A stretch of DNA of 64,000 nucleotides, taken from positions 192,001 to 256,000 of the forward strand of contig CAVSZB010000005.1 of NCBI GenBank assembly GCA_963732385.1, in the 5' to 3' direction. Each line of letters starts with the position of its first letter. Positions within the stretch are counted from its first letter, which is position 1. The position numbers and the translations under genes were made by a program. The stretch comes from an uncultured bacterium (GTDB lineage Bacteria > Krumholzibacteriota > Krumholzibacteriia > LZORAL124-64-63). Shown here one piece after another: positions 1 through 64,000 of the stretch. The notes below the pieces were generated by a model, which saw only the letters and a list, made by a program, of their open reading frames with translations, was not told the DNA's origin and did not search any database.

Positions 1-107
1 GGACGATCAACGGCTCCCCTCCCACCTCGAGCAGGCACTTCGGCCGCGCATCGGTGAGCGGACGCAGGCGTTCCCCGCGCCCGGCGGCGAGCAATACGAC
101 CCTGATG

Positions 108-1028
108 TCAGACCTCCTCGATCGGCACCGCGAGCAGCCGGCGCCGCACCACGAAGCGCGCCACGAAGACACCTGCGCCCCAGGCGTTGCCCACGAACAG
201 GGCGCCCAAGAACAACCACTCCGGACGCAGGCAGGCGGCCGCCACCGCGACACCGGTCAACTGCATGCTCGGCCCGGCCAGCACCGCCAGACGCAGAAGC
301 GGCCGATAGCCGGCTGCCCATTCCGCCACCGGCACCGCGTCTTCGGGCGCCGGCGCCAGGCGCTCACGCGCGCTGCGTCCCTCCCACAGACGGGCGTAGA
401 GCGTGTAGCAGGCGACCAGCAGGCGCTGCGCGCGGTGCGTTCCTTCCCGGCGCCAGATCGCGGCAGCTTCCGTGAGTTCAGCCAGCTCCGCGGCGCGGTC
501 CTGCCGACGACCGTATACCCGCCGCATCCACTGCAGGCGCAATCCGTCCACGACGGCGCACCACCAGGCCATCGACACCCCCGCGACAAAGGCGATCGCC
601 CACCAGGCCGCAGGATCGCCGTGCCGGATCACGACCGCCCGCAACAGGCCCAGCAGGATGGCCAATGTGCCGACGTAGCCCGCGAGTCCGTCCAGCACGT
701 AGCCGTAAGGGCAGCGCATGCCCCGCACCCGGGCCAGCATGCCGTCGACACAGTCGAGCACATTGAAAACGACCACCGCGACTGCGCCCCAGCGCAGAGA
801 CGCGGGCGTACCCAGTCCCAAAAGCCCGCCCGCGCCCAGACCGACGATGATGCTGGCGACCGTGATCTGGTTCGGCGTAACCGTCGTGTGCTCCAGGAGA
901 CGAACCCAAAGATAGGCGAGCGGGCGGTAGACGACGAGGTCGAGCGGTTCCTCGGTTTCGGGGGCCTTGAGTGTCTGCTGGTAGCCGTCGCGCAGGCTCC
1001 GCAGCCAATTCCGCAGACGCGCCGTCAC
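108..1028 (-). CDS. CDP-alcohol phosphatidyltransferase family membrane protein
   Basis: TPNQIT motif plus the signature D-x2-DG-x2-AR-x8-G-x3-D (LDCVDGMLARVRGMRCPYGYVLDG); several TM helices; the GTG start overlaps the upstream stop (GTGA at 1025-1028). Confidence 0.88.
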   Translation of the reverse strand: MTARLRNWLRSLRDGYQQTLKAPETEEPLDLVVYRPLAYLWVRLLEHTTVTPNQITVASIIVGLGAGGLLGLGTPASLRWGAVAVVVFNVLDCVDGMLARVRGMRCPYGYVLDGLAGYVGTLAILLGLLRAVVIRHGDPAAWWAIAFVAGVSMAWWCAVVDGLRLQWMRRVYGRRQDRAAELAELTEAAAIWRREGTHRAQRLLVACYTLYARLWEGRSARERLAPAPEDAVPVAEWAAGYRPLLRLAVLAGPSMQLTGVAVAAACLRPEWLFLGALFVGNAWGAGVFVARFVVRRRLLAVPIEEV

Positions 1029-2083
1029 GCGGCCCGCACCAGCAGCGCCGGCAGAACTTCCTGCAGCACGTCCAGCAGTGCGGCGTTCTCCGCGCTCGTC
1101 CCCAGGGTCATGCGCGCGCAGTTCAGGAAGCCATCCTCCCTGAAGAATTTCACAATAAAACCGCGCCGGCGCAGTTCAGCGTCGAGTTGCGACACGACCA
1201 TCTCCGGAAAGCGGACCAGCACGAAGTTGGCCTCTGATTCGTAGACGCGAACCCCCGCGAGCGCGCGCAGCCGGGCGTAGAAGAGTTCCCGGTCGGCCGC
1301 CATATGCCCCCGCACGCGCCCATAGTAATCGTGGCTGTCCAGCGCGGCGAGCGCCAGACCCTCCGAAATGCGGTTGTATCCGAGATTGCGCGAGCAGAAC
1401 TTCACGAGGCGCTCATGTCCGGACCCCGCGATCGCGTAGCCGATGCGGGCCCCCGCCAGAGCGTACAGTTTCGAGAACGAGCGCAGCACCAGCAGGTCTG
1501 GATACTCGTGCGTGAGCGAACCGAAGTCGTCACATTCCCCTTCGTTGAAACCGAAGTAGGCCTGGTCGAGCAGCAGCGGCACGCCGCGGTAGCATTCCAG
1601 TACGTCCCGCAGCGACGCGCGATCGAGCGCATTGCCGGTCGGATTGTTGGGCGTGGCGATCAGCAGCAGCCTCACCGGCACGCGCTCGCGCAGCGCCAGC
1701 AGGGTGTCGAGATCGTAACGGTAGGCCATCGGCGTCTCGACCAGCGGATACTCGACCGTCAGGCCCCCGACCTCGTCGGCAACCGCGCGGTAGTACCACC
1801 ACGACGCGCTCGGAACCAGGATGGCGTCGCCTGCCCCCACGTAGTGGTGCACAGACTCTTTGAGGATGTCTTCGCAGCCGTAGCCCAGGATGATCCGCCG
1901 TTCTTCGACGCCGTGCATCACCGCGAGTCGCTGGGAAAGCCGGCTGTAGTGGCCATTCTGGAAATCACGGGGATAGTCGTGCAGCAGAACGGGCTCGATC
2001 CCGCGCAACAACTCCCCGCATGCAGGCGCCGGACCGTAGCGGTTCTCATTGCGATCGAGGGTGATGGGAATGTGCCCGGTCAT
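1025..2083 (-). CDS. PLP-dependent class I/II aminotransferase, HisC/CobD-like
   Basis: Motifs LDRNEN, PNNPTG, DQAY and RSFSKLYALAGARIGY (PLP lysine). Start trimmed to the ATG at 2083 (MTGHIPITL). Confidence 0.85.
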   Translation of the reverse strand: MTGHIPITLDRNENRYGPAPACGELLRGIEPVLLHDYPRDFQNGHYSRLSQRLAVMHGVEERRIILGYGCEDILKESVHHYVGAGDAILVPSASWWYYRAVADEVGGLTVEYPLVETPMAYRYDLDTLLALRERVPVRLLLIATPNNPTGNALDRASLRDVLECYRGVPLLLDQAYFGFNEGECDDFGSLTHEYPDLLVLRSFSKLYALAGARIGYAIAGSGHERLVKFCSRNLGYNRISEGLALAALDSHDYYGRVRGHMAADRELFYARLRALAGVRVYESEANFVLVRFPEMVVSQLDAELRRRGFIVKFFREDGFLNCARMTLGTSAENAALLDVLQEVLPALLVRAA

Positions 2084-2408
2084 GAAGCCTGGACCCGGAC
2101 CTTTCCGAGCGGCGAGCGCTCTGCGTCGGAACAAGCGGGAAACGCGCCGGTCGTCGTCTCGTCACCAGGAATCCGCGCCGTCGGATCGGCGATGGCCCAC
2201 GGACGACGCGGACTCCCGGGTGGAGAACCCGCGCTGGAGATCCCGGACAAAGTCAACCTTTGCCGTGCCCCCGTCAACCCTGATCCGGGCGACGGCGGGA
2301 CTGCAGCCATCCGCCGGCGCCGGCCGCCCATGACAACAAACTTGCAGGCCGGGGGTTCCGCTTCCCTGCCCGCACCGCGGCAACGCTCCGGAGCAGCCCC
2401 GCGCGCCT

Positions 2409-4037
2409 TCACGGCTCCGGCGCCTCGCGCCTGATCTTATGGACCTGCAGGAAGGATCGGCGCAGGAGATTGCCGACTTCGACGTTGTCGGGGGCCAGTT
2501 CGGCGGCGCGACGCAGATCGAGCACCGCGTCCTCCCAGCGGCCGGAATTGAAATGCAGAAGACCGCGGTTGTACCAGGCGGCGGTCTGACGGGGGTCGAG
2601 GGCGAGAGCACGGTCGAGCGCTGCGCGCGCCGCCTCGATATCGCCGGTCATGATCAGAGCATAGCCGAGGCTGCTCCAGACCGGCGCACGTCCGGGGTCG
2701 ATGGCGGCCGCCTCGCGCAGCAGCGGCAGTGCCTCCCCGGACTTTTCCCCCTTCACCTTGAGGAAACCGAGCCAGTACAGGGTGGCTGCGTCGGGCCGGC
2801 CCAACTGGCGGAACTCGGCCAGCGCCCGGACGAGATCGGCCTCGGCCAGGCCGTAGGCTCCGAGTTGTGCATAGACGCGCCCGCGCGCCGCGCGCGAGGC
2901 CGTCGACGCCTGCCCCGTCCGGATACAGATGCCCAGCGCCCCCACGGCCGTGTCGCTCCACAAGGCGCGCGAGGCGGAATCGGCGGCGGCTTCGAAACGG
3001 CGCGTGGCCTCGACCGCGTATGCGCGCCAGGAGCCGGCGGCGCGGAAGCGGTCGAACGCCAGCCACACCGGCAGGCGCGGCCCGCCCGCGTCATCCTCTT
3101 GCACCGGCAGGTCAACGCGTCGCAGGCAGATCGGCTCCCTCAGCGGGAGCGACTTCATGGACGCCTCGTAAGCGCGCGCCGCTTCGGACCATCGTTCCAG
3201 CCGCTCGCAAACCAGCGCCAGATCGTGCCAATAGTTGGCGCGGTGGAGGATGTCGGGTGTGGCGCCGTGGCGACCGATCGCGGATGTATCTCCCGCGCGT
3301 CCGGAAGGCTGGGGCGGCTGAACGCCGAAATAGTGACGCAGCGAGGCCTGGGTGTTGCCGCCGAGCCAGTGCAGCGCGTCGGGCAGGCTTTCGGCGCCGA
3401 GCGCCGCCACGCCGCGCACCCAGATCCAGACGGAGGCGAGCGGATCGATCCGCTCGATCTCGTCGGCTACGACAAGCGCACGCGACTCCTCGCCCCGCTG
3501 TCCCAGCAGCAGGCCCTGCAGGAGCTTCGCTTCACGGTCGGCCGGGAAGAGTGCCAGCGCCGAATCGGCCCAGGCGAGCCCCCAGGACCACTCGGCCAGT
3601 TCCCGATGCAACCAGGCGCGGGCTAAAGCCAGCCGCAGCCGCCTGCTCGCGAGCGGCGCCAGGTCGATCGCCGCAGCTGCGCGGTCGAGCGAATTCCGGG
3701 CCGAAACCCGGTCTCCCAGTTCGCGTTCCAGTTCGGCGAGGGCCAGCCAGGTGGACGCATCGTCGGGTGCAAGACCGGCCGCGGCGGCCAGCGCCCGCCA
3801 CTTCTCCGTGGCGCGCCGGGCGTGTCCGGCCTGCACGCGCCACCGCAACGCCGCTTCGTGTCGCTGCGCCTGTCCGACGGCCGGCAGCAGGCGAAAGGCA
3901 TCGAGCCCGAGGGAGTCGGCCTCGCCGGCGAACGAGACCTCCCGTGGATAGCCACACGGTGCGGGAACGAGGCCGGCGCAACCCGCGATCAACAGCAGGC
4001 CGGCCGACAGCGCTGGGAGCGTCCCCCGTCCACGCAT
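2409..4037 (-). CDS. Tetratricopeptide-repeat protein, probable lipoprotein
   Basis: C-terminal TPRs (WSSLGYALIMTGD, AWYNRGLLHFNSGRWEDA); N-terminal hydrophobic stretch ending LIAGC; GGAGGG RBS before the ATG at 4037. Confidence 0.75.
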   Translation of the reverse strand: MRGRGTLPALSAGLLLIAGCAGLVPAPCGYPREVSFAGEADSLGLDAFRLLPAVGQAQRHEAALRWRVQAGHARRATEKWRALAAAAGLAPDDASTWLALAELERELGDRVSARNSLDRAAAAIDLAPLASRRLRLALARAWLHRELAEWSWGLAWADSALALFPADREAKLLQGLLLGQRGEESRALVVADEIERIDPLASVWIWVRGVAALGAESLPDALHWLGGNTQASLRHYFGVQPPQPSGRAGDTSAIGRHGATPDILHRANYWHDLALVCERLERWSEAARAYEASMKSLPLREPICLRRVDLPVQEDDAGGPRLPVWLAFDRFRAAGSWRAYAVEATRRFEAAADSASRALWSDTAVGALGICIRTGQASTASRAARGRVYAQLGAYGLAEADLVRALAEFRQLGRPDAATLYWLGFLKVKGEKSGEALPLLREAAAIDPGRAPVWSSLGYALIMTGDIEAARAALDRALALDPRQTAAWYNRGLLHFNSGRWEDAVLDLRRAAELAPDNVEVGNLLRRSFLQVHKIRREAPEP

Positions 4038-4051
4038 GCCGCGCCCTCCAC

Positions 4052-5542
4052 TCAATACAGAGACGCGTCACCCTTGTGACACTCGAAGCACGGCGTTTCG
4101 GTCTCCGCACCGCCAATGTCCACCGGATGCCGGAACGGCAGACCGGTGGTGACCAGCGTGTCGCCGCTCGCGCCCGCCGGTCCCTGCGCCACGATCTGGT
4201 GACAGAGATTGCAGTCCTTGCTGATGGTCCGGCCGTCCGCGGTAGCGAGATCGGAACCGTGGCAGCGGAAGCAGCCGGGAAAAATGAAGTGCCCGCGGTT
4301 GTCGGGATAGACGTCCCAGCGCGCCTTCATCAGCGGAAACACGTTCCGCTCGTACAACGCCCACGACGCTTCCACGGCGCCGACCGGCGTCGCCTCGCCG
4401 CGACCGCGGTAGAACTTCTCCAGCGACGACCGGATCGAGTCGCGCGCCCCCTGCGCCGTGGCGTACGACGCCGACAACGCCCTGACCACTTCGCGCTTGA
4501 TGTACGGCGCGCGCGCGTCGAGCAGACCCTGCGCCAGCGCCTCGTTGACGGCCGTCATCGGCGGTTTGTAGATGTGCGAGGGCCGGTTGTGGCAGTCCAT
4601 GCAGTCGAGCGTGCGCTCGCGCCCCTCGCGCCGGGCGGTCGCCAGCGTCGAATCCGGAAGCGGCGCCCCCCCGCGCGTGTAGACGATCTCCCGGTCTCCC
4701 TGGCGCCAGGTCACGCGTTCGAACGCCTGCCGTGCTTCGTCCGCCGCCACGTACGTCATGCGCGCGGCTTCGTCGATGTGCCAGTGGATCCCCGCGGGGT
4801 GCCCCTTCGGCGCGCCAGCGGCGCCCCCGACCCTCACCAGCATGCTGATCTGCCAGTGGGTGTTGGCCTCATCGCCCAGGTAGTGGTCGCGCGTGACCTG
4901 CGTGGCGGCATAGAACTTCTGCGGCCAGTGGCACTGCTCGCAGACCTCCTGGGCGGGGCGCAGATTGCGAACCGGCGTCGGGATGGGACGCGGGTAGGTG
5001 CCGAGCGCGGTCTTGAACACCTGCCGGGCGCCGGAAATCTTGCTCTGCACATACCAGCCGGCACCCGGTCCGATGTGGCACTGCACGCAGTCGACCTTCG
5101 CGTGCGGAGAATCGCGATGGGCCACCCGCTCCGGCGCCATCACCTCGTGACACACCTCGCCGCAGAACTGAACCGACTCCGTGTAGTGGTAGCCCTCATA
5201 CAGACCGATCGTCGTCACCAGTAAAAAGACGCTCGTGCCGACCAGGAAGACCACCGCCGCGTTGCGGTGCCTCGGGTTGCCGAAGTCGAACACCAGGGTC
5301 GTGGTCCGGCCGCGCTCGATCCGCCGCTTCTCGCGCCACATGCCCAGCGGGATCAGCAGCAGCCCAAACACCATGACCCCGGGAAAGACGAGAAAGGTGA
5401 AGATCCCGAGGTACGGATTCCCCCCCTTCGCGAAGCTGCTGAGCAGGAAAAGGATCAGGATCGCGGCGAGCCCGAACAGCGCCAGTCCAACTCCCAGCAA
5501 TGAAATGGGATTATAGAAGCGGATCGGAAACCGTCCGTTCAC
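4052..5542 (-). CDS. Membrane-anchored NapC/NirT (NrfH)-family multiheme cytochrome c, extended (7 heme motifs)
   Basis: Three N-terminal TM segments, then TESVQFCGEVCH, CVQCH, CEQCH, CMDCH, CFRCH, CNLCH and CFECH; GGAGGA RBS before the GTG at 5542. Confidence 0.88.
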   Translation of the reverse strand: MNGRFPIRFYNPISLLGVGLALFGLAAILILFLLSSFAKGGNPYLGIFTFLVFPGVMVFGLLLIPLGMWREKRRIERGRTTTLVFDFGNPRHRNAAVVFLVGTSVFLLVTTIGLYEGYHYTESVQFCGEVCHEVMAPERVAHRDSPHAKVDCVQCHIGPGAGWYVQSKISGARQVFKTALGTYPRPIPTPVRNLRPAQEVCEQCHWPQKFYAATQVTRDHYLGDEANTHWQISMLVRVGGAAGAPKGHPAGIHWHIDEAARMTYVAADEARQAFERVTWRQGDREIVYTRGGAPLPDSTLATARREGRERTLDCMDCHNRPSHIYKPPMTAVNEALAQGLLDARAPYIKREVVRALSASYATAQGARDSIRSSLEKFYRGRGEATPVGAVEASWALYERNVFPLMKARWDVYPDNRGHFIFPGCFRCHGSDLATADGRTISKDCNLCHQIVAQGPAGASGDTLVTTGLPFRHPVDIGGAETETPCFECHKGDASLY

Positions 5543-5670
5543 GATCTTCCTCCTTCGGCGCGCGCGGCGAGACCTGGGCAGTTGGCCGAGCATAGCGGGT
5601 GGGAGACGGGCTGGCCAGAGCCGGTTCCGGCGTCGCCTTACCCTGGCGAACGACCGGGACCGGTCATGAG

Positions 5671-5700
5671 AAACCCCGCCCCCCTCGCGGAGGGCGGGGC
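5671..5700 (-). terminator. Probable intrinsic terminator/attenuator between the two cytochrome genes
   Basis: Minus strand reads GCCCCGCCCTCCGCGAGGGGGGCGGGGTTTCT: a GC stem-loop with a short T run, about 30 nt after the cytochrome stop. Confidence 0.55.
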
Positions 5701-5732
5701 AGAACCGGTGTCAGCGACGAACCGGCCGGCGA

Positions 5733-6290
5733 TCAGCCACCGGCGGCCGGCGCGACCGGCTTCGGGTGCGCGATGACCTTCACAGCCTCGGCGAAATTGA
5801 ACGGCTTGTAGGTCGGGCTCTTCTCGTTGTGGCACTTCACACAGGTCTTCTCGTCCGGCACGACCATCCCGGCCGCGACAGCTTTGGCCCGGTCCTTCAT
5901 GACCGCCATCGCCTTGTAGTCGGAACCGGCGCCGTGGCAGCCTTCGCAGCCCACGCCTTCGGCTTCGACGTACGCGGGGCCGGCCTCGGCCTTGAGGAAC
6001 GCCTTCGTGGTGTGGCACTCGAGGCACTTGGGATCCTTCTGCGGCTCGGCGATGCCGAGCTTCTTGCCCACCTCGATCGCTTCGGGCGTGGCCAGGCCCG
6101 CGAACGCCTTGGCATGCGAAGACTCGGACCAGATCTTGAACTGGTCCCCCTTTGCGACGCCCTGATGGCACATCTTGCAGCCCTTTTCGGCGCCCACGAT
6201 CGTGTGCGCCGGGGCCTGAGCGAACGCGGAGGCGCTGAACGACAGCGCCAGCACAGCCATAAGCGAGACAATAATCCACTTCCGAGCCAT
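5733..6290 (-). CDS. Periplasmic tetraheme cytochrome c (c554/c552-like)
   Basis: Signal peptide; CKMCH, CLECH, CEGCH (GVGCEGCHGAGS) and CVKCH; W-x2-S-x-HA motif; AGGAGG RBS. Confidence 0.9.
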   Translation of the reverse strand: MARKWIIVSLMAVLALSFSASAFAQAPAHTIVGAEKGCKMCHQGVAKGDQFKIWSESSHAKAFAGLATPEAIEVGKKLGIAEPQKDPKCLECHTTKAFLKAEAGPAYVEAEGVGCEGCHGAGSDYKAMAVMKDRAKAVAAGMVVPDEKTCVKCHNEKSPTYKPFNFAEAVKVIAHPKPVAPAAGG

Positions 6291-6544
6291 GGTTCCTCCT
6301 TGCACTACGAATTAGTATCGATTCGGGACTCCGGGACGTGCCGGTGAATGAAACGTCCGGGAGCCCTGCCCATCCACCCTGTGCTACGCTACACCCATAC
6401 CCGGCGAGGGGCAAAAGGTTTCGCCAAAACCGACCGAAAAACCGGGCCGGCCGTTGTTTTTGATTCGCGATTTCGCCGCGCGAGAGCTAAGCTGGCCCGG
6501 TTTTCCGCCGTCTCGCCCCCCCGCCCCCCCCTGGAGGCTTCGCC

Positions 6545-7789
6545 ATGTCTGCTTCGCTCTCGCCGCTGATCTCCTCCGAAATCGGTCCGCTTGAAGGGGT
6601 CATCCTGCACCCGCCGGGGCCGGAAATCGAGAACATGAGCCCGCTCGAGGCGGAACGGGCGCTCTACAGCGACATCCTGAATCTGGGCGTGGCGACGGCG
6701 GAGTATGCCCAGCTCGCGGGAGTGCTGCGGCGGGTCTGCCGGGTGTTCGAAACCGGCGAACTGCTGACCGAGACCCTGGCCGACCCGGCCACGCGGCGCG
6801 AGCTGATCGCGGCGGTCTGCCGCAACGAGGCGGCCGAAGGGCTGTGCGACGAACTGGCGGCGCTCGACCCGGCTGCGTTGACGGCGGCGCTGATCGGCGG
6901 CGTGCCGCTGCGCCGCGACACGCTCACCAGCTTCCTGAGCCGGGGGATCCACGCTCTGCGCCCGCTCCACAACCTCTTCTTCATGCGCGACACGGCGGCC
7001 GTGGTCGGCCGGCACGTGCTCCTGAGCCGCATGGCCAACGCGGTGCGCGAACGCGAGTCGCTGCTGATGGCGGCGGTCTTCGCCCATCATCCCCTCTTCC
7101 GGGCGCCGGTGATCGATCCGCTCGACACGCCCGGCGCCACCATCGAGGGGGGCGACGTGCTGGTGGCGCGGTCGGACGTGCTGATCGTCGGTATCGGCGC
7201 CCGCACCACGCCGCAGGCGGTCGATTTCCTGATCGCGCGCGTCTGCGCCGACGGCGGCACCCGTCACGTGGTGGTTCAGGAGCTGCCGACGACCCCCGAG
7301 TCGTTCATCCATCTCGACATGGTCTTCACGCTGCTCGATCACGACCTCTGCCTGGTGCACACCCCGGTCGTGCTGCAGCCGAGCCGTCTGGCCACCGTGC
7401 ATATCACCGTCGAGGGGGGCCGCGTGACGGCGATCCGGCAGGAGGCGGGGCTGCTGCCGGTGCTGCGGCGGCTCGGGCTCGACCTCGAGCCGGTGTCGTG
7501 CGGCGGCGACGATCCGGCCGCCCAGGAGCGGGAACAGTGGCACAGCGGGGCGAATGCCTTCGCCTTCGCGCCAGGCAAGGTGCTGGTGTACGGCCGGAAC
7601 GCGCGCACCCTGGCCGAACTTGACCGGCGCGGCTTCGCCATCGTGCCGGCGTGCGACGTAATCGACGGCCGGACGGACCTGGCGACGTTGCGGCGATGCG
7701 CCGTGACGATCGAGGGAGCGGAACTGGCGCGGGGCGGCGGCGGCTGCCGCTGCATGACGCTGCCGGTGCGGCGGGCGCCGCTGGCGTGA
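6545..7789 (+). CDS. arcA: Arginine deiminase
   Basis: SEIGPL..V.LH.PG.E, NLFFMRD, IEGGD, FIHLDMVF and ELARGGGGCRCMT (catalytic Cys); GGAGG RBS. Confidence 0.92.
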   Translation: MSASLSPLISSEIGPLEGVILHPPGPEIENMSPLEAERALYSDILNLGVATAEYAQLAGVLRRVCRVFETGELLTETLADPATRRELIAAVCRNEAAEGLCDELAALDPAALTAALIGGVPLRRDTLTSFLSRGIHALRPLHNLFFMRDTAAVVGRHVLLSRMANAVRERESLLMAAVFAHHPLFRAPVIDPLDTPGATIEGGDVLVARSDVLIVGIGARTTPQAVDFLIARVCADGGTRHVVVQELPTTPESFIHLDMVFTLLDHDLCLVHTPVVLQPSRLATVHITVEGGRVTAIRQEAGLLPVLRRLGLDLEPVSCGGDDPAAQEREQWHSGANAFAFAPGKVLVYGRNARTLAELDRRGFAIVPACDVIDGRTDLATLRRCAVTIEGAELARGGGGCRCMTLPVRRAPLA

Positions 7790-7936
7790 GCCCGCGCCGG
7801 ATCGGGGAACGCGAGATACCAGTTGCCTGCCATATCGGTACTCGACATCACCGCGATGGCCGGGGCATATCGCCCCGGCCGTCGCGTTCAGGGTCCGTAC
7901 AGCGAGGCGCCGTGAGTGCGCGTGCTGGCTCGGCTA

Positions 7937-10900
7937 CTACCGGATCAGCATGAACTTGCTGGCGGCGTTCTCCCCCGCAGCCCGCATTCTGGCGAAGTAG
8001 ACACCTGACGCAGCCCCCTGGCCTGCGTCATTTCTACCATCCCACAGCCATACGTATTCGCCGCATGCCATCTCTCCACAATTGACTTTGCGCACAGATC
8101 GTCCGCGGACATCGTAAATCGTCATTTCCACTATTGCCTGCCTGGACAATTTGTATCGCAAGGACCGCGGGCCAGCCTTGCTGAAGGACATGATTGTGGG
8201 CCCGGCTGTCTTCAGCGCATCGCTATCCATGGTCTTTGCGACCATGGTTGCCGGGACTACGTCATTGCGCCAAAGTCCGATGCCGCTAGTCCCCATCACC
8301 AATTGCCCATCGACGTACGGGTTAAAATTGAGGCTGAGCACATTCATTCCGATGTAATCCTCAGATTCGGACGCAAAGGACCATGTCGTGCCATTACAAA
8401 TCCAGACGCCCTTGCTGTGCGAATAGCCATATCCACTAAGACCCGCATACAACCGATCCGGATCATGCGGATCGACCACAAGCGCGCGCATCTCCATGCC
8501 TCGATTGGCAAAATCGTAGTAAGGCGCATCTGCTTGCCAGATGGGAGGGTTCGTGCCCCATGCGAATCCAGTAGATTCAGTCAGAACCAGCCACTGGCTG
8601 GGATCAGACGCTTGGGAAGGATCAAGACACTTGACGACGCCGCCATAACCGCCCTGGTAGCCACCTGCCCCGCCGTACAACCGCGAGCCATCGGCAGACT
8701 GCGCCAAAGACCACACATTCCTTTGAAAGCCGATATTATCGAAGAATACTCTTACCCAAGTTGGATTGACAAAGTCTTCCAGCATCCAGATACCGCCGAC
8801 ATTCGGGGCACCGCTTGTCCCGCCAAGCCCGCTTGCCAGAAATAGCCTTCTACCTCCGTAACTATTAAACAGCAATTCGTGAGGAAGATCCTTCAGCAAG
8901 TTGTCCCCGCCGGCCATGTCGTTATCAAGATTCCCCGTGAAATCATTCCAGTCCCAAATGCCCTTGAGCGCGTTGTAAGTAACGCGATATACTCCACATG
9001 CATTGTCGCCCAAGCGCTTGAATGTGACAAACAAAGTATCATCATTCACAAATGCCATGCCGTACCACTTGTATGCTCCCTCTGTAGGCGCCCGCGCAGA
9101 CACATTGACCCATTCCGGAGTGATATATTCGCTCTCCTTGTACATCATAAGCTTGCTTAATGCGGTCGGCGTAGTCGCCCATTGCGTAAAAGTGGCAAAT
9201 ATGGCATGATATATATTGCTGTGCCAATATGGGCGCACTGCTACGTCATATGTATTGCGCGAAGCCGCCTTGATATCTGTCGCGGTGGCAGCGTTATCTA
9301 CCTCCGGCATAAATAGCACGGAAGAGTCCTGTGTCGCGCTGGTCGTGCGGAACATGCCCACATCCGCAGCTGTGTACACGCACACCCCATCAGGCATAAA
9401 GGCAGTGTTCGCAACACATAGCTGGCTATAGCCGCGGTTGGTCCAGTGACCGTCTCCCCCATCACAATAGGCATTAATCCAACTCTCGCCGCCATCCTGC
9501 GACACATGAAACCGGGCATTCATCTGCATGCCCAGATAGGTCGGCGACCCCGATATGGCCGGGTACAGCATGGGATGGAATATAACGGTAGCACCCCAGA
9601 AGTTTAGCCAACCTAATTCGGACTCGAAGCTCGCGGGAACCCATGAGTTGTTATTGCCGTAAATTTGATTTTCCCATGATACGGCACCAAAGGCTTCGGG
9701 GTCGAGCATGTTAACGCCTTTGAATAGACCATAAGAAGCTCCCCGGTCGCCGACGTAGATAATGTCCCGGTCAGTGCGTTCTTCGACAGTCATATATATG
9801 AGTTGTGGCACGGCCAAAGAGTAGGGCTGGGCCCCGTCGATCGCTACGGACCAAAGGCTTTCGCCGAATTCAGGGATATTCGCGCCATCGTCAGCATATT
9901 GCCACTGCGCATCGGGATTACTTATGGCTCCGTGCATGCAATACACCCCGCCGGCCAAGTCGGTGCCCAGCTTTTGCATGGCCACATAGAGGTCGCCACG
10001 CTTTGTCAGGTGAACGGACCAGGCGGATAGAAGCCCGGCGCCAGGCGTACCATAATTCAGAGACGGCAGTGCGGCTCCGGTAAGTGGGTTGTCGTGAAGA
10101 GCGCGCCACAATTTTGCTTTGGCGCTGTACAGATAGATACCATTGCGCGCGGCGACGACAACGTAGTCCACATTTTTGATACGAGTTACGGATATGTCGC
10201 GAATGGCGCCAAAGGCGCTGCTGTCGCCGAGAGGCGTCCAAATAGCGGAGGACTGGTTTACGTTGTATGCCCATACGGAATGCGGTGCGGTGATGCATCC
10301 TGGCTTTGTGGTGTCCAGTGGACAGCCTGGGAAGAACGTCGTTTCATAAGAATCATCGGAATAGCGAACGCGACCTGCGCCGGCATAGAGAATGTTTCCG
10401 CCATTCCAGTCAAGAGTCGCGAATGGTATCGCCTGGCGATGGGGGACCCAGGCAAAATCGGTTGTAAAGTAGGCAAGAGGAAACTCCGCCATAGTGTCGG
10501 CGTAGCTGTATTGCGTGCACCAGCTCCAGGAAGAGGTGCCGAGATCAGGTCGTGCATATACGCCGCCCGCTGTAGCGGCGAAGAACTTGACCGACCCGTC
10601 CTTGAGAATGACGGGTTCGATGTCGTCGATATACTGGGTGTTTTCCCAGTCGTTGTTGTGGAGGCCCTGGCTCCACTGACGCCACGTCAAACCAAAGTCA
10701 TCGGTACGATACATACTGCCGCACATGTCCCCGCCGACAAGCATGATATTGTGATTGGTCGGGTGAAAACATCCACCCTGCAGCCACCCCGAACCAGCCA
10801 TGCCTTTGGCTTGCATGGGGAGGGCGGCGTTCGTCCAATTATTCATGAGCATGATGAGGGCAACAGACAGAAGCAATGCTAATGACTGGTGCAACATAGC

Positions 10901-10996
10901 GAACCAAGGGGTCTCGTGCGGCGCACGGGCGGGAAACCGAATCTCGTCCTGGGGAGCAGGCCGACGGTTTCTGGAAGCATGACTTCGCGTAGTCAT
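7937..10996 (-). CDS. Large secreted beta-propeller (BNR/sortilin/GH74-like) protein with C-terminal FlgD-Ig-type domain; low GC
   Basis: Asp-box motifs RTDDFGLTW and VSQDGGESW; GGDMCG, DPHDPDRLY and GTSGIGLW blade motifs; C-terminus IYDVRGR..WDGRNDAG..ASGVYFAR. Start uncertain; the ATG at 10996 has an AGGGAG RBS. Confidence 0.72.
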   Translation of the reverse strand: MTTRSHASRNRRPAPQDEIRFPARAPHETPWFAMLHQSLALLLSVALIMLMNNWTNAALPMQAKGMAGSGWLQGGCFHPTNHNIMLVGGDMCGSMYRTDDFGLTWRQWSQGLHNNDWENTQYIDDIEPVILKDGSVKFFAATAGGVYARPDLGTSSWSWCTQYSYADTMAEFPLAYFTTDFAWVPHRQAIPFATLDWNGGNILYAGAGRVRYSDDSYETTFFPGCPLDTTKPGCITAPHSVWAYNVNQSSAIWTPLGDSSAFGAIRDISVTRIKNVDYVVVAARNGIYLYSAKAKLWRALHDNPLTGAALPSLNYGTPGAGLLSAWSVHLTKRGDLYVAMQKLGTDLAGGVYCMHGAISNPDAQWQYADDGANIPEFGESLWSVAIDGAQPYSLAVPQLIYMTVEERTDRDIIYVGDRGASYGLFKGVNMLDPEAFGAVSWENQIYGNNNSWVPASFESELGWLNFWGATVIFHPMLYPAISGSPTYLGMQMNARFHVSQDGGESWINAYCDGGDGHWTNRGYSQLCVANTAFMPDGVCVYTAADVGMFRTTSATQDSSVLFMPEVDNAATATDIKAASRNTYDVAVRPYWHSNIYHAIFATFTQWATTPTALSKLMMYKESEYITPEWVNVSARAPTEGAYKWYGMAFVNDDTLFVTFKRLGDNACGVYRVTYNALKGIWDWNDFTGNLDNDMAGGDNLLKDLPHELLFNSYGGRRLFLASGLGGTSGAPNVGGIWMLEDFVNPTWVRVFFDNIGFQRNVWSLAQSADGSRLYGGAGGYQGGYGGVVKCLDPSQASDPSQWLVLTESTGFAWGTNPPIWQADAPYYDFANRGMEMRALVVDPHDPDRLYAGLSGYGYSHSKGVWICNGTTWSFASESEDYIGMNVLSLNFNPYVDGQLVMGTSGIGLWRNDVVPATMVAKTMDSDALKTAGPTIMSFSKAGPRSLRYKLSRQAIVEMTIYDVRGRSVRKVNCGEMACGEYVWLWDGRNDAGQGAASGVYFARMRAAGENAASKFMLIR

Positions 10997-11800
10997 AGAA
11001 TTCTCCCTGGTTTGAGGATTACGAGGGGCAGCGTACGAGATGGCTGGCAAGTCCTGACGTGGGACTTGTATATCGGCCTGACGCGGCCAAATGCGACCGT
11101 CCGGTCGCTGGGCGATCTGTTCCCTGGCAGGCGCCGTGAAGGGGCGCGCGGACTGTCGACACATTTCTTTTGCTCATCTGGCAAAGCACGGGCACGGAAA
11201 CGTAGCGCGGGAATTCTGGAGACTGCCGTCACCATAAGGATGGTGCTGAAATCTCCGCAATCGGGATATATTGCAGGGAATATGATGTGCGTATCGCATG
11301 AAAAAGAACGAACGGTTCTCCGAGCCGAGTGAGGGGCGGCAAACGGGCCTGTTCTCCGCTGAAATTTCTGCTGCATCTTCACGAGGCGACTGGCAAGAAC
11401 AGGCAAAGCAGCAGTATGGGGTAACAGATCGACGACCACGTGGCGCTCCCTGAAGGCAAGTACCGCTGGGCGTAATCGAAATGTAAGGCGAGGGGATTAG
11501 GGGAGTGTCATGAATCGGCAATGAAACGTCAAGGAGGTTATTGCTGAAGCGGATGTTCTGGTACAGCATGAATGGCACGAGAAGGCGACCAGGAAATCGC
11601 GGCGGCAGTTGGAGCAGTAACCGCAGGCAACCCCGTGAGCAAAGATGCCGCAAGTATCACGTCGTCGTGAGAGTTGTGCCGGCGCAAGTGGTCTGCTGAA
11701 GCTGCCGTCCGGAAAACGCCCGTTCCGTCGCCTGGATCGACCCGGTTGTCATATTACTATGCTGCCTGTGCGGCGGGCGCCGCTGGCGTGAGCGCTCCGT

Positions 11801-12394
11801 TCAGGCCCGCGTGACGACGAAATCGACGCAGGCGCCATCGGGTACCGGGACGCCCGGCGCGCAGCGGTAGGTGCCGAGCCCGTCGGGGTACGGCTGGTCC
11901 GCACAGGTCAGATCCATCAGGGCCGCAGCCATGCCGCGCAACAGCGCCGCCTGGGGACGGACATCGGCGTCGCGTTTCTCCGGGCCTCCCGCGGGAGCGC
12001 ACGACGCGCGCAGGGACAACTGCTCGCGCGGGGTGAACGCCACGATTTCCGCCTCCGGCCAGCCGCAGGCGGCGAACACGACACACGCCCCCGCCAGCAG
12101 ATCGTCGGGCAGACGAACCAGGTTCGGCGCCACCGATTCCAGCCAGGTGTCCGAGGTGAGGATGCCGTAGCCGAGGTGATAGCCCGACTCCTGGGCCGAG
12201 CCGACCAGCAGCTCTTCCGCGTCCGTTTCGAGATTCCCGCCGACCGCGTCGAGCAGACGAGCGGCGAAGCCGTGCCAGAGATCGGCCGGCAGGCGGGTGA
12301 GCGGGATGCCGAAGGCGGCGATGAGGCCGTCTTCATCCTCGCCGACCTGGGTCCGCGTGAACCCGGCCGCCACGCGTTTGCGATCGTCGCTCAT
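11801..12394 (-). CDS. V4R/HNOX-fold-like protein
   Basis: GLIAAFGIPL, ESGYHLGYGI and ACGW pattern of V4R-like proteins; GGGAGG RBS before the ATG at 12394. Confidence 0.6.
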   Translation of the reverse strand: MSDDRKRVAAGFTRTQVGEDEDGLIAAFGIPLTRLPADLWHGFAARLLDAVGGNLETDAEELLVGSAQESGYHLGYGILTSDTWLESVAPNLVRLPDDLLAGACVVFAACGWPEAEIVAFTPREQLSLRASCAPAGGPEKRDADVRPQAALLRGMAAALMDLTCADQPYPDGLGTYRCAPGVPVPDGACVDFVVTRA

Positions 12395-12404
12395 GCGCCC
12401 TCCC

Positions 12405-12941
12405 CTACTTGATCGCGGCCTGGAAAACCGAGGCCTCGTCGCCGCAAGCCAGCGAGGCGCACTCCTCGACGGAAAACAGACCGGGCGGCAGGTCACTCAC
12501 CAGGGCCGCCACCGCGGCCACGAATCCACGTCCGATATGGTTGACCGGCGCGTCTGGGCGTCCCCAGCGGCGCACCCAGCAGATGTCCACGAGTGAGCGA
12601 TCCATGACCGCCGTCAGGCGGTCGGGCCCGACTGCGGAGAACTCCACCCGTCCCATGCCGGCGCGGCGCCACGCCTCGCGGGCGACCGCCAGCCGCTCCT
12701 CCGTGGAGCGGGCTCCGTGCTCCCGGCAGTGTCGGTCGAGCTGCCGATAGAAGGCGTTCTCGGCCGCCTCGCCCAGCAACCGGGGGCCGTCGCAACGGGC
12801 CGTGTCCAGGGCGAGCTGGGTGCACAGGAGAGCGTAGTGATAGGGGTGCAGGACGGCTCCGGTCAGGTCGGCGCGGACCGATCCGCGCGACACCTCCGGG
12901 GTCTGCTCGACGACGAATCCGGCCAGCCGCTCCCCCGCCAT
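12405..12941 (-). CDS. V4R (4-vinyl reductase) domain protein
   Basis: GMGRVEF, RGFVAA and VEECASLACGDEASVF resemble the V4R C-terminal motif; AGGAGG RBS. Confidence 0.65.
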   Translation of the reverse strand: MAGERLAGFVVEQTPEVSRGSVRADLTGAVLHPYHYALLCTQLALDTARCDGPRLLGEAAENAFYRQLDRHCREHGARSTEERLAVAREAWRRAGMGRVEFSAVGPDRLTAVMDRSLVDICWVRRWGRPDAPVNHIGRGFVAAVAALVSDLPPGLFSVEECASLACGDEASVFQAAIK

Positions 12942-12950
12942 GTCGTCCTC

Positions 12951-13139
12951 CTAGAGCGCCACTTCCCGCTTGATGACGGCGCGCAGCGCTTCGCGCATCC
13001 GGGCGAGTTCCTCGGGGTGATCGGGCGCGGCCCGGGCCGCCGCAGCGGTCAGGCCGAGCCGGAGCGCCAGGCGCCGACGGGCCCGTTCTCCGCCCGCCTC
13101 CTGCGCCGCCAGGAATCCCCGCGCCAGCCTGTCTCCCAT
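12951..13139 (-). CDS. Small (62 aa) hypothetical protein, first gene of the V4R module
   Basis: MGDRLARGFLAAQEAGGERARRRLALRLG...PDHPEELARMREAL; GGAGG RBS; 9 nt upstream of the next gene. Confidence 0.6.
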   Translation of the reverse strand: MGDRLARGFLAAQEAGGERARRRLALRLGLTAAAARAAPDHPEELARMREALRAVIKREVAL

Positions 13140-13506
13140 GCTCGCCTCCCGGACGCCGCCCCGACGGTGACGCCCCGACCGTGACCCGTCAGCGGGCGTT
13201 TGCAAGACCAGGGCCAGCACCCACCCGACGGTGACGGGGTGCAGTTGCGGACAGGGTGTTGTTATTGAACATCTTACTGGCCTCCAGACGCCCTGGCCCG
13301 CCGGCGCGGACCATCCCCTGCCGGAAGTTTCCGCCACGCCACGGACGGACTTGCCGCGCCAGCCTGCCGACGCGGCGGGCGGGCAGACCTCGCGCACCTT
13401 TATAGTGGAGGGAACATTGGGCAGATGAATCCGTATGTTCTTCCCGTTCCCGGTCCCTCACCATCCCAGCCTCGATTCAGCCGACAAACGCGGAAGGTCG
13501 CCACGT

Positions 13507-14688
13507 ATGCCACGAACCGACGCTGCACGCCGCCGACAGCGGTTTCCTGTACCGATCGCTCTGACGATGATGCTTTTGCTGCTTCTTCTGGCAGGACTCA
13601 CCCTGCCGGGGTGCGGCGGGAACAAGGGCCAGGCCGCCTCCGCCACGCAGGGCGCCGGGCAGCCGGCAGCGGGCGCCGGCAACGTCGATGGCGCCCCGGC
13701 CCAGCCACCGGCGCCGGTGGCTGTGATGCCGGCCACGATCGGCCCGATCGCCAGCCACTACGCCACCACCGCCACGCTCGAGGCCGAAAAGGAGGCCGAG
13801 GTGCTGGCGCGCGTGGCCGGGGTCGTGAAGTCGCTCGCCTGCGAGGAGGGCGACTTCGTGCGCGAGGGGCAGGCGCTGCTGGCGATCGAGAACGACGAGT
13901 ACCGTTTGCGGGTCGACCAGATGGTCGCCCGGCGGGCCGAACTGGCCGCCCGCTTCGCGCGGGTCAGCGATATGATGGCGCAGCAGCTCGTCACCGAGGA
14001 GGAGTTCCAGAAGGCGAAGGCCGACCTGGCTGGCGCGGAGGCGGACGAGGGGCTGGCGCGTCTGAACTACTCCTACACGACCGTGACCGCGCCATTCTCA
14101 GGTCGGGTGGTGCGACGCCTCGCGAACGTCGGCCAGAACCTCGCCATCGGCGCGCCGCTGTTCGGGCTGGCCGACATGGACCCGCTGCTGGCGCGCGTGC
14201 ACGTGCCGTCGAAGGAGTTCCGCAAGCTGCGGCCGGACCAGCCGGTCGAACTGGTGCTCGACAGCAGCGACGAGCGCTTCACCGGGCGCATCAAGCTGGT
14301 CAGTCCGATCATCGACCCGCAGAGCGGCACGATCAAGGTCACGGTGGAGATCGCCGCGTACCCGGCCGGCACGCGTCCCGGCGACTTCGCGCGCGTGCGC
14401 ATCGTTACCGACCAGCGGCCCGCCGCCACGCTCGTGCCCAAACTGGCCGTCTTCTCGGAGAAGGGCGAGGACATCCTCTTCGTGGCCAAGGACGGCCTCG
14501 CCGAGCGCCGCTCGGTGACCCTCGGCTTCACCGACGACGAACTGGCCGAGATCACGGCGGGCGTGCAGCCGGGCGAACTGGTCGTGGTGAAGGGGCAGCG
14601 CTCGCTCAAGCAGGGGGCCCCCCTGAAGATTCTGGACGACGAGCCGGCCGCCGCGCCCGACTCCGTCACGCTGCGGACGGACTCCTGA
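13507..14688 (+). CDS. RND efflux periplasmic adaptor (MFP) subunit, lipoprotein
   Basis: LPGC lipobox-like segment; EEGDFVREGQAL biotinyl-like motif; TVTAPFSGRV; IDPQSGT. Start uncertain (13435 or 13507). Confidence 0.9.
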   Translation: MPRTDAARRRQRFPVPIALTMMLLLLLLAGLTLPGCGGNKGQAASATQGAGQPAAGAGNVDGAPAQPPAPVAVMPATIGPIASHYATTATLEAEKEAEVLARVAGVVKSLACEEGDFVREGQALLAIENDEYRLRVDQMVARRAELAARFARVSDMMAQQLVTEEEFQKAKADLAGAEADEGLARLNYSYTTVTAPFSGRVVRRLANVGQNLAIGAPLFGLADMDPLLARVHVPSKEFRKLRPDQPVELVLDSSDERFTGRIKLVSPIIDPQSGTIKVTVEIAAYPAGTRPGDFARVRIVTDQRPAATLVPKLAVFSEKGEDILFVAKDGLAERRSVTLGFTDDELAEITAGVQPGELVVVKGQRSLKQGAPLKILDDEPAAAPDSVTLRTDS

Positions 14689-17600
14689 TGCGCTGGCTGA
14701 TCGAGACCGCGGTCCGGCGCCGGGTGAGCGTGGCGATGACCGCGCTCGCCATCGTCGCCTTCGGGCTCGTGGGGTACAAGCGACTGGCCCTCGAGCTGTT
14801 CCCGGACATCACCTATCCCTCGCTCACCGTCCAGACGGAGTTCCCCGACACGGCGCCGCCCGAGGTCGAGAACCTGATCACGCGGCCGGTCGAGGAGACG
14901 GTGGGCGTGCTGAGGGGACTGCAGTCGATCCACTCCGTGTCGCGTCCCGGCTTGTCCGAGGTGACCCTGGAGTTCGACTGGGGTTCGGACATGGACATGC
15001 TGTCGATGGAGGTGCGGGAAAAACTCGACCGCCTGATCCTGCCGGTCGAGGCCGAGAGCCCGGTCGTCCTGCGCTTCGATCCCTCGCTCGACCCGATCAT
15101 CCGGGTCGCCCTCTCCGGCCCCGGCGACCTGACCGCGCTGCGCCGCCTCGCCGAGCGGCAGATCAAGCAGGATCTCGAGACCGTGAAGGGGGTCGCCGCG
15201 GCGAAAGTGAAGGGTGGCCTGGAAGAGGAGATCCAGATCGACGTCGACCAGAACCGGCTGGCGGCGCTGGGCATCCCGCTCGACCGCGTGCGCCAGGTGG
15301 TCGGTGTTTCGAACGTGAATCTGCCCGGCGGCGCCCTGCGCGGTCGCGACAGCCAGTACCTGATCCGCACCGTCAACGAATTCGACTCGATCGAGGAAAT
15401 CGCCGGCCTGATCATCCAGGAGCGTGACGGAGCCACGGTCCGCCTCGGCGAGGTGGCCGCCGTGCGACGCGGCGCGCGCGAGCGCGAGGAGATCACCCGC
15501 GTCAACGGTCGCGAGGCCGTGGAGATCGCCATCTACAAGGAGGGCGACGCAAACACGGTCACTGCCGCGCGCCTCATCCAGGCGCGGCTGGACCAGTGGC
15601 GCGGCAAACTGCCGGAAGGCCACCAGCTGACCATCCTGTTCGACCAATCTCATTTCATCAAGCGCGCGCTGGACGAGGTGCGCAGTTCCGCCCTGCTGGG
15701 CGGACTGCTGGCGATCATGGTCCTCTACGCATTCCTGCGCGACGCGCGCAGCACGCTCATCATCGCCACCTCGATCCCGCTGTCGGTGATCGCCACGTTT
15801 GTGATGATGTACCGCCTGGACCTCTCCCTTAACGTGATGTCGCTGGGCGGCCTGACGCTCGGCATCGGCATGCTGGTAGACAATTCGATCGTCGTGCTGG
15901 AGTCGATCTTCCGCAAGCGGCAGGCCGGGCTCGGGCTGCGCGCCGCCGCCGTGTCCGGCGCGCACGAGGTGGGAGCCGCCGTGATCGCCTCCACGCTGAC
16001 GACCGTGGCGGTGTTCGTGCCGATCGTCTTCGTGGAGGGGGTGGCGGGCCAGCTGTTCAAGGACCAGGCGCTGACGGTGACCATCAGCCTGCTCGCCTCG
16101 CTGGTCGTCGCGCTGACTTTGATCCCGATGCTCGCGGCGGTCGGGCGCGGACGCGCCGGTGGGCCCGGGCTAGAGATCGCGGAACCGCCCGAGTCGGCCG
16201 CGCGCATGACCCTGGGACGCTTTTCGCGCTGGTACGACGGGGTGGTGCGCGCCGCCGTGGCGCGTCGCGGCCTCACGCTGGCCCTCGCGTTCGGACTGTT
16301 CGCCGCCGCGCTCTTCTCGTTGCGCTGGCTGGACACCGAACTGATCCCGCCCCTGAGCGAGGGCGAGTTCCTCTTCGAGGCGAGCCTGCCCGAGGGCTCG
16401 TCGCTCGCGGCGACCGACCGCACGGTGCGCTTCATGGAGGAGCGCGCCGACGCGGAGCCGGGCATCGAGCGCAGCTACGCCTCGGTCGGCAGCCGGCTGG
16501 TCGCGGGCGGCATGTCGCTCAATCCGAAGGCCGAGAACCTGGCCCAGCTCAACCTGGTGATGAAGGACCGCGGCGATGCCGAGGTCGAGGCGCTCGCGAT
16601 CGAATCGCTGCGCGCCCAGTTCACCCGGATCCCCGACCTCGACGTGCGGTTCGGCCGCCCGACCTACTTCAGCCTGCGCACCCCGATCGAGGTGGTGCTC
16701 TACGGCGACGATCTCGGCGGGCTGCGGGACTATTCGCTGGAACTGGCGCGCGCGCTCGAGCGCGTGCCGGGGCTCGTGGACATCCGCTCGTCGCTCGAGG
16801 CGGGCAATCCGGAGCTGCAGGTGATCTTCGACCGCGAGCGCCTGGCGGCGCTCGGCCTCGACCTCGGCACGCTCTCCGAGACCCTGAGGAACCGGGTGCA
16901 GGGGGTCGTGCCGACCCGTTTCAAGGAGGACGACCGCCAGATCGACATCCGCGTGCGCAACGCCGAGCCGGACCGCCGCACCCTCGAGGACGTGCGCAAC
17001 CTGGTCCTGCCCGGCCCGGACGGCCGGCCGATCCGCCTGCTTTCCGTGGCGACCGTGCAGCCGGACCGCGGGCCGGCCGAGATCCACCGCCTGCAACAGC
17101 AGCGCGCCGCGGTCATCACCGCCAACCTGCAGGACCGCGGCCTTGGCGCCGCCGTCCGCGACGTGGAGTCGGTGCTGGCCCGCACCCCCTTGCCGCGCGG
17201 CATCACCACGGAGATCGGCGGCCAGAACCGCGAAATGCAGGTCAGCTTCAACAGCCTGCGCTTCGCGCTGATCCTCGCCATCTTCATGGTCTACCTCGTG
17301 ATGGCCTCGACGTTCGAGTCGCTGGTCCATCCGTTCATCGTGCTGTTCACGATCCCGCTGGCGCTGATCGGCGTGGTCTTCGGCCTGCTCGTCACGCACA
17401 CGACGGTCACCGTGATCGTGCTCATTGGCGTGATCATGCTGACCGGCATCGTCGTGAATAACGCGATCGTCCTGATCGACTGCGTGAATCGCCTGAGGCG
17501 CGAGGGAATGGACAAGCTGGAAGCGGTGGTGCGGGCGGGACACATCCGGCTGCGCCCCATCCTGATGACCACGCTGACCACGGTGCTTGGCCTGCTGCCG

Positions 17601-17798
17601 ATGGCGATCGCCTGGGGAGAGGGGTCCGAACTGCGGGCGCCGCTGGCGATCACGGTGCTGTTCGGACTGGCGCTGGCCACGCTGCTGACGCTGGTGGTGA
17701 TCCCGGCGGCGTACATGCTGGTGCCGTCGCGGGTGGAGGCCGAGGAGCGCCCGGCGGAGCCGGCGCGGCCGTCTCCGGCCCGACCGGAAACGGCCTGA
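14688..17798 (+). CDS. RND efflux permease subunit 1 (AcrB/MdtB-like)
   Basis: MRWLIETAVRRRV start overlaps the MFP stop (TGATG); GMLVDNSIVVLE, GIVVNNAIVL and RLRPILMTTLTT. Confidence 0.93.
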   Translation: MRWLIETAVRRRVSVAMTALAIVAFGLVGYKRLALELFPDITYPSLTVQTEFPDTAPPEVENLITRPVEETVGVLRGLQSIHSVSRPGLSEVTLEFDWGSDMDMLSMEVREKLDRLILPVEAESPVVLRFDPSLDPIIRVALSGPGDLTALRRLAERQIKQDLETVKGVAAAKVKGGLEEEIQIDVDQNRLAALGIPLDRVRQVVGVSNVNLPGGALRGRDSQYLIRTVNEFDSIEEIAGLIIQERDGATVRLGEVAAVRRGAREREEITRVNGREAVEIAIYKEGDANTVTAARLIQARLDQWRGKLPEGHQLTILFDQSHFIKRALDEVRSSALLGGLLAIMVLYAFLRDARSTLIIATSIPLSVIATFVMMYRLDLSLNVMSLGGLTLGIGMLVDNSIVVLESIFRKRQAGLGLRAAAVSGAHEVGAAVIASTLTTVAVFVPIVFVEGVAGQLFKDQALTVTISLLASLVVALTLIPMLAAVGRGRAGGPGLEIAEPPESAARMTLGRFSRWYDGVVRAAVARRGLTLALAFGLFAAALFSLRWLDTELIPPLSEGEFLFEASLPEGSSLAATDRTVRFMEERADAEPGIERSYASVGSRLVAGGMSLNPKAENLAQLNLVMKDRGDAEVEALAIESLRAQFTRIPDLDVRFGRPTYFSLRTPIEVVLYGDDLGGLRDYSLELARALERVPGLVDIRSSLEAGNPELQVIFDRERLAALGLDLGTLSETLRNRVQGVVPTRFKEDDRQIDIRVRNAEPDRRTLEDVRNLVLPGPDGRPIRLLSVATVQPDRGPAEIHRLQQQRAAVITANLQDRGLGAAVRDVESVLARTPLPRGITTEIGGQNREMQVSFNSLRFALILAIFMVYLVMASTFESLVHPFIVLFTIPLALIGVVFGLLVTHTTVTVIVLIGVIMLTGIVVNNAIVLIDCVNRLRREGMDKLEAVVRAGHIRLRPILMTTLTTVLGLLPMAIAWGEGSELRAPLAITVLFGLALATLLTLVVIPAAYMLVPSRVEAEERPAEPARPSPARPETA

Positions 17799-17811
17799 GG
17801 GGGGCCGCGAC

Positions 17812-20800
17812 ATGATGACCCTGCCCGAGCTCGCCATCAGGCGCCACATCACGACGCTCATGATCCTGGTGAGCCTGGTCGTGCTCGGCACGGTAGCGCT
17901 CATCCGGCTGCCGCTGGCGTTCATGCCGGAGGTGCAGCAGCCGTTCCTCTTCGTCAACCTGCCGTGGGCGAACGCCTCCCCCGAGCAGACCGAGCGCATG
18001 GTCGTGCGCCCGGTCGAAGACGCGCTAGGCTCCGTAAAGGGACTGCGCAGGATGTGGTCGGGCTGCGACGATTCGGGCGGCAACGTGCGCCTGGAGTTCG
18101 ACTGGGCCACCAATATGCAGCTCGCGCGCGTGGAGGTGTGGGAGAAGCTCGACCGCATCCGGCGCGACCTGCCCGACGACATGGGCGACATCATGGTCGG
18201 CAGCGACGGCGACGCGCGCGAGTCGGAAATCCCCATCCTCGAGGGGCGCCTCAGCAGCAAGCGTGACCTGAGCGCGAGCTACGACCTGCTCGACCGCAAG
18301 ATCGTCCGGCCGCTGGAACGCATCGCCGGGGTGGCGCGGGTGCGTCTCGACGGGGTGCGCCCCCGCGAGGTGCGCATCAACCTGCGACCGGCCGACCTCG
18401 AGCACCACCGCGTCGACGTGCGGGAAGTGGCGCGCCTGCTCTACCGCAGCAACGTCGAGCAGTCGCTGGGCCGGATCGAAGACGGCGGCACGCGCTATTC
18501 GCTGCGCACGGTCGGCGCGTTCACCAAAGTGGACGAGGTGCGCGACCTGCCGCTGCGCTCGGACGGCCTGCGCCTGCGGGACGTGGCGGACGTCCTGTAC
18601 GAGGAGCCGCCGCTCGAGTACGGCCGTCACCTCGACGGCGACTTCGCCATCGGCGTCACCGTCACGCAGGAGGCCAAGGCCAACACGGTGGAGGTGGGCC
18701 GCGAACTCGAGGAGCGGATCGCGAGGATGAGCAACGATCCGGAGCTCGAAGGGGTGAACTTCCTGGTCTGGTTCAGCCAGGGACGCGAGATCCGCAAGAC
18801 GCTGAAGGATCTTACTTTCACCGGCATCTACGGCGCGATCCTCGCCGCGGCGGTGCTGTTCGCCTTCCTGCGGCGGACCTCGACCACGCTGGTCTGCGTG
18901 GCGTGCATCCCGTTCTCGCTGATCGTCACCTGCGGCTACGTCTGGTCCCAGGGGAAGACGCTGAACACGCTCACCCTGCTCGGCCTGATCGTGGGCGTGG
19001 GCATGCTGGTGGACAACGCGGTGGTGGTGGTCGAGAACATCTTCCGCCACCGGGAGGCGGGCGCCGACCGGCGCACGGCGGCCCTCACCGGCTCGCGCGA
19101 AGTGACCGTGGCCGTGACCGCGGCGACGCTCACCTCGGTGATCGTCTTTTTGCCGATGATCTTCAACAAGCCCAGCGAGATGAACATCTACCTCAAGGAG
19201 CTCGGCATCACGGTCTGCCTGACCCTCCTGGCCAGCCTGTTCATCAGCCAGACCCTGATTCCCCTCGCCACCTCCTGGTTCATCCGCTCCGAGCCGCGCC
19301 CGCGCGGGCGCCTCATGGTCTGGCTCGAGACACACTACGTGACCCTGCTCCGCTTCAACCTGCGCCATCGCTGGCTCACGCCGATCATCGGCCTCCTGGC
19401 CGTGGCCTCTGCGATCTACCCCTTCGGGAAGATCGACAAGAACTTCGACGCCAGCCAGACCGAGCTGTTCGTGCAGGCAAACTACGACTTCAGCGAGGAG
19501 CTGAGCCTCGAGCGCAAGGAGGCGGTCGTTTCGGCGGTCGAAAAGCAGCTGGAGCCGCACCGCGCCGAGCTCATGGCGCGCTCGATCTACAGCTTCTGGA
19601 GCGACCGCTGGGCGATGACGCGCATCTACCTGAAGGAGGGCGAGGCGAAGGAGGAGAACCTGTCCCAGGTGCGGCGCAAGCTGCGCGAGGTGCTGCCCGA
19701 GATCCCCGGTGTGAAGCTGGAGGTCCAGGAGACGGCGCAATTCTGGCGACCGGACCGCAGCAAGCGCGTGGCGTTCCAGCTGGTCGGACCGGACTCCGAG
19801 ACGCTGGCGGATCTGGCCGCGCAGGCCAAGGAACGGTTGAGTGAGATCCCGGGCCTCGTCGACGCCTTCGCCAGCGACCAGGAAGGGCAGCAGGAACTGC
19901 ATGTGGAGCTGGACCGCGACCTGTCGGCCCGCTACGGCCTGACGCCGGCCGACATGGCCGAGGCGGTCGGCCTCACCTACCGCGGCCGACGGCTGCCGCG
20001 GTTCCGCGCCGAGGACGGCGAGCGTGAGATGCGCCTGACCCTCGACGAGCGGCGCGACGCCACCATGGCGCAGCTGGCCAACCTGCCGATGTGGACGGAA
20101 GGCGGGAGCAAGGTGCCGCTCGCCTCCGTGGCCACGTTCCGCCAGCTGCCGGGCTCGCGTCACATCATGCGCGACAACCGCCTCACCAGCGTCTGGGTGG
20201 GGGCCCGCTACGAGGTGGGCACGCGCGACGACTGGACCCCGAAAGTCACCGCCGCCATGAACACGATCGCCATGCCGCTTGGCTATTCCTGGACCTTCGG
20301 CCAGTGGCAGCAGCGGCAGCAGGAGAAGTCGCAGGAGTTCCTGATCAACCTGCTGCTGGCGCTGCTGCTCGTGTTCGCGGTGATGGCGGGGCTGTTCGAG
20401 TCGGTGACGCAGGCGGTGTCGCTCATGGTGGCCCTCCCGTTCGCGCTTGCGGGAGCCGTCTGGACACTTTTCCTCACCGGAACCGATTTCGATTCGCCCG
20501 CCTCGGTCGGCCTGCTGCTGCTGATCGGCATCGTCGTCAACAACGGCATCGTGATGATCGAGCACATCAACACCTACCGCCGTAGCGGCATGCCGCGCGA
20601 AGAGGCGATGGTGCTGGGCGGCCGGGAGCGGCTGCGCCCCATCGTCATGACCGCCCTCACCACCCTGTTCGGCCTGGTGCCGATGGCGATCCAAAAACCT
20701 TCGCTGGGCGGGGTCTACTACTACTCGATGGCCCTCGTGATCATGGGCGGCCTGACGGTCTCCACCTTCCTGACCTCCGTCCTGCTGCCGACGACCGCAT

Positions 20801-20895
20801 CTCTGGCGGAGGACGCCGGCCCGGCGCTGCTGAGGGTCGCGCGCGCGGGCCGGGCGGCACTGGGCAGCCGACGCAGGCCCCACCCCTCCCCGTAG
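17812..20895 (+). CDS. RND efflux permease subunit 2
   Basis: GMLVDNAVVVVENI, GIVVNNGIVM and RLRPIVMTALTT; 13 nt after permease 1. Confidence 0.93.
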   Translation: MMTLPELAIRRHITTLMILVSLVVLGTVALIRLPLAFMPEVQQPFLFVNLPWANASPEQTERMVVRPVEDALGSVKGLRRMWSGCDDSGGNVRLEFDWATNMQLARVEVWEKLDRIRRDLPDDMGDIMVGSDGDARESEIPILEGRLSSKRDLSASYDLLDRKIVRPLERIAGVARVRLDGVRPREVRINLRPADLEHHRVDVREVARLLYRSNVEQSLGRIEDGGTRYSLRTVGAFTKVDEVRDLPLRSDGLRLRDVADVLYEEPPLEYGRHLDGDFAIGVTVTQEAKANTVEVGRELEERIARMSNDPELEGVNFLVWFSQGREIRKTLKDLTFTGIYGAILAAAVLFAFLRRTSTTLVCVACIPFSLIVTCGYVWSQGKTLNTLTLLGLIVGVGMLVDNAVVVVENIFRHREAGADRRTAALTGSREVTVAVTAATLTSVIVFLPMIFNKPSEMNIYLKELGITVCLTLLASLFISQTLIPLATSWFIRSEPRPRGRLMVWLETHYVTLLRFNLRHRWLTPIIGLLAVASAIYPFGKIDKNFDASQTELFVQANYDFSEELSLERKEAVVSAVEKQLEPHRAELMARSIYSFWSDRWAMTRIYLKEGEAKEENLSQVRRKLREVLPEIPGVKLEVQETAQFWRPDRSKRVAFQLVGPDSETLADLAAQAKERLSEIPGLVDAFASDQEGQQELHVELDRDLSARYGLTPADMAEAVGLTYRGRRLPRFRAEDGEREMRLTLDERRDATMAQLANLPMWTEGGSKVPLASVATFRQLPGSRHIMRDNRLTSVWVGARYEVGTRDDWTPKVTAAMNTIAMPLGYSWTFGQWQQRQQEKSQEFLINLLLALLLVFAVMAGLFESVTQAVSLMVALPFALAGAVWTLFLTGTDFDSPASVGLLLLIGIVVNNGIVMIEHINTYRRSGMPREEAMVLGGRERLRPIVMTALTTLFGLVPMAIQKPSLGGVYYYSMALVIMGGLTVSTFLTSVLLPTTASLAEDAGPALLRVARAGRAALGSRRRPHPSP

Positions 20896-20952
20896 CGCAC
20901 GCCGCGCCGGTGGCCGGCCGACGTGGCTGCGGGCGGTGTCCGTGGCGGGCGC

Positions 20953-20990
20953 AACGAGAAGGGCCGCCCTCCCGAGGGAAGGCGGCCCCT
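20953..20990 (-). terminator. Hairpin terminator between convergent genes
   Basis: Minus strand reads AGGGGCCGCCTTCCCTCGGGAGGGCGGCCCTTCTCGTT, just after the stop at 21011. Confidence 0.6.
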
Positions 20991-21010
20991 GAATCTGGCT
21001 CAAGCAATGA

Positions 21011-21718
21011 TCAACGATACATCGACTTGATGCCGCCCCAGGAGTCGTTCTCTTTGGCCACGACACAGTTGATCGAAATGTCGATACAGCAGGCAGCGAA
21101 CAACTCGCCCGTCGTGGCGTCGCAGAGCAGCGGCGGGTAGTTTTCCGGCGCCAGCGTGGCGAAGCTGCTGTCCCACACCTTGATGGCGTTGGCGATGGCG
21201 AACTCGATCATGCAGTCCTGAAATTCCGGACAGTTCGTGAACTGCCCCGTCAGGGTGACGTTGCTGGTCTGACCCCTGAAAACGCCGTTGTACAGCGTCA
21301 CCGTGGTCGTGACATGGTACGACATGATGACGCCGGTCAGATCGCCGCTCCCGTCGGACCAGGCAAAGTCGCGCGACAGCCAGAATTCGCCGCCGTCGTA
21401 GTCGGTGACGTAGTCGATGTACATATAGGAACCGACGGTGCGCGAGCCGACCATGACCGCGCCGGACGCATCGATCGTCATCCCCCAGATCTTCCACTGC
21501 GTCCCGAGGGCCGCGCCGTCCCACGACAGGGCGTTCTCCATGTTGCCCGGCTGGCCCGGCCCCACGCCGGTGCACCAGGCCTCGGAGACCCGACCTCCCA
21601 GGAGCGTGCCATCCATGGTCGAGAACGGACCGATCAGGCTGGGACAGGTGGCCATAGCAGGCGCTACCAGCGAGAGCAGCAACACCATGGATAACAGAGC
21701 CATAACCTTGCGCATCAT
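21011..21718 (-). CDS. Secreted Cys-containing protein with C-terminal SWGGIKSMYR tail
   Basis: Sec signal peptide (MMRKVMALLSMVLLLSLVAPAMA); GGAGG RBS; ends VVAKENDSWGGIKSMYR. Confidence 0.82.
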   Translation of the reverse strand: MMRKVMALLSMVLLLSLVAPAMATCPSLIGPFSTMDGTLLGGRVSEAWCTGVGPGQPGNMENALSWDGAALGTQWKIWGMTIDASGAVMVGSRTVGSYMYIDYVTDYDGGEFWLSRDFAWSDGSGDLTGVIMSYHVTTTVTLYNGVFRGQTSNVTLTGQFTNCPEFQDCMIEFAIANAIKVWDSSFATLAPENYPPLLCDATTGELFAACCIDISINCVVAKENDSWGGIKSMYR

Positions 21719-21914
21719 CCACCTCCGGTTCGAGCATCCCTAAAAGATGTTCACGCCAAGCAACTTGCCCGTCGTACGACGACGGGAGCGAATGGGCGAT
21801 TCTGCTCTCCGGGCGAAAAAAAAGAGGACGGCAGAGAACCGGGGGGCGACGCGCAGCCTGCCAGCCGTCCAAGGTTGCCGGCGGGAGAGGGCGAACCTTC
21901 CGACGAGCCCGATG

Positions 21915-21942
21915 ACTATAGCAGTTGGCCGCGCATTGTCAA
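21915..21942 (-). promoter_or_regulatory. Sigma70-type promoter for 21718
   Basis: Minus strand TTGACA (21942-21937), 16 nt spacer, then TATAGT (21920-21915) preceded by TGn (extended -10). Confidence 0.6.
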
Positions 21943-22076
21943 TAGACGATTTTGGCTGTATTCATTCGGCAGCACTCTGCAAACAAACAACTTACCTGAT
22001 TTTTGTGGTCTGGGCGATCGCGGCAGGGACGGCGCCGGCCCCTCGATCCGGGCGTGGGGCTGTGCCCGACCTCCGG

Positions 22077-23825
22077 CTAGTCGCCGTTTTCCGGAACCAG
22101 CGTCAGCGGGGCCGGCGCGGGCGCGCCCGGCGCGAAGGCGGACGGGTATCGACGCTGCCAGCCGGTCGCCTCCTGCCATACCTTCGCCAACGCCAGCGCG
22201 GCCCCTTCGCGGTCGTGGCCGGCCACCAGCGTGATGCTGACCGGCGTGCCGTCCGCCCGGAATCCGGACGGCATGACCACTTCGGGGTGTCCGGACAGGT
22301 TCGTCAACGCGAGTGTGCCGGCGCCGAAGGTCGGCGAAATGATCACGTCGTAATCGGCCATGAACCGCGCCATGTCGCGCAGCAGCAGGGTGCGGATCCG
22401 GTTGGCCGCGATGTACTCGACGGCCGGGATCAGCCGCGCCTGGCGCAACACGTTCGGCCAGGCGTCGGTGCTCTGGCGCACCAGCTCGTCGTCCTGCGGC
22501 CCGCGCGAGAAGGCGTCGAAGGCGGCGCCCGCCTCGGCCGTCAGCAGGATCATCATGTCTTCGACCGGCCACGCGGGCCAGGCGACCGGGCGCAGGGTCA
22601 CGCCGAGGCCGCGCAGCGCGTCGAGGGCCGCCACGTCCAGGGCCTGCCACTCGCGCGCCTCCCCGGCCGTCCCCGTCTCGGCGAAGCCCCGCTCGAGCCA
22701 GCCGACGCGCAGGCTGCGCGGATCGAGACGGGCATCGAAATGGAACGGACCGTCGGACGCGTCGGGATCCTGCGGATCGGCGCCGCGGATCGCGTCGAAC
22801 ACGAGCGCACAGTCTTCGGCCGCGCGAGCCAGGGGGCCGATCTTGTCGAGCGACCAGGAGAGCGCCATGCAGCCGTGACGGCTGACCCGTCCGAACGTGG
22901 GGCGCAGGCCGGTGGCGCCGCAGCGCGTGGCGGGCGAGACGATCGAGCCGTAGGTCTCCGTGCCGATGGCGAAGCCGACCAGGCCGGCGGCCACCGCCGC
23001 CGCCGAACCGGCCGAGGAACCGCTGGAGCCGTGATCGGGCTGCCAGGGGTTGCGCGTCGTCCCGCCGTACCAGACATCTCCCCAGGCGAGCGCGCCGCAC
23101 GACAGCTTGGCCAGCAGCACGGCGCCGGCGTCGTCCAGCCGCCGCACCACGGTCGCGTCGAGGTCAAAGGTCTGGTCACGATACGGACGGGCGCCCCAGG
23201 TCGTGGGGTGGCCCCGCACCGACAGCAGATCCTTCACGCCCCAGGGGATCCCGTGCAGCGGACCGCGCCAGCGGCCGCGCTCGATTTCGGCGTCCGCGGC
23301 CCGGGCCTGCGCGCGCGCCCTCTCTTCGGTCAGGGTGATGACGCAGTGGAGGGACGGATCGAATCGCTTCAGGCGCGCAAGGTACATCTCCGTCAACGCG
23401 AGCGAAGTCACCCGACGCGCACGCAGGAGCGCGGCCAGCTCGGTCACGGGCCGAAAGGCGAGATCCTCCAGGTCGGACGGCACAGGGGGCGCCGCGACCC
23501 GGCTCCAGCGGCTCGGCGAACCGTCGCGCGGAGCGACTTCCCCCCCGCGCACCGTCTGGAAACCGAACGCGGGCGGCACCGCGTTGTCGAGCGGCACCGC
23601 GCGCAGTTTTTCGTAGCTGTCGAGCGCCTCGTCGAGACCCTGGAGCATGAGATCGCGTTCGGAGTCGCTGAAGGAGACCCCGGCGACCTTCTCCGCGGCG
23701 GCGAGCATCTCGCGGGTGATACGGCGCTCGCCCGCGGCCTGTGCCCAGAGCGCGGCGGGAAAGAGCGTCGCGCCGAGGCCGGCGGAGGCGAAGTAGGCCA
23801 GAAAGCGGCGACGATCCACGGCCAT
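22077..23825 (-). CDS. Amidase-signature family enzyme with twin-arginine (Tat) signal
   Basis: LHGIPWGVKD, GSSGSSAGS and GTETYGSIVSPA; N-terminus MAVDRRRFL. Confidence 0.9.
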   Translation of the reverse strand: MAVDRRRFLAYFASAGLGATLFPAALWAQAAGERRITREMLAAAEKVAGVSFSDSERDLMLQGLDEALDSYEKLRAVPLDNAVPPAFGFQTVRGGEVAPRDGSPSRWSRVAAPPVPSDLEDLAFRPVTELAALLRARRVTSLALTEMYLARLKRFDPSLHCVITLTEERARAQARAADAEIERGRWRGPLHGIPWGVKDLLSVRGHPTTWGARPYRDQTFDLDATVVRRLDDAGAVLLAKLSCGALAWGDVWYGGTTRNPWQPDHGSSGSSAGSAAAVAAGLVGFAIGTETYGSIVSPATRCGATGLRPTFGRVSRHGCMALSWSLDKIGPLARAAEDCALVFDAIRGADPQDPDASDGPFHFDARLDPRSLRVGWLERGFAETGTAGEAREWQALDVAALDALRGLGVTLRPVAWPAWPVEDMMILLTAEAGAAFDAFSRGPQDDELVRQSTDAWPNVLRQARLIPAVEYIAANRIRTLLLRDMARFMADYDVIISPTFGAGTLALTNLSGHPEVVMPSGFRADGTPVSITLVAGHDREGAALALAKVWQEATGWQRRYPSAFAPGAPAPAPLTLVPENGD

Positions 23826-23872
23826 GCCTTCCGGTCGGGGTGACGGAGCGGCGCCTGGCGCGGCCGCCCGGG

Positions 23873-25063
23873 TCAGCCGAACAGGCGTTGGAGAAACGAT
23901 CCCCGGTCGACCGCCTCGAGGGCGATGATCGGCACCTCACCCAGCACTTTGCCATCGAGCTTCGCCACGGCTTTGCCGACGACCTGTCCCGGTTTGAGCG
24001 GGGCAGCCACCCTGTCCGGCAGCTGGTTCTCGAGGACCACGTTTCCGGCGCGCTCCTTGAGCACGAGCACGAATAGCGGTTTGGCGTAGGCCACGACGAC
24101 GTCGCGCGCGGCCCCCCCCTTCACCCGAACATGCGCCTCGAGCGGCTTGTTGGCCGAGTCCACCAGCTTTACCTGGGTGTACAGCGCAAAACCCCGCGTG
24201 AGCAGGCGCGCGGTTTCGGCGGCGCGACTCTTGCCAGATTTCGCGCCCATCACGACCGAGATCAGGCGGGCTCCCCGCTGCTGCGCAGTGGCGGTGAGAC
24301 AGAATCCCGCCGGCACGGTGTAGCCGGTCTTCATGCCGTCGAGTCCGGGGAACTTGCCCACGAGCCCGTTAGGATTGTGCAGGGTGAATTCCCCGCCGCG
24401 GAAAGGCGCTTCCGCCTGCGAGGCCCAGTGGGTCGACTCGGGGTGCGCGAGCAGGGCCCTGCACAGCAGCGCCATGTCGAACGCCGAGCTCTCGTCCGAC
24501 AGCTGGCCGCGTCCCGGCGGCAGGCCGTGACAGGAGTGGAAGACCGTGTCCTCCATGCCGAGCTCCTGAGCCCGCGCGTTCATCAGCTCGGTGAACGCCT
24601 CGGAGGAGCCGGCCACGCGCTCCGCCAGGGCGACGGCAGCGTCGTTGGCCGAGTGGATCGTCACCGCCTGCAGCAGCTCCTCGACCGTGAAGGTCTCGCC
24701 GTCCTTCAGATAGACCTGCGACCCCCCGATCCTCGCGGCGTGCCCCGAAACGGTGACCGGGTCGGCCAGCGCGAGCTCGCCGGCATCAACCATTTCCAGC
24801 ACGACCAGCTCGGTCATCATCTTGGTCATGGAAGCGGGCGGACGCTTATCGTGGGAGTTCTTCGCCATGAGAACTTCGCCCGAGGCGGCATCGACCACGA
24901 TGGCGGCGGCGAAGTCGCCGTCGACCGGGATCGGCGTTGGGGCGGCGCCGACGCCGCCGGCACCGAGGACCGCGACCAGAGCGCAGAAAACGGCAAACCG
25001 CCGGTCAATACCGGCGGGCGACCGCGAGAGACGGTCCGAACGCAGCGTGGTCATGAGGCGCAT
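23873..25063 (-). CDS. dacA: D-alanyl-D-alanine carboxypeptidase (peptidase S11, PBP5/6)
   Basis: PASMTK (SxxK), SANDA (SxN) and KTG motifs; PBP5 C-terminal domain. Start 25054 or 25063. Confidence 0.9.
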   Translation of the reverse strand: MRLMTTLRSDRLSRSPAGIDRRFAVFCALVAVLGAGGVGAAPTPIPVDGDFAAAIVVDAASGEVLMAKNSHDKRPPASMTKMMTELVVLEMVDAGELALADPVTVSGHAARIGGSQVYLKDGETFTVEELLQAVTIHSANDAAVALAERVAGSSEAFTELMNARAQELGMEDTVFHSCHGLPPGRGQLSDESSAFDMALLCRALLAHPESTHWASQAEAPFRGGEFTLHNPNGLVGKFPGLDGMKTGYTVPAGFCLTATAQQRGARLISVVMGAKSGKSRAAETARLLTRGFALYTQVKLVDSANKPLEAHVRVKGGAARDVVVAYAKPLFVLVLKERAGNVVLENQLPDRVAAPLKPGQVVGKAVAKLDGKVLGEVPIIALEAVDRGSFLQRLFG

Positions 25064-25110
25064 CCTTGCGGCAAGTTGTTGTATTTGCGTGGGCTACCGT
25101 GCCCCCAGGC

Positions 25111-25139
25111 ACAGTAGCCACGGGCCGGAGGCCTGTCAA
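25111..25139 (-). promoter_or_regulatory. Sigma70-type promoter for dacA
   Basis: Minus strand TTGACA (25139-25134), 17 nt spacer, TACTGT (25116-25111). Confidence 0.5.
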
Positions 25140-25153
25140 GGATGGGGAGAACC

Positions 25154-25747
25154 TCAGGACCCGAGGGCAGAAAATGATCTGCGTCCGAACCCGAGGAAAT
25201 TGTTTAGGAGTTGACCCCCGGCGGGGGTGAGCACCGATTCCGGGTGGAACTGCACTCCGAACAGCGGGAGCTGCCGGTGACGGAGCGCCATCAGCTCTCC
25301 GTGCCCGCCGTGGGCGAGCGGCACCAGCTCCCGCGGCAGGGTGGCGGCGTCAACGATGAGCGAGTGGTAACGCCCGGCCGCGAACGGGCTCGGCAGACCG
25401 GCGAACAGTCCCTGCCCGTCGTGGTGGACGGGGCTGCTCTTGCCGTGCATGAGACGCGGCGAGCGCGCGATGCGGCCGCCGAACGCCGCGGCGATGGCCT
25501 GGTGCCCGAGGCAGACCCCCAGGGTCGGCACGCGCGTGCCGCAGACCCGCACGAAATCGAGAAGATGCCCGGCGCGCGACGGTTCGCCGGGGCCGGGCGA
25601 CAGCACCAGATAGTCGGGACGCAGAGCCAGCGCCTCGTCCGGGGTGATGGCGTCGTTGCGCCGCACTTCAATGGCGGGGTGCAGCACCCCGAGCATCTGC
25701 ACGAGGTTGAACGTGAACGAGTCGTAGTTGTCGATTACAAGGATCAC
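25154..25747 (-). CDS. Anthranilate/aminodeoxychorismate synthase component II (TrpG/PabA glutamine amidotransferase)
   Basis: IDNYDSFTFNL, LSPGPG, LGVCLGHQ, RYHSL and GVQFHPES; the GTG at 25747 overlaps the upstream stop (GTGA). Confidence 0.92.
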   Translation of the reverse strand: MILVIDNYDSFTFNLVQMLGVLHPAIEVRRNDAITPDEALALRPDYLVLSPGPGEPSRAGHLLDFVRVCGTRVPTLGVCLGHQAIAAAFGGRIARSPRLMHGKSSPVHHDGQGLFAGLPSPFAAGRYHSLIVDAATLPRELVPLAHGGHGELMALRHRQLPLFGVQFHPESVLTPAGGQLLNNFLGFGRRSFSALGS

Positions 25748-27780
25748 CGGGCCAACAACAACGACCGCGTCCGCGACTCCCCCACAAACGAGAGGCGCGC
25801 GAAATACGCGCCCGAACCGACCGGGCGACCGGCCTCGTCGCGGCCGTCCCAGCGCGCCTCGTGCGCGCCCGCCGCCGCCTCGCCATCCACGAGCGTCCGC
25901 ACGAGACGCCCCGCCGTGTCGTACAGCGTCAGGCGCAGGCGCCCCCCGCGAGGCAACTCGTATGGGATGACCGTGGCCGGGTTGAAAGGATTCGGCCGGT
26001 TCGCGCCGAGGCGCGCCACAGCCGTCGGCGGGGTGGCCGGCACCGCCGTCACCGCCGCGCCGCTCGCGGTTTTGAGGATCCAGTTGTCGCGGTCGAGCGT
26101 GACGTTCGAGGCGATGCCCGGCACCGTCAGCGTGTAGACCTGCTCCGCCTGGTCGTTCTGCACCACGCACACCTCAGTCCCGCGATCCGTGTCCACGAAA
26201 ACATCGACCGGCAGCGTGAACAGCCCGGTGACCGTCTGCGTCTGCCGGACCCGCAGGTTGACGCGCGTGGAATCGCCCGCCGGCGCGAACCACCAGGAGT
26301 ACTGGTACTGCGGGTAGTACTGGCCGTAGATCCACTGCTGGAAGAAGGCGTCGAGATCCTTCCCCGACACCCCCTCGCAGAGGTCGCGGAACTGCTCCGT
26401 CGTGGCGCTGCCGTTGCCGTAGGCGGCACGGTAGGCGGTCAGCGAAGCGAAGAAGTCGGCGTCACCGAGCACGTGCCGCAGCATGTGCACAATCCACGAC
26501 GCCTTCAGGTACGAAAGGTTGTAGTTGAAGATGGCCGTGAAGTCGGCCGGATCCTCCACGAAGATGGAGCCCGCGCCGAGATAGACCGCGGCCGCCATCT
26601 CGGCGTGGTAGGCGGCCATCCCCTCGCTGCGCTCGCGCCAGTAGGCCTCGCTCCAGGTGGCGAACCCCTCGTTCAGCCAGATGTGCTGGAAATTCGCGCA
26701 GGTGATGAAATCCCCCCACCACTGGTGGGACAGCTCGTGCGCGATGAGGCCCGACGAATAGGAGTTGTACGTCAGGCTGGTGAGCGTCTGGTGCTCCATG
26801 CCGCCGCCCCACGGGAAGTGGGCGTGCCCGTACTTCTCATCGACGAACGGATACTCGCCGAAGCCCTGCGCGAACGCCGTGATCATGCTCACCGTCGGTG
26901 CGTAGCCGGTCTGCGCCTGGTTGAGCCGGTTCTGCACGACGTAGTACTTGACCTCCATCGGGTCGCCGCCGGCCAGAGGCGTGTACCAGTGCGAGAACGT
27001 GGCGTAGGGGTGGATGGCGAGCGAGACGAGGTAGGTGGCGATCGGGTACCCCTCGTGCCAGTGCGCGGTGCGGCTGCTGCCGTCGATGATGTCCGATTTC
27101 AGCAGGCCGTTGGACGCCACGATCAGGGTGCTCGGCACCGTCACCCGGACATCCACCGAGTCGGCCTTGTCGGTGGTGAGGTCCTTGCATGGCCACCAGT
27201 CGCGCGCGCCGTACGGCTCGCTCAGGGTCCAGATGAGCGGCTGCGTGGAGTAGGTGTTCCAGCCGAACGCCTCGCCCGCCGGATTGCCGGCGTAGGTGAC
27301 CGCCACGACGACCGTCTCGCCGATCGCGTACGCGCGGTCGAGGTTGACGCTCAGCACGTCGAGGCTCCGGGTGAACGTCGCCGGCACGCCCCCCGCGACA
27401 CAACCGCTCACGGTCATGTTCGCCTTCAGGTCGAGGTCCATCACCGCGAGCGTCAGCCCGGTGACCGTGGCCGTCACCGTGACCGTGCCGGCGAGGATCT
27501 GGGTCGTCGGGTTGAGGTTCAACCTCAGGTCGTAGTGGTGGACGTCGTAGAGATCCTGCGCGGGCGTACTCTTCGCCAGCGCGCTCGCCAGCCCCTTCGC
27601 CACGCGCGCCTTGACCACCGACTCGAGATAACGCGACTGCCGCGCCGTCACCTCGGCCGGCACCGGCCCCTCCTGGAGGGAAGCGGCGGGAGTGGTCAGG
27701 ACGGCGCGGGCGGAAGTCGCCCCCAGACAGACGCAGCAGAATACGGCCAGCCGGAGAGCAGGGCGAAGATGCGGATTCAT
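25744..27780 (-). CDS. Secreted M1-family aminopeptidase with C-terminal FlgD-Ig-type domain
   Basis: GGMEHQT; HELSHQWWG-x-WLNEGFATW (HExxH-x18-E); YLKASW; tail PNPFNP..YDTAGRLVR..WDGRD..SGAYFAR. Confidence 0.9.
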   Translation of the reverse strand: MNPHLRPALRLAVFCCVCLGATSARAVLTTPAASLQEGPVPAEVTARQSRYLESVVKARVAKGLASALAKSTPAQDLYDVHHYDLRLNLNPTTQILAGTVTVTATVTGLTLAVMDLDLKANMTVSGCVAGGVPATFTRSLDVLSVNLDRAYAIGETVVVAVTYAGNPAGEAFGWNTYSTQPLIWTLSEPYGARDWWPCKDLTTDKADSVDVRVTVPSTLIVASNGLLKSDIIDGSSRTAHWHEGYPIATYLVSLAIHPYATFSHWYTPLAGGDPMEVKYYVVQNRLNQAQTGYAPTVSMITAFAQGFGEYPFVDEKYGHAHFPWGGGMEHQTLTSLTYNSYSSGLIAHELSHQWWGDFITCANFQHIWLNEGFATWSEAYWRERSEGMAAYHAEMAAAVYLGAGSIFVEDPADFTAIFNYNLSYLKASWIVHMLRHVLGDADFFASLTAYRAAYGNGSATTEQFRDLCEGVSGKDLDAFFQQWIYGQYYPQYQYSWWFAPAGDSTRVNLRVRQTQTVTGLFTLPVDVFVDTDRGTEVCVVQNDQAEQVYTLTVPGIASNVTLDRDNWILKTASGAAVTAVPATPPTAVARLGANRPNPFNPATVIPYELPRGGRLRLTLYDTAGRLVRTLVDGEAAAGAHEARWDGRDEAGRPVGSGAYFARLSFVGESRTRSLLLAR

Positions 27781-28000
27781 GGGCAGACCCCGTGCGCTTG
27801 ATGTGGATACCCGGACGGCAACGCGGGCGGCGGGAGACAACGACGCCGGACGAAGATTGCTCGTCATATTGTACACCCGCGCGGGAGAACGGCGCAAGGC
27901 GCCCGGGCGAACCGACAGTCCGGATACCGCGGCGCTCGGCGACCGCCGGGGCCGGGGCTGGCGGTCGCCACCCGTGGGTGATCAGTGGAGTTGGAGTCCT

Positions 28001-28221
28001 TCCTGACAGCGATTGCTACGGGAGCAAAAAGTGCGCAGGCCGTACGCGGTCAATCCGGCCCCGAATCCCCTCTTTACAAAGGGGGGCAGGGGCGCCGAGG
28101 GCCTGCGGGGCTCCGGCAGCGCTCCGTTTCGCCAGGGAACGCCGAGAGTCCTCAGACGGCTGGCCGGGACTCCGTCCCGACACCCGTGCACTTTTTGCTC
28201 CCGTAGCAACCGCTGTCAGGA
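28001..28221. mobile_element. MITE-like element: 221 bp bounded by 34-bp inverted repeats
   Basis: 28001-28034 TCCTGACAGCGATTGCTACGGGAGCAAAAAGTGC versus the reverse complement of 28188-28221, TCCTGACAGCGGTTGCTACGGGAGCAAAAAGTGC: 33/34 identical. No transposase inside; no target-site duplication seen. Confidence 0.65.
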
Positions 28222-28443
28222 TACGCCACGAAGTCCCTGACGACGCTTCTTCTCTCCCTGCACCCTTGCGCTCCCGTGGCGACTTCCGGAGAACGCCCGC
28301 AGTTGCCCCCGCAGAGACGCGCTTGCCCCCTCCGTTGGGATGGCGCTAGTCTCTCATGTTGGCCATGCGCCTGCCGCCCGACGCGCGCCGCCGGCCCGCG
28401 CCCGGGCGCGGGCCGGGCTCCACGCCACTTGGAGCGCTGTCCC

Positions 28444-30384
28444 TTGATCGAGAAACGTCCACAGACGGAATTGGCCGAGACCGATGACGCCGTGCCGCTC
28501 GTCATCCGGATCTCCCTGGCCTCAGCGCTCGTCCTGCTTTTGGGCGTCGTCTATGTTTCCAGCCTCCTGCCCGGCCTCGGAAATTCCGGCGACACGGCGG
28601 AATTCCAGTTTATCGGCAAAGTTCTGGGTGTGCCGCACCCGACCGGCTACCCGACCTATGTCGTGTTGAACGGTCTTTTCGTGCGGCTTGTCCGGCTCGG
28701 CTCCCTCGCCTTTCGGGCGAATCTCCTGTCGGCGCTGTTGGCCATCCTCGCCGTCACTATCCTGTACCATATCATTCGCCTCTTCGTGCCTCGGCGTTCG
28801 ATTGCGCTGTTGAGCGCCCTTTCGTTCGGCCTGACTAGGGTATTCTGGTCCCAGGCCGTCGTGGCGGAGGTCTACACGCTCAATGCCGTTTTTGTGGGTC
28901 TCGTCCTATGGGCGTTCGTGCGCTGGCACAGATCGCGTCTCCCGCGCGATCTGTTGATTGCATGCGGAGTTTATGCCTGCTCATTCGGCAACCACCTGAC
29001 CATGATTACCATGTTGCCAGCGGCCCTGCTGATCGTGCTCGCCACTCAACCAGCCATCGTCCTGCGCCCACGCATCATGCTGGGAGCCGGCCTGCTTGTA
29101 ATCTCCGGCGCATCCCAGTACCTTTTCCTGACGTGGAGGGCACATTCCGCCGCAACGCCTTTCCTGTATAGTGATGTTACCCCCTGGCGTAATCTTCTGG
29201 AGTTGGTGACCGGCGCACAGTTCCGCGACCGTATGTTCGCATTCTCATTCGCGCAGGTCGTTGGCGATCGGCTGCCAATGTACCTGAAGCTGTTCTGCGA
29301 TCAATTCTTGTGGGGCATTCCGTTCATTGTCATCGGAATGATCATGCTTTGCCGGCGCGTGGCCGGCCTGTTCCTTATGACCGCATTCCTGGGATGCGTT
29401 CTTTACGGCGTTAACTACAATATCGAGGACATTTCCGTCTATTTCATCCCCAGTTTTCTTATCGCCGCGATCTGGCTCGGTACCGGTGTTGATGCGGTCG
29501 TCTCGGCCCTCAAGCGACCACGTTGGCTGCCGGCCGTGGCGTCGTCGGCTTACTTCATCCTTCCGTCAATGCTATTTGTCATGAATCGCCCGCTTGTCGA
29601 CCAGAGCGCCAACCGGCAGCTCGCCTCAAGAACCGAGGCCGTCCTGCTTGCGGCACAGCACGACGCCCTGCTGGTTTCCGGGGACTGGATGGTATCCAAC
29701 GCGCTTTGGTACGTGCTTCTCGGCGAAGAACGCTACCGGGATAATGTCTTCGTCGTTCACAATTTCAATCCGGATGAGCTGCATCGCTATCTGGTTGAGA
29801 ATCGCCCATTGTACATGCCACACATTCGCCGTGAGGCTCTTCCCAAGCTCGATGTCTATGCGCTGAAACGCCAACACGTGGACGATCTGCAAAGAACCGG
29901 CCTGTACGCGTTCCCGATCGGCACGGACCTGTTCGCAATCCGTGCTGAGCCGGAACTCGGCTCGCATCTCGCAGAAAAACACCGCCTTAACGCAAGCCTG
30001 TACCCGCTGGTTGCGTTCAGCCAGGGCTGGCAGGTACCGGAGGAATGGGGGCGGTGGGCCATCGCGTCGGAGCCCAAGGCGATTGTCACTTGCCTCCGGT
30101 TGCCGGCGGATCTTGTCATCCGCGCAGCTCCTTGGCCGGAGGTCAACGTACCGGTGGATGTTGCGGTTTTGCTCGACGAGCAACCACTTGGCGACTTCAG
30201 CGTGGCCGGCGCGAATTGGGATATGCAGGAGTTCGTCTTCCCCTTGTCAAGACCCGTGACAAATGGCGTGCTGAAGCTGGTCATCAGACGCCGCGGCTCT
30301 GCCAGCATCGGAGCAACCGGCCAGTATCAGTTGCCGGTTGGCTCGATCGAGATTCGCCGTGCCCCCCCCGGGGTCATCCCATAA
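28444..30384 (+). CDS. DUF2723/TMEM260-like GT-C membrane glycosyltransferase; lower GC
   Basis: GDTAEFQ..LGVPHPTGYP.Y, FWSQAVVAEVYTL and GNHLT motifs; about 10 TM helices. Start uncertain (TTG 28444 or GTG 28492). Confidence 0.78.
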   Translation: MIEKRPQTELAETDDAVPLVIRISLASALVLLLGVVYVSSLLPGLGNSGDTAEFQFIGKVLGVPHPTGYPTYVVLNGLFVRLVRLGSLAFRANLLSALLAILAVTILYHIIRLFVPRRSIALLSALSFGLTRVFWSQAVVAEVYTLNAVFVGLVLWAFVRWHRSRLPRDLLIACGVYACSFGNHLTMITMLPAALLIVLATQPAIVLRPRIMLGAGLLVISGASQYLFLTWRAHSAATPFLYSDVTPWRNLLELVTGAQFRDRMFAFSFAQVVGDRLPMYLKLFCDQFLWGIPFIVIGMIMLCRRVAGLFLMTAFLGCVLYGVNYNIEDISVYFIPSFLIAAIWLGTGVDAVVSALKRPRWLPAVASSAYFILPSMLFVMNRPLVDQSANRQLASRTEAVLLAAQHDALLVSGDWMVSNALWYVLLGEERYRDNVFVVHNFNPDELHRYLVENRPLYMPHIRREALPKLDVYALKRQHVDDLQRTGLYAFPIGTDLFAIRAEPELGSHLAEKHRLNASLYPLVAFSQGWQVPEEWGRWAIASEPKAIVTCLRLPADLVIRAAPWPEVNVPVDVAVLLDEQPLGDFSVAGANWDMQEFVFPLSRPVTNGVLKLVIRRRGSASIGATGQYQLPVGSIEIRRAPPGVIP

Positions 30385-30524
30385 ACTCCTTTGTGCGGTA
30401 ATGCCGCAAAACCCGGGACCGGTTGGAGGAACAACGGGCCCACTGTGCGGAGAGCGCTGAAGGCTTCGGGTGATTGAACCGCAGGCGCGGATGGGTTCCG
30501 CGCCACGCAGGGAGTGCCAATCCC

Positions 30525-32423
30525 ATGATCGCTGACCGTCCCCTGACCGATCTGGCCGCCGGCGCACGCTGGCTCACTGCCTTCGGTGTGATCGTGATTC
30601 TTCCCGGATGGCTGCTGCTCGGACGGCACATACGGACGCTCGATCGTGCGGCGCGGCTATATCTCGCCACCTGCGCCGGATTGCTGCTGACTGCCCTGCT
30701 GGGGCCGGCCTTCGCGGCCCTCCAGGTGCCCTACACTCCGGAGAGCGTCACAGCCTCTGGGATCGTGATCGCGCTTGCGCTCGGCCGCAGCCGGCGCTGG
30801 CGCGACACCGCCGCCGGCTTGGCAGACGGGATCGAACCGCTCGACGCCCGCGGGGTCCTGGCGGTCATCTCTCTCAGCGCAGTCATGGCCGCCATCGTGC
30901 TCGTCGCTTTCCGCGACTACGCCGCACCCAACCACCTGGACGACGCCAGCAACCACGCCTTCATGGCTTCACGGGTTCTCGCGATACACAGTCTGGCTGC
31001 CGGGCGCGTATTCGCGCCGCCCTTCGGTGCGCCCGCGATTCCATACCTGCCGGGTTGGCACGGCTGCGCGGCCCTGATTGCCGATCTCGGTCGGGTGCCG
31101 GCATGGGTGAGCGCCTGGGGGCTGGCGGTGTTCGCCTGTGTGATGACCCCGGCGGCCCTGACGCTCTTCTGGCGCGCCGCGGCGTTGCCATTACCTGTGG
31201 TCCTGCTGGGTGGCGCGTTCGCGGCGGCCAATTTCTACATGCCGACGAACATCTTTTCCTGGGGCGGGTTCGGCGCGATCATCGGCCTGTCGCTCGCGCC
31301 GTGGGTCGCACTTGCCCTGAGAGGGCTCGTTCTCCGTCCTTCGGCGACCGGGGGACTCCTGGCGGGCCTGGCCCTGGTGGCGATCCTGCACATCCACACG
31401 AGCGAGCTCTTCACCGCTCCGTTGCTGCTTGCCGCCATCCTGCCACGAGTGTCCGGATCCCACAACCACGCGCGCAACGTGGCGCGATCGGTCGCCCTGG
31501 CCGTGGCGGTCTTCGCGCTCGTCGGGCTTTTGCCCCTGCTCGAGCCGCTGCGCGTATACCGGGGATGGACCGCGAGCGAAACGCTGCCGACACCATCCGG
31601 CCTGCGCGCGGCCTCAATCGACTTCCTTACCTTTGCCGGCGGCAACGTGCCGATCCTGCGCTGGTTCGTCGTACCGGGCCTGATGGCGGGCCTGATCTGG
31701 CGGCGAAGCCGCCGTCTGGCACTGCTGTCGCTGGCCTTTTTGCTGCTCTACTTCGGCGTGCGACAGTTCCAGGATCCGCTCAGTCTCGCGCTCTCGCGCC
31801 CCTACTACCGGCAGTTCCCGCGCGTGATCTACCCGCAGATGTACCTGCTGCCGCCGTTGATGGCCGTCGCCGTGCTGGCAACGATGAGGGCCGCGGGCCG
31901 GCTCTGGCGCGGACCCGGGAAGCGGCTGCTCCCCCTCGTCCCGCTCGTGGCGCTCGTGCACTGGGTGTTGTATCCCGGCGTCTATTGGAGCTACCGCAAT
32001 CTCGAGTACCAGAAACGGGGCGTGCCTTTCACGCCCGCCGACTCGCGTCTCGCGAGCGAGATGGCGCGCGTGCTGCCGGGTGGCGCCGTCATCGCGAACC
32101 AGTATGGCGACGGCAGTTTCTGGGCGATGCACGTCAGCGGTCTGCGCTTTCTGGATCCGTGCTCCTGGGCACTCGGCGAACGGGAGGGTCTGCACCACCG
32201 GCCGGCGATCGCGCAACTACTCGACCGGCCATGGCCAGCCGAAGTGCGCGCGCTGCGAGAGCTGGGCACGGGGTACGTCTATGTGGGAGACACGGTCCTG
32301 GAGGGCGTGGCGCCGCCGCTGAGCCGGGCACGCCTCGACGCCGATCCCCGCTTCGAACGCCTGCTGGACAACGGAGATGACGCTGTCTATCGCATCCGCT
32401 GGGATGCCGACCCGGCCCCCTGA
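30525..32423 (+). CDS. Polytopic membrane protein, probable GT-C fold (DUF6541-like)
   Basis: Many TM helices; periplasmic D..NH loop (DDASNH), YLPGWH, HIHTSE; C-terminal soluble domain (NQYGDGS.W, G..YVYVG). Confidence 0.6.
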   Translation: MIADRPLTDLAAGARWLTAFGVIVILPGWLLLGRHIRTLDRAARLYLATCAGLLLTALLGPAFAALQVPYTPESVTASGIVIALALGRSRRWRDTAAGLADGIEPLDARGVLAVISLSAVMAAIVLVAFRDYAAPNHLDDASNHAFMASRVLAIHSLAAGRVFAPPFGAPAIPYLPGWHGCAALIADLGRVPAWVSAWGLAVFACVMTPAALTLFWRAAALPLPVVLLGGAFAAANFYMPTNIFSWGGFGAIIGLSLAPWVALALRGLVLRPSATGGLLAGLALVAILHIHTSELFTAPLLLAAILPRVSGSHNHARNVARSVALAVAVFALVGLLPLLEPLRVYRGWTASETLPTPSGLRAASIDFLTFAGGNVPILRWFVVPGLMAGLIWRRSRRLALLSLAFLLLYFGVRQFQDPLSLALSRPYYRQFPRVIYPQMYLLPPLMAVAVLATMRAAGRLWRGPGKRLLPLVPLVALVHWVLYPGVYWSYRNLEYQKRGVPFTPADSRLASEMARVLPGGAVIANQYGDGSFWAMHVSGLRFLDPCSWALGEREGLHHRPAIAQLLDRPWPAEVRALRELGTGYVYVGDTVLEGVAPPLSRARLDADPRFERLLDNGDDAVYRIRWDADPAP

Positions 32424-32495
32424 ATCTGCCCCACGCACGACGACGAGCGGGGTCTCCCCCGCCCGTCGCCCACATCCGCTCTCGCGCCGCTTTGC

Positions 32496-33386
32496 CTACA
32501 GGAACGAGTACGTCACCCCGATGCCCAGCACCTGCTGCCACTGGACCTTGTCCAGGACGTCCTTGTTGTAGAGCAGCTCGAACTTCAGGGTCATGCCCAG
32601 GGCGCCCATGGCCTTCAGGTTGATGTCGGTCATCCAGTCGATGTCGACCTGGTCGCTGTTGTTGAAGGCCCAGAACAGGGCGAGGCGCGACTTCAGGCTG
32701 AGCTGCTTGTGGAGCGTCTTGTCGAGCTCGGTCACCGACTCGAGGCCGCCTTCGATGCGGCTGGTCTCGATTTCGTCGGCGGTGTCGAGGTCGTCCGTGT
32801 AGACGGCTGCGAACTCGTCGGCGTAGGTCTCCTGCAGGCCGAGACCGAAGCGGGTGATGGCGTAGGGTTTCACCTGGAAGCCGACGCCCGCGCCCTGCGT
32901 CAGGTAGAGCGGGTCGGCGAAGTCCGACACCTTCACCTTCGGATCGACCGTATAGTCATAGCCGCCGGTGAACTGCGTCTTGAGGGAGGCGCGGGCGTAC
33001 GGCTTGATCAGGCGGCTGGTGTTGAAGTCGACGATCGACTCGGCGAAGATCAGGTCGTACGCCTTGCGCGAGTCCTGGTTCTTCTGCTTCACCTCGCCGT
33101 ACTCCAGGCGCAGCACGTTCGACCAGTTGGCGCGCCCCCCGTACCGCTTGAAGCGCCCGCGCCCGCCGAGCAGCCACGAGGCGTTGTCCTCGCCGCCCGC
33201 GGCCCAGTTGCTGAACGAGTTCTGCGTGAAGTTGAACGACCCGATCAGCTCGTTGTGCCAGCCGAGGCTGTCGGCCGTGGCGGCCTCCGCGGCGCGGGCG
33301 ACTCCGCCCGCCGCGACCGACAGCGCGACGACCACGAACAGGACGACCACTTGCGCATCATGAAGTCCGGCAAGCCGTTTCCGCAT
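32496..33386 (-). CDS. DUF3078-like outer-membrane beta-barrel protein
   Basis: NFTQNSFSNWAAGGE motif; alternating amphipathic strands; terminal GIGVTYSFL; signal peptide. Confidence 0.78.
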   Translation of the reverse strand: MRKRLAGLHDAQVVVLFVVVALSVAAGGVARAAEAATADSLGWHNELIGSFNFTQNSFSNWAAGGEDNASWLLGGRGRFKRYGGRANWSNVLRLEYGEVKQKNQDSRKAYDLIFAESIVDFNTSRLIKPYARASLKTQFTGGYDYTVDPKVKVSDFADPLYLTQGAGVGFQVKPYAITRFGLGLQETYADEFAAVYTDDLDTADEIETSRIEGGLESVTELDKTLHKQLSLKSRLALFWAFNNSDQVDIDWMTDINLKAMGALGMTLKFELLYNKDVLDKVQWQQVLGIGVTYSFL

Positions 33387-33750
33387 TGTGTGCGACCTCC
33401 CCGAAAACAGGATATTCCCTCGCTTCAAGCCCTCCATTACTACCGAAAGCGCCCCCCGTTTGCCAGCCCTCACACACCCCCGGCGGCCTCTTCCCAACGG
33501 GACGGTTTCGTGATAGGATGCGCCATCGCCATGACGGGGGTCGTGACGGCTATCGCCCCGGCGGATTCGCCCCGCCTGCTCAATCATCAGGTCGCCGCCA
33601 GCAACCATGGTCTTCGGCTGTCCGCCGACACGGGACCCGTCCGCGTGGCCGGCAATCCGGAGGTGAATGATCGCGACGGGTCCGGGTCCCACCGGGACCG
33701 CCCTGCGGCGCGTCCGGGTGAATCATCGGGGTGAACAAGGGGGGATATTC

Positions 33751-35163
33751 ATGAGACGAGCCTCTGTCTGCGCAACCCTGTTCCTGATCCTGCTGCTGGC
33801 CTCGGGCTGTGGCGAGGATCGGGTCGCGGCTCCCGGGCCGGCGACCGAAATCTCCGCCGACGGCGGCCTGAATCCAGAGGCGATCGCCGCCGAACTCCTC
33901 GTCCTGGCGGGATGGGAGTTGGCGGAAGGCCAGTCGCCGCCCAAGGACACCGACGCTGCCAAAACCGTGGGCCTCCTCACCAGTTGCACCCGCACGGTGG
34001 TCGCGCCCGGTATCGCGCACTATGTCTGGACGATCCGGGTCGGCGCCGATCCGCGCGACCTGATCGCGCTGCACCGCGTCGTGAAGGAACAGCGGCCGTT
34101 GCTCCCGATCCGCACGCGCAAGGCGATCTTTCTGCAGCACGGCGACGCCAAGAACTTCGCCGGCATGTTCCTGCCGGGCACGCTGTCGGCCACGACACCC
34201 GACGACTTCGGCGCCGCCGTCTACTGGGCCCGCAGCAACGTCGATGTCTGGGGCATCGACCAGGCCTGGAACCTCGTGCCGGCCGAGACGACCGACTTCG
34301 CCTTCATGGCCGGCTGGGGGATCGACAAGCAGTCGCGCGACCTCGGCAGCGCGATCGCGATCGCGCGCTTCACCCGCCTGCTGACCGGCAACGGGTACGA
34401 CAAGATGAACCTGCTGGGCTACAGCAGCGGCTCGGCCACCGGCTATGCGCTGCTCAACGCTGAGGCACAGCTGCCGGCCGTGCTGCGCCAGGTCGGCGGC
34501 TGGATTCCGGCGGACTACAGCCCGGTTTCCGACAATCTCGAGTGGAACGAGATCCAGAACTGCAATTACGTTCCCATCTACCAGCAGATGATCGACAGCG
34601 GCCAGTTCGGCTACTTTGTCGGCTTCGATTTCATGGGCAATCTGGCGCGCGACGATCCGGACGGGGATTCCCCGGTGTTTCCCGGCTTCACCAACCTCCA
34701 GGCCGCGCTCTATCTGGGGGCCGGTCCGATCTTCAATGTCGGCGCGATCCACTATCTGGCGGGGATCTGGGAGGACGGCCTGCCGGTCGCCCTGGAGCAC
34801 CTGACCGTGGACCAGTGGCTCGACTTCATGATCGCCGGCGCCCCCTGGGAGCCGGTGCGGTTCATGCTCGACTACTCCATCTGGGGATGCATGACCGTCG
34901 ACGTGCCGTGGGATGACCACTTCGGAGAGATCACCGTGCCGGTGCTGAACCTGGCCGCGGCCGGCGGGGTCGGCCCGACGACCGGTTACTGCCTGAGCCT
35001 GCTCGGCAGCACCGACATCACCACCCTGAACGTGCAGTTGCTTCCCGAGTCCGCAGCGCTCTACGACATGGGCCACATCGATCTCTGGATCGCGGACAAC
35101 GCTCCGGAACTGGTCTGGCGACCGATAATGGATTGGATCGAGGCGCACACCGGAGACGGATAG
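33751..35163 (+). CDS. Alpha/beta-hydrolase-fold lipoprotein
   Basis: Lipobox LASGC; FLQHG; DVWGID; GYSSG nucleophile elbow; C-terminal GHIDL. Confidence 0.72.
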   Translation: MRRASVCATLFLILLLASGCGEDRVAAPGPATEISADGGLNPEAIAAELLVLAGWELAEGQSPPKDTDAAKTVGLLTSCTRTVVAPGIAHYVWTIRVGADPRDLIALHRVVKEQRPLLPIRTRKAIFLQHGDAKNFAGMFLPGTLSATTPDDFGAAVYWARSNVDVWGIDQAWNLVPAETTDFAFMAGWGIDKQSRDLGSAIAIARFTRLLTGNGYDKMNLLGYSSGSATGYALLNAEAQLPAVLRQVGGWIPADYSPVSDNLEWNEIQNCNYVPIYQQMIDSGQFGYFVGFDFMGNLARDDPDGDSPVFPGFTNLQAALYLGAGPIFNVGAIHYLAGIWEDGLPVALEHLTVDQWLDFMIAGAPWEPVRFMLDYSIWGCMTVDVPWDDHFGEITVPVLNLAAAGGVGPTTGYCLSLLGSTDITTLNVQLLPESAALYDMGHIDLWIADNAPELVWRPIMDWIEAHTGDG

Positions 35164-35255
35164 GCAAAAGATCCGATCGCGGTGAGCAGCCGTACGGCGC
35201 GGGGGCGCCGGCGTCCGAACCCGAAGCCGGCGTCCCGCGCCCGGGCATCTCGAGC

Positions 35256-35292
35256 GAACGACCCCCGGACGCGCGAGCGCCGGGGGTCGTTC
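35256..35292. terminator. 13-bp perfect hairpin downstream of HU copy 1
   Basis: GAACGACCCCCGG-N11-CCGGGGGTCGTTC; an identical stem occurs at 50418-50454. Confidence 0.7.
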
Positions 35293-35321
35293 AGGTCGGA
35301 TCCGGGAATTCCGGGGTCCGG

Positions 35322-35666
35322 CTAGAGCATGTCCTTCATCGCCTTCAGCGGACGGACGCGCACGGTGCGCGACGCAGGACGGGCCTTCTGCTTGACCATG
35401 TCGCCGGTGAACGGATTGCGGACCAGCTTGCCGCCGGCCACCGCGGGCTTCTTCACCAGCGTCAGCTTCAGCAGGCCGAGCTGGTTGAAGGCGCCGTGCT
35501 TCTTGACCGACTTGACCATGACATCGGTCAGGGCGTCACAGGTCGCGACGACGTCCTTGCGGGTGAGACCGGTCTTCGTGGCGATCTCGCGGTAGACCTC
35601 GTTGCGTGTCGGCGGCTTGATCGACACCGGCTTGGCCGGCGCCTTGCGGGTCTGCTTCTTTGCCAT
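35322..35666 (-). CDS. HU/IHF-family DNA-binding protein (copy 1)
   Basis: Basic 114-aa protein; IATKTGLTRKDV, RNPFTG arm and KARPASRTVRVRPLK; GGAGGAG RBS. Confidence 0.9.
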   Translation of the reverse strand: MAKKQTRKAPAKPVSIKPPTRNEVYREIATKTGLTRKDVVATCDALTDVMVKSVKKHGAFNQLGLLKLTLVKKPAVAGGKLVRNPFTGDMVKQKARPASRTVRVRPLKAMKDML

Positions 35667-35823
35667 GTAGCCTCTCCTCCTTGTTGGCTGGAATGGAAGC
35701 GCACACCATCCCGAAGACTGGAAAATAGCGTATAAATCGCCAGGAGTGGATGCAAGATTTTGCTATTTCCCACGTTTTTTCAAGGCGGAACCTGCCGGGC
35801 GGGGCCCGGCCCCCGCCCGGACC

Positions 35824-37440
35824 TCACTCCCCGCCGCCTCCCAGGGCCGGTCCCTTGATCTCCGGCAGCTGCCAGACACTGTCGATTACGGTGCCATCCA
35901 CCCACTTGATGGCCGCCACGACGCGATCGACCGTTTCCGGCGGCTGGGGCTTGCCGCACAGCGCCTCGACCTCGGCCTTGATCTCGGTCAGCGGCCGGAT
36001 CGGCAGCGAGGAGCCGCGCAGCTTCGCCAGCAGATCCGTGCGCCGCGGGTTGATCGCGATGCCGCGCTCGGTCACGATCACGTCGACCAGCTCGCCCGGA
36101 CCGCACAGCGTGGTGACCCGGTCGACGAGGACCGGGATGCGGTCGCGGAACGACGGGATCGGCAGGATCGTGCACCTGCCGAAGAGGCAGTTCTGCCAGC
36201 CGCCGATGCCGTGCAGCAGGCGGCCGTCGGAGTGGGTCACAACGTTGGCGTTGAAGTCGACGTCGACCTCCGTTGCGCCGAGCACCGTGGCATCCACCAT
36301 CGACGCGAAGTTCCCCTTGCCGTGCCAGTTGTAGCTGGTGAACGGCGAGGTGTTGACGTGCCCGGGGTTCTCGCGCATCGAGCGGACCCCTTCGAGATCG
36401 AACGTCTGCCCGTCGAGGATGTAGTCGGTCAGCCCCTCCTCGAGCATCTGCACGAGGTACTGCGTGGAGCCACCGCGCACGAAACGGGCCTTGATCCGAC
36501 GCTCGCGCATGATGTCGCGCAGGAACAGGGCGAACGACAGCGCGGTGCCGCCGGCGCCGGCCTGGAACGAGAAGCCGTCGCGCACGATGCCGGCCTCGTC
36601 GCAGAAACGCGCGGTCAGCTCGGCGATCAGCAGGCGGTCGGGCGACTTGGTGATCTGCGTCGTGCCGGAGACGATCTTGGCAGGGTCGCCGATCTTGTCC
36701 ATGACCACGACCTGGTCCACGTGGTTGCCCTGGATCTGCCACGGCACGCAAGGGAACGGCACCAGGTTGTCGGTGACGACGATGACATGGTCGGCGTACT
36801 CGCTGTCGGCCAGCGCGAAGCCGATCAGGCCGCAGGCCGACGGCCCGCGATCTCCGGTGGCGTTGCCGAACGGGTCGGCGGTCGGCGCGGCAATGACGGC
36901 GATGTCGATGTGCACCTCGCCGTCCTGGATCGCCTGGTAGCGCCCGCCGTGCGAGCGCAGCACGCACATCCCCTTCATTTTCCCAAGGCTGCAATAATCG
37001 CCGAGCGGGCCGTTCATCGACCCTTCGATCCAGCGCACGACGCCCGATTCCAGCAGATCGATCACCGGGGCGTGCACCGGGAACGACGCGCTCGGAAACC
37101 AGCGGATGTCCTTGACGCCCATCTCCGCGGCGGCCTTGAGCACGGCGTTGGCCACGAGGTCGCCGTTGCGCAGGTGGTGGTGCGTGCCGATGGTCATGCC
37201 GTCGCGCAGGCCGGCCTTCTTCAGGGCCGCCTTGAGATCGGGCGCGACCTTGTTGCCGTCCAGCGGGTACTGGCCGCAATGCGCAATCGGCGGCACCGCC
37301 CGGCGTCCCTGCGGCACATGCTTCGCCACCCCCTGGTACGGGATGGCCGCCTCGCCGTTGATGAGCGTCGGCACCAGCCGCCCGGCGGCGTTCTCCTGCA
37401 GCGGCACGCCGGCCGCGTCCTTGCGGATCGCCTTGCTCAT
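35824..37440 (-). CDS. citF: Citrate lyase alpha chain / citrate CoA-transferase
   Basis: GLRDGMTIGTHHHLRNGD, LRSHGGR, FSFQAGAGG, LGATEVDVDFNANV and VDVIVTERGIAINPRR. Confidence 0.9.
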   Translation of the reverse strand: MSKAIRKDAAGVPLQENAAGRLVPTLINGEAAIPYQGVAKHVPQGRRAVPPIAHCGQYPLDGNKVAPDLKAALKKAGLRDGMTIGTHHHLRNGDLVANAVLKAAAEMGVKDIRWFPSASFPVHAPVIDLLESGVVRWIEGSMNGPLGDYCSLGKMKGMCVLRSHGGRYQAIQDGEVHIDIAVIAAPTADPFGNATGDRGPSACGLIGFALADSEYADHVIVVTDNLVPFPCVPWQIQGNHVDQVVVMDKIGDPAKIVSGTTQITKSPDRLLIAELTARFCDEAGIVRDGFSFQAGAGGTALSFALFLRDIMRERRIKARFVRGGSTQYLVQMLEEGLTDYILDGQTFDLEGVRSMRENPGHVNTSPFTSYNWHGKGNFASMVDATVLGATEVDVDFNANVVTHSDGRLLHGIGGWQNCLFGRCTILPIPSFRDRIPVLVDRVTTLCGPGELVDVIVTERGIAINPRRTDLLAKLRGSSLPIRPLTEIKAEVEALCGKPQPPETVDRVVAAIKWVDGTVIDSVWQLPEIKGPALGGGGE

Positions 37441-38675
37441 GACGTTCCCCCCTCGCCGCCTGCGGTCGGCTCGCGCCAGTCGGCCGCCAGCCGGCCGGCC
37501 GCCAGGGCGGCCGCCACGGTCGCCTGCGCCCGCTTGACCACCGGCGGATCGATCATCTTGCTGCCAAGCGAAACCACGCCCAGCCCCCTCGCCTGCGCCA
37601 CCTCGAAGGCGCGCACGATCTTCGTCGCCTTCTCGATCGCCGCCGCCGGCGGCGCGAAGGCGTCATGCACCACCGGAATCTGCCGCGGGTGGATGCAGCC
37701 CTTGCCCACGAAGCCGAGCGACCGCGCCTCCTCCACGGACCTGCGCAGCGCGTCCATGTCGGCCACGTCGGAAAAGACCGTGTCGATCGGCTGGACGCCG
37801 GCCGCGCGGGCGCCGTTGAGCACCTGCGCGCGCGCCCAGAACGACTCGTGCCCCTCGAGCGTGCGCTCGGCGCCGATGTCGGCGGTGTAGTCCTCGAGAC
37901 CGATGGCGAGCCCCACGACAGTGTCGGTCGCGCCCGCGATCTCGTACGCCAGCCACGCGCCGCGAGCCGACTCCACGATCGGCATCAGCCAGACCGGCGC
38001 GGCGCGATGGTGCGTTGCGCGCAGCGCGTCGATGCGATCGCGCGCGGCGACCACCTGTTCCGGAGCCTCGACCTTGGGCAGCAGCACGAGCTGCACGCCG
38101 TGCGGCACGATCCAGTCGAGGTCGGCGAGCCCATGCTCGCCCTGGTTGATGCGTACCATCCGCTCGGCGCCGTGGAAATCGACCACGCGCAGCGCGTTAC
38201 GCACCAGCACCCGGGCCGCGTCCTTCTCGGGCGGCGCCACCGAGTCCTCAAGATCGAGAATCAATCCGTCGGGCTGGTGCAGACCGGCGTTGGCCATGAA
38301 CTTGGGCTCGTTGCCCGGCAGGTAGAGCCGCGTGCGGCGCAGCCGTTCGCGCTCGCTGCCGCCGGCGGTGTCGGCGCGCGCGGCCGGCAACCAGACGCCG
38401 GCGCAGTCGGGCCAGGCACGCTTCACGGCCGCCTCGAGCCGGGCGTCGAGAACGAACGGCAGGGCCCCCTGATCATCCACCTCGATCGCTGCATGCGCGA
38501 CGCCGAGGGCGTCGCAACCCGCCTCGATACGCCGGCGGATGTCCGCCCCATAAAGCGCCTGAACCTTGCTCTTCAGATCGACCGTGATCCCGCCGGCGTC
38601 GCGGATGTCGATTCCGATCCAGCAGTCGGACCGGACCTCCTTGCCGCGGCGGCCCGCCTCCCCACGTCGGGTCAT
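37437..38675 (-). CDS. citE: Fusion of citrate-lyase acyl-carrier-like domain (CitD) and citryl-CoA lyase beta chain (CitE)
   Basis: The N-terminal ~88 aa has the CitD pattern (AG..SD, S.V..LYG..I, DQGAL.FVL.ARLEAAV.RA). The remainder has RRTRLYLPGN, DLEDSV, IGLEDY, PIDTVF and KGCIHPRQ. Confidence 0.88.
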   Translation of the reverse strand: MTRRGEAGRRGKEVRSDCWIGIDIRDAGGITVDLKSKVQALYGADIRRRIEAGCDALGVAHAAIEVDDQGALPFVLDARLEAAVKRAWPDCAGVWLPAARADTAGGSERERLRRTRLYLPGNEPKFMANAGLHQPDGLILDLEDSVAPPEKDAARVLVRNALRVVDFHGAERMVRINQGEHGLADLDWIVPHGVQLVLLPKVEAPEQVVAARDRIDALRATHHRAAPVWLMPIVESARGAWLAYEIAGATDTVVGLAIGLEDYTADIGAERTLEGHESFWARAQVLNGARAAGVQPIDTVFSDVADMDALRRSVEEARSLGFVGKGCIHPRQIPVVHDAFAPPAAAIEKATKIVRAFEVAQARGLGVVSLGSKMIDPPVVKRAQATVAAALAAGRLAADWREPTAGGEGGTS

Positions 38676-38826
38676 GGCTCAACCTCTTTCCGGACAGCGA
38701 TTTCCGCACCTGCGCGCCCGTGGCACGCAACAATTCAATGATGGGTGGCGCAGCCGCGCTTTTCAAGCACCGCCGTCGGTGAAAGCGCGTGGGGCGGCGA
38801 CCCGCCGAGGAAATCACGACGATGGT

Positions 38827-38973
38827 TGTTGATAAACTCAGCTTTTCATGATGTGTGAAAAATGTTGCAATTATTACAATCCGCAAATGCCTGTATTGAA
38901 ACAGCTTATGGGCTCGGCCCGGATGGTCCTGCAGGAAACGGCAACTCCTGCCCTGTGGACAACTTGTGCATAA
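38827..38973. promoter_or_regulatory. AT-rich intergenic region with four co-oriented DnaA-box-like 9-mers
   Basis: On the minus strand: TTATCAACA (38827-35), TTTTTCACA (38854-62), TTGTCCACA (38954-62) and TTATGCACA (38965-73), against consensus TTWTNCACA. Confidence 0.5.
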
Positions 38974-39072
38974 ACCCCGCTTCCACCACCCTCTTCTCAA
39001 CTGATCCCGACCCCAGCCAATCGCCCGATCGACCAGGTCACTGCGGTCGCCGCGGTGCGGAGCCTGTTCCGC

Positions 39073-39750
39073 CTATCCGTTCCGCCATTTAGCCGCCATC
39101 CCCCACGCCCAGAGTCCGACCGTGAGAATGGTCGTGAAGGTCCCGACCAGACGCGGCTCAAGACGCAGGGGGGCGGACCCGGAGACTCTTTCGCGCAGGC
39201 TCCGGCCGAGAGCGAAGCCGACGGGCACCGCCAGCGCGCACCCGGCCGCGGCCAGGCTCCCCCCCACACCGACATGCTGCCAAAAGCCGCCGATCCCCTG
39301 CCCGCGCCAGAATTCGGAGCGGAAGACGAAGATCATGGCAAGAAAGAACAGGACATGGCCGAGGTAACAGGCAAGGGCAGCTTTCAGGCCGGCCAGACGC
39401 AAGGACTGGCGGTTGCCCGGGATCGAGACGGCCGCGGCGCGCGTTGCGGGCGACCCCCAGCCGAAAACCAGGTCGAAGGACAGGCCCAGCAGCACGATCC
39501 CGGTGAGGTGACAGGCGAAGAAGGGCACATTGAGAAATTTGTACAACATAGCCAGGGAGGCGATGACCGTGGAGCCGCCGCGATGGGGAACGAATTGCGC
39601 GGCCACGGCCAGCAGGAAGAACCCGATCACTGTCAGGTAGACCGAGGCGAAAGGAACCGCGGCCGAGTAGAGCGCATTCCCCAGGATCGCCTCGCTGAAT
39701 CCCCACAGACCGCCGAAGAGAAGAATGGCCGGCAGATGTTCCTTCTTCAT
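39073..39750 (-). CDS. Integral membrane protein (about 6 TM; ECF S-component-like), last gene of the AOR operon
   Basis: FGGLWGFSEAILG and following hydrophobic helices; the ATG at 39750 overlaps the upstream TGA (ATGA). Confidence 0.65.
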   Translation of the reverse strand: MKKEHLPAILLFGGLWGFSEAILGNALYSAAVPFASVYLTVIGFFLLAVAAQFVPHRGGSTVIASLAMLYKFLNVPFFACHLTGIVLLGLSFDLVFGWGSPATRAAAVSIPGNRQSLRLAGLKAALACYLGHVLFFLAMIFVFRSEFWRGQGIGGFWQHVGVGGSLAAAGCALAVPVGFALGRSLRERVSGSAPLRLEPRLVGTFTTILTVGLWAWGMAAKWRNG

Positions 39751-40277
39751 GCGCGTGTCCTCCTGTTCCATTCCGCCTGGGCCGCCAGCACCTCGAGCAC
39801 TGGCCCTATCATTGCGGGTTCAAGTCCCTTCCGGGCCAGCGTCAATTGCCAGGCGGCCGGATCCGGGCCGGGGCCTCCCCGCTCCAGCACCACCTGGGCC
39901 AGGGAACGGAGCAGGTCCGCGTCGGGACGCGCACCGGGCTGAAACCCGTGGCCCCCGGCCGAAACTTCATCTTCAAGAAAGATAATTATGTCGCCCCTCC
40001 CGCGGCGGGCGAGCGCATTGCTTTCCACCACGAGGTGGCGGTGGCCCACCCCCTCCGCCTGCCGGAGAAACGCGTCCATCTCTTCGTCGGTCCGGAAGTA
40101 GCTCTCCGCTTTGCCGGGTCGGCGCTGGCTCGTCCCCTGTTTGGCGTAGACCGCCCCCGGCAGGATGCGGCTGAGCGCCAGGGCCACCTGCGTCTTGCCG
40201 ACCCCGCGGCCAGCTCCGCAGACGATCCAGAGCAGCGGCCTCCCGGGGGGCGACCCGACATCGGTCAACGGAAACAC
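39747..40277 (-). CDS. Small P-loop NTPase (MobB-like accessory protein)
   Basis: Walker A GAGRGVGKT; Walker-B-like LVVESN; operon context. Confidence 0.62.
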   Translation of the reverse strand: MFPLTDVGSPPGRPLLWIVCGAGRGVGKTQVALALSRILPGAVYAKQGTSQRRPGKAESYFRTDEEMDAFLRQAEGVGHRHLVVESNALARRGRGDIIIFLEDEVSAGGHGFQPGARPDADLLRSLAQVVLERGGPGPDPAAWQLTLARKGLEPAMIGPVLEVLAAQAEWNRRTRA

Positions 40278-40567
40278 CCCAGCTGACAGTCATGGATCTT
40301 GATCTTGAGCAGGTTCATGAGCCGGCCGATGGAGCCCGCCGGCGCGTGGCAGACCGCCGCCATTTCCAGGGCGATGGAGCAGAGGATGCGCCCGCCCGGG
40401 ACCAGGCGCTCAAGGTCGCACTCCGCGGGCTGCGCTGCCTCGACGAGATTGAGCTGTCCGCCGGGCGCGTCGACCAGCGTCCAGGGCAGCGCCTCGGCGT
40501 CGATGAATTCCTGAAGGGAGGCGCGCCGTTGCGCGCCGACACCGATGGTGATTGCCGTCGGGTTCAT
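40265..40567 (-). CDS. Small Cys-containing protein with C-terminal CQLGCF motif
   Basis: GRILCSIALEMA..IGRLMNLLKIKIHDCQLGCFR; tightly packed in the operon. Confidence 0.7.
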   Translation of the reverse strand: MNPTAITIGVGAQRRASLQEFIDAEALPWTLVDAPGGQLNLVEAAQPAECDLERLVPGGRILCSIALEMAAVCHAPAGSIGRLMNLLKIKIHDCQLGCFR

Positions 40568-40573
40568 AACCGG

Positions 40574-40774
40574 TCACCCTCCGTGGGCCAGGTGAAATAC
40601 CGCAAGGCTCGCCCCGTCGGGCAAAAGCCGCAGGGAGTATTCGTCCTCGGGCACCAGAACGCCGTCCACGGTCACGGTCATGAGGACATAGTCATAGCGG
40701 AGGATGTCCAGCACATCCTGGACGGTCAGCCCGTCCCTCCACTCGATCCGATCCCGATCATTGACGATCAGCAT
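40574..40774 (-). CDS. thiS: ThiS/MoaD-family sulfur carrier protein
   Basis: 66-aa ubiquitin-like protein ending in GG; GGAGGAG RBS. Confidence 0.88.
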   Translation of the reverse strand: MLIVNDRDRIEWRDGLTVQDVLDILRYDYVLMTVTVDGVLVPEDEYSLRLLPDGASLAVFHLAHGG

Positions 40775-41386
40775 TTACCCGCCGCACTCCTCCAGGCCCC
40801 GCCGGACCAGGAACTCCACCGCCGCATTGGCCTGCAGGTTGGCCGCAATGGCCACGCGGGGGGCGCACAATCCCTCGCTCGAATCCGATTCGCCGTCGCC
40901 GCACATGACGATCATACCGCTTCGCCGCACGCGCAACGCTTCGGTGTTTCCCAGGCCGGACACGCCGCTCGCCGCCACTACCGGACGGTCGGGAAAGGCC
41001 CGGCACCAGGCCTCGATCAGCCATTGCTTGCTCTCGGCCCGGTCGAAAGCCTCGATCAGGACCTCGGCCTGGGCGAAGATCGCAGCGACGTCGGCCGGCT
41101 CCAGCCGCAGATCCCGCGCGCTGATCCGGACCTCCGGATTGATCGAACGGAGCCTGGCGGAGAGGGCCTCGGTCTTGAGCCGGCCCACGTCCTCCAGGAA
41201 ATACTGCTGCCGGTTCAGGTTCGATTCCTCGACCCGGTCGAAGTCGACCAGGATGAGCCGCCCGACTCCCGCCCGCACCAGAGACAGGGCGGCCTGGCTG
41301 CCCAGCCCGCCACAGCCGGCAATTCCGACCGTCGACCGGCGCAGGATCGCGGTCGAACCGGGGACATTGCAATCGAAGATCCCCAT
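40775..41386 (-). CDS. thiF: ThiF/MoeB-family sulfur-carrier adenylyltransferase
   Basis: GIAGCGGLGS, LVDFDRVEESNLNRQ, EAFD and APRVAIAANLQAN. Confidence 0.9.
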   Translation of the reverse strand: MGIFDCNVPGSTAILRRSTVGIAGCGGLGSQAALSLVRAGVGRLILVDFDRVEESNLNRQQYFLEDVGRLKTEALSARLRSINPEVRISARDLRLEPADVAAIFAQAEVLIEAFDRAESKQWLIEAWCRAFPDRPVVAASGVSGLGNTEALRVRRSGMIVMCGDGESDSSEGLCAPRVAIAANLQANAAVEFLVRRGLEECGG

Positions 41387-41418
41387 CCGGTCGGCCCCTC
41401 CCCGATACTCCGACCGCC

Positions 41419-43416
41419 TCAGGATTCCTGGTGCCCTGCCACGATCCGGACGATCTCCGGCAGGTCGATGCCGAGTTCCTTCAGCCGCGCCAAAGACGGC
41501 ACGCCGTTCGGCGTCCAGCCGCGGGCCTGGTAAGCCGCGTCGGTCACCTGCCGGTACTGGTCCTCGCGGTGCCGGCGGAGGATCGCCATCTTCTCGGCCG
41601 TACTTCGACCCGCCGGATCGACCTTGAGGATTTCGAGGAGTTGTTTGTCGTAGCGCTCGGCGCGGGACTCGTACTCTTCCGGCGTGACCGGCCCCATGGC
41701 ACGGTACGGTGGAATGTCGTCCTCGCGCTTCCCTTTGCCCAACAGAACCGAGAGGCAGCGCTGCAGATTGTACACCCGGGCCGACTGGGCCAGCATCGAC
41801 GCCTCGTCGAGCGGGCGTCCGGTCATGCCTTCGAAAAACCTGAAGTAGTTCTCGACGTGCCCGGGAATCTTGGCCGCCAGCTTGGGCGGCAAAGTCTTGT
41901 TGTCGGCGGGGACCACGTCATTCCAGATGATCTTGCAGAGTCCCTGCAGCCCGAACCAGGTCCGCCAGAGGGGGAAGTAATACAGGGCCTCGGCCTTGTC
42001 CTGGAAGGTCGGAATCTGGTTGTTGACCATATCCATGAAGATGAGCCAGGCCTCATCGTGCTGGGGCCCCTTGATGGCCAGCGTATACCCGGCCTGCTGC
42101 GCGAGGGACTCCTTGGAGACGTACTCGGAGTACTCCAGCCCCTTCGCCTCCATCCCGATGTCCTGCAGGAACGCCGGATCGGCCCCGTACTCGGCCACCC
42201 ACTTCCGCTTGAGCCAGCGGATTCCCTGCCCCACGTCGACGCCGAAGCCCTCTCCGCGCGCCGTCTGGTGCAGGAGTTCGAGCACCGCGTCGCCGGCGCC
42301 GAAGTTGAGCTTCAGGCCGCCGGTGCGGGTCTCGTCGATCACGCCGGCTTCGAAAGACTCCATCACGAAGGCGATGCAGGTCGCCATCGAGATCGTGTCG
42401 AGGCCGTAGGTGTCGCAGTAGAAGTTGAACTCCACGCAGAGGTCGGCGTCGAAGCAGCCCATGTTGGCGCAGCCGGCAGCCGTTTCGTACTCGGGGCCGT
42501 CCACGATGACCCGCTCCCCGGCGTAGGGGCCGGTCCGCAGGAGGTAGCCGTCGACCGCCTTGGCGCAGGCCATCGAACAGCCGTGCCAGCAGCCGTCGGC
42601 CGTGCCCTGCGTGAAGAAGTCCTGCTTCAGGACCTGCTTGTCGAGCCGGTAGGTCTCGGGATGGGAGCCGAAACGGTAGTTCATGACCGGCAGCAGGTCG
42701 TACTTGTCCATGACACCGACGATATTGGCCGTGCCGACCTCGCGCATGCAGCACTGGGACTTGTCCAGGGTCGCCATCTCGGCGTTGATCTTCATGCCGT
42801 GGTCGCGGATCAGCTGCGGGTTGGCCGGCCGGTTCAGGTCGTCGACGATCTCGATGGCTCCGGTCGGACAGACATAGGCGCACGAGGTGCAGCCGATGCA
42901 GTGCGGGTCGACCTCGTTGAACGGCATGGTCAGGTGGCGCTTGATGCCCCGACCGGCAAAGTCGAGGATGCGCTGCAGCACGAATTCATCGCAGGCCCGG
43001 ACGCAGTGCGTGCAGAGGATGCAGGCCTGGGGATTTTCGTCGGTCCATTCGCTGCGAAAGCGCGACTCGGTGACTCCGCACTGCGCGGCGACCTCGCGAA
43101 TGACCGGCACATTCGGCCAGCGGCCGAGGTACATCTCGGCCAGCACCTTCCGATGGTTTTGCACGCCCTCCGAAGCTGTTTCGACCTTCATTTCACCCCG
43201 GACGGGATAGTTGCAGGCCGTGACCAGGCGCTTCCGCCCGCGCACCTCCACCTCGCAGACGCAGAGCCGGCAGTTTCCCCCGGGAACGAGATCCTTGTGG
43301 TGGCAAAGGGTCGGCACCTTGAATCCGGCCTTTTCCACGGCGGAGAGGAGGTAAGAATCCCTGGCCGCGACGATCTCGACACCGTTGACCGTGAGCTTGA
43401 TTTTGGGGTCGGCCAT
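41419..43416 (-). CDS. Fusion: NuoG/HydA-type N-terminal [2Fe-2S] + 2x[4Fe-4S] domain joined to aldehyde:ferredoxin oxidoreductase C-terminal domains 2-3
   Basis: N-terminus: PTLCHH..GNCRLC..LVTAC, CILCTHCVRAC, CIGCTSCAYVCP. Then AOR: GCWHGCSMAC, GPEYET, DTYGLDTIS, KGLE, GPQH, GLCK and RGWTPNGVP..L.ELGI. The ATG at 43416 overlaps the upstream TGA. Confidence 0.9.
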   Translation of the reverse strand: MADPKIKLTVNGVEIVAARDSYLLSAVEKAGFKVPTLCHHKDLVPGGNCRLCVCEVEVRGRKRLVTACNYPVRGEMKVETASEGVQNHRKVLAEMYLGRWPNVPVIREVAAQCGVTESRFRSEWTDENPQACILCTHCVRACDEFVLQRILDFAGRGIKRHLTMPFNEVDPHCIGCTSCAYVCPTGAIEIVDDLNRPANPQLIRDHGMKINAEMATLDKSQCCMREVGTANIVGVMDKYDLLPVMNYRFGSHPETYRLDKQVLKQDFFTQGTADGCWHGCSMACAKAVDGYLLRTGPYAGERVIVDGPEYETAAGCANMGCFDADLCVEFNFYCDTYGLDTISMATCIAFVMESFEAGVIDETRTGGLKLNFGAGDAVLELLHQTARGEGFGVDVGQGIRWLKRKWVAEYGADPAFLQDIGMEAKGLEYSEYVSKESLAQQAGYTLAIKGPQHDEAWLIFMDMVNNQIPTFQDKAEALYYFPLWRTWFGLQGLCKIIWNDVVPADNKTLPPKLAAKIPGHVENYFRFFEGMTGRPLDEASMLAQSARVYNLQRCLSVLLGKGKREDDIPPYRAMGPVTPEEYESRAERYDKQLLEILKVDPAGRSTAEKMAILRRHREDQYRQVTDAAYQARGWTPNGVPSLARLKELGIDLPEIVRIVAGHQES

Positions 43417-45299
43417 CACCGTACCTCCACGGCGCCGCGGGTGCAGGTCTCGACGCAGATGCCGCACTTGATACACTTGCTGTACAGTATGGAGTGGGTC
43501 TTGCGGGGCTCGCCCTCGATCGCGCCGGTCGGGCAGGAGCGTCCGCAGGCGGCGCAGCCGTCACACAGTTCCGGGAGGATCGCGTAGGTGATGAGCTCCC
43601 TGCAGACCCCGCCCCGGCAGCGCTTTTCCCGGATGTGCTCCAGGTATTCGTCCCGGAAATAGCGCAACGTGCTCAGGACCGGGTTCGGAGCGGAACCGCC
43701 CAGCTGGCAGAGGCTCGTGTCGCGGATCGTGGCGGAGAGTTCCTCCAGGAACTCGAGGTCGCCCTCGCGCCCCTGGCCGTTGCAGATACGTCCGAGCGTG
43801 CCCGCCAGGGCGAAGAGACCTTCGCGGCAGGGCGTGCATTTGCCACACGACTCATCGACCAGGAAATCGATGAAGTACCGGGCCACATCGACCATGCAGG
43901 TATGATCATCCATCACGATCATCCCGCCCGAGCCCATCATCGACCCCGCCTCCGTCAGGGAATCGAAGTCGACCTGCATGTCGAGGAGACTCTCGGGCAG
44001 GCAGCCGCCCGACGGACCGCCCGTCTGCACCGCCTTGAAGGTCCGCCCCTCGGGGATCCCGCCGCCGATGTCGAAGATGATCTCCCGGAGCCTGATCCCC
44101 ATCGGGACTTCGACGAGCCCCGTGTTGCGGATATCGCCCACCAGGGAGAAGACCTTGGTGCCGGAGGAGCCGTGCCACGGGTTCCCGCTCCCATCACCGG
44201 TGCCGATCGCGGCGAACCAGGCGGCCCCCTTCTCGATGATGACCGGAATGTTGGCCCAGGTTTCGACATTGTTCAGGACGGTCGGCTTGTCGCGAAAACC
44301 GTACTCGACATTGTGCACATACTTGGCCCTGGGCTCGCCCGCGCGGCCGGACATCGAGGCCATCAGGGCCGTCGATTCTCCGCAGACGAAGGCCCCCGCG
44401 CCGCGGTGCACCGCGATGTCGAAAGAGAACCCGGAACCCAGAATCCCCGTCCCGAGAAGTCCCTGTTCACGGGCCTGCCCGAGCGCGATGTGGAGCCGCT
44501 CCATGGCGAGCGGATACTCCTTGCGGATGTAGATGAAACCCTCCCGCGCCCCGACGGCGAAGGCGCCGATCAGCATCCCCTCGATCACCGAGTGGGGATC
44601 GGTCTCGATGATACTGCGGTCCATGAAGGCGCCCGGATCCCCTTCGTCGCCGTTGCAGATCACGAACGCGACCTCGCCGCGTTCCTGCCGCGCCTTGAGA
44701 CAGGACTCCCACTTGACGCCCGCGGGAAAACCGCCGCCTCCGCGCCCGCGCAGACCCGAGGCGATGATCTCCCGGATGACCTCCTCGGGTGACCGGGAGG
44801 TCAGAACCTTCCGAAAGGCCTGATATCCGCCGCGGGCTATGTAGTGCCCGATCTGCTCGGGGTCGATGAGTCCCTTGTTCCGCAGGGCGATCAGTTGCTG
44901 CTTGGCGAAGAATCCGATCTCGTCCATCCGGCGGCTGACGACGCCACTCACCGGATCCCTGTACAGGAGGCGCTCGACGACCTGGCCGTTCATTAGATGC
45001 GAATCGACGATCTCCTTCAGGTCCTGCGGACCGACCTTCTGGTAGAAGACACCCTCCGGCTGCACGACCACGATGGGGCCCATGGCGCAGAACCCGTTGC
45101 ATCCGGTCTGCACCACCAGGTAGTCCCGCTCCAGGCCCCGCTCGCGGAGTTCGGCGTTCAACCCGTCGCGCACGCTGTACCCGCCGGCCGAGAGGCAGCC
45201 CGTGCCGGTGCAGACCATGAGCATGGCCTTGTAGCCCGCCTGGAGCTTGGTCTGCTCGGCCGCGATCCGTTCCAGGTCCGTGATGTCGAGCCTAGGCAT
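43416..45299 (-). CDS. NADH/FMN-binding NuoF/HydB-type subunit, long form with N-terminal thioredoxin-like and C-terminal 2x[4Fe-4S] domains
   Basis: CTGTGC..CNGFC; GLRGRGGGGFP; CNGDEGDPGAFMDR; GAGAFVCGE; GGPSGG; ESCGKCTPCR..LCQLG; H..EKRC..GVC; CDGCAACGRSCP and CIKCGICVETC. Confidence 0.93.
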   Translation of the reverse strand: MPRLDITDLERIAAEQTKLQAGYKAMLMVCTGTGCLSAGGYSVRDGLNAELRERGLERDYLVVQTGCNGFCAMGPIVVVQPEGVFYQKVGPQDLKEIVDSHLMNGQVVERLLYRDPVSGVVSRRMDEIGFFAKQQLIALRNKGLIDPEQIGHYIARGGYQAFRKVLTSRSPEEVIREIIASGLRGRGGGGFPAGVKWESCLKARQERGEVAFVICNGDEGDPGAFMDRSIIETDPHSVIEGMLIGAFAVGAREGFIYIRKEYPLAMERLHIALGQAREQGLLGTGILGSGFSFDIAVHRGAGAFVCGESTALMASMSGRAGEPRAKYVHNVEYGFRDKPTVLNNVETWANIPVIIEKGAAWFAAIGTGDGSGNPWHGSSGTKVFSLVGDIRNTGLVEVPMGIRLREIIFDIGGGIPEGRTFKAVQTGGPSGGCLPESLLDMQVDFDSLTEAGSMMGSGGMIVMDDHTCMVDVARYFIDFLVDESCGKCTPCREGLFALAGTLGRICNGQGREGDLEFLEELSATIRDTSLCQLGGSAPNPVLSTLRYFRDEYLEHIREKRCRGGVCRELITYAILPELCDGCAACGRSCPTGAIEGEPRKTHSILYSKCIKCGICVETCTRGAVEVR

Positions 45300-46602
45300 G
45301 GTCCGCACCCCCCGGAGCCCTTTTCGCCGCCATCTTCTTGACCAGCCGGGCCACGTCTCTGGCTTTGACGTTTCCCACGATCTCGTTTCCGAACCGCACC
45401 ACCGGAGCGAGGCTGCAGGCGCCGAGACAGGCCACCGGTTCGAGGCTGTACCTGCCGTCTTCGGAGGTCTCGCCGGCCTGGATCCCAAGCACCCGCTCGA
45501 AGCCCGCCAGAATGAGGGCCGAGCCCTTGACATGGCAGGCTGTCCCCATGCAGACCTGGATCACCGTCTCGCCCCGCGGTTCGAGGCTGAAGGCCTTGTA
45601 GAAGGTGGCGATGTGATAGAGGTAAGCGGCCGGCACGCCCGTTTCGAGACAGATCTCATCGAGGGCCGTCTTCGGGAGGTGCCGGAACCGCTCCTGCACA
45701 TCCTGAAGCATCTCGATGACGTATTCCGGGTCGTTGTTCCACTTGCGGACAATGGCCCGGACCTCCTCCACTTCGTTCGCGCAGGTCAGCAGAGACAGGC
45801 GCTTCGGAGTGATCTGGGCCGCCACCTTGTTCTCGGCGATGCGCCAGGCGGGGGTGATGCCAGGATTCTTGATCACGAGAGCCTTGAGTTTCTTGTCGCG
45901 GAAGACCGTGCCGATTCCGCCGCGCCCCGCCTGCTTGAGCCGCGCCACGCGCCGGCGCCAGTCCCAGAAGGAGAAGTTCAAAACCCCCATCCGCGTGTGC
46001 TCGGCGCCGCGTCCGGCGGAGACGACGGCGATGTTCCGCATGTCGAGTTCATCCGCGGCGTACATCCTGGTCAGCTCCTCAGCCAGGATGTGCGAGTCGA
46101 CGCTCTCGAGCGGGGCGGCCTCGATCGTGATCCGGCGGGCGGCCGCGTCGATGGCGATGATGGTCTCCTGCGACGCCTTGCCGACGATGGCCAGCGCATC
46201 GAAACCTGCGAATTTCAGGAAAGGGCCGAAATACCCCCCGACATTGCAGTCGATCACGATGTCGGTCAGAGGAGAGATGGCCGTGACCAGCGTCTTGCCC
46301 GAACCGGGAAACGACGTCGTGCCGCCGAGCGGGCCGGAGCACAGGCAGATCGGATTCTCCGGGCTATCCCACTTCGTGTCCGCGCTGATCTCCTGGAGCG
46401 TGATCCAAAGGTCGAAGCCCTTGCCCCCGGTCCAGAGTTCCTTCATCTGCTCCGTCACCGGATGCAGGGTGATCTCGTTCCGGCCGAGATCGATCCGGAG
46501 CCAGCGACCGGCATAGCCCCGGTAAAGCTCGACGGGGTCGTAGACCAGCTCCTGGAGCAGGCAATGCGCGCTCCGCATTCGTTCCGTGTCGTGCATGGGC
46601 AT
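45292..46602 (-). CDS. Fusion: aldehyde:ferredoxin oxidoreductase N-terminal domain joined to NuoE/HydC [2Fe-2S] subunit
   Basis: AOR_N: GYAGRWLRIDL, GGKG, GPLGG, SPLT, NVGGYFGPFLKFAGFDA, AGRGGIGTVF..K.LKALVI. Then NuoE: IATFYKAF, VCMGTACHVKG, VACLGACSLAPVV. GGAG RBS before the ATG at 46602. Confidence 0.9.
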   Translation of the reverse strand: MPMHDTERMRSAHCLLQELVYDPVELYRGYAGRWLRIDLGRNEITLHPVTEQMKELWTGGKGFDLWITLQEISADTKWDSPENPICLCSGPLGGTTSFPGSGKTLVTAISPLTDIVIDCNVGGYFGPFLKFAGFDALAIVGKASQETIIAIDAAARRITIEAAPLESVDSHILAEELTRMYAADELDMRNIAVVSAGRGAEHTRMGVLNFSFWDWRRRVARLKQAGRGGIGTVFRDKKLKALVIKNPGITPAWRIAENKVAAQITPKRLSLLTCANEVEEVRAIVRKWNNDPEYVIEMLQDVQERFRHLPKTALDEICLETGVPAAYLYHIATFYKAFSLEPRGETVIQVCMGTACHVKGSALILAGFERVLGIQAGETSEDGRYSLEPVACLGACSLAPVVRFGNEIVGNVKARDVARLVKKMAAKRAPGGADHA

Positions 46603-46746
46603 GCCGCTGTCTCCCGGGTAGTCGGGTATCCGCCCCGGAGAGGCTGCGGCCGGAAGCACGGCCACACTCCCCGGCGAGTCGCCCACCTGCAACTTCAGAA
46701 AGTGCCCGGCGAATGGACCCCAAGCGGGCAATCAGGATTGAGCTGG

Positions 46747-46775
46747 AATTTAGGCCAGGCGCAGGGCGGGGTCAA
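46747..46775 (-). promoter_or_regulatory. Candidate sigma70 promoter of the split-AOR operon
   Basis: Minus strand TTGACC (46775-46770), 17 nt spacer, TAAATT (46752-46747); the -35 lies inside a hairpin (GGCGGGGTCA...TGACCCCGCC) downstream of dcp. Confidence 0.45.
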
Positions 46776-46841
46776 CGACCGGGTGGCAAGCCCGCACGGT
46801 CCGCTGACCCCGCCACGAGGAACGGCTGCTGCTGAAGACCG

Positions 46842-49004
46842 CTAACGCGCCTGTGACTCCGGGATTGCCGGCGTCTCTGGCAACAGGCCCCGTTTGCGCA
46901 GGAGCGGTTCCACCGAGGGATCCTTGCCCCGGAAACGGCGATACGCTTCCGCCACGTCGCCGGTTCCGGCGCGTTCCAGGATGTTCGCCCGGAAAGAGGC
47001 GGCGGTGGCCTGGTCGAAGATCCCCTTCTCCCTGAATGCCTCGAAGGCATCGTTGTCCAGCACCTCTGACCACAGGTACGAGTAGTACCCGGCCGCGTAT
47101 CCACCGTTGAAAATGTGGTAGTAGCTCGGCGTGCGGTGGATCGAGGCGGCGTAGCGCGGCATCCCCATGCGCTCGAACGAAGCCTTCTCGAACGCCCCGG
47201 CATCCACTTCGTCCGGCGCGGTCAGGGTGTGCCAGTCGAGGTCGAGCAGCACGGTGGAGACCATCGCCACGGTGCCCAGCCCCTGATTGAAGGTCTCGGC
47301 CTGCTTGATCTTCGCGATGACCTCGTCGGGCAGGGGCTCGCCCGTCTTGTAGTGGCAGGCGTAGACCTTCAGGACCTCCGGCTCCAGCGCCCAGTGTTCC
47401 ATGATCTGGGACGGCAGCTCGACGAAGTCCCACGGCACGCCGCCGAGCGCCGAGTAGTGCACGCGGGTGAGCAGGGAGTGCAGGGCATGGCCCAACTCGT
47501 GGAAGAGGGTCAGCGCCTCGCCGCGGGAGAGCAGGGCCGGAGCATCCCCGGTGGGCGGCGTGAAGCTCGCCACGTTGGTTACGATCGGCCGGATGTCCTT
47601 GCCGTTGCGCACGCAGGCGTCACGGTAACCTCCCGACCACGCGCCGGCCCGCTTGCCCGCGCGCGGGAACAGATCCATCAGCAGCACGCCCAGGTGGGTC
47701 CCGTCCGCCTCCTTCACCTCGAAAACGCGCACGTCGGGGTGGTATCTGGGCGCGTCCTTCAACTCGGTGAAGGTCAGCCCATAAAGCCTGGTGGCGACGG
47801 AAAACGCGCCTGCCCGCACCCGCTCGAGGGGGAAGTAGGGACGCAGCGCCTCCTCATCGAGGTCGAAGCGAGCCTTCTTGAGCTTCTCGGAGTAGTAGCT
47901 CCAGTCCCACGGCTCGATCTGCCCGCCCTTGACGTGCTCGTCGAGCATGGTCTGCAGGACCCTGGCGTCCTCGTCGGCTTTGGCAACCGCCGGCGCCCAG
48001 AGCTGGTTCACGAGGGAGTACACGTTCTGCGGTGTCTTCGCCATGTACTCCTCGATCTGGAAGTCGGCGAAGGTCCGGTAGCCGAGGAGCCGCGCCCGTT
48101 CGGCGCGCAGGCCGGCGATGCGGGCGACAATACGATTGTTGTCGCGCGCGTCACCGTGATCGGCGCGGGTCCTGTACGCGGTCCAGAGCTGGCGCCGCAG
48201 TTCGCGGTTGTCGGCGTAGGTCACGAATGGGCGCGCGGAGGAGGGCTGCAGGGTGAAGACCCACTTCCCCTCGAGGCCGGCCCCCTTCGCCGTCTCGGCG
48301 GCGGCCGCGATCGCCTGCGGCGACAGGCCGGAGAGGTCCTCCGGATTCTCTATCACCAGCTTGAACGCGTTGGTCTCGGCCAGAAGGTTTTCGCCGAACG
48401 AGCTGGAGAGCACCGCCAGCTCCTGGTTGATTTCCCGGAACCGCTCCTGCTGCCCGGAGCCCAGGTTGGCGCCGCCACGCACGAACCCCTTGTGCGTCTC
48501 ATCCAGCAGCTTGCGCTGTTCCTGATCGAGCGCGAGGAGGTCACGCCCGGCCCACACGGCCTTGACGCGGGCGAACAGTCGCGGGTCCAGCGCCACGTCG
48601 TCGCGCAGGGCGGCGAGCTGCGGCGACACCTCCTGCTGGATTTTCTGCATCGCCTCGTTGGTATTGGCTGAAGCAAGGTTGAAAAAGACATTGGAAACCT
48701 TATCCAGAAGCTGTCCGCCCTCGTTGAGCGGCTCGATGGTGTTGGCGAATGTCGGTGGCTCGGCGCTGGTGGCGATCGTTTCCACTTCCCGGCGTCGCTC
48801 GGCGATGGCGCGTTCGAACGCCGGCAGGAAATGCTCGACCTTGATGAGCGCGAACGGCGGCATGCCGAACGGCGTCGTCCACTCCTCGAAGAACGGGTTG
48901 ACGGCGACCGCCGGGACAGCCGTCCGGGCAGGCGCCGGCTGCCGGGCCGCGGCCACGGTCGCGCACGCACAGATCAAACCGAGAGCTGTCATGAATTTCC
49001 GCAT
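46842..49004 (-). CDS. dcp: M3-family peptidyl-dipeptidase/oligopeptidase, secreted
   Basis: NPFF..W.TPFG.PPF, YHPDV, GKRAGAW, FHELGHALH, DFVELPSQIMEHW and HIF.GGYAAGYYSYLWSE. Confidence 0.92.
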   Translation of the reverse strand: MRKFMTALGLICACATVAAARQPAPARTAVPAVAVNPFFEEWTTPFGMPPFALIKVEHFLPAFERAIAERRREVETIATSAEPPTFANTIEPLNEGGQLLDKVSNVFFNLASANTNEAMQKIQQEVSPQLAALRDDVALDPRLFARVKAVWAGRDLLALDQEQRKLLDETHKGFVRGGANLGSGQQERFREINQELAVLSSSFGENLLAETNAFKLVIENPEDLSGLSPQAIAAAAETAKGAGLEGKWVFTLQPSSARPFVTYADNRELRRQLWTAYRTRADHGDARDNNRIVARIAGLRAERARLLGYRTFADFQIEEYMAKTPQNVYSLVNQLWAPAVAKADEDARVLQTMLDEHVKGGQIEPWDWSYYSEKLKKARFDLDEEALRPYFPLERVRAGAFSVATRLYGLTFTELKDAPRYHPDVRVFEVKEADGTHLGVLLMDLFPRAGKRAGAWSGGYRDACVRNGKDIRPIVTNVASFTPPTGDAPALLSRGEALTLFHELGHALHSLLTRVHYSALGGVPWDFVELPSQIMEHWALEPEVLKVYACHYKTGEPLPDEVIAKIKQAETFNQGLGTVAMVSTVLLDLDWHTLTAPDEVDAGAFEKASFERMGMPRYAASIHRTPSYYHIFNGGYAAGYYSYLWSEVLDNDAFEAFREKGIFDQATAASFRANILERAGTGDVAEAYRRFRGKDPSVEPLLRKRGLLPETPAIPESQAR

Positions 49005-49069
49005 CTCGCGAGTCCTCCTTCACGATCTTCAGATTCCGCTCTTTGACGTCCGCCCGTGTCCCGTGCGGT

Positions 49070-50317
49070 CTACTGCCCCGGCCCGCGGCTCCTGCAGATG
49101 GCCTCGATCCAGTAGTCTACGTTCAGAATGGGGATGAAGGTTCCAAACGAAGCGTATTTTGCCAGCGTCGGATCCTTCAGGATCTCCTCCCTGCTCCGGC
49201 CCTCGTCGATCCAGCCGGCAACCGTCTCCCGCACCGTGACCAGCATCTGGCGGTAACGCGCGACGTCCCGGGTCGTGCCGCTCTTCCCGTGGCCGCAAAC
49301 CAGAATCGCATCCTCGGGAAAAACGTCGATCACCTTCGCCAGGATCTCCAGATACTCATCGACGGCTATCGTTACCGAGGGGAAGGACTGCAGGATCAGC
49401 AGATCGCCCATGTCCACGACGTTCGATCCGGCAAAGTGGACGATCATGTCGGCGTCGGTGTGGACGCCGCTGGCGGGGATCAGACGGATCTCTTCGCCGC
49501 CGAAGTCGAACGTGTAGTACCTGTCGAACGACCTCCCCGAGCGGCCAAACAGCGGACCGTCGCCGGGGAGGATCACCCCCCCGGCCACCAGTTCTTCGAG
49601 ATGCGACAGGGAGATGATCCGGGTCTTTTCGCCAGCGATGTCGTTGCCTTCGATGTGATCGGGATGCTCGTGGGTATTGATGATGGCAACGATCTCGCGA
49701 TCGTCGAGCTTCCGGAGCTCCTTCCGCAAATCGGGCAGCGTCCTTCGCCAGCCGGTGTCGACCAGGAGCAGGCCGTCACGACCGGCGCAGGCCAGGATGT
49801 TCGGCGCCTCCCCGTAGGAAAACGCGATCTTGTGGATCCCGTCCGCCAGGGAGAGCACCTCGGGCGCCGGGATCCGGGTTTCCACGGCCCCCCTGGCCGC
49901 GAGCAGACCGATGATCCGCTCGGATTTATTCATGACGGCCAGGTCCAGGGCGGTATCGCCGCCGCTGCTTGTGATATTGGGATCCGCGCCGTGATCGAGC
50001 AGGTACGCCACAACGTCCGCGTGGCCGAAGTACACGGCGTAAATGAGTGACGTTTCGTTGGCGGAATTCCGCGCGTTCAGGTCAGCGCCCATGCCGACAA
50101 GGTAGGCGACGACCTTCAGGTGGCCCCCCTGAGCGGCATAGATCAGCGGGGTCTTGTTGTTGACGTTCATCGTTTCCATCTGGGTGGAGTCCGCTTCGAC
50201 CAGAGCCCTTACCCGCGCCAGATCACCGGCCCTGGCCGCGTCGAGAATCTCCTGGGCCACCGCGCCGGATCCGTTCAGGAGCGTGAACAGGCAGCAAGTG
50301 AAGAACATCCGAATCAT
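49070..50317 (-). CDS. Secreted ankyrin-repeat + metallo-beta-lactamase-fold protein
   Basis: Ankyrin repeats (KTPLIYAAQGGH, TSLIYAVYFGH, TALDLAV), then LVDTG, NTHEHPDHIEGN, HT, MGD and GHG. Confidence 0.82.
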   Translation of the reverse strand: MIRMFFTCCLFTLLNGSGAVAQEILDAARAGDLARVRALVEADSTQMETMNVNNKTPLIYAAQGGHLKVVAYLVGMGADLNARNSANETSLIYAVYFGHADVVAYLLDHGADPNITSSGGDTALDLAVMNKSERIIGLLAARGAVETRIPAPEVLSLADGIHKIAFSYGEAPNILACAGRDGLLLVDTGWRRTLPDLRKELRKLDDREIVAIINTHEHPDHIEGNDIAGEKTRIISLSHLEELVAGGVILPGDGPLFGRSGRSFDRYYTFDFGGEEIRLIPASGVHTDADMIVHFAGSNVVDMGDLLILQSFPSVTIAVDEYLEILAKVIDVFPEDAILVCGHGKSGTTRDVARYRQMLVTVRETVAGWIDEGRSREEILKDPTLAKYASFGTFIPILNVDYWIEAICRSRGPGQ

Positions 50318-50417
50318 GGCAATCGGACCTTTCGTCAGGCTTTGGCGTGGCGCCGGTCGGGCAGAACTCCGGGATCGCCTCGACCGCGATTCCGGCTGCC
50401 GGATTCACACCGAAGGC

Positions 50418-50454
50418 GAACGACCCCCGGCGCACACGCGCCCGGGGGTCGTTC
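50418..50454. terminator. 13-bp perfect hairpin downstream of HU copy 2
   Basis: GAACGACCCCCGG-N11-CCGGGGGTCGTTC; same stem as 35256-35292 with a different loop. Confidence 0.7.
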
Positions 50455-50482
50455 AGATCAGGCCGCTGCTCGCAAGGATCGG

Positions 50483-50827
50483 CTAGAGCATGTCCTTGAT
50501 GGCCTTAAGCGGACGAACGCGCACCGTGCGCGAGGCCGGCCGCGCCTTCTGCTTGACCATCTCGCCGGTGAACGGGTTGCGGACGAGCTTCCCGCCCGCG
50601 ACCGCCGGTTTCTTCACCAGCGTGAGCTTCAGCAGACCCAGATGGTTGAAGGTCCCGTACTTCTTGACGGACTTGACACCGATGTCGGTCAGGGCGTCAC
50701 AGACGGCGACGACGTCCTTCCGGGCAAAACCGGTCTTCGCGGCGATGTCGCGATAGACCTCGTTCCTGGTCGGCGGCTTGATCGACACGATCCTGGCCGC
50801 AGCCTTGCGAGTCGGTTTCTTAGCCAT
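50483..50827 (-). CDS. HU/IHF-family DNA-binding protein (copy 2)
   Basis: 114 aa; 98/114 identical to copy 1 by hand alignment; AGGAGAG RBS. Confidence 0.9.
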   Translation of the reverse strand: MAKKPTRKAAARIVSIKPPTRNEVYRDIAAKTGFARKDVVAVCDALTDIGVKSVKKYGTFNHLGLLKLTLVKKPAVAGGKLVRNPFTGEMVKQKARPASRTVRVRPLKAIKDML

Positions 50828-50981
50828 GGGCACTCTCTCCTGCTTTGCTGGCACGGATGGAAGCGTATGGCTTCCGTGAACGGCGCGAATGATAGCGCAA
50901 GAGCCGCGGCGTGTTTACAGAAATCCGCGGTTTTGGCCGATTTTTGCGGGGCCGGGGCCGGGAACCCGGACCCAGGGATCC

Positions 50982-52226
50982 TCACTCTCCAGCGTCCAGC
51001 AGTCTCACCGTCAGCCCGCTGCGCAGCTTGGGCTCGAACCAGGTGGACTTCGGCGGCATGACCTCTCCCGCATCAGCCACGCGCATGAGTTGGTCGAGGG
51101 AGGTGGGGTAAAGCGCGAAAGCCACGGCCCAGCCGGAGCCGCAGCGCTTTTCCAGCTCCGCGGTGCCGCGGATGCCGCCGACGAAATCGAGGCGCTGGTC
51201 GGTACGCGGGTCAGCGATCCCGAGCAGGGGGGCGAGCAGGTTGTCCTGGAGGATGGAGACATCGAGCCCCTTGACCGGATCGGCGGCGGCATAGGTTCCC
51301 CGTCGGGCCTCGAGACGGTGCCAGCGACCCGCCAGATACATGCCGAAGGTGCGGGGCGCGGACGGCCGCGCCGTGTCGGCCGGGGCCACCGTGAACCGCT
51401 CCCCCACGCGCTCCCTGAATCGCTCGACGGTCAGACCGTTCAGGTCCTCGACGACACGGTTGTAGGCGAGGATCTGCAGCTGATCGTGGGGAAAGACGAC
51501 GGCCATGAAGTACTCGGCCGGACCGCCGCCAGGCGCCTGCGGGTTGCGCGCACGCATCGCCTGGCCATGGCGCACGGCGGCGGCGGTGCGATGGTGGCCG
51601 TCGGCCACGTAGAGGCAGGGCACTTCGGCGAACGCGCGCGACAGCGCCCCGATCTCCGTCGCGTCGGACACGACCCACAGAGCGTGACCGATGCCGTCGT
51701 CGGCGACGAAGTCGTACGTCGCGGGGCGGGAGAGCACGGCGCTGACGAGCGCATCGATCGCGCCACGCGCACGGTAGGCGAGAAATACCGGCTCGGCGTT
51801 CGCGTTCCCCTCGGTGACGTGGCGCGCGCGATCGTTCTCCTTGTCCGGGCGCGTGTGCTCGTGCTTCCTGATGAGGCCCTGCTCGTACTCTGACACGCTG
51901 CACAGGCCGACCAGGCCCACCTGCACATGCTCGCGCATCCGCTGCTGGTACACATAGAGGCACGGATACTCATCGCGCACGAGAGTCCCTTCGGCAATGA
52001 GCCGCCGGAGATTCTCGCGCCCCCTGGCGTAGACCCGATCATCGTGAACGGAAATCGCCGGATCCAGGTCGATCTCGGGCTTGCAGACGTGCAGGAAGGA
52101 AAACGGATTCCCGCGCGCCAGTTCGCGGGCCTCCTCCGAGGAGATCACATCGTAAGGGAAGCTCGCCACGTCACGCGCCCGTTCCGGGCGCGGTCGGTAG
52201 GCGCAAAACGGCTTGAAGACGGACAT
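50982..52226 (-). CDS. DUF1015-family protein (ParB/Srx-like fold)
   Basis: PYDV, HE.T..DKE.DR, YVADGHHR, FVGGIRG and MPPKSTWFEPKLRSGL. Confidence 0.88.
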   Translation of the reverse strand: MSVFKPFCAYRPRPERARDVASFPYDVISSEEARELARGNPFSFLHVCKPEIDLDPAISVHDDRVYARGRENLRRLIAEGTLVRDEYPCLYVYQQRMREHVQVGLVGLCSVSEYEQGLIRKHEHTRPDKENDRARHVTEGNANAEPVFLAYRARGAIDALVSAVLSRPATYDFVADDGIGHALWVVSDATEIGALSRAFAEVPCLYVADGHHRTAAAVRHGQAMRARNPQAPGGGPAEYFMAVVFPHDQLQILAYNRVVEDLNGLTVERFRERVGERFTVAPADTARPSAPRTFGMYLAGRWHRLEARRGTYAAADPVKGLDVSILQDNLLAPLLGIADPRTDQRLDFVGGIRGTAELEKRCGSGWAVAFALYPTSLDQLMRVADAGEVMPPKSTWFEPKLRSGLTVRLLDAGE

Positions 52227-52251
52227 CGATCCCCCTCCCGGGGCTGGCGCC

Positions 52252-53628
52252 TCATGCAGCGGGGAAGCGCTCCTTCAGCAGGTCCCGAAACGGCTCGTAC
52301 TCCGTCGTCATGTGCTCGTACTTTTCCGGCTTGGCCTCGAGCCCCGCGAGGCTGGGCGGCAGCTCGGGATTGATGCCGAGCAGAGCCTGGATCTCCTCCG
52401 GAAACTTCGCCGGATGCGCCGTCTCCACCGCAACCGCGAGCGGATCGACCGGCGCCCCGGGAGCGGCGAGGAAGCGTTCCAGACCTGCCCAGCCGACCGC
52501 GCCGTGCGGCTCGAGCAGGGTCCCGTTCCTCTGCCACGTTTCCCGGATCGTGGCGCGCGTTTCGTCCTCGGAAATGCTGACCGCGTGGAAGTCGCGGCGC
52601 AGCGCGGCCATATCGGGCGCTTCGCGCAACGCACCGGTCTCGTCCATCCAACCGCCGTAGGCGTCCACCAGGCGCGCGAGGTTCGAGGGGTGACCGACGT
52701 TCATCGCGTTCGAGATGCAGACGCGCGACGGCACGATCTTCTCGTACCGCCCGCTGGCGAAGAATCCGGGCACTTCGTCGTTGGCATTCGTGGCGATGAC
52801 GATGCGCGAGATCGGCACCCCCATGCGCACCGCCAGCTGCGCGCCCATCAGATCGCCGAAGTTCCCGGACGGCACGGAGAAGACGATCGGCTCGCGGGCG
52901 TGTGCATCGGCGAGCCGCACGTAGGCATAGACGTAGTAGACAGACTGCGGCAATAGACGACCGATGTTGATGGAGTTCGCGCTGCTCAGGCGGATGCCCG
53001 CCAGTTCGGGGTCGGCGAAAGCGCGTTTGACCATCGCCTGGCAGTCGTCGAATTTGCCGTCCACCGCGAAGGTGGTAACGTTACCGCCCAACGTGGTCAT
53101 CTGCCGGCGCTGGCGCGCGGAGACCTCCGCCACCGGGAAGAGCACGACACTTCGCACGCGGGGCACGCCGTGATAGGCGTGAGCCACCGCACTGCCGGTG
53201 TCGCCGGAGGTAGCGGTGAGGATGACCAGATCGCCGCGCACGTCCGCCATGAAGGCGCTCATCCAGCGGGCCATCATGCGGGCGGCGAAGTCCTTGAAGG
53301 ACGCGGTCGGCCCGCGGTCGAGGCGCATCAGCCAGCGGCGCCCGCTCACCCTCTCGAGCGGAACCTCGTAATCGTAGGCGTCCTCGCACAGCGCGCGCAG
53401 CCGATCGTCATCGAGGACGCCGGCCGTGAAGCGCCTCAGCACGAACCAGGCGATCTCCGGGTAGGTCTTTCCCGCGAGCGCGGCGAGGTCGCCGGGGCCG
53501 AAAGGCGGCACCCGGACCGGCATGAACAGCCCCTTGTCGGCCGCCTGCCCCTGCAGGAGGGCCGTCCGCAGGTCCACGCTCGGAACGGCGCGGTTGGTGC
53601 TGTAGAAGAGAATCGGTTCGTTATCCAT
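52252..53628 (-). CDS. thrC: Threonine synthase
   Basis: GPTASFKDF (PLP lysine), ATSGDTGSA, FDDCQ, SANSINIGRL, VPSGNFG and TAHPAKF. Confidence 0.94.
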   Translation of the reverse strand: MDNEPILFYSTNRAVPSVDLRTALLQGQAADKGLFMPVRVPPFGPGDLAALAGKTYPEIAWFVLRRFTAGVLDDDRLRALCEDAYDYEVPLERVSGRRWLMRLDRGPTASFKDFAARMMARWMSAFMADVRGDLVILTATSGDTGSAVAHAYHGVPRVRSVVLFPVAEVSARQRRQMTTLGGNVTTFAVDGKFDDCQAMVKRAFADPELAGIRLSSANSINIGRLLPQSVYYVYAYVRLADAHAREPIVFSVPSGNFGDLMGAQLAVRMGVPISRIVIATNANDEVPGFFASGRYEKIVPSRVCISNAMNVGHPSNLARLVDAYGGWMDETGALREAPDMAALRRDFHAVSISEDETRATIRETWQRNGTLLEPHGAVGWAGLERFLAAPGAPVDPLAVAVETAHPAKFPEEIQALLGINPELPPSLAGLEAKPEKYEHMTTEYEPFRDLLKERFPAA

Positions 53629-53767
53629 GTCCGGAGGGCTCCCTGGGCTGATCCGTGCCGCGGCGGCGGGGAAACGCAGTTCGTAAATCGCTTCTCCGCA
53701 CGCACCAACCCAGTGTATCCTGCCGGCGGCCGCGCTTCCAACCGTGTTCTTCCTCCGGAGGTCACCC

Positions 53768-55192
53768 ATGTCCGGCGCAGAGGTCCAGATCACCCCCGGG
53801 ATGCAGCGTTACATCGACAGCAACAACGAATACCTGGCCCGACGCGCCGCGTACATCCGCAACGTCGTCAAGAAGTGGAAGTTCGACACCATCGCGGTCC
53901 ACGGTCTCTATTCGGTCCAGGACGCCATCGAGGACTACCAAGGATCGATCATCGAGCCCATCTTCCTGTCGACCTCGCAGGCCTACCGCGATTCCGACGA
54001 GATGGCGGCGGCGCTGGCCTACCTGATCCCGACCTGGTGCTACTCGCGCATCGCCAACCCGTCCACCTACTACTACGAGTGGGCGCTGGCCCTGCTCGAA
54101 GGGTACGGCTTCGACGGCGAGACTTCGTGCTGCTCGACCTCGTCGGGGATGGCGGCCATCATGACGGCCGTGCAGCCGTTCCTGATGCACATGAATCGCA
54201 ATGTCTACGAGCCGCGCAACTTCCTGGCGACCGCCCAGTGCTACGGAGGCACCTTCCAGCAATTCAACGTCCGCCTGCAGCAGGAGCGCGACATCGAGTG
54301 CCGCTGGATCGAAAACCCGACGGACCTTGACGCCTGGGAATCGCGGATCGACAAGAACACACGCTTCCTGTACGGCGAGCTGCCGAGCAACCCGCAGCAG
54401 GGCTTTTTCGACATCCGCGCGGTGGCCGACCTGGCGCACGCCCACAACCTGCCGCTGATCGTCGACAGCACCGTCGCTTCGCCGGCGCTGCTGAGGCCGA
54501 TCTGCCATGGCGCCGACATCGTCGTGCAGTCGGCGACGAAGAGCCTCTCGTCGAGCGGCTTTGGCGTCTGTGGTGCGGTCATCGCCCGCAAAGGGCTGAC
54601 GACGAACGTCCCGATCGACGCGCTCAGGGAGGATTTCTCGCTCTACATCAAGTACCTGCCCAACCGTGACTACGGCCCCAACCTGCACCCGATGCAGGCC
54701 ATCCTGACGCTCAATGACATGCGTACGTTGCGCTCGAAGATGGACCTCATGAGCCGCAACACGCAGAAGGTGGCGGAGTGGCTGTCCGCTCACCCCTTCG
54801 TCGAGAACGTCGCCTATCTCGGACTCAAAAACCACCCGCTGCACGATCTGGCCAGCAAGTACATGTGGCTCGTGGACGCCGAGCACGACGAAATGTACGG
54901 CAAACCGGTCAACCGCTACGGCCACCTGATGTCCTTCTGCGTCAAGGGCGGGGCGGAGCCGGCACGGAAGTTCTTCGATGGTCTGCAGCGCATCTGGCGG
55001 GCGACCGATCTGGGCCGCATCAAAAGCGTGGCCACGATCCCCGCCATCTCGACCCACCAGCAGCAGGGCGAGGAAGGCCGCAAGCTGGCGCAAATTGCGC
55101 CGAATCTGGTGCGCCTGTGCGTCGGCGGCGAGCACCCCGACGACACCATCGCCGACCTGGATCAGGCGCTGGCCGGGCTGCGGAAGAAATAG
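53768..55192 (+). CDS. Cys/Met-metabolism PLP enzyme (O-acylhomoserine sulfhydrylase/MetY-like)
   Basis: YSRIANP, SSGMAAI, YGGT, ELPSNP, VDSTVASP, GADIVVQSATK and LVRLCVGGEH; GGAGG RBS. Confidence 0.85.
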   Translation: MSGAEVQITPGMQRYIDSNNEYLARRAAYIRNVVKKWKFDTIAVHGLYSVQDAIEDYQGSIIEPIFLSTSQAYRDSDEMAAALAYLIPTWCYSRIANPSTYYYEWALALLEGYGFDGETSCCSTSSGMAAIMTAVQPFLMHMNRNVYEPRNFLATAQCYGGTFQQFNVRLQQERDIECRWIENPTDLDAWESRIDKNTRFLYGELPSNPQQGFFDIRAVADLAHAHNLPLIVDSTVASPALLRPICHGADIVVQSATKSLSSSGFGVCGAVIARKGLTTNVPIDALREDFSLYIKYLPNRDYGPNLHPMQAILTLNDMRTLRSKMDLMSRNTQKVAEWLSAHPFVENVAYLGLKNHPLHDLASKYMWLVDAEHDEMYGKPVNRYGHLMSFCVKGGAEPARKFFDGLQRIWRATDLGRIKSVATIPAISTHQQQGEEGRKLAQIAPNLVRLCVGGEHPDDTIADLDQALAGLRKK

Positions 55193-55203
55193 CGGGGGCG
55201 CGC

Positions 55204-56391
55204 TCAGGTCTCGAGAAACGTCGCCATGAGCCGGTGGCCCTCCCGGATCCAGTAACCGCCGCGATCAGCCGCCGCCTCCGTGAACGGAACCTTCTCCCGG
55301 GCGACGATCCCCGTGCCCGCGAAGGCGAACAACGGGGGCTCGGCCGAGTGGCCCCTGGTCGCGCACAGGGTCGGATGGTCCACGGCCACGAGCATCCGCC
55401 ACTCGCCGCCGGCCTGCAGCCTGCGCAGCAGGGGGCCGACGACCAGCTCATCGATGCGCTCGAGCGCCTTCACCTTCTCGAACGGGTTTCCCATGTGCGC
55501 CGACTCGTCGGCGGCTTCGACGTGGACGACTATCAGGTCGAACTCGTCGAGCGCCCGCACCGCCATCTCACCCTTGCCCGCGTAGTTGGTATCGATGTAG
55601 CCGGTCGCGCCCGGCACCTCGATGACCTGCATGTCCATCAGCCGCGCGAAACCGCGCAGGATGTCCACGCCGGTGATGACCGCCCCCCGCAGTCCGAAGC
55701 GGTCGGCGAAGGACTCGAAATGGACCGGGCGGCCCTGTCCCCACAACCAGATGTCCGTGACCGGAGACAATCCCTGCGCGCGTCGCGCGTGGTTCACCGC
55801 GTGGCCGGCGAGCAGGGCGCGCGCCCGCTCCGTGATGCGCGCGATCCGGTCCACCCCCGTTCCTTCCGGTCGATGCGCCGCCACCGGCTGGTCGATTATG
55901 TCGTGCGGCGGGGCGCAGTGAAGCTGCAGATCGGCGGCATCGGCGAGCAGCAGGAGATTGCGGTAGGTGACACCGGCGTGGAACTCGCAGCCCTCCGCCG
56001 CCAGCGCGGCGTCGAGGTCGGCGATCAGCGCGTCCGTCTCCTCCTGCCGGATGTGGCCGGCGGTGTTGTCCTTCATGAGCCCGTCGAGGATGGTGACGAA
56101 GTTGCAGCGGAAGATCAGCTGGTCGGGCCGCGCAGAGAGTCCTTTGGCCGCCGCCTCGATGGGCGCGCGCCCCGAGTAGTAGAGGTGAGGGTCGTAACCG
56201 AGCACCGAGAGCGTGCCCACATCGGTGCCGGGCGTGAAGCCGGCGGGGATGGTGATGATGCGCCCGGCGCGGCCGCGTTCAGCGACCCAATTCATGTGGG
56301 GGATGCGGGCGGCTTGCAGCGGCGTGCGGCCGTCGAGCTCGGGGAGCGCTTCGTCGGCCGCGCCGTCGGGCAGGACAATAACGTATTTCAT
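55204..56391 (-). CDS. apgM: ApgM-type cofactor-independent phosphoglycerate mutase family (proposed homoserine kinase subfamily)
   Basis: PDGAAD, GRTPL, PGTD, GRAPIEA, HVEAADESAH and DHPT..GH. Confidence 0.88.
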   Translation of the reverse strand: MKYVIVLPDGAADEALPELDGRTPLQAARIPHMNWVAERGRAGRIITIPAGFTPGTDVGTLSVLGYDPHLYYSGRAPIEAAAKGLSARPDQLIFRCNFVTILDGLMKDNTAGHIRQEETDALIADLDAALAAEGCEFHAGVTYRNLLLLADAADLQLHCAPPHDIIDQPVAAHRPEGTGVDRIARITERARALLAGHAVNHARRAQGLSPVTDIWLWGQGRPVHFESFADRFGLRGAVITGVDILRGFARLMDMQVIEVPGATGYIDTNYAGKGEMAVRALDEFDLIVVHVEAADESAHMGNPFEKVKALERIDELVVGPLLRRLQAGGEWRMLVAVDHPTLCATRGHSAEPPLFAFAGTGIVAREKVPFTEAAADRGGYWIREGHRLMATFLET

Positions 56392-56530
56392 CGGATTCAG
56401 GAGCCTCCAGGTTGGGATCACCGCTCGAGAGCGCAACGCAGAGCATATCAACCAGTCACGGTCCGGCCAAGCGGGAGCAGAAGGTTTCCGGGCTGCACGG
56501 TGAGCGGCCTTCGCGGAGTGCGGCCAGGCT

Positions 56531-58411
56531 TCATGGCCGCGGCACGCCCCCCTCGCCGGGCGCGGGACGCGGGAATTCGACCGGCGGCGGCTCGGGGGTG
56601 AAGTCCTCGCCGGGGTTGATGAAGAGGTTGCGCTCGAATCCGTACTGCTTGTCGTGCAGCTGGCGGTAACGGCCGCCGCGCGCCAGCAGCTCCGCGTGCG
56701 TGCCGCGCTCGACGATCTCGCCCTGCTCCAGTACGAGGATCTGGTCGGCGCTCCGGATCGTCGACAGCCGGTGCGCGATCACGAAGGTGGTGCGACCCCG
56801 CCGCAACGAGTGCAGCCCGTCCTGGATCAGCGCCTCGCTCTCGCTGTCGAGACTCGACGTGGCCTCGTCCAGGATCAGGATACGCGGGTCGGCGAGGATG
56901 GCGCGCGCGATGGCGATGCGCTGCCGCTGTCCGCCCGACAGCTTGATGCCCCGCTCGCCCACCACCGTGTCATAGCCGTCGGCGAACGCCTCCACGAACT
57001 CGGCGCAGTGCGCGATCCGGCTCACGGTGCGGATCTCTTCGGGTGTGGCGCCGGGCCGCGCGAAGCTGATGTTCTCGGCGATCGTACCGTCGAAGAGGAA
57101 ATTGTCCTGCAGCACGACGCCCAGATGCGCGCGATAATCGCGCAGGCGGATCGTGGCCAGGTCCCGCCCGTCCACCAGCACCCGCCCCTGCTCCGGCCGG
57201 TGGAAGGCCATCACCAGCCCGACCAGCGTGCTCTTGCCTGAGCCGCTCGAGCCGACGAGCGCCGTGGTCGAACCGGCCGGCGCGCGGAACGACATCTGCT
57301 TCAACACCGGCGTCCCCTCGACGTACGCGAAGCCGACGCCCGCGAACTCCACCTCGCCGCGCAGGACCGGCAGCGGCACGCGATCGCCGTCCGCTGCGTC
57401 CTCCGTCGCCATGGCGCGGATCTCGCGGATGCGGTCGAGCCCCGCGAAAGCCTCGCTGATCTGGGTGCCGATGGCGGCGATCTGGACCAGCGGCGTCGCC
57501 ACCATCCCGGTGAAGAAGATGTACATGATGAAATCGCCAAGGGTCATGGTCCCGGCCAGGATCGCCCGGCCTCCAACCACGATCATCAGCACGCCGATGC
57601 AACCGACAACCACGCTCGAACCGGCCGTGATGAGCGAGAACCCGGTGATCGTCCGGGCGATGCTGCGGAACAGGCGGTGCACGCCGCGGGCGAAGACCAG
57701 GCGCTCGCGCCGCTCGGCCGTGTACGCCTTGACGATGCGCACCCCGCCCAGCGACTCCGCCAGCCGACCCGTCACCTCGGCGTTGATCCGGCTGCGCTCG
57801 CGGAACAGCGGCCGCAGGCGCGTGAACGCCACCGACATGCCGACGCCGAACAGCGCGAGCACGGTCAGGGTGATGCTCGTGAGTCGCCAGTTGAGAGTGA
57901 ACAGCACGACCAGAGCGAGGGACGCGGTCACGAGCCCGCCGGCCAGCTGCACCAGGCCGGTGCCGACCAGGTTGCGCAGACCCTCGGCGTCGCTCATGAT
58001 GCGCGAGATCAGTTCGCCGGTCCGGGTGGAGTCGAAGAAGCTCACCGGCAGCCGCAGCACGTGCGTCTCGACGGTCCGGCGCATGTCAGTGATGGCCCGC
58101 TGCGCCGCCACGCCCAGCACCTGCGACAGGGTGAACGACGACGCGGCCTGCACCAGCGTGGCCCCGCCCGCCGCGAGCGCCAGGGTCCCGAGCAGATCGG
58201 CGCGGTGCTTGCCCACGACCTCGTCGACGAGATACTTCGAGGTCGCCGGCAGCACCATCCCGGCCAGCCGGTTGACGATCATGAGGCCGAACCCGATCGC
58301 GAGCCGCCGCCGGTGCGTCCAGATCAGCGCGCGCGACTCGCGCCAGACGACGGCGGCGCCGGGACGCGGCCGCCTGGTGTCGGCTCCGCCCGTCCCCGCG
58401 CCGCCCCGCAT
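56531..58411 (-). CDS. ABC exporter, fused permease/ATPase (MsbA-like)
   Basis: TM domain; GSSGSGKS; LSGGQRQR; ILDEATSSLD; IAHRL. Start uncertain. Confidence 0.92.
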   Translation of the reverse strand: MRGGAGTGGADTRRPRPGAAVVWRESRALIWTHRRRLAIGFGLMIVNRLAGMVLPATSKYLVDEVVGKHRADLLGTLALAAGGATLVQAASSFTLSQVLGVAAQRAITDMRRTVETHVLRLPVSFFDSTRTGELISRIMSDAEGLRNLVGTGLVQLAGGLVTASLALVVLFTLNWRLTSITLTVLALFGVGMSVAFTRLRPLFRERSRINAEVTGRLAESLGGVRIVKAYTAERRERLVFARGVHRLFRSIARTITGFSLITAGSSVVVGCIGVLMIVVGGRAILAGTMTLGDFIMYIFFTGMVATPLVQIAAIGTQISEAFAGLDRIREIRAMATEDAADGDRVPLPVLRGEVEFAGVGFAYVEGTPVLKQMSFRAPAGSTTALVGSSGSGKSTLVGLVMAFHRPEQGRVLVDGRDLATIRLRDYRAHLGVVLQDNFLFDGTIAENISFARPGATPEEIRTVSRIAHCAEFVEAFADGYDTVVGERGIKLSGGQRQRIAIARAILADPRILILDEATSSLDSESEALIQDGLHSLRRGRTTFVIAHRLSTIRSADQILVLEQGEIVERGTHAELLARGGRYRQLHDKQYGFERNLFINPGEDFTPEPPPVEFPRPAPGEGGVPRP

Positions 58412-58567
58412 CGCCCCGCGCGCCTGGTGGCGCCCATCGAGTCGGTTCCAGTGCACGCGCGGCTCCCTGACCAGTCTGGCATCTCATCAGCCGGAAGCTG
58501 ACAGGTTACCTCCGGTCCGGCCACGGCGCACGCACCAGTTCCGACCGCCGGGAGAACTGCCGGCCCG

Positions 58568-60004
58568 CTACTCCGTCGACGCCGGCTCCCGAATCCGCGC
58601 CAACGCCTCCTTGCCGCTCGGACTTTCGGGGTTGAGCCGCAGCGACTCCTCGTACATCCTGACGGCGGCGGCGGTGTCGCCCGCCTTCAGCAACGCCTCG
58701 CCAAGACTATCGTAGACATTCCATGATTCGGGAAACAGCTCCACGTTGACCCTGAACAGCGCGATGGCCTGCGGCAGCCTGTCTGCCTGGAAGAAGCGAT
58801 AGCCACTGGCGTTCAGCTCGGACTCCATGAAGTAGTACTTCGACGGCTTAGCGTCGCGCCCGGCGAGAACCTGACGGATCGCGCTCTCATCGGCTCCCTC
58901 GTCGATCAGGTCGTAGAGCCGGCTCGCGGCGGATTCCTGCCCGGTCACGGCGCTCCAGATCCCGAGAATGGACATGTAATTGTTGTTCCGGTTGAAGCCG
59001 GGGCTCGTGGCCAGTTCCGGGAACCGTGTATCGAGGCGATACTCCGTCTGCAGGTCCGCCAGGCTCTTGCCCTCTCTGAATCCTCTGTTGACCCCGTCCC
59101 AGAGCGTCCTGACGTAATTGACCCTGGCCTCGAAGCCGGCGAAGGACAGCTCGCCGTTCCAGTGGCCCGGCACGAGCTTGCGGATGGCGTCCTTCTTCGC
59201 CAGCAGGAGGTCCCAGTTCTCGAGCAACAGCGGAAAATCGTGGCGGATGCCGGGGCGGGCCATGAAGGAGGCCAGGCAGCCCGGCGTGTCGGTGAGCCAG
59301 ACGTCGGCCATCGTGTCGCCCGTCATCAGCAGGCCGTGCTTCGGCACGAAGACGGCGATGTCGTCCGGGGAATGCATGCCGCCGATGTAGTACAGTTCGA
59401 ACGCGGTGGAGCCCAGGTTCAGCTTCAGGCGATCCGCGAACGTCTTCGTGGGGGGGTATTTCTTCCCGTCCGCCTGTCTGACCTCGAGGCTCAGGCGGCT
59501 CAGCGCCAGCTCCTCCCGCAGGCGCGCGGCCGTGGGCGATTCGTCCGGCTCCTTTTGGAGGTCCCGCTCCAGCTCGGCAATGCGCGCGATGTTCCACTCC
59601 ATCATGCGCGGGAGATCCCCGGCCTGGGCGGCCATGCCCGCACCGACGAGTTCGTGCCCGACGATGGTGCAGTCGGCGTAGACCGAATTGCCCCCGGTGT
59701 GGTCGCCGTGCTCGTGCGTGTTGATGAGGATCTTGAAGTCGTTGCGGCCCAGTTCGCGGGCGATGATCCGGCGCAGTTCGCCGTCGACCCTGGGATTTCC
59801 GGTCGTGTCGATGACGAGAATGCCCTTGTCCGTCGCGATGGCCACCGTGGCTGTCGAGGAGATGTAGTCGCCGACCCAGACCCGAATCGCCCCCGGATCG
59901 AGCTTCTGGATATGCACCGGCAGGCCCGCCACCTCCTCGGCGACGGCGCCCGAGGCCAGCAGAATCAACGCCACCGCAGTTACCAGACCAAGTCCCGCCT
60001 TCAT
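58568..60004 (-). CDS. Secreted MBL-fold metallohydrolase with C-terminal TPR
   Basis: Signal peptide; VIDT, NTHEHGDHTGGN, HS, TGD and PGHW; C-terminal FPESWNVYDSLGEA TPR. Confidence 0.82.
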   Translation of the reverse strand: MKAGLGLVTAVALILLASGAVAEEVAGLPVHIQKLDPGAIRVWVGDYISSTATVAIATDKGILVIDTTGNPRVDGELRRIIARELGRNDFKILINTHEHGDHTGGNSVYADCTIVGHELVGAGMAAQAGDLPRMMEWNIARIAELERDLQKEPDESPTAARLREELALSRLSLEVRQADGKKYPPTKTFADRLKLNLGSTAFELYYIGGMHSPDDIAVFVPKHGLLMTGDTMADVWLTDTPGCLASFMARPGIRHDFPLLLENWDLLLAKKDAIRKLVPGHWNGELSFAGFEARVNYVRTLWDGVNRGFREGKSLADLQTEYRLDTRFPELATSPGFNRNNNYMSILGIWSAVTGQESAASRLYDLIDEGADESAIRQVLAGRDAKPSKYYFMESELNASGYRFFQADRLPQAIALFRVNVELFPESWNVYDSLGEALLKAGDTAAAVRMYEESLRLNPESPSGKEALARIREPASTE

Positions 60005-60137
60005 GATGAATCCTCCCCTTGTGGGTATCCCCCGCAAGCGGCCCCTGGCGCCGGCTTCGTCAGGACCGCGCAACCCGAAGTTGACAATGTGGATCCATAC
60101 GGGCCGGAGGCGGAGGATGTTCCAGCGACAGCTCGCC

Positions 60138-61460
60138 CTACGGCGAGATCTCGTAGGCCGCGACCGTGTTGGCCAGGAAGGTCGGGATCAGCAGCAGCCG
60201 GCGATCCGGCAGGTATTCGAAATCCGCGGTGTTGCGCTGCGCGGGCAGGAGGTCCAGCAGCTCGGTCAGGCGGCCGTCGGCGTCAAGATGGAACAGCTGG
60301 CCTTCCCAGAGCGACACCAGCACGCCGCCCCGACCGTCGCTGCGGAGGCCGTCCACCACGCCGGCGCCCAGGCCGATCACGGTTCGCACGGCCCTCGACT
60401 CGAGGTTCACGGCCATGAGGCGCCCGCCCTGGGTGCTGCCGACCAACAGATCTTCGCCGTCCACGAGCAGGCCGTTGGCCCGGCCCACGTCAGAAGCGAT
60501 CAGCCAGGGCGTGAGGTCCCGCCCCGAGAGTCGCCAGACCGACACCGCGGGCGGCGCGAGACTCGGCCGGGTGTCTGAGACATAGACCCGACCCTGCGCG
60601 TCGATGGCCACATCGTTCAGAAACACGGCGTCCGGAATGGGATGCAGCTCCGCGACGACGCCACGCGAAATGTCGATCTCCGCGACCCCTTCACGCACGG
60701 CCACAAAGAGACGGTCGTCCCGGATGGCCATGCCGCAGGGGGCGCGCAGCCCCGTGATCCACTGCGCGTCGAGCAGGACCCCGTCGAGCCCCAGCCGTGA
60801 GATATACCCGGTCGGCAGGTCGCGCTGCTCGTACTGGTTGTCGAAGCTGCTCACGTAGAGCACGCCGCGCGCGGCGTCGCGGAGCACCGATTCGGGGGTG
60901 AGGAAGATCGCGGGAGTTTCCCACGTTGCCCGACAGACGCCGGCGGTGCGATGTGGCGACGGCAACGGTCGATCGGCATCGACCCGAAATCCCCAGCCGG
61001 TCGGCGCCGACCAGACCTTCAGCAGGATCTCGTTGCGCCCCGGCCGCAGCGACAGGTCGTAGCCGCCCGGGTCGCGCGCCGGCGGCACGAGAACACCGTT
61101 GAGGAAGAGTCGCAGGGCGCCGCTTGCCGCCAGGTCTAGTCGCAGTCCCTGAACCGAATCGACCTGGGCAAGCGTGCGCACCATGGCGCAGAGCGAGTCG
61201 CCCGGGACCGCGTCGAGCAAAGCCGCCAGATCGACCCAGCCATCATCGCGCGCCACGACATCCCGCCACCCGGCCAGGAACACGGCGTAGAAGCGCGGAT
61301 AGTCGACCGGCGAGACCCGGGCCGCAGGGTAGGCCCGCGACGAGGACCAGTTCGTGACCGACGCCGCGCGAGCGGAGCCGGCCGACCCGAGGACGAGGAA
61401 CCACAGCGACGCGGCCACAACGCCGCCGCGCCGAACCGCCGCGGCAGAACCGGTGAACAT
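60138..61460 (-). CDS. Secreted SMP-30/gluconolactonase-like beta-propeller protein
   Basis: TPES, APCGM, FLNDV, ANGL, DGL and ADF blades; N-terminal beta-sandwich (LRLFLNG, LRPGRNEILLK); GGAGG RBS. Confidence 0.75.
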   Translation of the reverse strand: MFTGSAAAVRRGGVVAASLWFLVLGSAGSARAASVTNWSSSRAYPAARVSPVDYPRFYAVFLAGWRDVVARDDGWVDLAALLDAVPGDSLCAMVRTLAQVDSVQGLRLDLAASGALRLFLNGVLVPPARDPGGYDLSLRPGRNEILLKVWSAPTGWGFRVDADRPLPSPHRTAGVCRATWETPAIFLTPESVLRDAARGVLYVSSFDNQYEQRDLPTGYISRLGLDGVLLDAQWITGLRAPCGMAIRDDRLFVAVREGVAEIDISRGVVAELHPIPDAVFLNDVAIDAQGRVYVSDTRPSLAPPAVSVWRLSGRDLTPWLIASDVGRANGLLVDGEDLLVGSTQGGRLMAVNLESRAVRTVIGLGAGVVDGLRSDGRGGVLVSLWEGQLFHLDADGRLTELLDLLPAQRNTADFEYLPDRRLLLIPTFLANTVAAYEISP

Positions 61461-61581
61461 GAAGGCACCTCCCGGCGACCAGGGAATCAACGCTCTACGC
61501 GGGCCGGTCCGCACGGGTTTCGCGGCGCCAGTCGCGGGCCGGCATCCGCAAGCGCTGCGCAGATCTTGCAATTTGTGAGCG

Positions 61582-61612
61582 AAAAAAGCCCCGGCCGCAT
61601 GGCGATCGGGGC
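61582..61612 (-). terminator. Intrinsic terminator
   Basis: Minus strand GCCCCGATCGCCATGCGGCCGGGGC followed by TTTTTT. Confidence 0.75.
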
Positions 61613-61655
61613 CTTCGACGATTCCATCCTGACCCGTTACGGGCTGGCGTCCGTC

Positions 61656-62315
61656 TTAGCGGCGGAAGAGAGACTTCACGCCGCCCCAGGTCAGATTCTC
61701 ACTGGCCACCACGGAGGGAACGTACTCGTAGCACACCGTGACGGTCCAGCTGGCGTCGGTGTGCAGACCCGAGTGGGTCGTGCCGCCGTAGGCGCTGTAG
61801 CTGGTCCAGATCGTGGTCGCCACGTCCATGGGCAGGGTGGAGGTGCCCTGGAAGCCGGCGAAGCCGGTGTCGGCGGGAAGATAGGTTTCCGCTGCCGAAG
61901 CCGTATCGCTGTAGGGCACCGTGGCGCCGGAAGTGCCGGCGTAGTCCTCGACGCCGTCGAAGGCCGTCCGCGCAACGAACGGCGTGCTCATCGTGCCCGC
62001 GTCGCCGACGAGGCTCACGCCCTGCAGCGCGGCGGCGAAGGTCCAGCTGTTCTCGAGAATCCGGTAGCCGCCCGTGCCGGTGCCCAGGTTCTCATAGTAG
62101 AAGTAGCCGTCCAGCGTGGCGGCGACCTGGATGGTCACATTCAGCAGTACACCCTTTACCGGGTCGAACTGCGGGATGTCCAGGGTGGCGTGGAGATCCG
62201 TCAATCCGCCGGCCGCGACGGTATGGATCTCGGTCTCCGCAAACACCACTGAGGAAGCCGCCAGAATAGCGGCAAAAGCGAGGATCGGTAGCAAGCGACG
62301 CATGTTGAACCTCAT
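61656..62315 (-). CDS. Secreted choice-of-anchor-E-like protein with C-terminal TWGGVKSLFRR tail
   Basis: Signal peptide; IPQFDP..G.L..V and FDG..DY.GTSG motifs; V.V.YEY strand, then VASENLTWGGVKSLFRR. Start 62315 or 62303. Confidence 0.78.
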   Translation of the reverse strand: MRFNMRRLLPILAFAAILAASSVVFAETEIHTVAAGGLTDLHATLDIPQFDPVKGVLLNVTIQVAATLDGYFYYENLGTGTGGYRILENSWTFAAALQGVSLVGDAGTMSTPFVARTAFDGVEDYAGTSGATVPYSDTASAAETYLPADTGFAGFQGTSTLPMDVATTIWTSYSAYGGTTHSGLHTDASWTVTVCYEYVPSVVASENLTWGGVKSLFRR

Positions 62316-62376
62316 TTTGTTGAATAGGCGAGGAAATCAGGCAACATGACACGCTCATGCGTGGATGAGGCCGTTG

Positions 62377-62404
62377 ATTATGCCACGTTCTCGACGATTG
62401 TCAA
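62377..62404 (-). promoter_or_regulatory. Sigma70-type promoter for 62315
   Basis: Minus strand TTGACA (62404-62399), 16 nt spacer, then CATAAT (62382-62377) preceded by TGn. Confidence 0.6.
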
Positions 62405-62487
62405 TCCTGACTCCTCGCGGTGCGTATTCGGGGGTGTCCCTCCCGGAAACCCCTCCGATGGCGCCCACGTTCGGGGTTACCAACGAC

Positions 62488-64000
62488 TCACGGCCCGCGG
62501 GTGATATCCATGACCAGGCCGGGGAGGCCTGCGTAGGTGTCGAAGACCCCGATGGCGAGCGGCTGCCACTCGCGCGAGAGCGCCAAAACGTTCAGGCCGC
62601 GGCAGGTGAACGCCTCGTCGCGTCCGTCGAGGCGAATGCTCACGTAATTGCCATGGAACAGGCCGGCGGAAGCGACCTCGAGAGAGCGCGGACAGGCGAC
62701 CTCGCCGAGGCGGGCGCCGGCTGCGAAGCTCGCCGTGACCGGCCCGCCGTTGTTCACCTCGTCCCACACGACGCGACCGTCGACGCACACGGCGGCGTAC
62801 GACCCGCGGTACGCAAGCTCATTGATGGTCGCTCCCATGTCACTCAGCAGCTGCCGTGCCGACGCCGGAAACTTCTCGGTGGCCTCGTCCCGTACGGCCA
62901 ACACCAGGACATCGGCGCGGTGCTCGGCCAGGAAGGTTGTGAGTTCGCACTGGCGAGGATTTAAGTAGGCGGCGGCGCCCGCCAGGGGGTGGGAACTGTG
63001 CAGACATACCCGATAGCCATCGAGGTTGTAGCCGCGAAATTCCCGTCCGACGTGACTGAATATTACCGGGAATTCGCTGTCGCGAATGATGTAGAGCAGA
63101 TTCGGATCCAGTTCGCCACGCTCGACATCGCGACGCCACATGTCGGCGACCTGGTTCCCCCTCACGCCGGGACTGCGCGCCACATAGACGGCACTGACCG
63201 GCTTGCCCGCCTCCACCGCCGGTAGCGCGATATCCTCGAAATCGGCCGCGTACTGGGTGCTGTGCAGGAACGGCGGATAGGTGAAGACGCCTGCGGTCAC
63301 GGCGAAAGCCTCCTGCCAGGCCTGGTCGCGCAGGCGGGACACGTGGTGGCGCGCGGACAGCGCCGCGCGATGTTCAAGCCACGGCGAAATGTCCGCCAGT
63401 TGCACCGCCACGACGAGAACCAGCCACGCCGTCAGCATCCGTGCTGGAATCGCGCGGGCCAGCGACCACAAAGCGAACGCAGTGCCTGCATAGACCAGCG
63501 GCCAAACGAAACGTCCACTCGAACGGAACGCCCGGCTCAACGGCCCGATTGGCGCCAGCACGTTCATCTTCAACAGATAGTGGTCGCTCCAGGCGATCTT
63601 GTTGGAGAGCGCGAACACGACGCAACCGACCACGACCACCAGCAGCGGCCAATGCCGCTTCGCGCGGAGCCACCAACCCCCGCTCGAGAATAGCGCGCAC
63701 AGCGCAAGCGCCCAGGTACTGAGCAGCCCCAGTCCGAGATAGGCGAAGCCCTCCCACTGGGCGCCGTCGACGTACGGCAGGGACTTCAGGAAGCGGCTGC
63801 GACCGGCGGGGTTGAAGAGCGAGTTCAGGTTGAGCGAGTACAGACCGTAGCCGCCGACCGCTTCGTTGATGCCCGAGCCATAGACGAACATGCCGGAAAT
63901 CCACCATGCCAACAGTACGCCGCCGGCGCACAGGCCGACAGCCACCAACGCACGCCACCAAATAATAGCGCGCGTCACGAGAACCTCGCGGACAGACCAC
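62488..64000 (-). CDS. Polytopic membrane protein, probable GT-C (DUF6311-like), 5'-truncated by the window edge
   Basis: YSLNLNSLFNP, QWEGFAYLGLG, FRSSGRFVWP and Q.ADI motifs; C-terminal soluble domain with YRGSY and RGLNV. Confidence 0.68.
   Translation of the reverse strand, partial: WSVREVLVTRAIIWWRALVAVGLCAGGVLLAWWISGMFVYGSGINEAVGGYGLYSLNLNSLFNPAGRSRFLKSLPYVDGAQWEGFAYLGLGLLSTWALALCALFSSGGWWLRAKRHWPLLVVVVGCVVFALSNKIAWSDHYLLKMNVLAPIGPLSRAFRSSGRFVWPLVYAGTAFALWSLARAIPARMLTAWLVLVVAVQLADISPWLEHRAALSARHHVSRLRDQAWQEAFAVTAGVFTYPPFLHSTQYAADFEDIALPAVEAGKPVSAVYVARSPGVRGNQVADMWRRDVERGELDPNLLYIIRDSEFPVIFSHVGREFRGYNLDGYRVCLHSSHPLAGAAAYLNPRQCELTTFLAEHRADVLVLAVRDEATEKFPASARQLLSDMGATINELAYRGSYAAVCVDGRVVWDEVNNGGPVTASFAAGARLGEVACPRSLEVASAGLFHGNYVSIRLDGRDEAFTCRGLNVLALSREWQPLAIGVFDTYAGLPGLVMDITRGP

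Follow-up and report, generated by a model that had tools for sequence, protein, structure and literature searches.

A three-gene operon for a putative WorS-less bifurcating aldehyde oxidoreductase with its catalytic subunit divided between two Bfu fusion proteins

The closest known system to the locus reported here is WorABCSL of Acetomicrobium mobile (PDB 9mqx), also termed WOR1, Wor-Bfu or 'Class IV WOR' (PMC12318220). The bifurcating WORs described so far are encoded by separate genes, in agreement with our first-pass annotation of this DNA (PMC12318220, sections 5, 7 and 9, and PMC13328260, section 5 on Class IV, in their available text). The same available text of PMC13328260, a classification from 2026, picks WorL by the presence of IPR013983 and IPR001203 in one sequence (section 5), and counts 102 Class IV (bifurcating) enzymes, under 1% of all WORs. 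Among Bfu enzymes more widely, those of 'Type 1' have a BfuA that itself bears a C-terminal catalytic domain, and non-bifurcating homologues have neither the B2-site His/Cys ligands nor B3/B4 clusters at the C-terminus nor a B5 domain at the N-terminus (PMC9304861).

Within the window, by which we mean the whole 64,000-nucleotide stretch of bacterial DNA analysed, three minus-strand genes combine the two parts of an aldehyde oxidoreductase (AOR) with Bfu modules. Our literature search found no published description of a split, Bfu-fused AOR architecture, and the first-pass annotation had likewise known of none. Judging from sequence, the three genes probably encode a compact, WorS-less variant of a bifurcating tungsten (or molybdenum) AOR (Wor-Bfu, 'Class IV WOR'), in which the pterin site would form in trans.

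Operon layout and the division of the AOR

The features of the operon are as follows, with genes 1 to 3 assigned from Pfam and alignments.

46747..46775, minus strand: promoter-like site TTGACC-17-TAAATT, a consensus match only
45292..46602, minus strand: gene 1, P0001, 436 aa, AOR domain 1 fused to a BfuC/NuoE/HydC-type [2Fe-2S] domain
43416..45299, minus strand: gene 2, P0002, 627 aa, full-length BfuB/HydB
41419..43416, minus strand: gene 3, P0003, 665 aa, BfuA/WorA N-terminal module fused to AOR domains 2-3
40775..41386, minus strand: ThiF/MoeB-type adenylyltransferase gene (NF006395 ThiF, E 4e-66, above cut-off)
40574..40774, minus strand: ThiS/MoaD-like protein, 66 aa, with a Gly-Gly C-terminal end (Pfam ThiS, E 2e-5, 25.5 bits, cut-off 22.5)
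40567-40265, minus strand: 100-aa protein, no Pfam/NCBIfam family
40277-39747, minus strand: P-loop protein, 176 aa, no Pfam/NCBIfam family
39771-39073, minus strand: membrane protein, 232 aa, no Pfam/NCBIfam family

By ORF position and Pfam, the core of the operon reads AFOR_N::NuoE/BfuC, BfuB/HydB and BfuA-N-terminus::AFOR_C. Genes 1 and 2 overlap by 8 nt, with the P0001 stop and P0002 start lying in ATGCCTAG; genes 2 and 3 overlap by 1 nt, the base shared by the TGA of P0002 and the ATG of P0003 (TGATG), with GGAGG 7 nt upstream. The coupled frames and their coordinates, the Pfam domains on each protein and the HydC-HydB-HydA(N) order are all as the first-pass annotation had them. The promoter-like site lies in the 240-nt gap between an upstream peptidase M3 gene and gene 1; the region has two such consensus sites, with 0.9 expected.

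The ThiF gene starts 33 nt past gene 3, and 33 of the 45 split loci in the set of best 80 loci have a ThiF gene after the fusion gene. ThiF and ThiS-like genes adjoining WOR genes have been described (PMC13328260 and PMC1779556, available text), and the 66-aa ThiS-like protein resembles 'WorX', encoded beside WOR genes (PMC13328260, available text). The three genes further downstream (39073..40567), to which neither Pfam nor NCBIfam searches assigned a family, are close-packed or overlapping, have homologues that follow the operon in loci L001 and L012, and probably form its end here. Weak Atlas leads for these genes were MobB, on 31% of one cluster's members, and Trep_Strep, with a score of 0.82. 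No gene for a WorS polyferredoxin is present in the operon, whose neighbours are the peptidase M3, ThiF, ThiS-like and three no-family genes.

In P0001, AFOR_N (residues 32-245, bases 46509-45868, E 6e-45) is joined by a linker of ~25-35 residues to a 2Fe-2S_thioredx/NuoE domain (residues 282-424, bases 45759-45331, E 4e-42), which aligns with HydC (8a6t_C, E 3e-38), with WorC (9mqx_C, E 2e-36) and with NfnC structures too. P0003 begins with a BfuA/WorA N-terminal module (residues 1-199, bases 43416-42820) bearing [2Fe-2S] and two [4Fe-4S] motifs (Fer2_4, residues 5-82; 2x[4Fe-4S] domain, residues 128-199), and passes straight, with a near-absent linker, into AFOR_C (residues 209-650, bases 42792-41467, E 3e-81). 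The module aligns with residues 3-188 of the 247 of WorA (9mqx_A, E 4e-38) with all cluster cysteines matched, and the alignment ends where the zinc finger and WorS-adaptor helix of WorA start.

Both AFOR_N and AFOR_C are encoded, but on two separate polypeptides. The N-half aligns with residues 3-209 of Pyrococcus furiosus AOR (PfAOR) and the C-half resumes at about PfAOR residue 214 (P0003 residue 226 being PfAOR 240), and therefore the cut lies at the domain 1/2 boundary. These alignments agree with the split that had been placed in the domain 1/2 linker, with ~3.0 kb of DNA (45868 to 42846) between the halves. Together, the alignments show the WorL homologue to be cut at this boundary, with domain 1 placed N-terminal to BfuC and domains 2-3 C-terminal to a truncated BfuA. 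A profile search of the host genome returned exactly one match each to AFOR_N and AFOR_C, both of them from this operon, so there is no unsplit AOR to supply a missing half.

Relatives and history of the split form

The BfuA::AFOR_C fusion occurs in 45 of the 80 best loci of other genomes (species-level genome matches), which answers the search for the same fusions proposed in the first-pass annotation, and an AFOR_N gene lies upstream on the same strand in all 35 fusion loci with enough upstream DNA. Among these best 80 genome matches the split form carries more than 15 phylum labels. At the protein level, Fer2_4, Fer4 and AFOR_C are combined in every one of the best 120 protein clusters (69-98% identity), that is, in at least 120 clusters. 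Uncultured anaerobes commonly have this layout, and the operon belongs to a large family of patchy distribution that comes in two-, three- and four-gene forms. That the operon is a one-off was considered and rejected, since many genomes carry the family. Relatives occur in sediment metagenomes.

The nearest unsplit kin are AORs of ~720 aa from Chloroflexota, Bipolaricaulota, Cloacimonadota and others (48-63% identity). They are the same for the N-half and the C-half, which belong to the same AOR clade, as a common origin of the two halves had demanded. A stand-alone N-half is found in the two earliest-branching split lineages (L051, representative P0132) and in L048. With the N-half unfused in the split forms that branch earliest, its fusion to BfuC looks like a secondary event, and the in-frame cassette insertion put forward in the first-pass annotation survives only in part: a history of one insertion that was in frame at each end is not favoured. 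In some relatives the FMN/NADH part is reduced, degenerate or absent, which implies that the family is not always NAD(H)-dependent.

DNA contigs from two runs of two studies span both fusion points and both gene boundaries, as a genuine, non-chimeric locus should. At the RNA level, contigs of a ~95%-alike relative were present in two libraries of one study, which weakly suggests expression of this operon type.

Active site, proposed mechanism and alternative readings

A phmmer alignment to 1aor places P0003 residues T229, E311, Y432 and H453 at PfAOR T243, E313, Y427 and H448, the residues named for aldehyde-oxidising members in the available text of PMC13328260 (section 5). All four columns are invariant across 34 split and 33 unsplit relatives, and so are the cluster cysteines C276, C280 and C284 (C-x3-C-x3-C) and C494, for which the reference [4Fe-4S] ligands are PfAOR C288, C291, C295 and C494. 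The C-half contains CDTYGLD; NVGGYFG and AGRGG belong to the N-half. The motifs reported at first pass (GPEYET, CDTYGLD, C-x3-C-x3-C, GLCK, AGRGG) are all present and invariant in the same 67 relatives, and the catalytic and cofactor residues and motifs as a whole are invariant or nearly so. The PfAOR structure paper reportedly gives two DxxGL(C/D) pterin-binding motifs. The first is conserved as CDTYGLD; in the second, FGLQGLCK, Gly stands at PfAOR Asp489, a change (FGLxGLCK) common to the unsplit kin. Conservation of these residues, the cluster cysteines and the domain-1 phosphate/Mg motifs over 67 sequences from many phyla points to a working pterin site kept by selection, presumptively one formed between two polypeptides, as the split halves suggest and as had been proposed at first pass.

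We modelled the N-half with P0003, out of a predicted heterotrimer of 1,728 residues in all. The model gave ipSAE values of 0.92, 0.93 and 0.93 against 0.00 for the best of three controls; 116 of 157 solved complexes reach the ipSAE mark used for calibration, as do 2 of 215 mismatched pairs, counts that are rough because our own alignments were used. The predicted interface has 378-386 contacts, with at least 94% of contacts in agreement between runs and partner pLDDT of at least 90, and includes P0003 residues 171-214, comprising the last [4Fe-4S] motif and the linker. In this two-partner model the halves meet, as the earlier proposal of a site in trans needs, although the good score may reflect mere likeness of the halves to solved single-chain AORs.

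We propose that the AOR halves reassemble on the BfuABC core, such that the bis-pyranopterin site and its [4Fe-4S] cluster would form between two polypeptides. Aldehyde would be oxidised at the metal, with electrons passing via the AOR [4Fe-4S] cluster to the last BfuA [4Fe-4S] (A4), then through A2 and A1 to FMN and the Fe-S core of BfuB-BfuC, which would reduce NAD+ and ferredoxin together. The downstream ThiF and ThiS-like genes may serve in cofactor maturation. Reverse running, as acid reduction, would be possible, and it is conceivable, but rather unlikely, that reduction of a carboxylic acid to the aldehyde by confurcation of NADH and reduced ferredoxin is the physiological direction, as an electron sink or alcohol route in fermenting sediment anaerobes. 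AORs reduce acids with low-potential donors (PMC9295118 and PMC12727526, available text), Bfu reactions are described as reversible (PMC9304861) and the sediment origin of relatives would suit this direction. However, the operon has neither an alcohol dehydrogenase nor an acid-activating gene, and sequence cannot give direction.

Bifurcation itself is suggested by BfuB. P0002 carries Complex1_51K, SLBB, NADH_4Fe-4S, two C-terminal Fer4 domains and an N-terminal thioredoxin-like [2Fe-2S] piece, and aligns end to end with the bifurcating BfuB proteins 7t2r_B (E 2e-222), 7q4v_B and WorB 9mqx_B (E 6e-216). We mapped the hallmark residues listed in PMC9304861, apart from F182. The five B2-site ligands are kept (C468, C506, H555, C561 and C566, equivalent to C438, C476, H525, C531 and C536 of A. 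mobile NiFe-BfuB), and P0002 has the FMN and NADH sites, B1, the B2 ligands (the conserved His among them), B3/B4 at its C-terminus and the B5 domain at its N-terminus; the BfuC part of P0001 supplies the 2Fe-2S_thioredx domain with the [2Fe-2S] expected of the Bfu family. This mapping shows a predicted BfuB that is complete, with the hallmarks of bifurcating members. It weighs against a plain non-bifurcating AOR, NAD(H)-linked or ferredoxin-only, in which the Nuo-like parts would be no more than a wire and NAD+ reductase, comparable to those of NAD-dependent formate dehydrogenases or Class III AorABC, since the B2 His/Cys, B3/B4 and B5 features are those absent from non-bifurcating homologues (PMC9304861), and P0002 is about as close to WorB as to bifurcating HydB. 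We regard such an enzyme as unlikely, even though aldehyde oxidation at about -560 mV (PMC9304861, table) could reduce both acceptors without coupling, bifurcation by WOR1 proceeds without an endergonic step according to a review (PMC12096430, available text), and some family members have a degenerate or absent FMN domain.

Pterin supply weighs against the reading that we favour and bears on a third alternative: that the substrate is not an aldehyde (compare BamB, which acts on benzoyl-CoA), or that in hosts without MoaA/MoaC the enzyme does without the usual pyranopterin or is a relic. In the host genome (95.8% complete, 9 contigs) we found no MoaC, MoaA C-terminal domain, MoaE or ModA, and the sole MoeA-like gene is shortened, with only part of MoeA_N; MoaC was likewise not found in 11 of 40 other split-bearing genomes and 18 of 33 that carry the nearest unsplit AOR. 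The low identity to characterised AORs in the PDB (best E 4e-20), the clade-wide Gly at PfAOR Asp489 and the standing of 'orphan' molybdoproteins as an open problem (PMC6147048, available text) point the same way. Nevertheless we judge this alternative distinctly unlikely: the four aldehyde-oxidiser residues (PMC13328260, available text), the cluster cysteines and the phosphate/Mg motifs are invariant over the 67 sequences, MoaC is found in 29 of the 40 split-bearing genomes, and MAG incompleteness accounts for part of the Moa gaps. Lastly, a chimeric assembly or broken gene, suggested by the odd layout and nothing more, has a negligible chance, being refuted by the 45 of 80 independent loci, the 120 best clusters, the bridging contigs and the intact overlapping frames.

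If the WorS-less bifurcating AOR that we favour is real, it may tentatively be taken further, as an overlooked class of tungsten oxidoreductase: a minimal bifurcating AOR of three polypeptides (two in relatives), whose pterin site would exist only after BfuC and BfuA dock on BfuB, which would be at least comparable in number to Class IV, and which would work without MoaA/MoaC in this host and in roughly one in four of the others. Structurally, catalysis would then depend on the bifurcating core having been assembled. Hosts without MoaA/MoaC would, by implication, salvage a pterin precursor or mature the cofactor by an unknown route, possibly with the downstream ThiF, ThiS-like, P-loop and membrane genes taking part. 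With its halves encoded by genes 1 and 3, a split AOR escapes one-protein surveys. Many hosts of this AOR clade, in which MoaA/MoaC are absent, are a case on which the 'orphan molybdoenzyme' question can be tested concretely, and the four-, three- and two-gene and decayed-FMN forms are a natural series from which to learn what a catalytic partner requires of the Bfu core. If bifurcating, three chains rather than a nine-subunit nanowire would be tractable for structural work and for acid-to-aldehyde biocatalysis.

Comparison with known systems

PfAOR (1aor, 'Class I WOR') has the same three-domain fold that is predicted for the joined halves, and the window enzyme keeps its cluster cysteines, GPEYE, DxxGLD, T243, E313, Y427 and H448, at low identity (N-half, E 7.5e-25; C-half, E 2e-16). 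PfAOR is a single chain reducing free ferredoxin, whereas the window enzyme would be two half-chains on Bfu modules. According to the available text of PMC13328260, AorABC of Aromatoleum aromaticum ('Class III WOR') and the benzoyl-CoA reductase BamBCDEFGHI also couple AOR-family subunits to NAD(P)-linked or Bfu-like modules, but, unlike the window operon, with an unsplit L/BamB and a separate S/BamC; AorC is an FAD protein, not NuoF-like.

The HydABC and NiFe-HydABCSL hydrogenases (7t2r, 7q4v, 8a6t, 7p5h) share with the window the C-B-A order and a complete BfuBC core. In the window, however, BfuA carries two thirds of an AOR instead of an H-cluster domain, with the last third on BfuC, and a catalytic unit split over two Bfu subunits is found in no Bfu type described in PMC9304861.

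In WorABCSL and, as predicted, in the window enzyme, an AOR-family catalytic unit (with tungstopterin in WorABCSL) is wired to a BfuABC core; the WorA, WorB and WorC modules are all encoded with the window AOR, two of them as fusion domains, and the P0003 N-terminus has the A1, A2 and A4 motifs in common with WorA, with no A3. Known operons are ordered WorSLCBA or WorCBASL (PMC13328260, available text), and that of the window L(N)::C - B - A::L(C). WorL of WorABCSL is one 604-aa chain, whereas that of the window is split, with each half fused to C or A. In WorABCSL a separate WorS polyferredoxin joins WorL to WorA via the C-terminal helix of WorA; in the window operon, which is without WorS, AOR domains 2-3 stand in place of the WorA zinc finger and adaptor helix. 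Finally, three WorSL units form a nanowire in the nine-subunit WorABCSL assembly, whereas the window enzyme would consist of three chains.

Three genes encoding a divided aldehyde oxidoreductase

ORF calls and Pfam place three open reading frames on the minus strand between 46602 and 41419, confirming the layout read in the first-pass annotation (AOR_N::NuoE, NuoF, ferredoxin::AOR_C). These genes and their downstream neighbours are:

Gene 1 (P0001), minus strand, 436 aa: AFOR_N (residues 32–245) and a NuoE-type thioredoxin-like [2Fe-2S] domain (282–424)
Gene 2 (P0002), minus strand, 627 aa: long NuoF with an N-terminal [2Fe-2S] piece, Complex1_51K, SLBB, NADH_4Fe-4S and two Fer4 domains
Gene 3 (P0003), minus strand, 665 aa: Fer2_4 (5–82), 2x[4Fe-4S] domain (128–199) and AFOR_C (209–650)
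Downstream of gene 3, close-packed, minus strand: ThiF (Pfam)
40574–40774, minus strand: ThiS/MoaD-like ORF of 66 aa with C-terminal Gly-Gly, directly 3' of ThiF
39073–40567, minus strand: three overlapping genes of no known family, 3' of the ThiS-like gene (100 aa; 176-aa P-loop protein; 232-aa membrane protein)

The stop of gene 1 overlaps the start of gene 2 in ATGCCTAG, while the gene 2 TGA and gene 3 ATG overlap by a single base and are preceded by GGAGG at a distance of 7 nt. A 240-nt gap 5' of the operon holds a promoter-like hexamer pair, by consensus match only. Rfam returned no RNA, riboswitch or other, at gathering score in the window, and only chance-level matches at 46550–46900. 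No NCBIfam model covers the fusions, and every NCBIfam match except ThiF fell under its cut-off. The 66-aa ThiS/MoaD-like ORF lies under the usual ORF size cut-off and is easily overlooked. Homologues of the three family-less genes also lie 3' of the split operon in two loci from other genomes (L001 and L012); the Atlas gave weak leads only for these genes (MobB and an ECF-like 'Trep_Strep' family), and all 180 relatives of the 232-aa membrane protein lack a name or Pfam family. Also downstream of the operon are citrate lyase genes (35824–38675, minus strand), encoding a CitF alpha subunit and an ACP-like domain fused to a HpcH/CitE beta-subunit domain.

In alignment with Pyrococcus furiosus AOR (PfAOR, 1aor), the N-half corresponds to residues 3–209, and the C-half begins a few residues past the last ferredoxin motif, with P0003 residue 226 equivalent to PfAOR 240. 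The AOR is therefore cut at its domain 1/2 boundary. P0003 residues T229, E311, Y432 and H453 align with PfAOR T243, E313, Y427 and H448, the residues named for aldehyde-oxidising members in section 5 of PMC13328260. Likewise C276, C280 and C284 align with the PfAOR cluster ligands C288, C291 and C295, and C494 is the fourth cluster cysteine by alignment to 8c0z. Across 34 split and 33 unsplit relatives these positions vary little or not at all, and the same holds for NVGGYFG and AGRGG in the N-half and CDTYGLD in the C-half. PfAOR Asp489 is replaced by Gly (FGLxGLCK); since the unsplit kin carry the same Gly, this is a trait of the clade, not of the split.

We modelled the complex of the N-half (262 aa, 66-row alignment) with P0003 (665 aa, 80-row alignment). 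The halves are predicted to meet, with ipSAE of 0.92, 0.93 and 0.93 against 0.00 for the best of three controls, 378–386 contacts, at least 94% contact agreement between runs and partner pLDDT of at least 90. Of 157 solved complexes 116 reach this ipSAE mark, as do 2 of 215 mismatched pairs; these counts are only rough here because our own alignments were used. As single-chain AORs have been solved, a passing model speaks for likeness to the AOR fold and not for binding as such. The modelled interface takes in P0003 residues 171–214, which include the last [4Fe-4S] motif and are placed as required for electrons to pass from the AOR cluster to BfuA.

Forms of the split operon in other genomes

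A protein search with P0003 scored at least 8000 candidates; the best 120 clusters (660–694 aa, 68–98% identity) all carry Fer2_4, Fer4 and AFOR_C. A one-genome-per-species scan gave at least 587 relatives, and the window domains were mapped onto the best 80 loci. The BfuA::AFOR_C fusion recurs in 45 of these 80; the other 35 have an unsplit AOR, N and C in one frame. One 'unsplit' relative (L067:5260-5997, labelled Saprospiraceae) has an in-frame TAG within AOR domain 1. Ten of the 45 split loci end at a contig edge before the upstream genes, and a same-strand upstream AFOR_N gene is present in all 35 that are not cut. Of those 35, 14 have the three-gene form of the window and 17 have a single ORF (697–1235 aa, stop to stop) that joins AFOR_N to NuoE and a NuoF-like part. 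The remaining loci comprise L037, with a frame change within NuoF; L048 and L051, with a stand-alone AFOR_N; and L017 (labelled Myxococcota), whose 521-aa ORF (L017:3261-4823) carries the N-half and an unmatched tail of about 260 residues. This tail matches no NuoE or NuoF part of the window, and a BfuA::C-half gene lies directly 3' of it. ThiF is found 3' of the fusion gene in 33 of the 45 split loci. By record label, split loci come from Aminicenantes, Fibrobacteraceae, Bacillota, Melioribacteraceae, Krumholzibacteriota, Eisenbacteria, Myxococcota, Elusimicrobia, Synergistia, Deferrimicrobium, Bdellovibrionales, Cloacimonadota, Sumerlaeota, Armatimonadota, Delongbacteria and Sphingobacteriales.

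Searching cluster representatives with the N-half gave 3926 matches at E<=1e-3 (69 at E<=1e-30), and Pfam was run on 26 of the best 150. These include the N-half with NuoE (438 aa), the N-half with full NuoE-NuoF (902 aa), forms of 520–791 aa in which NuoE is partial and the FMN domain degenerate or missing, the N-half alone (264, 278 and 299 aa, some possibly fragments) and unsplit AORs at up to 52% identity.

The host genome (3.82 Mb, 9 contigs, 95.8% complete) has one AFOR_N and one AFOR_C match, both within the operon, and the halves are therefore without another partner. Among 40 relatives only five have an AOR-part match: two of the same genus, one of them interrupted by TGA stops, and three from two other families of the class (67–72% identity). 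None of the 22 genomes from other genera of the same family has one. The patchy distribution fits transfer or repeated loss. In the interrupted same-genus copy (G075:C11:227503-229440), the P0003 match falls into several overlapping pieces of 34–78% identity with internal TGA stops; it may be decayed or a poorly assembled stretch, in a genome that is only 62% complete.

Origin of the split

The nearest unsplit AORs have no adjoining Bfu genes. Together with the C-B-A gene order between the halves, this fits an aor gene having captured a bfuCBA cassette, as proposed in the first-pass annotation. Other results argue against a single insertion, in frame at both ends. First, in the N tree the two lineages that diverge earliest within the split clade are P0132, an N-half cluster representative of 264 aa with the N-half alone, and L051, a four-gene locus in which a 279-aa N-half is followed by a separate 162-aa NuoE. 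Second, in L048, which groups with L051 at low identity, N-half and NuoE are in different frames. Lastly, two-gene forms are nested among three-gene forms in the FastTree trees. The fused forms make up one clade (41 of 41) in the N tree, with a support of only 0.712. A stepwise history is more economical, although the root is not secure enough to establish it: the split would first have left a free N-half and a BfuA::C-half fusion, the N-half would then have been joined to BfuC, further joining to BfuB would have followed, and in some lines the NADH part would have decayed.

The unsplit AORs closest to the N-half (48–57% identity) are also those closest to the C-half (57–63%). FastTree unites all 34 split forms in one clade, with support of 0.988 for the N-half and 1.0 for N+C; with broader outgroups, the split forms again group together in the N tree (43 tips, 0.967), sister to Chloroflexota unsplit AORs (0.99). 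The C-half IQ-TREE (LG+C20 PMSF, 50 of 88 rows) has a starred clade whose three members form a trichotomy: the main split group (18 rows, 100), a second split group of low identity (5 rows, 99) and three unsplit AORs of Bipolaricaulota. One split C-half clade is not rejected by the AU test (lnL difference 0.14, p 0.499), and with the broader N tree and the N+C tree this rules out halves from different AOR clades. In a previous FastTree C tree the L051 C-half fell among unsplit rows (support 0.32), a position set aside as unsupported.

A chimeric assembly is ruled out by the recurrence of the fusion among the 80 loci and 120 clusters, and by DNA contigs from two studies in which a relative about 95% alike spans both fusion points and the gene boundaries. 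No public run held a close copy of the stretch itself (best word share 0.23).

Bridging contigs in public DNA runs
X1, record 3: 42731–43748
X1, record 8: 45605–46622
X2, record 28: 42638–43144
X2, record 31: 43909–46074

Two RNA libraries of a single study have contigs over 28 and 26 of 30 bins at about 93–96% likeness, with no cover at 42632–42807; with DNA carry-over possible, these contigs give a weak hint of operon expression. Joints, among them 44217/41792 in both RNA runs, appeared at a minimum likeness of 88% and were taken as relatives from other organisms.

Cofactor genes and relation to known enzymes

In profile searches of the 95.8% complete host genome, MoaC, the MoaA C-terminal domain, MoaE, MoeA_N and ModA were all unmatched; the same families were detected in 10–11 of 14 control genomes. 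With moa/moeA neighbourhoods of three split-bearing genomes as queries, tblastn found no MoaC in the host and only generic radical-SAM similarity for MoaA. Its one MoeA-like gene (382 aa, G000:C1:142861-144009; L092:1012-2160) has MoCF_biosynth and MoeA_C but retains MoeA_N only as a fragment. MoaC is present in 29 of 40 other split-bearing genomes; of the 11 without it, nine also lack MoeA_N and all 11 the MoaA C-terminal domain, both of which are present in five MoaC-positive controls. Among genomes with the nearest unsplit AORs, 15 of 33 have MoaC, and none of those labelled Cloacimonadota or Bipolaricaulota. MAG incompleteness accounts for part of these gaps, but across whole lineages the pattern looks like more than chance. 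Organisms with 'orphan' molybdoenzymes are described as a recognised open problem (PMC6147048). The missing Moa genes are both a caveat on the function of the split enzyme and a lead.

The full length of P0002 is matched by bifurcating BfuB subunits of known structure: A. mobile NiFe-HydB (7t2r_B, E 2e-222), 7q4v_B (E 1.5e-221) and WorB (9mqx_B, E 6e-216). It keeps the five B2-site ligands (C468, C506, H555, C561 and C566, by alignment), and retains the N-terminal [2Fe-2S] and C-terminal 2x[4Fe-4S] domains. The B2-site His is reported absent from non-bifurcating homologues in PMC9304861. A202 and M204 are kept in the 7t2r_B alignment; residue F182 of PMC9304861 falls outside the mapped positions. 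The NuoE part of P0001 matches HydC and WorC.

Described WORs fall into Classes I–V, of which Class IV (WorABCSL, BamB-I) combines an unsplit L with S and ABC, in the operon orders SLCBA or CBASL (PMC13328260, section 5 and elsewhere; PMC12318220, sections 5, 7 and 9). The Bfu survey assigns Wor-Bfu to 'Type 2', with additional subunits (PMC9304861). We found no mention of a split L subunit in the main texts of PMC13328260, PMC12318220, PMC12096430 and PMC9304861, whose supplementary tables could list such genes, and full-text literature searches returned no paper on a split, cross-fused AOR. The variant is apparently undescribed, as the first-pass annotation had supposed. We conclude that the three-gene enzyme is a real and conserved variant of the bifurcating tungsten aldehyde oxidoreductase, with a split, cross-fused catalytic subunit and no WorS. 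On strong evidence from the sequence, and on modelling, we infer that it would couple to NAD+ and ferredoxin, act on an aldehyde and assemble its catalytic subunit in trans.

The closest known system is WorABCSL of Acetomicrobium mobile (9mqx). P0003 residues 1–193 align with residues 3–188 of the 247 in WorA, all cluster cysteines included. WorA goes on into a zinc finger and a C-terminal helix that recruits WorS (PMC12318220, section 7), and the alignment stops right where these begin. The operon in the window has no WorS-like gene; compared with WorABCSL, AOR domains 2–3 of P0003 occupy the place of the WorA zinc finger and helix.
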